From: a virus
Taxonomy: Duplodnaviria > Heunggongvirae > Uroviricota > Caudoviricetes
Reading direction: 5' to 3' (one strand)
DNA length: 13,134 nucleotides
IMG/VR virus record: IMGVR_UViG_2681813271_000010
The notes under the pieces were generated by a model, which was not told the origin of the DNA, did not search any database, and was given only the letters and a program-made list of their open reading frames with translations. The position numbers were made by a program, and so were the translations under genes. Shown piece after piece: positions 1 through 13,134 of this stretch (positions within the stretch are counted from its first letter, which is position 1; each line of letters opens with the position of its first letter).

Positions 1-405
1 TAGCTGGTCACATGCGCCTTTGATATCGCCCTGGTTTATTTTGCGAAGAAGCGTCGATGTTCTGAAATTGCCAGCGCCCACGTTGTAAACGAACGAGTAA
101 AGAGCGCCGCGCGTTGTTTCCGGTATATCGACTTTGATGTACGGGTTAATTTGTCTGGCGACAGTGGCAAGGTCTTTATTCAGGAGGGCTTTGCATTCTG
201 CTTCGGTATACGTTTTACCGAGCATGATGTCTTTTCCGGTGTGTCCGTGACATACAGTCCATACACCAATGATATCTTTGTATGGTATGTAGCTGACACC
301 TTCCAGACCATCGTTACCACCTGGGCCAGTGATTAACACAGATGCTATAGCAACAGCCCCGCCACCAATAGCAACTGCAACAGCCTTGCGTAATGATGGC
401 GACAT
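1..405 (-). CDS. R: SAR-type endolysin (phage 21 R-like lysozyme); C-terminal end lies outside the window
   Basis: Minus-strand ATG at 405-403 overlaps the holin stop (TAATG). Translation [57 protein letters not shown]... shows a Gly/Ala-rich hydrophobic N-terminus followed by E-x8-D-x5-T spacing typical of T4-lysozyme-fold endolysins. Frame is open to position 1. Confidence 0.85.
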
Positions 406-620
406 TATTCACCTCTCGCAGCCTTACGCTTGTCTTCTCTTATTTTGAAATACAGATTTGTCAGATAAGTCAGAAGCCCCAGAAGCAGACTTCCCAGCAC
501 ACCAATCGCAGCCCACTGTGATGGACTGACCTGATCCAACCACTGCAAAAACCAGTAGCCGGCACTGCCGGCGGAGGTGCCGTAGGCAATGCCTGTTGAT
601 ATTTTTTCCATCTGATACAT
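405..620 (-). CDS. S: class II holin / pinholin (phage 21 S-like), dual-start motif
   Basis: 71-aa frame [71 protein letters not shown]: two hydrophobic segments and a charged C-terminus. Met1 and Met4 fit the holin/antiholin dual-start pattern. A G-rich tract precedes the ATG on the coding strand. The listed ORF 405-749 is only a read-through of the N-run. Confidence 0.85.
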
Positions 621-680
621 ATCCCGCCCCCCCCCCNNNNNNNNNNNNNNNNNNNNNNNNNNCAGACCTGTGCTATCGGA

Positions 681-714
681 AAGAAAAAAGGCCATCAGCA
701 AAACTCTGATGGCC
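681..714 (-). terminator. intrinsic terminator-like hairpin upstream of holin (tR'-like position)
   Basis: Stem GGCCATCAG (690-698) / CTGATGGCC (706-714) with a 7-nt loop; on the minus strand it is followed by a T-rich run (complement of A-run 681-689). Confidence 0.45.
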
Positions 715-1328
715 TGAATCACCTTTACCAATATTGTATGAAAAAACACGCACGACTAATTGACAATAATTTTCATTTCCATTAAAAAAGATCGCGTAGC
801 ATTCTTAATTCATGAGGAACTTTACCCGCCAGCAATCTGAGTAGCGAAAGCTGTTCATCCCCAATGTTTTTGCTGGCGGGTCCTTTTTTCTACGGTCCTC
901 CTCCCCGGAGGGGGGCATTTCATTATTTTTCTAATCGTTACTGGTGAGAAGGCGGAAGAAAAAGCCAGTTCTTCGCCCCTAAATAACAGCATGATTCCAG
1001 TCCATGCAAAATCTGATTTCCAGCTCACACATACCGAGCACTGTACAAAAAACCGCCAGCCAAGGCAGTTAAGAGTGTGTTCCCGGGGTTTGCTTAGAAT
1101 ATTTTGTAAGTTGTCCGAAGAGATATTTACAACACCAGAATGATGAATCATCAGTCCCCTGCCAGAGGTTCACTACGTAACCTGACCGACAATGCACCAT
1201 TCTGGTGCTGAAAAAAGAGCACTGGAACTGCAACAAAACAACATCACAGAACAGGAGATGGTAAGGAGTCAGACATTCCCACACAATATTGTGTCAGTGC
1301 AAATAACAACCTTCGTCTCAAATCTCGC

Positions 1329-1403
<75 letters not shown>

Positions 1404-1406
1404 ATA

Positions 1407-1482
<76 letters not shown>

Positions 1483-1484
1483 GC

Positions 1485-1561
1485 TGGCCCACCACCGAGG
1501 ACTCGAACCTCGCACCGTCAACTTAGAAGGTTGATGCTCTATCCGGATGAGCTAGTGGTGG
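1485..1561 (-). tRNA. tRNA-Arg (anticodon UCU, reads AGA)
   Basis: Minus-strand CCACCACTAGCTCATCCGGATAGAGCATCAACCTTCTAAGTTGACGGTGCGAGGTTCGAGTCCTCGGTGGTGGGCCA: acceptor CCACCAC/GTGGTGG (unusual C1-G72), D-stem GCTC/GAGC, anticodon stem TCAAC/GTTGA, loop CTTCTAA, CCA encoded. Confidence 0.8.
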
Positions 1562-1562
1562 T

Positions 1563-1639
1563 TGGTGGCCCTTGCTGGACTTGAACCAGCGACCTGGCGA
1601 TTATGAGTCGCTCGCTCTGACCAACTGAGCTAAAGGGCC
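1563..1639 (-). tRNA. tRNA with CAU anticodon, Ile2 (lysidine-type, ileX/ileZ-like) rather than Met
   Basis: Minus-strand GGCCCTTTAGCTCAGTTGGTCAGAGCGAGCGACTCATAATCGCCAGGTCGCTGGTTCAAGTCCAGCAAGGGCCACCA: acceptor with C4 and C5, anticodon loop CTCATAA, T-stem GCTGG/CCAGC. Closely resembles the E. coli ileX-type tRNA as I recall it. Confidence 0.8.
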
Positions 1640-1727
1640 GGAGGCAGAATAATAACCATATGTCATCACATCTGCAAACTCATCTGACCACCAGCACGTT
1701 TAACGTCCTGTGCCGTTTTTCAGGTAT

Positions 1728-1750
1728 AAAAAAACCCGCTCATCGGCGGG
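1728..1750 (-). terminator. intrinsic terminator (minus strand) between Q-like gene and tRNA cluster
   Basis: Stem CCCGC (1735-1739) / GCGGG (1746-1750) with 6-nt loop; A7 on plus (1728-1734) gives a U7 tail on the minus-strand transcript. Confidence 0.5.
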
Positions 1751-1846
1751 TTTAAGCTGTGTGGCGTAGTAACCACTCTTAACAGGATATTCAACTTTTT
1801 ACGATCNNNNNNNNNNNNNNNNNNNNNNNNNNNNNNNTTCAGGTAT

Positions 1847-1868
1847 AAAAAAACCCGCATAAAGCGGG
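1847..1868 (-). terminator. second intrinsic terminator (minus strand), near-copy of the 1728-1750 element
   Basis: Stem CCCGC (1854-1858) / GCGGG (1864-1868); A7 on plus (1847-1853) gives a U7 tail on minus. Shares the upstream TTCAGGTAT-A7-CCCGC context with the first terminator; a 31-N run (1807-1837) lies between them. Confidence 0.5.
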
Positions 1869-1947
1869 CTCTTTCAAATGTCCATGTCTGCTATTCGCCT
1901 CGCGGTACAGCTTTGCGAAGCGTACAAGAATTGAAGCAGTTTTTACG

Positions 1948-2502
1948 TCAAAAAGCAATAACTTTTTTCTCTATACCAAAAGCCATAACCATTGGTTTGT
2001 ACAAAATAAATTCTGCCACCTTTAGCCAATGCTCAATGCGTCTTTCACAGGTTCTTAAACTCCATTTCGGGTGTGCATCATTCAGCAGTTCAGCCATTTT
2101 GCGTTTGGTCATCCCCCGCCCCTCATACCGTTGCCGAAGGACGCTAATCAATCCTGGATGCTCTGCCAGCACCTCACTTATGACCCGATCAATACATAAC
2201 GCCTCTGCATCAGTACAATGCGCCAGCCAGCTCTTTTGCTTACCGTTAATCATATCCCGCAAAAAAGCCTCAAGTTCAGACTTGTTCAGACCTGCTTTTT
2301 TCATCCTCCGGAGCGCCTCGTTAATTGCCGTTTTTGTCAGCTTTTTAGAGGTCAACATCAGGTTAAACATATTCCCCGTCTTACCGCCACCAATATACGA
2401 CCAGCGCCCCCACATACGTAGTTTTCCCTGAATCCAGACACTTTCCAGCGTGGTGAGACGAAGGTGTTCTCCGCTTTTTCCTGTATTCGTTGGGTAAATC
2501 AT
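1948..2502 (-). CDS. putative late-gene antiterminator (Q-like, 184 aa); function assigned mainly by position
   Basis: ATG at 2502-2500 preceded by AAGGAGGG Shine-Dalgarno; ATGA overlap with the upstream gene in the intact copy at 5789-5792. Sits immediately upstream of two terminators, the tRNA cluster and the lysis cassette, which is the Q position in lambdoid phages. Family not recognised with certainty. Confidence 0.55.
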   Translation of the reverse strand: MIYPTNTGKSGEHLRLTTLESVWIQGKLRMWGRWSYIGGGKTGNMFNLMLTSKKLTKTAINEALRRMKKAGLNKSELEAFLRDMINGKQKSWLAHCTDAEALCIDRVISEVLAEHPGLISVLRQRYEGRGMTKRKMAELLNDAHPKWSLRTCERRIEHWLKVAEFILYKPMVMAFGIEKKVIAF

Positions 2503-2547
2503 AAATATCCCTCCTTTCTCCAGATTTCTTGTGTGCGAAAAACACCT
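2267..2547. repeat. 281-bp segment identical to 5557-5837, ending at an 11-N run
   Basis: Direct comparison of 2267-2547 with 5557-5837 shows an identical sequence (5' portion of the Q-like gene plus the last codons of the DUF1364-like gene). Copy 1 ends at the N-run 2548-2558; copy 2 begins right after the N-run 5546-5556. Confidence 0.85.
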
Positions 2548-2558
2548 NNNNNNNNNNN

Positions 2559-3008
2559 CGTGAACTCAACCTGACCGTGTTTATCGAAGTGGCTCAGTAA
2601 TGCGCATCCATCATTTTCGATAGATGTGTTTTGTGCCGCTGGTGGCTGTTTCTGGTTGAAATAACAGTCTTCCAGTTTTTCGAACACTTCCCACGCCTGA
2701 TCGGTTTCGAGCATTTTGGCGTGACGGGCTGCGCCACGTTCTGTCCAGAGGATGAGGGAGCGAACGTTACGGGCAATTTTCACAGAAACTCTTAAAGAGT
2801 TTTCGTTCTTCAACTCTCGTAACGCATCACCTTCTATCAGGAAAAAATGTTTACCTTCTATAAACCGTTCTTTGTTTCGATTGAAATTGTTTGTCAAACG
2901 CTGGCGCTCTGTTCCGTACAAATCAGCCAGCAGCTCTGTTGTCATGACAGGAAGATGGTTATGCGTAAGTGACGGGAGTTTTTCAATAGACGTGCGATTC
3001 ATAGACAT
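2559..3008 (-). CDS. ORF6N/antirepressor-like phage protein, 3' end truncated at N-run
   Basis: ATG at 3008-3006 with AAAGGA 6 nt upstream. Translation MSMNRTSIEKLPSLTHNHLPVMTTELLADLYGTERQRLTNNFNRNKERFIEGKHFFLIEGDALRELK... resembles ORF6N-domain antirepressor-type proteins (recalled, not searched). The frame runs into the N-run at 2548-2558, so the C-terminus is not visible. Confidence 0.5.
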
Positions 3009-3145
3009 GTCCTTTCGAATATTTTGATTTACCCCTTTTGAGAGGGTGACCGGGCGCTCAAAACCGTCGAAAGTCGGCGGGCGTATTTCCATTGCTGGTA
3101 TTGTATTAGCCGCACACCCGGTCATAAACCAAGAATTCTGGACAC

Positions 3146-3173
3146 AAAAAAACCACATGGCTATCGGGTGTGG
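3146..3173 (-). terminator. intrinsic terminator downstream of the Q (82/21-type) promoter region, tR'-like
   Basis: Minus-strand CCACACCCGATAGCCATGTGG followed by T7 (complement of A-run at 3146-3152). Confidence 0.5.
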
Positions 3174-3208
3174 ATACCGCTTTCGAGGTGTTTTGAGCAC
3201 CGCGGGGA

Positions 3209-3314
3209 AATGTAAACTGCAAACCTGAAACTGTCAACACCGTCAGGTTCCAATCCCGACGCCAGATTTTGCTGGCGCGTGAGGAATATAGCCCCGGACA
3301 ATGTGTCTGGTCAA
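3209..3314 (-). promoter_or_regulatory. two tandem sigma70-like promoters immediately downstream of Q (pR'-like)
   Basis: Minus strand: TTGACC (3314-3309), 18-bp spacer, TATATT (3290-3285); and TTGACA (3238-3233), 18-bp spacer, TACATT (3214-3209). Both fire toward the terminator at 3146-3173. Confidence 0.4.
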
Positions 3315-3318
3315 GCAC

Positions 3319-3911
3319 CTACATAATTCGTTCTACGTATCTGTCCATCTCCAGCCGGATATCAAGCATCATCAACATGCCATCAATAACCCNNNNNNNN
3401 NNNNNNNNNNNNNNNNNNNNNNNNNNNNNNNNNNNNNNNNNNNNNNNNNNNNNNNNNNNNNNNNNNNNNNNNNNNNNNNNNNNNNNNNNNNNNNNNNNNN
3501 NNNNNNNNNNNNNNNNNNNNNNNNNNNNNNNNNNNNNNNNNNNNNNNNNNNNNNNNNNNNNNNNNNNNNNNNNNNNNNNNNNNNNNNNNNNNNNNNNNNN
3601 NNNNNNNNNNNNNNNNNNNTGCCAATACAGGTATCCGAACACCCATGTTTCCGTGCCAGACTCATAAAAGTCATTCCACCTACGTAATAATCCACCAGCA
3701 AATCGTGCAAATCCTGATTTTTCTTGTTCAACCGGGCCATACAGCCACAAATTATCATTGCATCATCATCAGAACACTGAGGGCGTGATTTCACTTTCGA
3801 CGGAATTAACCCTTTAAAACCAGCAGCGATCGACGCCCAGGATACATCTTCATGAGTGTTTGCAGCCCAAGCCCCCCACCGTTCCATAACCTGCTGAATA
3901 TCACGCGCCAT
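3319..3911 (-). CDS. Q: antitermination protein Q (phage 82/21/933W type), interrupted by a 227-N run
   Basis: ATG at 3911-3909 overlapping the rusA-fragment stop (ATGGCGCGTGA). N-terminal [97 protein letters not shown]; after the N-run (3393-3619), in another frame, ...[23 protein letters not shown] then stop at 3321-3319. Both halves match the Q82/Q21 family as I recall it. Confidence 0.7.
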
Positions 3912-4122
3912 CGTTATCACCTGTGATTTCATAAATCTTCACGCCCAGTCGCCCACCAGGAACGAGCTGACCGCGCACAATATTGATTTCATCAAACTGC
4001 TCGTCGTCTATGAGTAGTCCGGCATGCGTCAGCGCATCCAGTGGTGCTTTCAGGATATTGTCCAGGTCACGACGGCGCTTATCCGGTGGCTCTGCAATAA
4101 TCTTTATCGCCAGCCTTCCGGA
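3901..4122 (-). pseudogene. rusA: rusA (Holliday junction resolvase) 3' fragment, cut by IS4
   Basis: Minus-strand frame from the IS4 left end reads [73 protein letters not shown], matching the C-terminal half of RusA (DRRRRDLDN motif). There is no start codon and the N-terminal half is absent. Confidence 0.75.
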
Positions 4123-4123
4123 C

Positions 4124-5549
4124 TAATGCCGATCAGTTAAGGATCAGTTGACCGATCCAGTGGCTGTGTAAGAATCCGGAAACGCTCACTTGTTTCCGGA
4201 TTTTTTTATGCACATTGGACAGGCTCTTGATCTGGTATCCCGTTACGATTCTCTGCGTAACCCACTGACTTCTCTGGGGGATTACCTCGACCCCGAACTC
4301 ATCTCTCGTTGCCTTGCCGAATCAGGTACTGTAACGCTACGCAAGCGCCGTCTTCCCCTCGAAATGATGGTCTGGTGTATTGTTGGCATGGCGCTTGAGC
4401 GTAAAGAACCTCTTCACCAGATTGTGAATCGCCTGGACATCATGCTGCCGGGCAATCGCCCCTTCGTTGCCCCCAGTGCCGTTATTCAGGCCCGCCAGCG
4501 CCTGGGAAGTGAGGCTGTCCGCCGCGTGTTCACGAAAACAGCGCAGCTCTGGCATAACGCCACGCCGCATCCGCACTGGTGCGGCCTGACCCTGCTGGCC
4601 ATCGATGGTGTGTTCTGGCGCACACCGGATACACCAGAGAACGATGCAGCCTTCCCCCGCCAGACACATGCCGGGAACCCGGCGCTCTACCCGCAGGTCA
4701 AAATGGTCTGCCAGATGGAACTGACCAGCCATCTGCTGACGGCTGCAGCCTTCGGCACGATGAAGAACAGCGAAAATGAGCTTGCTGAGCAACTTATAGA
4801 ACAAACCGGCGATAACACTCTGACGTTAATGGATAAAGGTTATTACTCACTGGGACTGTTAAATGCCTGGAGCCTGGCGGGAGAACACCGCCACTGGATG
4901 ATACCTCTCAGAAAGGGAGCGCAATATGAAGAGCTCAGAAAACTGGGTAAAGGCGATCATCTGGTGAAGCTGAAAACCAGCCCGCAGGCACGAAAAAAGT
5001 GGCCGGGACTGGGAAATGAAGTGACAGCCCGCCTGCTGACCGTGACGCGCAAAGGAAAAGTCTGCCATCTGCTGACGTCGATGACGGACGCCATGCGCTT
5101 CCCCGGAGGAGAAATGGCGGATCTGTACAGTCATCGCTGGGAAATCGAACTGGGATACAGGGAGATAAAACAGACGATGCAACTGAGCAGGCTGACGCTG
5201 AGAAGTAAAAAGCCGGAGCTTGTGGAGCAAGAGCTGTGGGGTGTCTTACTGGCTTATAATCTGGTGAGATATCAGATGATTAAAATGGCGGAACATCTGA
5301 AAGGTTACTGGCCGAATCAACTGAGTTTCTCAGAATCATGCGGAATGGTGATGAGAATGCTGATGACATTGCAGGGCGCTTCACCGGGACGTATACCGGA
5401 GCTGATGCGCGATCTTGCAAGTATGGGACAACTTGTGAAATTACCGACGAGAAGGGAAAGGGCCTTCCCGAGAGTGGTAAAGGAGAGGCCCTGGAAATAC
5501 CCCACAGCCCCGAAAAAGAGCCAGTCAGTTGCTTAACTGACTGGCNNNN
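4124..5549 (+). mobile_element. IS4 insertion sequence (about 1426 bp); last 4 bp of the right end hidden by N-run
   Basis: Left end TAATGCCGATCAGTTAAGG at 4124; right end ...CTTAACTGACTGGC at 5545 is its imperfect inverse, with the expected final ATTA falling under N 5546-5549. The length equals the IS4 size I recall. No target-site duplication is visible. Confidence 0.85.
4208..5536 (+). CDS. insG: IS4 transposase
   Basis: Translation [80 protein letters not shown]... (442 aa) is the IS4 transposase as I recall it. The ORF track begins 18 nt earlier at 4190 (MFPDFF), which is an alternative start. Confidence 0.9.
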
Positions 5550-5556
5550 NNNNNNN

Positions 5557-5792
5557 GCCTCAAGTTCAGACTTGTTCAGACCTGCTTTTTTCATCCTCCG
5601 GAGCGCCTCGTTAATTGCCGTTTTTGTCAGCTTTTTAGAGGTCAACATCAGGTTAAACATATTCCCCGTCTTACCGCCACCAATATACGACCAGCGCCCC
5701 CACATACGTAGTTTTCCCTGAATCCAGACACTTTCCAGCGTGGTGAGACGAAGGTGTTCTCCGCTTTTTCCTGTATTCGTTGGGTAAATCAT
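5557..5792 (-). pseudogene. 5' fragment of the Q-like gene (second copy), abutting the IS4 right end
   Basis: ATG at 5792-5790; encodes MIYPTNTGKSGEHLRL...LNKSELE, identical to the first 78 codons of 1948-2502, then runs into N-run/IS4. Lies inside the 281-bp repeat 5557-5837. Confidence 0.6.
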
Positions 5793-6079
5793 AAATATCC
5801 CTCCTTTCTCCAGATTTCTTGTGTGCGAAAAACACCTTCTGCATGCATCAGGCGTAATTCTTCTTTGGTGTAATCGCTGGTTTTTACCCGCCCGTCGATT
5901 AAATCGTGGCACGAGCTACAGGCAATCGCTGCCTGCATATCGTGTGGCTTTATCGCTGTTCCGCACGTTCCCGCCAGTCGGTAATGCGCCAGCACAGACG
6001 TTTCCGGATCGTGATTGCAGTAGCCAGGAATTCTGACGGTGCACATCTGCCCCCGCGCCGCTTTACGTAAATCCACCAT
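5789..6079 (-). CDS. Cys-rich nin-region phage protein (DUF1364-like, recalled)
   Basis: ATG at 6079-6077 overlaps the upstream stop (TAATG); stop overlaps the Q-like start (ATGA). MVDLRKAARGQMCTVRIPGYCNHDPETSVLAHYRLAGTCGTAIKPHDMQAAIACSSCHDLIDGRVKTSDYTKEELRLMHAEGVFRTQEIWRKEGYL has several Cys pairs. Confidence 0.65.
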   Translation of the reverse strand: MVDLRKAARGQMCTVRIPGYCNHDPETSVLAHYRLAGTCGTAIKPHDMQAAIACSSCHDLIDGRVKTSDYTKEELRLMHAEGVFRTQEIWRKEGYL

Positions 6080-6678
6080 TACGCAAACTCCAGCAGCTGC
6101 GCGGCCACATTTTCGACTTGTTCCGGAGAGGAAAATTTACGGAACAGAATCCAGTTCCACAGCACATTCAGAACAGATTTATAAACCTGCTGAAACTCGG
6201 TTTCGTCCATATTCGCAAACGCGATAGATTTCGCCCGACACCCACGGCTACCGTCCGGATAAAAATGCTCGGTGTAAAATCCGGCCTGAATGGCTACCCA
6301 CTCGCGGAAAGCCTCAAACGACTTTAGCAATGCCGTATCACTGGTTCTGCGTGTCGCAACTGTATTCAGATATTGCTCTGCGGCTTCGCTCAGAGCTGGC
6401 GTATGTTCCCGGCCTACTGATTCACACAGGTAATCAACGAAACCGGACACCAGTTTTCGTTCGCGAGGCGTGATCGCCCCACCGACCGGAGTCCAGTAAT
6501 CGAAACCCAGTTGCAGGAGTTTGAAAAAACGCTTGTGGAATGCGTAGTTACACACACGCTTAAAGTCTGCGTGTATCCACTCACCTATTTTGATTTGATG
6601 CAGAAAATCGCAACTCTCCGGCGTCGCCGGGAGAAGTAATCCGGAAGAGGTTTGTTTGACCAGTTGTATATGTGCCAT
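6079..6678 (-). CDS. nin-region phage protein (DUF1367-like, recalled), 199 aa
   Basis: ATG at 6678-6676 with GGAG 8 nt upstream (MAHIQLVKQTSSG...). The ORF-track start at 6720 is a TTG, so 6678 is preferred. Translationally coupled to the downstream gene. Confidence 0.6.
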   Translation of the reverse strand: MAHIQLVKQTSSGLLLPATPESCDFLHQIKIGEWIHADFKRVCNYAFHKRFFKLLQLGFDYWTPVGGAITPRERKLVSGFVDYLCESVGREHTPALSEAAEQYLNTVATRRTSDTALLKSFEAFREWVAIQAGFYTEHFYPDGSRGCRAKSIAFANMDETEFQQVYKSVLNVLWNWILFRKFSSPEQVENVAAQLLEFA

Positions 6679-6716
6679 CGGCTTTCTCCGGTGGCACGGT
6701 GTTACACAGCAGGAGT

Positions 6717-7004
6717 TCAATCCTGCTCAAGATTGTAGATGAGTTTATTCTTCAGCAAAAGCAGAAAACCAGCCTTAAAACCAATCTCTTTCAAAACCCG
6801 TAATGATGTGACAAATTCGTCCTCACGCAAAATAAAACCGTCCGTCAGAAGTCCATTACAAAAATAAAATAACACAGCACCGCTCTTCCTTTGTTGAGAT
6901 TGCAAACATCTAATGCGGCAATGGCTGACAATCGCTCCATTCTCAACGCGCACAGCATAGAGGCCATTTTCACTAAAAATTTCACGCAATTCTTCGATTT
7001 TCAT
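6717..7004 (-). CDS. hypothetical small phage protein (95 aa)
   Basis: ATG at 7004-7002 with GGAAGGA 7 nt upstream; MKIEELREIFSENGLYAVRVENGAIVSHCRIRC.... First gene of an apparent four-gene unit with the next three genes downstream. Confidence 0.55.
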   Translation of the reverse strand: MKIEELREIFSENGLYAVRVENGAIVSHCRIRCLQSQQRKSGAVLFYFCNGLLTDGFILREDEFVTSLRVLKEIGFKAGFLLLLKNKLIYNLEQD

Positions 7005-7085
7005 CTTCAGAATCCTTCCAGATAAATAGCTCTCCCCTGTTCGGGGTCCATCCCTCTTCTCCCTGCGCGCTACTTAAGTGAGTCG

Positions 7086-7113
7086 ATTCTATCTGCGAAG
7101 GTGCGCGAATCAA
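7086..7113 (-). promoter_or_regulatory. candidate sigma70 promoter for the 7004-5789 gene set
   Basis: Minus strand TTGATT (7113-7108), 16-bp spacer, TAGAAT (7091-7086), about 80 nt upstream of the ATG at 7004. Confidence 0.35.
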
Positions 7114-7133
7114 ATTCACCGGAAATAAACAAC

Positions 7134-7176
7134 AAAAAACCCGCCGAAACGCTGAGAGATCACAGCGATGGGCGGG
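7134..7176 (-). terminator. intrinsic terminator at the 3' end of the hok mRNA
   Basis: Stem CCCGCC (7140-7145) / GGCGGG (7171-7176) with a long loop; on the minus strand followed by a U-run (complement of A-run 7134-7139). Confidence 0.5.
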
Positions 7177-7253
7177 TTAAGTGCGGGTGCGTTGAGGATG
7201 CCTGACACATCAGAGGTGGGCGGGGATGGGATCAGCTCCCCGCCCGGTCACTC

Positions 7254-13134: not shown

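Follow-up and report, generated by a model that had tools for sequence, protein, structure and literature searches.

The stretch of DNA analyzed here (the window; 13,134 nucleotides of the Caudoviricetes record IMGVR_UViG_2681813271_000010 in IMG/VR) includes a late region with the gene order Q, tR', tRNAs, the interval 621–1328, holin and lysozyme (Table 1). The initial annotation had drawn attention to this interval as a cargo position between the tRNAs and the holin with no credible ORF, and both statements hold. The hairpins, the palindrome and the TTGACA box that it listed also exist, each no more than a few bases from its given position. The ORFs of at least 30 aa, at 855–1151 (minus, 98 aa), 1069–1284 (minus, 71 aa), 991–1143 (plus, 50 aa), 1192–1377 (plus, 61 aa, overlapping tRNA-Gly) and 805–918 (minus, 37 aa), have zero matches to Pfam and PHROGs at E<0.2, span the mosaic joints described below, and have their frames disrupted by indels of 1–2 nt in homologues; a 63-aa "hypothetical protein" annotated in a relative runs through a terminator hairpin. 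Lacking Pfam or PHROGs support for its ORFs, a protein-coding region was rejected. A run of 26 N at 637–662 was overlooked in the initial annotation, and relatives have no additional sequence there. The prophage as a whole appears degraded, containing runs of N as well as repeats related to IS elements, and relatives are found in Shigella; E. coli CFSAN029787 and S. flexneri are examples of carriers, the region being identical in S. flexneri.

Rather than random filler, 621–1328 is a mosaic of three modules: an RNA that trails the tRNAs, a candidate sRNA on the opposite strand, and a terminator close to the holin. Recombination joints lie near 680, 1030 and 1124. Of 5426 complete E. coli genomes, about 1430 contain the holin-linked part, 680–1029 (module A), at about 85–88% identity; its carriers include APEC O18, IHE3034, Nissle 1917 and hosts of ColV plasmids. 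The part 1124–1328, found in 339 genomes, is linked to tRNA-Gly in the SerU-LTIIb prophage. A 16-mer seed run against species-representative genomes gave matches outside Escherichia/Shigella of which nearly all are at chance level. The sole Rfam match over 621–1328, the miRNA MIR1515 (20 bits, E=0.96), is at chance level. Full-text literature queries with the hairpin sequences returned unrelated papers only, and a literature search on Shigella sRNAs near the holin found nothing relevant.

Table 1. Features of the interval 621–1328 and its flanks, by position in the window
Feature	Position	Strand	Details
Holin	405–620	minus	start codon 620–618
Holin-proximal intrinsic terminator (module 3)	683–715	minus	late strand; stem 715–689, 10 pairs; U6 688–683; −17.3 kcal/mol, z = −3.15
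Promoter-like TTGACA (760–765), 17 bp, TAAAAA (783–788)	760–823	plus	region's best plus-strand promoter score
Candidate sRNA (module 2)	~795 to 889	plus	promoter-like box and branched terminator hairpin
Branched terminator hairpin of candidate sRNA U3	824–890	plus	−34.2 kcal/mol, z = −3.97
Second plus-strand hairpin	895–916, T-rich tail to 930	plus	9 pairs
Recombination joint, tRNA-linked module/holin-linked module A	1030–1044	none	homology to L002, L007 and L008 stops at 1029
tRNA trailer RNA (module 1)	1328 to 1045	minus	~280 nt, 3' of tRNA-Gly
Trailer 3' tail	1045–1125	minus	short; ends in degenerate intrinsic terminator (terminator scan)
Tail terminator	stem 1070–1051, U6 1050–1045	minus	7 pairs; weak, z = −1.8
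Long irregular hairpin	1126–1214	minus	~35 bp; MFE −40.4 kcal/mol
Conserved U-run CUUUUUUC	1210–1217	minus	directly 3' of P1; columns nearly invariant in 44-variant alignment
tRNA-like cloverleaf	1219–1300	minus	MFE fold of window copy
Cloverleaf closing stem P1	1300–1295 with 1224–1219	minus	
Cloverleaf hairpin H1	1294–1281	minus	palindrome of the initial annotation
Cloverleaf middle hairpin	1280–1253	minus	conserved loop motif CUCCUUACC
Cloverleaf hairpin H2	1249–1228	minus	
tRNA array Met(CAT), Arg(TCT), Thr(TGT), Gly(TCC)	1329–1639	minus	ARAGORN; Rfam tRNA 56–70 bits
Promoter-like TTTGCA-18-TATTAT	1649–1678	minus	consensus scan; 9 nt upstream of tRNA-Met, downstream of tR'-like terminator
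Q	1948–2502	minus	

The promoter-like element at 1678–1649 is likely the tRNA unit's own promoter, and an equivalent layout (TTGCAA-17-TATTAT) stands upstream of the diverged tRNA arrays in the relatives L138 and L006. What follows the array is, to judge from covariation among relatives, a conserved structured RNA, encoded 3' of tRNA-Gly on the late-operon strand. The family is defined here by a place on that strand 3' of a tRNA, and the window copy has the family's closing stem GCACUG/CAGUGC, its two to three internal hairpins, the U-run and the ~35-bp hairpin. The identical four-helix shape of the cloverleaf recurs in 5 distinct sequences of one subfamily, with compensatory changes in hairpins H1 and H2. 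Neither ARAGORN nor Rfam recognizes 1219–1300 as a tRNA, and its loops are of 4, 13 and 6 nt, as against the 7-nt anticodon loop and T-loop expected of one; the modeled likeness to a tRNA is limited to the four-helix topology only. A covariance model of the cloverleaf was dropped because the MAFFT alignment of the two structural subfamilies was unreliable. H1 coincides with the perfect 14-bp palindrome ACACAATATTGTGT that had been singled out earlier at 1281–1294. The palindrome is present, but since by our own estimate chance alone would place about 0.8 perfect palindromes of 14 bp in a sequence of 13 kb, it is insignificant alone and derives its meaning from the covariation. Pairing of the anti-Shine–Dalgarno-like loop CUCCUUACC within the window was also considered and rejected, as matches are no more frequent than expected by chance. 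The U-run at 1210–1217 doubles as the 5' base of the long hairpin, and may serve as a first, leaky terminator.

Covariation in the trailer RNA is strong. In an alignment of 44 sequence variants, for which RNAalifold predicts a structure of 49 pairs, pairing is intact at 97.5% of the predicted positions when every sequence is counted, as against 31–57% with slid partners; in 12 pairs both partners have changed, and none of 500 shuffles gives values as high as those observed. For helix 4, the long hairpin, which encloses a variable inner hairpin (AGGUU/AACCU in the window), the figure over all sequences is 98.7%, with compensatory changes at alignment columns 184/252, 186/250 and 203–205/222–224. 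The first alignment seed lay inside the 3' arm of the long hairpin, which fixed those columns; adding a second, independent seed, which removes this bias partly, gives 46 variants with 97.7% of positions paired against 33–58% in slid controls, some variants then carrying A–C mismatches. Pairing is strand-specific because of its G–U pairs, only 78% of positions being paired on the opposite strand. Moreover, the compensatory changes span lineages that are only 60–79% identical. Of the 49 consensus pairs, 41 form in the window copy and 8 are broken, so that this particular copy may be decaying.

The minus-strand hairpin with T6 that the initial annotation placed at 1046–1067 does exist, at 1070–1051, though it is weak, and it is a weakened version of the homologous terminators (CCGCC-loop-GGCGG-U7–8) found in L138, L206 and the long lineages. 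In the long lineages the slot equivalent to 1045–1125 holds a divergent STnc100-like body, which includes the motif CGGGAGGCACCCG and scores 21–27 bits over the full length of the Rfam model RF02076; in prophage L002 this slot, adjoining module A, is occupied by a true STnc100 scoring 114 bits. For comparison, PasD2 scores 41 bits against this model. In the window itself STnc100 has no match in 1–3000 at E≤1, and none at or above the gathering score (47 bits) anywhere. By position, the unit running from 1137 to 1045 on the minus strand does lie where STnc100/PasD would be expected, downstream of the Q/PR' cargo and ending at the terminator 1070–1051. The sense-strand unit of the window has the appearance of a longer STnc100-like unit that has been shortened.

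The trailer could, however, act in cis only, no trans-acting RNA being made: the cloverleaf would then represent a degenerate tRNA pseudogene, with the long hairpin as a signal for processing by RNase III/RNase E and for stability, serving tRNA-Gly maturation or the late mRNA. In most lineages the element does follow the 3' end of a tRNA, and the cloverleaf has a tRNA-like topology. Moreover, an irregular duplex of 35 bp is the type of substrate that RNase III cuts, and the species I RNA of the phage T4 tRNA cluster, cut by RNase III, is a precedent. On the other hand, some lineages have the element without an adjoining tRNA-Gly end, the conservation of single-stranded loop motifs, CUCCUUACC among them, exceeds the needs of pairing, and relatives join the element to an sRNA-like STnc100 body. 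We regard a purely cis-acting trailer as the less probable reading.

On the plus strand, the TTGACA box at 760–765 is present as originally noted, and both the hexamer and the 17-bp spacing are kept in four lineages. The hexamer by itself is insignificant, and the −10 element TAAAAA lacks the near-universal final T. The segment 760–823 also includes, 3' of the promoter-like box, the variable 5' part of the candidate sRNA, whose start would lie near 795, giving a predicted length of about 95 nt. The unit, U3, would end at the branched hairpin, reported initially as a terminator-like hairpin at 825–889 and here refined to a hairpin of 58 nt (824–881) followed by CC and T6/U6 (884–889). Its outer stem of 12 bp pairs ACCCGCCAGCAA (824–835) with TTGCTGGCGGGT (870–881); within lie an 8-bp inner hairpin with a GAAA loop and the conserved internal loop UCAUCCCCAAUGUUUUU. 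Because of its G–U pairs, the inner hairpin forms on the plus strand only, and the minus-strand fold of the branched hairpin has a z-score of −2.54 as against −3.97 on the plus strand. Among four lineages the hairpin diverges by 3–8%, while its flanks diverge by 13–22% and the sequence around it by 13–39%; it is the most conserved stretch of module A, and its loops are as conserved as its stems. Compensatory changes are not seen in the plus-strand unit because the lineages are too few. The second hairpin proposed on this strand (896–930) is real, but its conservation is not: it diverges by 27–39%, with the stems broken in the three other lineages, and may be a back-up terminator in this lineage only. 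The plus-strand unit is found in about one-quarter of complete E. coli genomes, including hundreds of ColV virulence plasmids and pap-linked islands, on both of which it has outlived the surrounding phage genes.

The conservation of the branched hairpin, together with the slot and orientation of PapR, PasA/PasC and AsxR, makes it reasonable to regard the plus-strand unit as a candidate antisense-oriented sRNA, by analogy with the validated sRNAs that share its slot; it has a U6 terminator and a conserved −35 box, with a weak −10. It is convergent with the minus-strand unit, whose end lies at 1045, and about 160 nt separate the two 3' ends. An alternative is that the hairpin at 824–889 is a terminator with no sRNA gene attached, shielding the tRNA/Q region from antisense transcription that comes from the lysis cassette or from beyond it (for example, from morons of the bor/iss type), and ending iss transcripts on ColV plasmids. 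In agreement with this, iss lies upstream on the same strand in L002 and on ColV plasmids, the −10 element is poor and the hairpin shows no covariation. A mere terminator, however, accounts poorly for a perfect −35 box at a fixed 17-bp spacing in four lineages, for loops conserved as strongly as stems, and for three validated sRNA families in the same slot and orientation, and we think it the less probable explanation, while keeping it in serious consideration. The suggestion in the initial annotation of a small antisense or regulatory RNA gains comparative support, but the weighting changes: the best-supported RNA has the sense of the late operon and comes from the minus strand directly 3' of tRNA-Gly, where only a palindrome and a hairpin with T6 had been noted.

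Also overlooked initially was the terminator at 715–689, about 70 nt upstream of the holin start, which is stronger than any other in the region. It recurs in many prophages, has 0 of 34 differences between the two prophage lineages and has decayed (5–7 of 34 differences) in relic copies that lack the holin. Kindred terminators, with compensated changes in their stems, precede class II holins in four other relatives (L213, L215, L272 and L010). This recurrence suggests a safety lock that protects the lysis genes against read-through from cargo promoters.

That the whole region is a functionless recombination scar, its hairpins left over from the terminators of lost cargo genes and conserved through recency alone, seems improbable. 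The clear mosaic joints, the lineage-specific second hairpin, the seemingly truncated sense-strand unit (relative to the long lineages) and the proximity of relic copies to IS elements would all be expected of a scar. The covariation, however, already disfavors this reading, with compensatory changes across such divergent lineages, and divergence within module A is uneven. Moreover, no remnants of stx, csp or the porin gene nmpC were detected in the region. A remnant of an IpeX/nmpC or cold-shock cargo was also rejected by comparison with K-12, since neither DLP12 nor Qin has similarity to 621–1328. Of the earlier idea of a lost-cargo scar, then, the recombination mosaic and the shortened STnc100-like unit stand, and the stx, csp or porin remnants do not. 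Conservation among related prophages, the absence of which would have spoken against a regulatory element, is clear. Finally, that the inverted repeats act as DNA, as protein-binding palindromes or recombination sites, is highly unlikely despite the perfect palindromes ACACAATATTGTGT in the window and ATGATGCATCAT in relatives, because the pairing is strand-specific and because the stems change sequence yet stay paired, which would not preserve a protein site.

We favor, with a probability of roughly 0.6, a reading in which the apparently empty cargo slot is a cluster of non-coding RNA and terminator elements that would work as follows. In the lysogen, transcripts from PR' would halt at tR', and the tRNA unit would be transcribed from its own promoter (1678–1649), the transcript running on into the trailer as a 3' external transcribed spacer. 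Processing and stability would be signaled by the cloverleaf and the long hairpin, as tRNA-like punctuation recognized by RNase P, Z or E, through RNase III cutting the long hairpin, or both, and the product would be a stable trailer RNA, which in relatives would carry an sRNA of the STnc100/PasD type. Three successive minus-strand stops, P1 with its U-run, 1070–1051 and 715–689, would silence the holin; the terminators probably keep the lysis genes silent before induction. For the plus-strand unit (~795 to 889), this reading predicts an sRNA of the Hfq type on the model of PapR, PasA or AsxR, its 3' module conserved and its 5' end variable. Upon induction, Q-modified polymerase would pass all the minus-strand terminators and reach the lysis genes.

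AsxR, AgvB, PapR, the Pas sRNAs and STnc100, all found at this site, rewire host regulation and virulence, and each new family in the slot is therefore a candidate regulator. The tRNA-linked structured RNA, which about 6% of complete E. coli genomes contain and which is also present in Shigella, combines strong covariation support with no match to an Rfam family. More tentatively, since we hold this to be less probable than the cluster of elements as such, the trailer element may represent an undescribed RNA family of lambdoid prophages that uses tRNA mimicry as "punctuation", next to a fourth, new sequence family of antisense sRNAs in the PapR/PasA/AsxR slot. Under tRNA mimicry, tRNA-processing enzymes and RNase III would excise an STnc100-type or short RNA from a constitutive tRNA operon, and the stacked terminators would simultaneously insulate the lysis genes. 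If so, the interval from Q to the holin would be a general modular launch pad for the regulatory RNAs of prophages; if none of the elements is expressed, the region is still a useful map of late-region recombination joints.

The non-coding tail of a stable-RNA operon is a known source of small RNAs. In E. coli, the 3' external transcribed spacer of a tRNA operon, 3'ETS-leuZ, acts as an RNA, and the tRNA cluster of phage T4 yields the stable species 1 and 2 RNAs. The trailer RNA shares with these, and with the sRNAs of rRNA operons, its place in such a tail, an intrinsic terminator and a presumed release by processing. In rRNA operons, sRNA genes are reported to sit between the dual terminators (PMC8144298). 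Compared with 3'ETS-leuZ, to which it has no sequence relation, the trailer RNA is of much greater length and has more structure, and its function as a sponge or regulator would be putative. STnc100/PasD/EcOnc13 occupies the same slot and strand as the sense-strand unit of the window, which keeps only the first ~20 nt and the terminator of an STnc100-like unit; conversely, the Rfam STnc100 model does not include the upstream cloverleaf and long hairpin of the trailer element.

For the plus-strand unit, the closest parallels are PapR of UPEC and PasA/PasC of EPEC, which are Hfq-dependent. As in the window, their genes have the cargo or STnc100 on one side and a class II holin on the other, with transcription directed against the late operon. 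In NU14, PapR is flanked by the tRNA/STnc100 units and the holin and runs antisense to the late operon; PasA and PasC are likewise antisense just upstream of the holin (PMC8550237, table S6). These loci also share with the window a TTGACA-type box about 140–190 nt from the holin start, a conserved terminator stem region, and a late-strand terminator between the sRNA promoter and the holin. In contrast, the plus-strand terminator of the window is branched, with 38 nt between the stem arms. The likeness is not one of sequence. Homology to PasA/PasC of E2348/69 was rejected, the local alignment score being 27 as against 24.9 ± 3.2 for shuffles, and so was PasB, which sits among phage structural genes. 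The pap-linked relic copies prompted the idea that module A is PapR itself, which was rejected because the published primers give a different sequence: in a comparison by eye, with PapR read from these primers and from the NU14 locus, the 5' (CGGGCTGAAGTCCGG...) and 3' (...CCCAGCGCGGGCTTTTTTT) sequences of UTI89 PapR are absent from the window. A PapR-like 3' end is found in L002 and NU14, outside the part shared with the window, the homology of L002 to the window stopping earlier. The DLP12 site of UTI89 was discarded as the wrong locus for PapR.

With Rfam at E≤1, neither AsxR nor AgvB (RF02703 and RF02702) is matched in the window, nor is either matched in module A of L002 or L007; Esr41 is likewise unmatched. 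AsxR and AgvB measure 51–60 nt with a conserved 3' region of 42 nt, whereas about 95 nt is predicted for the plus-strand unit; in position the window does agree with them, the unit at ~795–889 being antisense to the PR' transcript and convergent with the sense unit. In lambdoid prophages, convergent sRNA pairs downstream of PR' were described by Tree et al. (2014; PMC4104026), one being EcOnc27 with AsxR/EcOnc02. Like the elements of the window, these moron-site pairs follow the Q/PR' cargo, precede the next conserved late gene, and consist of an RNA in the sense of the late operon and a convergent, opposing RNA, both with intrinsic terminators. The window differs in having a tRNA array as cargo, in the ~160 nt between the 3' ends and in that its sRNAs are predicted. 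In its layout, a sense RNA and an opposing convergent one with a terminator ahead of the lysis cassette, the interval conforms to these known moron-site pairs, with sequence families that are new.

The region between the tRNA genes and the holin gene (621-1328) is non-coding, yet it is not empty. It belongs to the late region of a lambdoid prophage, which is encoded on the minus strand of the window. The initial annotation had seen no credible ORF here, and no Pfam or PHROGs match was found for the ORFs of 37-98 aa that are present, which cross recombination joints and whose frames are disrupted by small indels in homologues. The features it named are all found in the sequence: a plus-strand hairpin with the outer stem ACCCGCCAGCAA/TTGCTGGCGGGT (824-835 with 870-881), followed by CC and T6; a second plus-strand hairpin, at 895-916; a minus-strand hairpin with T6, at 1070-1051; and, correctly placed, a palindrome at 1281-1294 and a TTGACA box at 760-765. 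By our estimate, chance alone would yield a 14-bp palindrome or a TTGACA hexamer in 13 kb, and these two features thus draw weight only from comparisons with relatives. The strongest terminator of the region, on the minus strand close to the holin, had been overlooked.

Features of the region under study and its surroundings, in late-operon order
Feature	Position	Strand	Remarks
Q antiterminator gene	1948-2502	-	first in late-operon direction
Two tR'-like terminators	1753-1732 and about 1875-1845	-	downstream of Q
Promoter-like TTTGCA-18-TATTAT	1649-1678	-	9 nt upstream of tRNA-Met, downstream of tR'
tRNA genes Met, Arg, Thr, Gly (n=4)	1639-1329	-	
tRNA-Gly-linked segment	1124-1328		79% identity to post-tRNA-Gly sequence of LT-IIb prophage SerU
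Trailer, predicted cloverleaf	1300-1219	-	
Trailer, U-run	1217-1210	-	
Trailer, predicted long hairpin	1214-1126	-	-40.4 kcal/mol
Module A	about 680-1029		85-88% identity in about 1430/5426 complete E. coli genomes
Stx1d-shared segment	663-777		also between stxB1d and holin in Stx1d prophage
Putative terminator	stem 715-689	-	10 pairs, then U6; ~70 nt before holin start
Class II holin, then lysozyme	holin 620-405	-	after the region under study

Nine complete E. coli genomes have an identical copy of 663-1328, with no annotation inside it. The same stretch turns up in many IMG/VR prophage contigs and, two copies per genome, in the species representatives of S. flexneri and E. coli. Two copies of 663-1194, ~750 bp apart in some genomes, are present in the IMG/VR contigs L019 and L021, where one copy ends at 1194 and is followed by a second lysozyme/holin segment, indicating tandem or rearranged late regions. 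In a poly-C tract immediately upstream of the holin the window has 26 consecutive N (637-662), at a place where relatives have no additional bases. One relative has an insertion of ~1.4 kb at this point, and another one of ~1.3 kb between the lysozyme and holin genes (L037 1803-3260; L030 3195-4525); the N-run/poly-C site may be an insertion hot spot. Elsewhere in the window, two Rfam models reach the gathering score: sok antitoxin RNA (117 bits; 7404-7579, minus strand), which implies a hok/sok module, and sRNA-Xcc1 (77 bits; 3040-3123, minus strand), within ORF 2499-3200.

Its sequence relationships mark the region as a mosaic. Module A, the holin-linked part, immediately precedes the class II holin gene in APEC-type prophages (L002), and relics of it adjoin iss on 574 ColV-type plasmids (e.g. 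L007 3876-4344) and are also found near pap islands (L008/L009), as in the chromosomal island of Nissle 1917. The relic copies are without lysis genes; they start at window position ~680 and border on the end of an IS200 element (STnc490/art200 match, 90.8 bits). They preserve an intact plus-strand hairpin, while their holin-proximal terminator has decayed. Relatives of the tRNA-Gly-linked segment were found in 339 complete genomes. The recombination joints are consistent with the earlier proposal that the region is the scar of a lost cargo gene; against it, the analysis detected no trace there of stx, cold-shock or nmpC genes.

The tRNA-Gly-linked segment would specify, on the minus strand, a trailer RNA that sequence comparison supports well as a conserved structure and that appears to be undescribed so far. 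Its relatives, gathered with a 20-nt seed from 1124-1328, comprise ~50 distinct variants; outside the window's own lineage, their identity to it is 60-79%. In the 49-pair structure that RNAalifold predicts for an alignment of 44 variants, a 7-bp closing stem (GCACUG/CAGUGC) is followed by a U-run; the other elements are two internal hairpins, H1 and H2, and a long, irregular one of ~35 bp. The window copy forms 41 of the 49 pairs. H1 corresponds to the palindrome, and its stem is CGUA/UACG or CACAU/AUGUG in other lineages. Standard pairs occupy 97.5% of the predicted pair positions over all sequences of the alignment; sliding the partners by 1-3 columns lowers this to 31-57%. Changes on both sides affect 12 pairs, against 4-7 in the controls, and none of 500 shuffles reached the observed values. 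The first seed lay in the 3' arm of the long hairpin, fixing that arm; when the collection was repeated with a 5'-arm seed, 46 hairpin variants were 97.7% paired (33-58% in controls), now with a few A-C mismatches. With its many G-U pairs, the structure would reach only 78% pairing on the opposite strand, which argues that the RNA is read in the late-operon direction. Five distinct sequences of the window's cloverleaf subfamily, folded singly, all give the same four-helix cloverleaf, whose middle hairpin (GGAUGU/ACAUCC, GGGCG/CGCCC etc.) presents a conserved loop motif, CUCCUUACC; neither ARAGORN nor the Rfam models recognized the element. Relatives of 1126-1145 (minus strand; e.g. L133, L225) have a small hairpin, GGUGUU-GUAAAU-AACACC, with a compensated variant GAUG..CAUC. 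It and the long hairpin, whose 3' base it overlaps, are mutually exclusive, and it may represent an alternative pairing or a switch.

In all lineages the trailer unit is closed by an intrinsic terminator, CCGCC-loop-GGCGG-U7-8, of which the window has a weakened version (CUGCC-UUGGCU-GGCGG-U6, 1070-1045). In "long" lineages ~200 nt separate the long hairpin from this terminator, and the stretch, which includes the motif CGGGAGGCACCCG, weakly matches the whole STnc100 model (RF02076; 21-27 bits). In the window and in the L138 type of relative the corresponding stretch is short, about 85 nt, and does not match that model. At the other end, the promoter-like site before tRNA-Met has a counterpart, TTGCAA-17-TATTAT, in the same layout upstream of the diverged tRNA arrays of L138 and L006, which suggests that the tRNAs and the trailer form a transcription unit with its own promoter.

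Both tR'-like modules downstream of Q (1720-1760 and 1838-1875) start with the 21-mer TTCAGGTATAAAAAAACCCGC and are separated by an N run (1807-1837); L019 and L095 have a single module. The additional module (1730-1803) has 89% identity with a K-12 DLP12 sequence ~120 nt upstream of essD. Over the PR'-tR' leader, at 1848-1921 and 1726-1799 (minus strand), the Rfam models of isrK (19.9 bits) and of Trp_leader (23-25 bits) show weak similarities, which are probably due to a short terminated transcript from PR' (6S-like or StxS-like) rather than to membership in either family. The holin-proximal terminator is identical between two prophage lineages and has 5-7 changes in relics without a holin. 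Terminators related to it are found 30-70 nt ahead of the class II holins of E2348/69 PP2 and PP6, NU14, the Stx1d prophage and others; among them, one stem position is changed on both sides (GCCAUCAG/CUGAUGGC vs GCCGUCAG/CUGGCGGC). In the lysogen, this terminator would likely keep transcripts started at cargo or tRNA promoters from running on into the lysis genes, and Q-modified polymerase would read through it.

On the plus strand, four lineages of module A were compared (window type, APEC prophage type, ColV plasmids and pap-island relics), too few for covariation. Divergence is 3-8% in the hairpin region (824-886, including the start of the T-run) against 13-22% in the flanks. The branched hairpin (824-881; -34.2 kcal/mol, z = -3.97) has loops conserved as much as its stems; its inner 8-bp hairpin with G-U pairs forms on the plus strand only, and the T-run that follows is likewise confined to that strand. 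The second hairpin diverges by 27-39% and is therefore lineage-specific. All four lineages preserve a perfect TTGACA at a distance of 17 bp from TAAAAA; this is the best promoter-like site on the strand, although its -10 does not have the usual final T. The predicted transcript (about 795 to 889) would measure ~95 nt, its 3' module conserved and its 5' part variable. Of the small RNA suggested in the initial annotation, the well-supported form is the trailer on the minus strand, and a plus-strand sRNA is a plausible candidate.

In EHEC prophages, the moron site, which lies downstream of PR', is known to house convergent sRNA pairs (Tree et al., PMC4104026). PasA and PasC, validated as Hfq-dependent sRNAs (Pearl Mizrahi et al., PMC8550237, table S6), are located just upstream of the holin in the E2348/69 genome and are transcribed against the late operon; PasD, related to STnc100 by a 2026 preprint, lies further upstream in the sense direction. 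PapR, an Hfq-dependent UPEC sRNA (PMC4546395), lies in NU14 between tRNA/STnc100 units and the holin, also against the late operon, and in L002 a PapR-like 3' end is convergent with STnc100, which places PapR in the same convergent-pair slot. PapR or a PapR-like 3' end is found between tRNA or methylase genes and the holin of a lambdoid prophage at L002 4368-4700 and L272 (NU14) 2500-3430; NU14 has two STnc100-like copies. The plus-strand unit of the window shares slot, orientation and design with these sRNAs, but not sequence: aligned locally with the PasA and PasC loci, it scores within the range of shuffled sequences, PapR sequences are absent from the window, and AsxR, AgvB and Esr41 (Rfam) do not match it. 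On the sense strand of L002, the equivalent position, which directly precedes module A, is taken by a true STnc100 (114 bits), and the window unit would thus be a different, shortened sequence in the STnc100/PasD slot. The convergent-RNA layout at the moron site is of the type already known, and the sequence families of the RNA elements that occupy it here, whose expression, processing and function we infer, are new.

Follow-up and report, generated by a model that had tools for sequence, protein, structure and literature searches.

An exact 281-bp repeat pair around a Q-rusA-IS4 block in a Shigella sonnei-type prophage scaffold very probably reflects misplaced contigs

Two widely distributed and unexceptional lambdoid late-control modules occur in prophages of E. 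coli and Shigella. One has the order RusA-Q-ORF6N-tRNA-lysis, as in the retrieved loci L003, L004 and L017-L024, and the other the order DUF1367-YbcO-DUF1133-tRNA-lysis, as in L001, L008, L013 and L025. IS elements number in the hundreds in Shigella genomes, which also contain many phage regions and are easily misassembled (PMC6836418; PMC5481147); the same elements drive rearrangement there (PMC6836418). The IS4 family, whose members encode a DDE transposase, is characterized by a short target-site duplication. When short-read scaffolding misjoins contigs at a repeat fork, the duplicated sequence sits right at the contig ends, N runs of minimum length appear where the estimated distance is close to zero or negative, gaps receive small contigs derived from paralogous loci, and assembly breaks fall at IS ends and at the divergence point of two loci that share a repeat. 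All these traits recur in the window analysed here, a 13,134-nt stretch of a Caudoviricetes record (IMGVR_UViG_2681813271_000010). It departs from such misjoins in one respect, an overlap of 281 bp that is not k-mer-sized like the 21 nt at the p2/p3 fork in the same scaffold. With regard to the late-control modules, the only oddity is the apparent nesting of one in the other, which we regard as artefactual.

Nine N runs (26, 31, 11, 227, 11, 146, 11, 1 and 25 N) divide the window into ten pieces (p1 to p10), a total that the original prediction did not mention. These are contigs derived from two or more related lambdoid prophage remnants of a Shigella sonnei-type genome. Positions 2267-2547 and 5557-5837 form an exact repeat (281 bp, 0 mismatches) by direct comparison, and self-BLAST returned the same pair; identity extends 0 bases beyond either side, and a repeat of this kind cannot have arisen by chance. 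Copy 1 is the right-hand end of p3 and runs into the 11-N run at 2548-2558, while copy 2 is the left-hand end of p6 and follows the 11-N run at 5546-5556. Both boundaries facing the enclosed block are contig ends (2547 before the N at 2548, and 5557 after the N at 5556), exactly as had been described for a repeat pair bordered by 11-N runs. Self-BLAST revealed further duplications across N runs, between 8572-8716 and 8749-8893 (94.5%) and between 9130-9429 and 9521-9820 (90.3%).

The repeat-bearing pieces p6 (5557-8425) and p3 (1838-2547) make up a module that we call path A, located beside modABC and ordered DUF1367 - YbcO/DUF1364 - DUF1133. On the minus strand, p3 carries the last 45 bp of YbcO/DUF1364 and a complete DUF1133 (Q-like) gene (2502..1948; Pfam DUF1133, E=2e-107) that also matches Phage_antitermQ weakly (PF06530; 29.4 bits against a cut-off of 26). 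Encoded on the same strand of p6 are the 5' part of DUF1133, YbcO/DUF1364 (6079..5789), DUF1367 (6678..6079), a Rem-like gene, hok/sok and QueH, called from Pfam, an Rfam-type identification of sok and the annotation of relatives. Pfam thus agrees with the flanks as predicted. Piece p3 is 100% identical (710/710) to L008, L013, L001 and L025, and p6 is 100% identical (2869/2869) to L008 and L013, which belong to the chromosome records UGZB01000001.1 (at ~3.68 Mb) and CP060117.1, respectively. On L013, p3 maps to 10952-10243 and p6 to 10523-7655, the two overlapping on one single-copy stretch of 281 bp (10523-10243) to which both repeat copies correspond. A direct join without the block (1838-2547 fused to 5838-6800, 1,673 bp) was found ungapped at 1673/1673 in L008 and L013, which upholds the claim that DUF1367, DUF1364 and the Q-like gene would be contiguous if the block were removed. 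The same arrangement occurs in L001, L002 and L025, and DUF1133 directly follows YbcO in 10/10 places found when the YbcO protein of the window served as query. Since the DUF1133/YbcO stretch exists in two to three exact copies per chromosome, the read-depth test proposed with the original prediction would be confounded. We also compared path A with its paralogues in L005, L006, L009, L010 and L014, considering the 281 bp as a maximal exact repeat between DUF1133/YbcO paralogues, at whose limits an assembly should break. This was refuted: identity runs from 1838 through 6219, the first position to differ is 6220, and the isolated differences among paralogues (2112, 2227 and 2426) fail to fit the repeat boundaries.

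The enclosed pieces and those at the start of the window follow another order, path B, namely DnaB - rusA::IS4 - Q - ORF6N - tRNAs - holin - lysozyme. In the closed chromosome CP180015.1 (L022), p5, 21 bp, p4, 142 bp, p2, 2 bp and p1 are collinear, without p3. Piece p5 (3620-5545) comprises the 5' part of Q (3911..3620, minus strand), a 3' fragment of rusA (4123..3904, minus strand) and IS4 (4124-5545, transposase on the plus strand); including the rusA'/IS4 junction, it is 99.84% identical to L022. The Q antiterminator matches PF06530 (3911..3621; 143 bits against a cut-off of 26, E=5e-42) and the rusA fragment PF05866 in the window translation. Inside Q, a run of 227 N (3393-3619) hides only 21 bp, which correspond to L015 2068-2088 and are also present in L018 and L022. 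Piece p4 (2559-3392, minus strand) is 100% identical to L018 and L017 and holds the 3' end of Q (stop at ~3319), promoter-like sites detected in a promoter scan, an sRNA-Xcc1-family element (3123..3040, minus strand; Rfam) and an ORF6N-domain gene (3002..2559, minus strand; Pfam). The latter, the truncated antirepressor-like gene of the original prediction, is cut by the contig end, with 148 of 187 aa visible, and its product is 100% identical to the Shigella protein P0121. No record was found on protein look-up for a 70-aa ORF at 3318..3106. Pfam searches of the window translations therefore support the predicted content of the block (Q, a rusA fragment, IS4 and the truncated gene). The proposed Q-pR'-tR' module stands as regards Q, and a simple terminator scan of 2559-4130 found no tR'-like site.

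Downstream of ORF6N, path B continues into p2 (663-1806, minus strand), which contains four tRNA genes (1329-1639), a segment shared with path A and a 67-bp tail specific to path B (1740-1806). Over its full length p2 is 99.91% identical to L022, L018 and L017; in an S. sonnei contig (L015), the sequence downstream of ORF6N equals window 1806..1663 at 100%, and the 67-mer 1740-1806 is found in path-B loci only. The 26-N gap that follows (637-662) stands for a true distance of 2-3 bp: window positions 632 and 663 correspond to L022 9989 and 9986, and the distance in L008 is 3 nt. Piece p1 (1-636, minus strand) encodes a class II holin (620..405) and the N-terminal part of a lysozyme (405..1), and has a C10 run (627-636) at its end. 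Its positions 1-632 are 99.68% identical to the path-B loci L017, L018 and L022, and 98.8-99.1% to the path-A loci L008 and L013; the exact holin protein, used as a query, retrieved the ORF6N-Q-RusA prophage in chromosomes. The tRNA and lysis pieces (1-1806) had been assigned to the DUF1133 prophage. They belong instead with the prophage of the enclosed block, to which they are 99.7-99.9% identical, the 67-bp tail included. The DUF1133-tRNA-lysis order expected in that assignment is present in relatives such as FDAARGOS_944, and tRNAs and lysis genes come after DUF1133 in L001 and L025. In the S. sonnei-type loci L008 and L013, the shared segment of path A is followed by an IS, past the equivalent of window position 1569.

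The two paths meet just upstream of the tRNA cluster, where they share 171 bp at 100% (1569-1739), and up to 412 bp (1328-1739) in other copies. The first 21 nt of p3 equal positions 1719-1739 of p2, after which the sequences differ (T vs A), marking the fork; the 31-N run at 1807-1837 stands between p2 and p3, which are not neighbours. Both prophages are present in UGZB01000001.1, at ~3.68 Mb (L008) and ~0.96 Mb (L018), that is, ~2.7 Mb apart and in opposite orientation. In that record rusA is intact; rusA::IS4 comes from CP180015.1. The 11-N run at 2548-2558 falsely links p3 of path A to p4 of path B, and the one at 5546-5556 falsely links the IS4 end of path B to the middle of DUF1133 of path A. 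The sides of these two junctions are adjacent in 0/5,426 complete E. coli genomes. Among the fetched loci, the direct-join 60-mer was detected in 10, the path-B 67-mer in 7, and both in 0. In path-B chromosomes, window position 2559 runs via 142 bp into position 1806, and across seven path-B loci the neighbours of the block are the rusA 5' part/DnaB and the tRNA segment, never DUF1133 or YbcO. It follows from the collinearity of path B in CP180015.1 that the true neighbour of the block is position 1806, not the repeat. The enclosed contigs thus have their neighbourhood elsewhere, as p5-p4-p2-p1 in L022 and with the 1806..1663 tail in L015.

The block does hold a real insertion typical of the IS4 family. 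The element is visible over 1,422 bp, and its transposase matches PF13006 and PF01609 (Pfam). In the closed chromosome with the same insertion, IS4 ends in ...CTGGCATTA, so its last 4 bp (ATTA) are hidden in the N run, as had been proposed. There, the IS4 end and ATTA are followed by a 13-bp duplication, CAGCCTTCCGGAC, and then by the 5' part of rusA, not by DUF1133; in CP180015.1 the element has simply inserted into rusA, duplicating 13 bp of target. A scan of complete E. coli genomes found the rusA'/IS4 junction in none of them. The 281-bp repeat differs from a target duplication in its length, in its distance of 1.6 kb from the left end of IS4 and in the gap between it and the right end; as a candidate IS4 duplication it was ruled out by the true 13-bp duplication inside rusA. 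The join of IS4 to DUF1133 occurs in no closed genome examined.

Other parts of the scaffold are faulty as well. A true gap of 37 bp is occupied by 157 N together with a paralogous piece of 145 bp, and the two sides of the third 11-N run are paralogous pieces that overlap. We considered p8 as part of a separate third prophage, which was partly refuted: 8728-9149 (422 bp) is genuine path A, matching the interval between QueH and DUF977 in L026 and L029, and only the p8 tail (9150-9519) and p7 are paralogous.

Taken together, the repeats are very probably the unmerged, overlapping ends of two path-A contigs, between which contigs of the distant path-B prophage were misplaced during assembly. This reading builds on the observed overlap, on chromosome-scale records in which each path is collinear, and on what truly flanks IS4 and ORF6N. 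The scaffold would come from a draft assembly of a Shigella sonnei-type strain in which contigs of two separate, related lambdoid remnants were written in series, and p6 and p3, overlapping by 281 bp, would never have been merged. Both paths enter the shared segment upstream of the tRNA cluster; we infer that a read-pair scaffolder would therefore have seen both linked to one downstream contig and lined up p6, p5, p4, p3 and p2, with 11 N as its minimum gap where the estimated distance was about zero or negative. Judging from the other strains, the arrangement in the source strain would resemble that in the chromosomes of its relatives. Closed-chromosome collinearity and the direct join hence support the first of the two options originally offered, contigs of two prophages scaffolded with unresolved overlaps. 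Some observations count against an artefact. If the strain has several IS4 copies, it is unusual for p5 to hold the whole element joined to unique sequence; real IS- and prophage-mediated rearrangements do take place in Shigella genomes; and the exact 281-bp overlap is without explanation, the other contig overlap in the scaffold being only 21 nt.

The second option originally offered was that IS4 had mediated an insertion into the Q-like gene. In its broader form, the ORF6N'-Q-rusA'-IS4 segment of prophage B would have entered DUF1133 of prophage A through IS4 or through Campbell-type circle recombination. The event would have left 281 bp directly duplicated, with the N runs merely concealing two junctions. 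Such an event would account for an exact repeat that flanks the block and for a block end that coincides with an IS4 end, and it would suit both the IS-driven rearrangement of Shigella genomes (PMC6836418) and an overlap length that no assembler property explains. Yet in L022 IS4 has simply inserted into rusA, where its 13-bp duplication and the rest of rusA flank it, and a 281-bp duplication is no footprint of transposition. At its other end, the block runs from ORF6N into position 1806 rather than into the repeat; the p2 tail (1740-1806) joins this ORF6N-downstream sequence to the tRNA segment in the same assembly, and a real insertion therefore needs a second copy of the region. The inner repeat boundaries are both exactly contig ends, both joins of block and repeat are N runs without continuous sequence (which also speaks against Campbell-type or other recombinational insertion), the direct join is 100% identical in two chromosome records, and the junction adjacencies are absent from all 5,426 complete genomes. 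We therefore consider this insertion highly improbable.

A milder alternative is a real recombinant of A and B, formed through the shared 171-412-bp segment or through IS copies; the scaffold order would then be partly genuine, for example in placing path-B tRNAs and lysis genes after DUF1133, and the placement of the block would still be an artefact. The true 21-nt overlap that joins p3 and p2 at the fork is compatible with this, as are L001 and L025, with tRNAs and lysis genes after DUF1133, and the IS after the shared segment on path A in L008 and L013, so strains differ here. Nothing requires such a recombinant, however: the B-specific tail of p2 means that a B-type joint at least exists, and the evidence fits simple repeat collapse equally well. 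A recombinant is very improbable. Lastly, the N runs could be masks or ambiguous calls in contiguous sequence whose written order is true, as their irregular lengths, one being a single N, might hint. Masks would keep length, yet the 227-N run covers 21 bp, the 26-N run 2-3 bp and the 25-N run 14 bp, and the sequences flanking several runs overlap or are paralogous. This idea, rejected on the disagreement between N counts and true distances, is scarcely conceivable.

The nested block between the repeats is very probably not a real biological feature. The scaffold is unfit for inferring prophage structure, the truncations of ORF6N, DUF1133 and Q, or an IS4-mediated rearrangement, and the N-run lengths in the record are uninformative about true distances. 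If, against very long odds, the prophages of the source strain had truly recombined, with the Q, ORF6N' and rusA'::IS4 fragment inside DUF1133 between 281-bp direct repeats, the result would be one prophage remnant with two antiterminator modules, produced by an IS4-associated or Campbell-type event. The sole real event in the block is the insertion of IS4 in rusA of an S. sonnei prophage, which is known from a closed chromosome and unremarkable.

The exact 281-bp repeat of the original prediction (2267-2547 and 5557-5837) was recovered by self-BLAST as well, with identity extending 0 bases on either side. Copy 1 abuts an 11-N run (2548-2558), and copy 2 begins directly after another (5546-5556). 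These belong to a set of nine N runs, the others lying at 637-662, 1807-1837, 3393-3619, 8426-8571, 8717-8727, 9520 and 12931-12955, which divide the window into ten contig pieces: p1 (1-636), p2 (663-1806), p3 (1838-2547), p4 (2559-3392), p5 (3620-5545), p6 (5557-8425), p7 (8572-8716), p8 (8728-9519), p9 (9521-12930) and p10 (12956-13134). The gene identities proposed for this region were checked by Pfam on the window's own translations, and they hold. The block between the two repeat copies encodes Q (PF06530, 3911..3621), a RusA C-terminal fragment (4122..3904) and the IS4 transposase (4208-5536), and it is flanked by DUF1367 (6678..6079), YbcO/DUF1364 (6079..5789) and the Q-like DUF1133 (2502..1948, with a weak Phage_antitermQ match). 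The block also encodes an ORF6N-domain protein (3002..2559); an Rfam match to the sRNA-Xcc1 family (3040-3123, minus strand; 77.4 bits vs a gathering score of 53) sits 38 bp upstream of its start codon (3002).

In the closest complete E. coli-labelled genomes, FDAARGOS_944 (locus L001) and FDAARGOS_943, DUF1367, DUF1364 and an intact DUF1133 are directly adjacent. In L001, p3 aligns to 4690-5399 and p6 to 5119-7987, so that the two overlap by 281 bp. A look-up of the window's exact YbcO protein found DUF1133 directly after YbcO in all ten chromosomal places. The flanks had been predicted to be contiguous without the block, and this was borne out: a direct-join construct (window 1838-2547 plus 5838-6800) is 1673/1673 identical, ungapped, in UGZB01000001.1 (locus L008) and CP060117.1 (locus L013), and in both of them p3 (710/710) and p6 (2869/2869) again share those 281 bp. 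The DUF1367-YbcO-DUF1133 module, part of a prophage that we call path A, is found two or three times in a chromosome (two loci each were compared in UGZB01000001.1 and CP060117.1), and its copies share more than 1 kb without a difference (window 1838-2547 plus 5838-6219), which makes it a built-in trap for short-read assembly. As DUF1133/YbcO is present in two to three exact copies per chromosome, read depth over 2267-2547 would be raised under either model. The 281 bp are not, as was expected in this analysis, the maximal exact repeat that the paralogues share, the edges of paralogue identity differing from those of the repeat. A hok/sok type I toxin-antitoxin locus lies inside the path-A prophage at 7254-7579 (minus strand), identified by an Rfam sok match of 117 bits and by hokD annotated in relatives.

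The block itself has other neighbours. ORF6N, over the 148 aa that the window shows, is 100% identical to a protein that is named as Shigella/S. sonnei and occurs on at least 1,000 contigs. One of the loci compared, a 3.4-kb S. sonnei contig (L015), encodes DnaB, an 85-aa ORF, intact RusA, Q and ORF6N, and its alignment to the window places only 21 bp behind the 227-N run. Because downstream of ORF6N this contig runs on at 100% identity into window 1806..1663, the end of p2, the real neighbour of the block is p2, 142 bp away (L015 3087-3228, between ORF6N 2559 and window 1806), and not the repeat. A look-up of the exact holin retrieved this second prophage (path B) whole in chromosomes, with IS, DnaB, RusA, Q, ORF6N, tRNAs, holin, lysozyme and terminase; none of the path-A copies has the holin allele of the window. 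In CP180015.1 (locus L022), p5 (6414-4489), p4 (6582-6436, 7241-6737 and 8700-8497), p2 (9986-8843) and p1 (10620-9989) are collinear without p3, and the true gaps between them are 21, 142 and 2 bp, respectively. UGZB01000001.1 carries both prophages in opposite orientations, path B at ~0.96 Mb and path A at ~3.68 Mb.

IS content of the path-B prophage differs between strains. IS4 interrupts rusA in the window and in L022, while rusA is intact in L015 and in five other chromosomes. An additional IS lies inside ORF6N in L022 (7242-8496, equivalent to window ~2751-2761), with an ORF6N fragment of 114 aa, and is missing from the window. Between Q and ORF6N, the window (3246-3255) lacks 154 bp present in L015 (2236-2389), L022 and two further path-B loci; these bases may truly be deleted or may have been lost by collapse during assembly. 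A direct repeat of 10-11 bp, GGATTGGAAC(C), lies at the edges of the absent stretch, which includes a terminator-like hairpin with a T run after it. A cluster of four tRNAs (Gly, Thr, Arg, Met/Ile) lies upstream of the lysis genes, and its CAT-anticodon member (1563-1639, minus strand) is tRNA-Met according to ARAGORN vs tRNA-Ile in the RefSeq annotation of its FDAARGOS_944 and FDAARGOS_943 counterpart.

The two paths meet at a fork. The first 21 nt of p3 equal 1719-1739 of p2, after which p2 and p3 diverge. Path B matches p2 over its full length, and path A (L008/L013) is 100% identical to it over 1569-1739. The last 67 nt of p2 were found in path-B loci only and a 60-mer across the direct join in path-A loci only; none of the fetched loci contains both. 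Together with the shared 1569-1739, these markers indicate that both prophages run into a common segment. The order p6, p5, p4, p3, p2 in the scaffold probably arose because the scaffolder wrote the two branches one after the other.

Similar faults recur elsewhere. The N runs do not reflect real distances: the 227-N run stands for 21 bp, the 26-N run for 2-3 bp and the 25-N run for 14 bp. Since the 26-N gap is so short, the contig probably broke at the C10 homopolymer that ends p1 just upstream of the holin gene (627-662). The region 8426-9520 is a second mis-scaffolded zone: p6 and p8 are truly 37 bp apart, and the scaffold puts 146 N, p7 and 11 N there. p7 is a 94.5% paralogue of 8749-8893 in p8, and the p8 tail (9150-9519) is an 88-93% (~90%) paralogue of the p9 start, while 8728-9149 is the 137-aa gene that truly lies between QueH and DUF977. 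All three 11-N runs, including that between p7 and p8, separate overlapping pieces or non-neighbours, which suggests that the scaffolder used 11 N as its minimum gap. For one S. sonnei genome, 535 IS elements and 15 phage regions were predicted (PMC6836418), and assembler benchmarks record many misassemblies for Shigella genomes (PMC5481147).

Two explanations had been offered for the block: contigs of two lambdoid prophages scaffolded together, or an IS4-mediated insertion into the Q-like gene. After the N run following IS4, the window has DUF1133 sequence, unlike L022, where IS4 is flanked on both sides by a 13-bp duplication, CAGCCTTCCGGAC, and its right end, completed there by ATTA, leads through this duplication into the rusA 5' part; the insertion reading is, therefore, not supported. 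Among 5,426 complete E. coli genomes, a collection outside which most Shigella genomes fall, none has the two sides of either 11-N junction (2547/2559 and 5545/5557) adjacent, and none contains the rusA'/IS4 junction. The record in which the two prophages were seen together, UGZB01000001.1, has an intact rusA, and the chromosome with the IS4-interrupted rusA is CP180015.1. With the exact direct join in L008 and L013, and the block collinear with p2 and p1 in L022, the structures in these other strains make it very probable that the source strain carries two prophages that were mis-scaffolded into one. The repeat-bracketed block is not a real genomic feature.

What the first reader, a model, noticed from the sequence alone, without database searches (positions are those of the whole stretch)
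3901..5556. Complete IS4 cuts rusA, with no target-site duplication and an unrelated right flank
The IS4 left end abuts codon-phase rusA sequence, leaving only the C-terminal 73 codons. The right flank is the interior of the Q-like gene, not the missing rusA 5' half, and the visible flanks cannot form the 11-13 bp duplication that IS4 normally makes (left flank ends GCCTTCCGGAC, right flank begins GCCTCAAG after 7 masked bases). This indicates recombination between two IS4 copies or a scaffold join at the IS, and rusA is inactivated in this copy.
Basis: partly seen in the sequence, partly recalled or inferred. Interest (0 to 1): 0.4.

Follow-up and report, generated by a model that had tools for sequence, protein, structure and literature searches.

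The report
IS4 in rusA; right flank misjoined
An ordinary IS4 insertion sequence really does cut a prophage rusA gene in this Shigella sonnei draft, but its "unrelated right flank with no target duplication" comes from a scaffold that interleaves contigs of two similar prophages, not from a rearrangement.

Summary
IS4 runs from 4124 to 5545, with its last 4 nt lost in an N run. It abuts the last 73 codons of rusA, and after 11 N comes an unrelated gene.

The N runs are scaffold gaps, not length-faithful masks. In four directly measured cases they replace much shorter real sequence (227 N for 21 nt, 146 for 58, 25 for 14, 26 for 2). All three internal repeats of the window abut an N run.

The 3-kb block 2559-5545 (ORF6N'-Q-'rusA-IS4) is bracketed by two 11-N gaps. 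The contigs on either side, 1838-2547 and 5557 onward, overlap by 281 identical nt. Each is 100% identical to one contiguous stretch of S. sonnei 53G, where the DUF1133 gene is intact.

The block itself, together with window 1041-1806, is 100% identical to a second S. sonnei prophage contig: DnaB-hyp85-RusA-Q-hyp72-ORF6N-tRNAs, with rusA intact.

So two prophage paths were interleaved. The rusA'|IS4 junction is real: it lies in contiguous sequence, fits the IS4 target pattern, and recurs in an independent metagenome contig. The IS4|DUF1133 adjacency is a scaffold join. The true right flank is most likely an 11-14 bp duplication followed by the rusA 5' half. The finding is ordinary and of low interest.

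The parts
3901..4123 (-). 3' fragment of rusA: codons 51-123 plus stop, overlapping the start of Q by 11 nt. It ends at the IS4 left terminus.
   Evidence: Translation SGRLAIKIIAEPPDKRRRDLDN...GDNDGA*. Pfam RusA E = 1.6e-7. 100% identical to the intact 123-aa rusA of S. sonnei contig L040.
4124..5545 (+). IS4 element: 1422 of 1426 bp visible, with the last 4 nt in the gap. IRL is 4124-4141. The visible part of IRR is 5532-5545.
   Evidence: 1 nt different from an annotated IS4 in FDAARGOS_944. The IRL is matched uniquely in the window. IRL and IRR agree at 16 of 18 positions, read directly.
4190..5536 (+). IS4 transposase ORF, intact (448 aa from TTG; 442 aa from the ATG at 4208).
   Evidence: Pfam Nterm_IS4 3.2e-33 and DDE_Tnp_1 8e-32. 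The exact protein occurs in 771 blocks of public assemblies, with at least 8 copies in one genome.
5520..5545 (-). Terminator-like hairpin (11-bp stem followed by a T run) just inside the IS4 right end. It faces transcription that enters from the phage early side.
   Evidence: Consensus scan only. A polar effect on Q is an inference.
5546..5556 (.). 11-N scaffold gap. It hides the last 4 nt of IS4 and the true right flank.
   Evidence: The N runs are not length-faithful. An 11-N run occurs three times, each time where the flanking contigs overlap or conflict.
5557..5837 (-). Start of the prophage-1 contig: the 5' 236 nt of DUF1133 (5557-5792) plus 45 nt of DUF1364. It is an exact second copy of 2267-2547.
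   Evidence: 281/281 identical. Window 5557-8425 is 100% identical to S. sonnei 53G L019 9122-6254.
1838..2547 (-). Prophage-1 contig carrying the complete DUF1133 gene (1948-2502) and the last 45 nt of DUF1364. It was misplaced between two parts of prophage 2.
   Evidence: 100% identical to L019 9551-8842, overlapping the next prophage-1 contig by 281 nt. DUF1133 is 184/184 aa.
2548..2558 (.). 11-N scaffold gap at the left edge of the prophage-2 block.
   Evidence: In L040, window 1806 and window 2559 are only 142 nt apart. The window instead has 31 N, a 710-nt prophage-1 contig and 11 N.
2559..3392 (-). Prophage-2 sequence: ORF6N codons 1-148 (2559-3002), the remnant of hyp72 (3106-3255) and the 3' end of Q (3319-3392).
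   Evidence: 100% identical to S. sonnei contigs L040 and L041. Gene map of L040.
3393..3619 (.). 227-N gap inside the Q gene. The real sequence here is 21 nt.
   Evidence: L040 has CTTCCGCGTTCTGCAGGCGCT between the flanks. Intact Q is 128 aa (P0133).
3620..3911 (-). 5' part of antiterminator Q (PF06530), residues 1-97.
   Evidence: Pfam 5e-42. Identical to S. sonnei Q proteins P0133 and P0134 over these residues.
1041..1806 (-). Prophage-2 continuation downstream of ORF6N: four tRNA genes (1329-1639) and the prophage-2-specific tail 1740-1806.
   Evidence: 100% identical to L040 4327-3562. tRNAs found in both. The fork from prophage 1 follows a shared 21-mer.

Best explanation
The window is part of a short-read draft scaffold of Shigella sonnei in which contigs from two related lambdoid prophages were threaded into one line.

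Prophage 1 reads replication genes - DUF1367 - DUF1364 - DUF1133 - tRNAs - lysis. It is represented by 1838-2547 and by 5557 onward. These two pieces overlap by 281 nt and are contiguous in complete S. sonnei genomes.

Prophage 2 reads DnaB - hyp85 - rusA - Q - hyp72 - ORF6N - tRNAs - lysis. It is represented by 1041-1806 and 2559-5545.

In prophage 2 of this strain, a canonical IS4 transposed into rusA after codon 50, at a site with the A/T-flanked pseudo-palindromic shape that IS4 prefers. The insertion separates the first 50 codons from the last 73 and so inactivates rusA.

Because IS4 is multicopy, the contig stops 4 nt before the IS4 right end. The scaffolder then placed the next prophage-1 contig after an arbitrary 11-N gap.

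Shown:
- the left junction;
- the intact IS4;
- the interleaving of the two paths;
- the non-faithful gap lengths.

Inferred:
- the true right flank is an 11-14 bp copy of (C)CAGCCTTCCGGAC followed by the rusA 5' half, hyp85 and DnaB;
- the inward-facing terminator-like hairpin at the IS4 right end makes the insertion polar on Q.
For: 1. The N runs are gaps. Measured against relatives that are near-identical across each gap:
   - 227 N replaces 21 nt (L040);
   - 146 N replaces 58 nt, 25 N replaces 14 nt, and 26 N replaces 2 nt after an over-long poly-C run;
   - the Q reading frame would break if the 227 N were real (intact Q is 128 aa).
2. All three internal repeats of the window abut N runs.
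3. Windows 1838-2547 and 5557-8425 are both 100% identical to S. sonnei 53G, at L019 8842-9551 and 6254-9122. They overlap there by 281 nt, and DUF1133 is intact in all ten complete or large S. sonnei-type loci fetched.
4. S. sonnei contig L040 is 100% identical to window 3620-4123, 3246-3392, 2559-3255 and 1041-1806. It joins window 1806 to window 2559 with only 142 nt, and it has an intact 123-aa RusA preceded by hyp85 and DnaB.
5. Eleven canonical IS4 copies all have 11-14 bp duplications. Their T run starts 14-17 nt from the IS end. The rusA site fits this (16 nt).
6. An independent metagenome contig (L017) has IS4 at the same rusA position in an allele 94.7% identical.
Against: - The reciprocal junction (IS4 right end, duplication, rusA 5' half) was not found in any collection searched. 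The true right flank is therefore inferred, not seen.
- The source assembly itself was not identified, so read-pair evidence could not be inspected.
- S. sonnei genomes carry two or three near-identical copies of the DUF1367-DUF1364-DUF1133 module. An IS4-disrupted extra copy cannot be formally excluded.
- It is unexplained why the prophage-1 contigs end at exactly L001 7281 and start at exactly 7001.
Confidence: 0.85

Rival explanations
1. Real homologous recombination between two IS4 copies. One copy sat in rusA of prophage 2 and one in a DUF1133 gene of a prophage-1-type module. The product is a hybrid prophage reading ...DUF1364-DUF1133'-IS4-'rusA-Q....
For: - IS4 is multicopy in these genomes: at least 8 copies of the identical transposase in one genome.
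- S. sonnei carries several copies of the DUF1133 module, so an intact copy and a disrupted copy could coexist.
- The scaffolder did place these contigs side by side.
Against: - The adjacency exists only across an N gap.
- The DUF1133 flank does not look like an IS4 target. Its T run starts at least 29-36 nt from the IS end, against 14-17 nt in 11 of 11 real sites.
- No IS4|DUF1133 junction was found in 5426 E. coli complete genomes, in IMG/VR or in the S. sonnei loci fetched.
- The interleaving also explains the second 11-N junction and the 281-nt overlap. Recombination explains neither.
Confidence: 0.07
2. The scaffold order is literally true. A 3-kb prophage-2 segment ending at the IS4 terminus is inserted into prophage 1 and flanked by a 281-bp direct duplication, for example through Campbell-type integration of a circular intermediate or an unusual IS-driven event.
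For: - The sequence as written has this structure.
- Long variable duplications of 8-514 bp are reported for IS1549 and IS1634, which belong to a different family (PMC2266710).
Against: - Both edges of the 'insert' coincide exactly with N runs.
- The same window shows two further paralogue-next-to-paralogue duplications at N runs (8572-8716 against 8749-8893; 9130-9429 against 9521-9820).
- IS4 copies make 11-14 bp duplications.
- The left part of the 'insert' is contiguous with window 1806, not with DUF1364, in S. sonnei contig L040.
Confidence: 0.03
3. The N runs are length-faithful masks, and IS4 caused an adjacent deletion or rearrangement that removed the rusA 5' half and fused IS4 to DUF1133.
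For: With exactly 7 hidden bases the flank would begin CAAAAAAGCCTC. That starts with CA, as several IS4 duplications do.
Against: - Every N run that could be measured directly, 4 of 4, is longer than the real sequence in relatives that are near-identical across each gap. The other two that could be checked, 31 N and 11 N, bracket an inserted prophage-1 contig where L040 has 142 nt in all.
- The two genes belong to different prophages, so no simple adjacent deletion can connect them.
Confidence: 0.02

Closest known systems
IS4 of Escherichia coli / Shigella (IS4 family, IS4 subgroup; insG in K-12)
   Same: - 1426 bp.
- 18-bp terminal inverted repeats matching at 16 of 18 positions.
- A single DDE transposase with the Nterm_IS4 domain.
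- 1 nt different from an annotated copy.
- The insertion site has the A-rich / short palindrome / T-rich shape seen at 11 other copies.
   Different: The 10-13 bp direct repeat expected for the subgroup (PMC2266710, Table 1) cannot be seen, because the right flank is missing from the assembly.
RusA Holliday-junction resolvase of lambdoid prophages (Pfam PF05866; DLP12 rusA)
   Same: - Same family.
- Same gene neighbourhood: rusA overlaps the start of Q (PF06530).
- The intact S. sonnei allele is 123 aa.
   Different: - Only residues 51-123 remain next to IS4, so the gene is disrupted.
- In the classical K-12 rus suppressors, an IS inserts upstream and activates rusA (my recollection of the literature, not checked here). 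Here the IS lies inside the coding sequence.
Scaffolding artefact: paralogous or alternative-path contigs placed in series with minimum-size N gaps
   Same: - Repeat copies end exactly at N runs.
- Gap lengths are unrelated to the real distances.
- Removing the block and merging the 281-nt overlap restores the reference structure at 100% identity.
   Different: The assembler, the scaffolder and the read data are unknown, so the precise cause of the contig boundaries is not established.
IS-mediated recombination between prophages in Shigella and E. coli
   Same: Multicopy IS elements in several similar prophages provide the substrate for such events.
   Different: There is no contiguous sequence across the proposed recombinant junction and no reciprocal junction. 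The flank is not IS4-target-like.

Membership tests
IS4 element (IS4 family, IS4 subgroup) | Length about 1426 bp with imperfect terminal inverted repeats (TAATGCC... ends) | tested here: met
   4124-5545 is visible. With the 4 hidden nt the length is 1426 bp, as in L015 and L016. IRL and IRR match at 16 of 18 positions.
IS4 element (IS4 family, IS4 subgroup) | Single DDE transposase with the IS4 N-terminal domain | tested here: met
   PF13006 3.2e-33 and PF01609 8e-32. The ORF is intact.
IS4 element (IS4 family, IS4 subgroup) | Direct target duplication of 10-13 bp (11-14 bp in the copies examined here) | tested here: inconclusive
   The left flank is present, but the sequence right of IS4 is a scaffold gap followed by a contig of another prophage. 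11 of 11 other copies have duplications.
RusA family resolvase (PF05866) | Significant match to the family profile | tested here: met
   E = 1.6e-7, profile positions 76-110. 100% identical to the C-terminal 73 aa of the S. sonnei RusA in L040.
RusA family resolvase (PF05866) | Complete coding sequence (about 120 aa) | tested here: not met
   Only codons 51-123 adjoin IS4. A TAG from the IS4 end precedes them in frame. No copy of the 5' half exists in the window.
Antiterminator Q (PF06530) as the identity of the right-flank gene | Significant match to Phage_antitermQ | tested here: not met
   The fragment matches DUF1133 (7.7e-46) and not PF06530 at E <= 0.01. Full-length relatives carry only weak or faint PF06530 hits.
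Real IS-mediated rearrangement (IS x IS recombination or adjacent deletion) | Uninterrupted sequence across both novel junctions | tested here: not met
   The right junction is an 11-N run, and the other edge of the block is also an 11-N run.
Real IS-mediated rearrangement (IS x IS recombination or adjacent deletion) | Reciprocal junctions carrying the matching halves of the two duplications elsewhere in the genome | not testable with these tools
   The source assembly was not found.
Scaffold mis-join / interleaved paralogous contigs | N-run lengths unrelated to the true distances | tested here: met
   227 against 21, 146 against 58, 25 against 14, 26 against 2 nt.
Scaffold mis-join / interleaved paralogous contigs | Removing the block restores a known contiguous sequence, and the block continues a different known sequence | tested here: met
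   Prophage 1 is restored at 100% identity to S. sonnei 53G. Prophage 2 matches S. sonnei contig L040 at 100%.

The most novel reading that the evidence does not exclude
The scaffold order is real. In this S. sonnei strain, IS4 copies in two prophages recombined (or a 3-kb IS4-terminated segment integrated with a 281-bp duplication). The result would be a hybrid prophage in which the early region of one phage is fused through IS4 to the rusA'-Q late-control region of another.
Probability: 0.08. Interest if true: 0.3.

Novelty: not a real feature. Interest (0 to 1): 0.1.

Why it matters
The biology left standing is routine. A multicopy IS4 has knocked out a cryptic prophage resolvase gene in an IS-rich Shigella genome, and it probably also blocks read-through into the Q antiterminator.

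The useful lesson is methodological. In this window every N run marks a contig boundary of unknown true content. Any "missing target duplication", "unrelated flank" or "tandem duplication" that touches an N run should therefore be treated as an assembly question first.

A minor positive result is that the same position in rusA carries IS4 in an independent metagenome contig and fits the IS4 target pattern. It is therefore a plausible recurrent insertion site.

Tried and rejected
1. Searching for the same arrangement elsewhere.
   - None of 5426 complete E. coli genomes has a place covering more than 52% of window 3620-6400; all top hits were IS4 alone.
   - The exact left-junction 35-mer and 26-mer are absent from the GTDB representative genomes and from IMG/VR.
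   - The hypothetical IS4|DUF1133 junction and the reciprocal IS4|rusA-5' junction are absent from IMG/VR.
   - Only one metagenome contig (L017) carries the left junction, and it ends inside IS4.

2. Treating the 11 N as 4 nt of IS4 plus 7 real bases. This was rejected because the N runs are not length-faithful.

3. Testing whether the DUF1133 flank looks like an IS4 target. It has A6-N29-T6, too widely spaced compared with 11 real sites, so it gives no support.

4. Testing whether paralogue SNPs explain the contig boundaries at L001 7001 and 7281. The module is 100% identical across most Shigella-type copies in that interval, so the boundaries remain unexplained.

5. Looking for truncated RusA N-terminal proteins as a proxy for the reciprocal junction.
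   - 54-aa "partial" RusA proteins ending ...SGRL exist in many drafts (P0143, P0155).
   - They are contig-end truncations at rusA nt 163 and contain no IS4 bases.
   - Partials of 48, 52, 53 and 56 aa also exist.
   - The likely cause is forks between paralogous rusA alleles. I do not count them as evidence.
   - No complete E. coli genome had that exact allele, so this could not be resolved.

6. IS4 transposase look-up. Ten places were returned and none was next to phage genes.

Full report
**What is in the sequence**

- IS4 begins at 4124 with TAATGCCGATCAGTTAAG and is visible to 5545.
- The N run 5546-5556 hides its last 4 nt (ATTA). That brings the element to the canonical 1426 bp found in two annotated copies.
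- The element differs by a single nucleotide from the FDAARGOS_944 copy.
- It encodes an intact transposase with Nterm_IS4 and DDE_Tnp_1 domains.
- On the minus strand, 3901-4123 encodes SGRLAIKII...GDNDGA*. This is a RusA match and is identical to residues 51-123 of an intact 123-aa S. sonnei RusA.
- A TAG supplied by the IS4 end precedes this fragment in frame, and only a 25-aa ORF remains. This copy of rusA is therefore dead.

After the 11 N the sequence is the 5' 236 nt of a DUF1133 family gene (Pfam 7.7e-46). It is not the antiterminator Q family, although DUF1133 proteins carry weak PF06530 hits and sit at the Q position ahead of the tRNAs and lysis genes. The real Q gene (PF06530) is downstream of rusA at 3319-3911.

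**The N runs are scaffold gaps**

The window has nine N runs. Where near-identical relatives are available, the N-run length never matches the real sequence.
- 227 N inside Q stand for 21 nt in S. sonnei contig L040. Intact Q is 128 aa, and the reading frame would break if the 227 N were real.
- 146 N stand for 58 nt, and 25 N for 14 nt.
- 26 N stand for 2 nt, following a poly-C run that is longer than in the relatives.

A self-comparison finds exactly three internal repeats, and each copy boundary coincides with an N run:
- 2267-2547 equals 5557-5837 (281/281);
- 8572-8716 resembles 8749-8893 (94.5%);
- 9130-9429 resembles 9521-9820 (90%). This last pair places a second, 78%-identical DUF977 allele directly before the resident one.

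This is the signature of contigs from paralogous prophages placed in series by a scaffolder. Three gaps of exactly 11 N occur where the neighbouring contigs overlap or conflict.

**Two prophage paths**

Mapping against an E. coli prophage (L001) and then against S. sonnei 53G (L019) shows that window 1838-2547 and window 5557-8425 are each 100% identical to 53G. They match L019 8842-9551 and 6254-9122. They overlap there by 281 nt, and in 53G they are one continuous sequence with an intact 184-aa DUF1133 gene.

The DUF1367 protein variant of the window points to S. sonnei. The ten contigs returned for it include S. sonnei 53G (HE616528; that assignment is from my own knowledge). In all ten loci DUF1133 is intact and directly follows DUF1364.

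The 3-kb block between the two 11-N gaps belongs to another prophage. The Q N-terminus of the window is identical to two S. sonnei proteins, P0133 and P0134. Their contigs (L038, L040; about 4.3 kb) read DnaB - hyp85 - RusA (123 aa) - Q (128 aa) - hyp72 - ORF6N - four tRNAs.

Windows 3620-4123, 3246-3392, 2559-3255 and also 1041-1806 are 100% identical to L040. In L040, window position 1806 and window position 2559 are separated by only 142 nt, the 3' end of ORF6N. The window instead has 31 N, the 710-nt prophage-1 contig and 11 N.

The two paths fork after a shared 21-mer at about 1739. The scaffold therefore reads prophage 2 / prophage 1 / prophage 2 / prophage 1. The join between the IS4 right end and DUF1133 is one of the switch points.

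**Is the IS4 insertion itself real?**

Yes, for three reasons.
- The rusA'|IS4 junction lies inside uninterrupted sequence and falls exactly at the IS terminus.
- Eleven other IS4 copies all carry 11-14 bp duplications. Each duplication sits in a short palindrome between an A-rich left arm and a T run that starts 14-17 nt from the IS end.
- The intact rusA target, aataatctttatcgc-CAGCCTTCCGGAC-aggtttaatttc, has the same shape, with its T run at 16 nt.

An independent metagenome contig (L017) has IS4 at the same rusA position in an allele only 94.7% identical, ending 53 nt into IS4. By contrast, the DUF1133 flank has its T run at least 29-36 nt away and does not resemble an IS4 target.

**Most likely mechanism**

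IS4 transposed by its normal cut-and-paste route into rusA of prophage 2. The expected product is rusA 5' half - duplication - IS4 - duplication - rusA 3' half - Q. Assembly stopped near the right end of the multicopy IS; the identical transposase occurs at least 8 times in one genome.

The predicted true right flank is (C)CAGCCTTCCGGAC followed by AGGTTTAATTTCAGCC..., the rusA 5' 149 nt, then hyp85 and DnaB. I did not see this flank.

A terminator-like hairpin just inside the IS4 right end faces incoming early transcription. A polar effect on Q is plausible but is only an inference from a consensus scan.

**Rivals**

Real IS4 x IS4 recombination, or a literal 3-kb insertion with a 281-bp duplication, cannot be excluded formally. 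S. sonnei has several copies of the DUF1133 module, and I could not find the source assembly or the reciprocal junction. Against them:
- both require contiguous evidence that does not exist;
- both leave the second 11-N junction and the other N-associated duplications unexplained;
- both conflict with the L040 continuity.

**Comparison with what is known, and verdict**

The element is IS4 itself; the family features are described in PMC2266710. The disrupted gene is an ordinary lambdoid rusA. The prophage-2 module is related to Stx-converting and phiP27-type phages.

The anomaly that made the finding interesting, the missing duplication and the unrelated flank, is an assembly artefact. Interest is low.

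Noticed in passing
window 3246-3255 (corresponds to L040 2559-2732): The window lacks 164 nt that all four S. sonnei reference contigs have. The missing stretch lies between two copies of the 10-mer GGTTCCAATC, and there is no N run at this spot. The lost segment contains the only terminator-like hairpin downstream of a promoter-like site just after Q (a PR'/tR'-like layout) and the first 69 nt of hyp72. If real, it could make late transcription less dependent on Q. It could also be an assembly error.
   Followed up: partly
window 8572-8716 vs 8749-8893; 9130-9429 vs 9521-9820: Two more near-tandem repeats (94.5% and 90% identity) abut N runs. The second gives a truncated extra DUF977 allele (78% aa identity) directly before the resident DUF977. 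These look like further paralogous-prophage contigs interleaved by the scaffolder.
   Followed up: partly
window 627-662: A run of 10 C (relatives have 6) leads straight into a 26-N gap that replaces only 2 nt. This looks like a homopolymer-associated contig end.
   Followed up: no
L042-L049 (public draft contigs), last bases: Many draft E. coli contigs (the index lists 162 blocks for one 54-aa partial RusA) end exactly at rusA nt 163. That is the position an IS4 insertion with a 14-bp duplication would give, and one contig adds a T where intact rusA has C. They contain no IS4 bases, and partials of other lengths exist. A fork between paralogous rusA alleles is more likely, but this was not resolved.
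   Followed up: partly
L004, L015, L016, L028-L031, L033, L035-L037 (IS4 copies): Across 11 IS4 copies the target is consistently an A run, 2-4 nt, an 11-14 bp duplicated core that is often palindromic, 2-4 nt, then a T run. Several look like intrinsic-terminator stems. One copy has a 14-bp duplication, slightly beyond the 10-13 bp quoted for the subgroup.
   Followed up: partly
window 10731-11529 and 11607-11993: The 262-aa replication-region gene and ydaT are broken into shorter ORFs (113 aa; 101 aa) relative to the E. coli relative L001. ORFs of the same short sizes are called in complete S. sonnei genomes, so these are probably lineage pseudogenes and not sequencing errors.
   Followed up: partly
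window 1948-2502 and relatives: DUF1133 occupies the position of the late antiterminator (between the nin-type genes and the tRNA/lysis cassette). It carries only weak PF06530 hits, so it may be a divergent Q-type antiterminator family that is still labelled DUF.
   Followed up: no
window 1563-1639: ARAGORN calls this tRNA as Met (anticodon CAT), whereas RefSeq annotates the same gene in relatives as tRNA-Ile. This is the usual ambiguity for lysidine-modified CAT anticodons.
   Followed up: no
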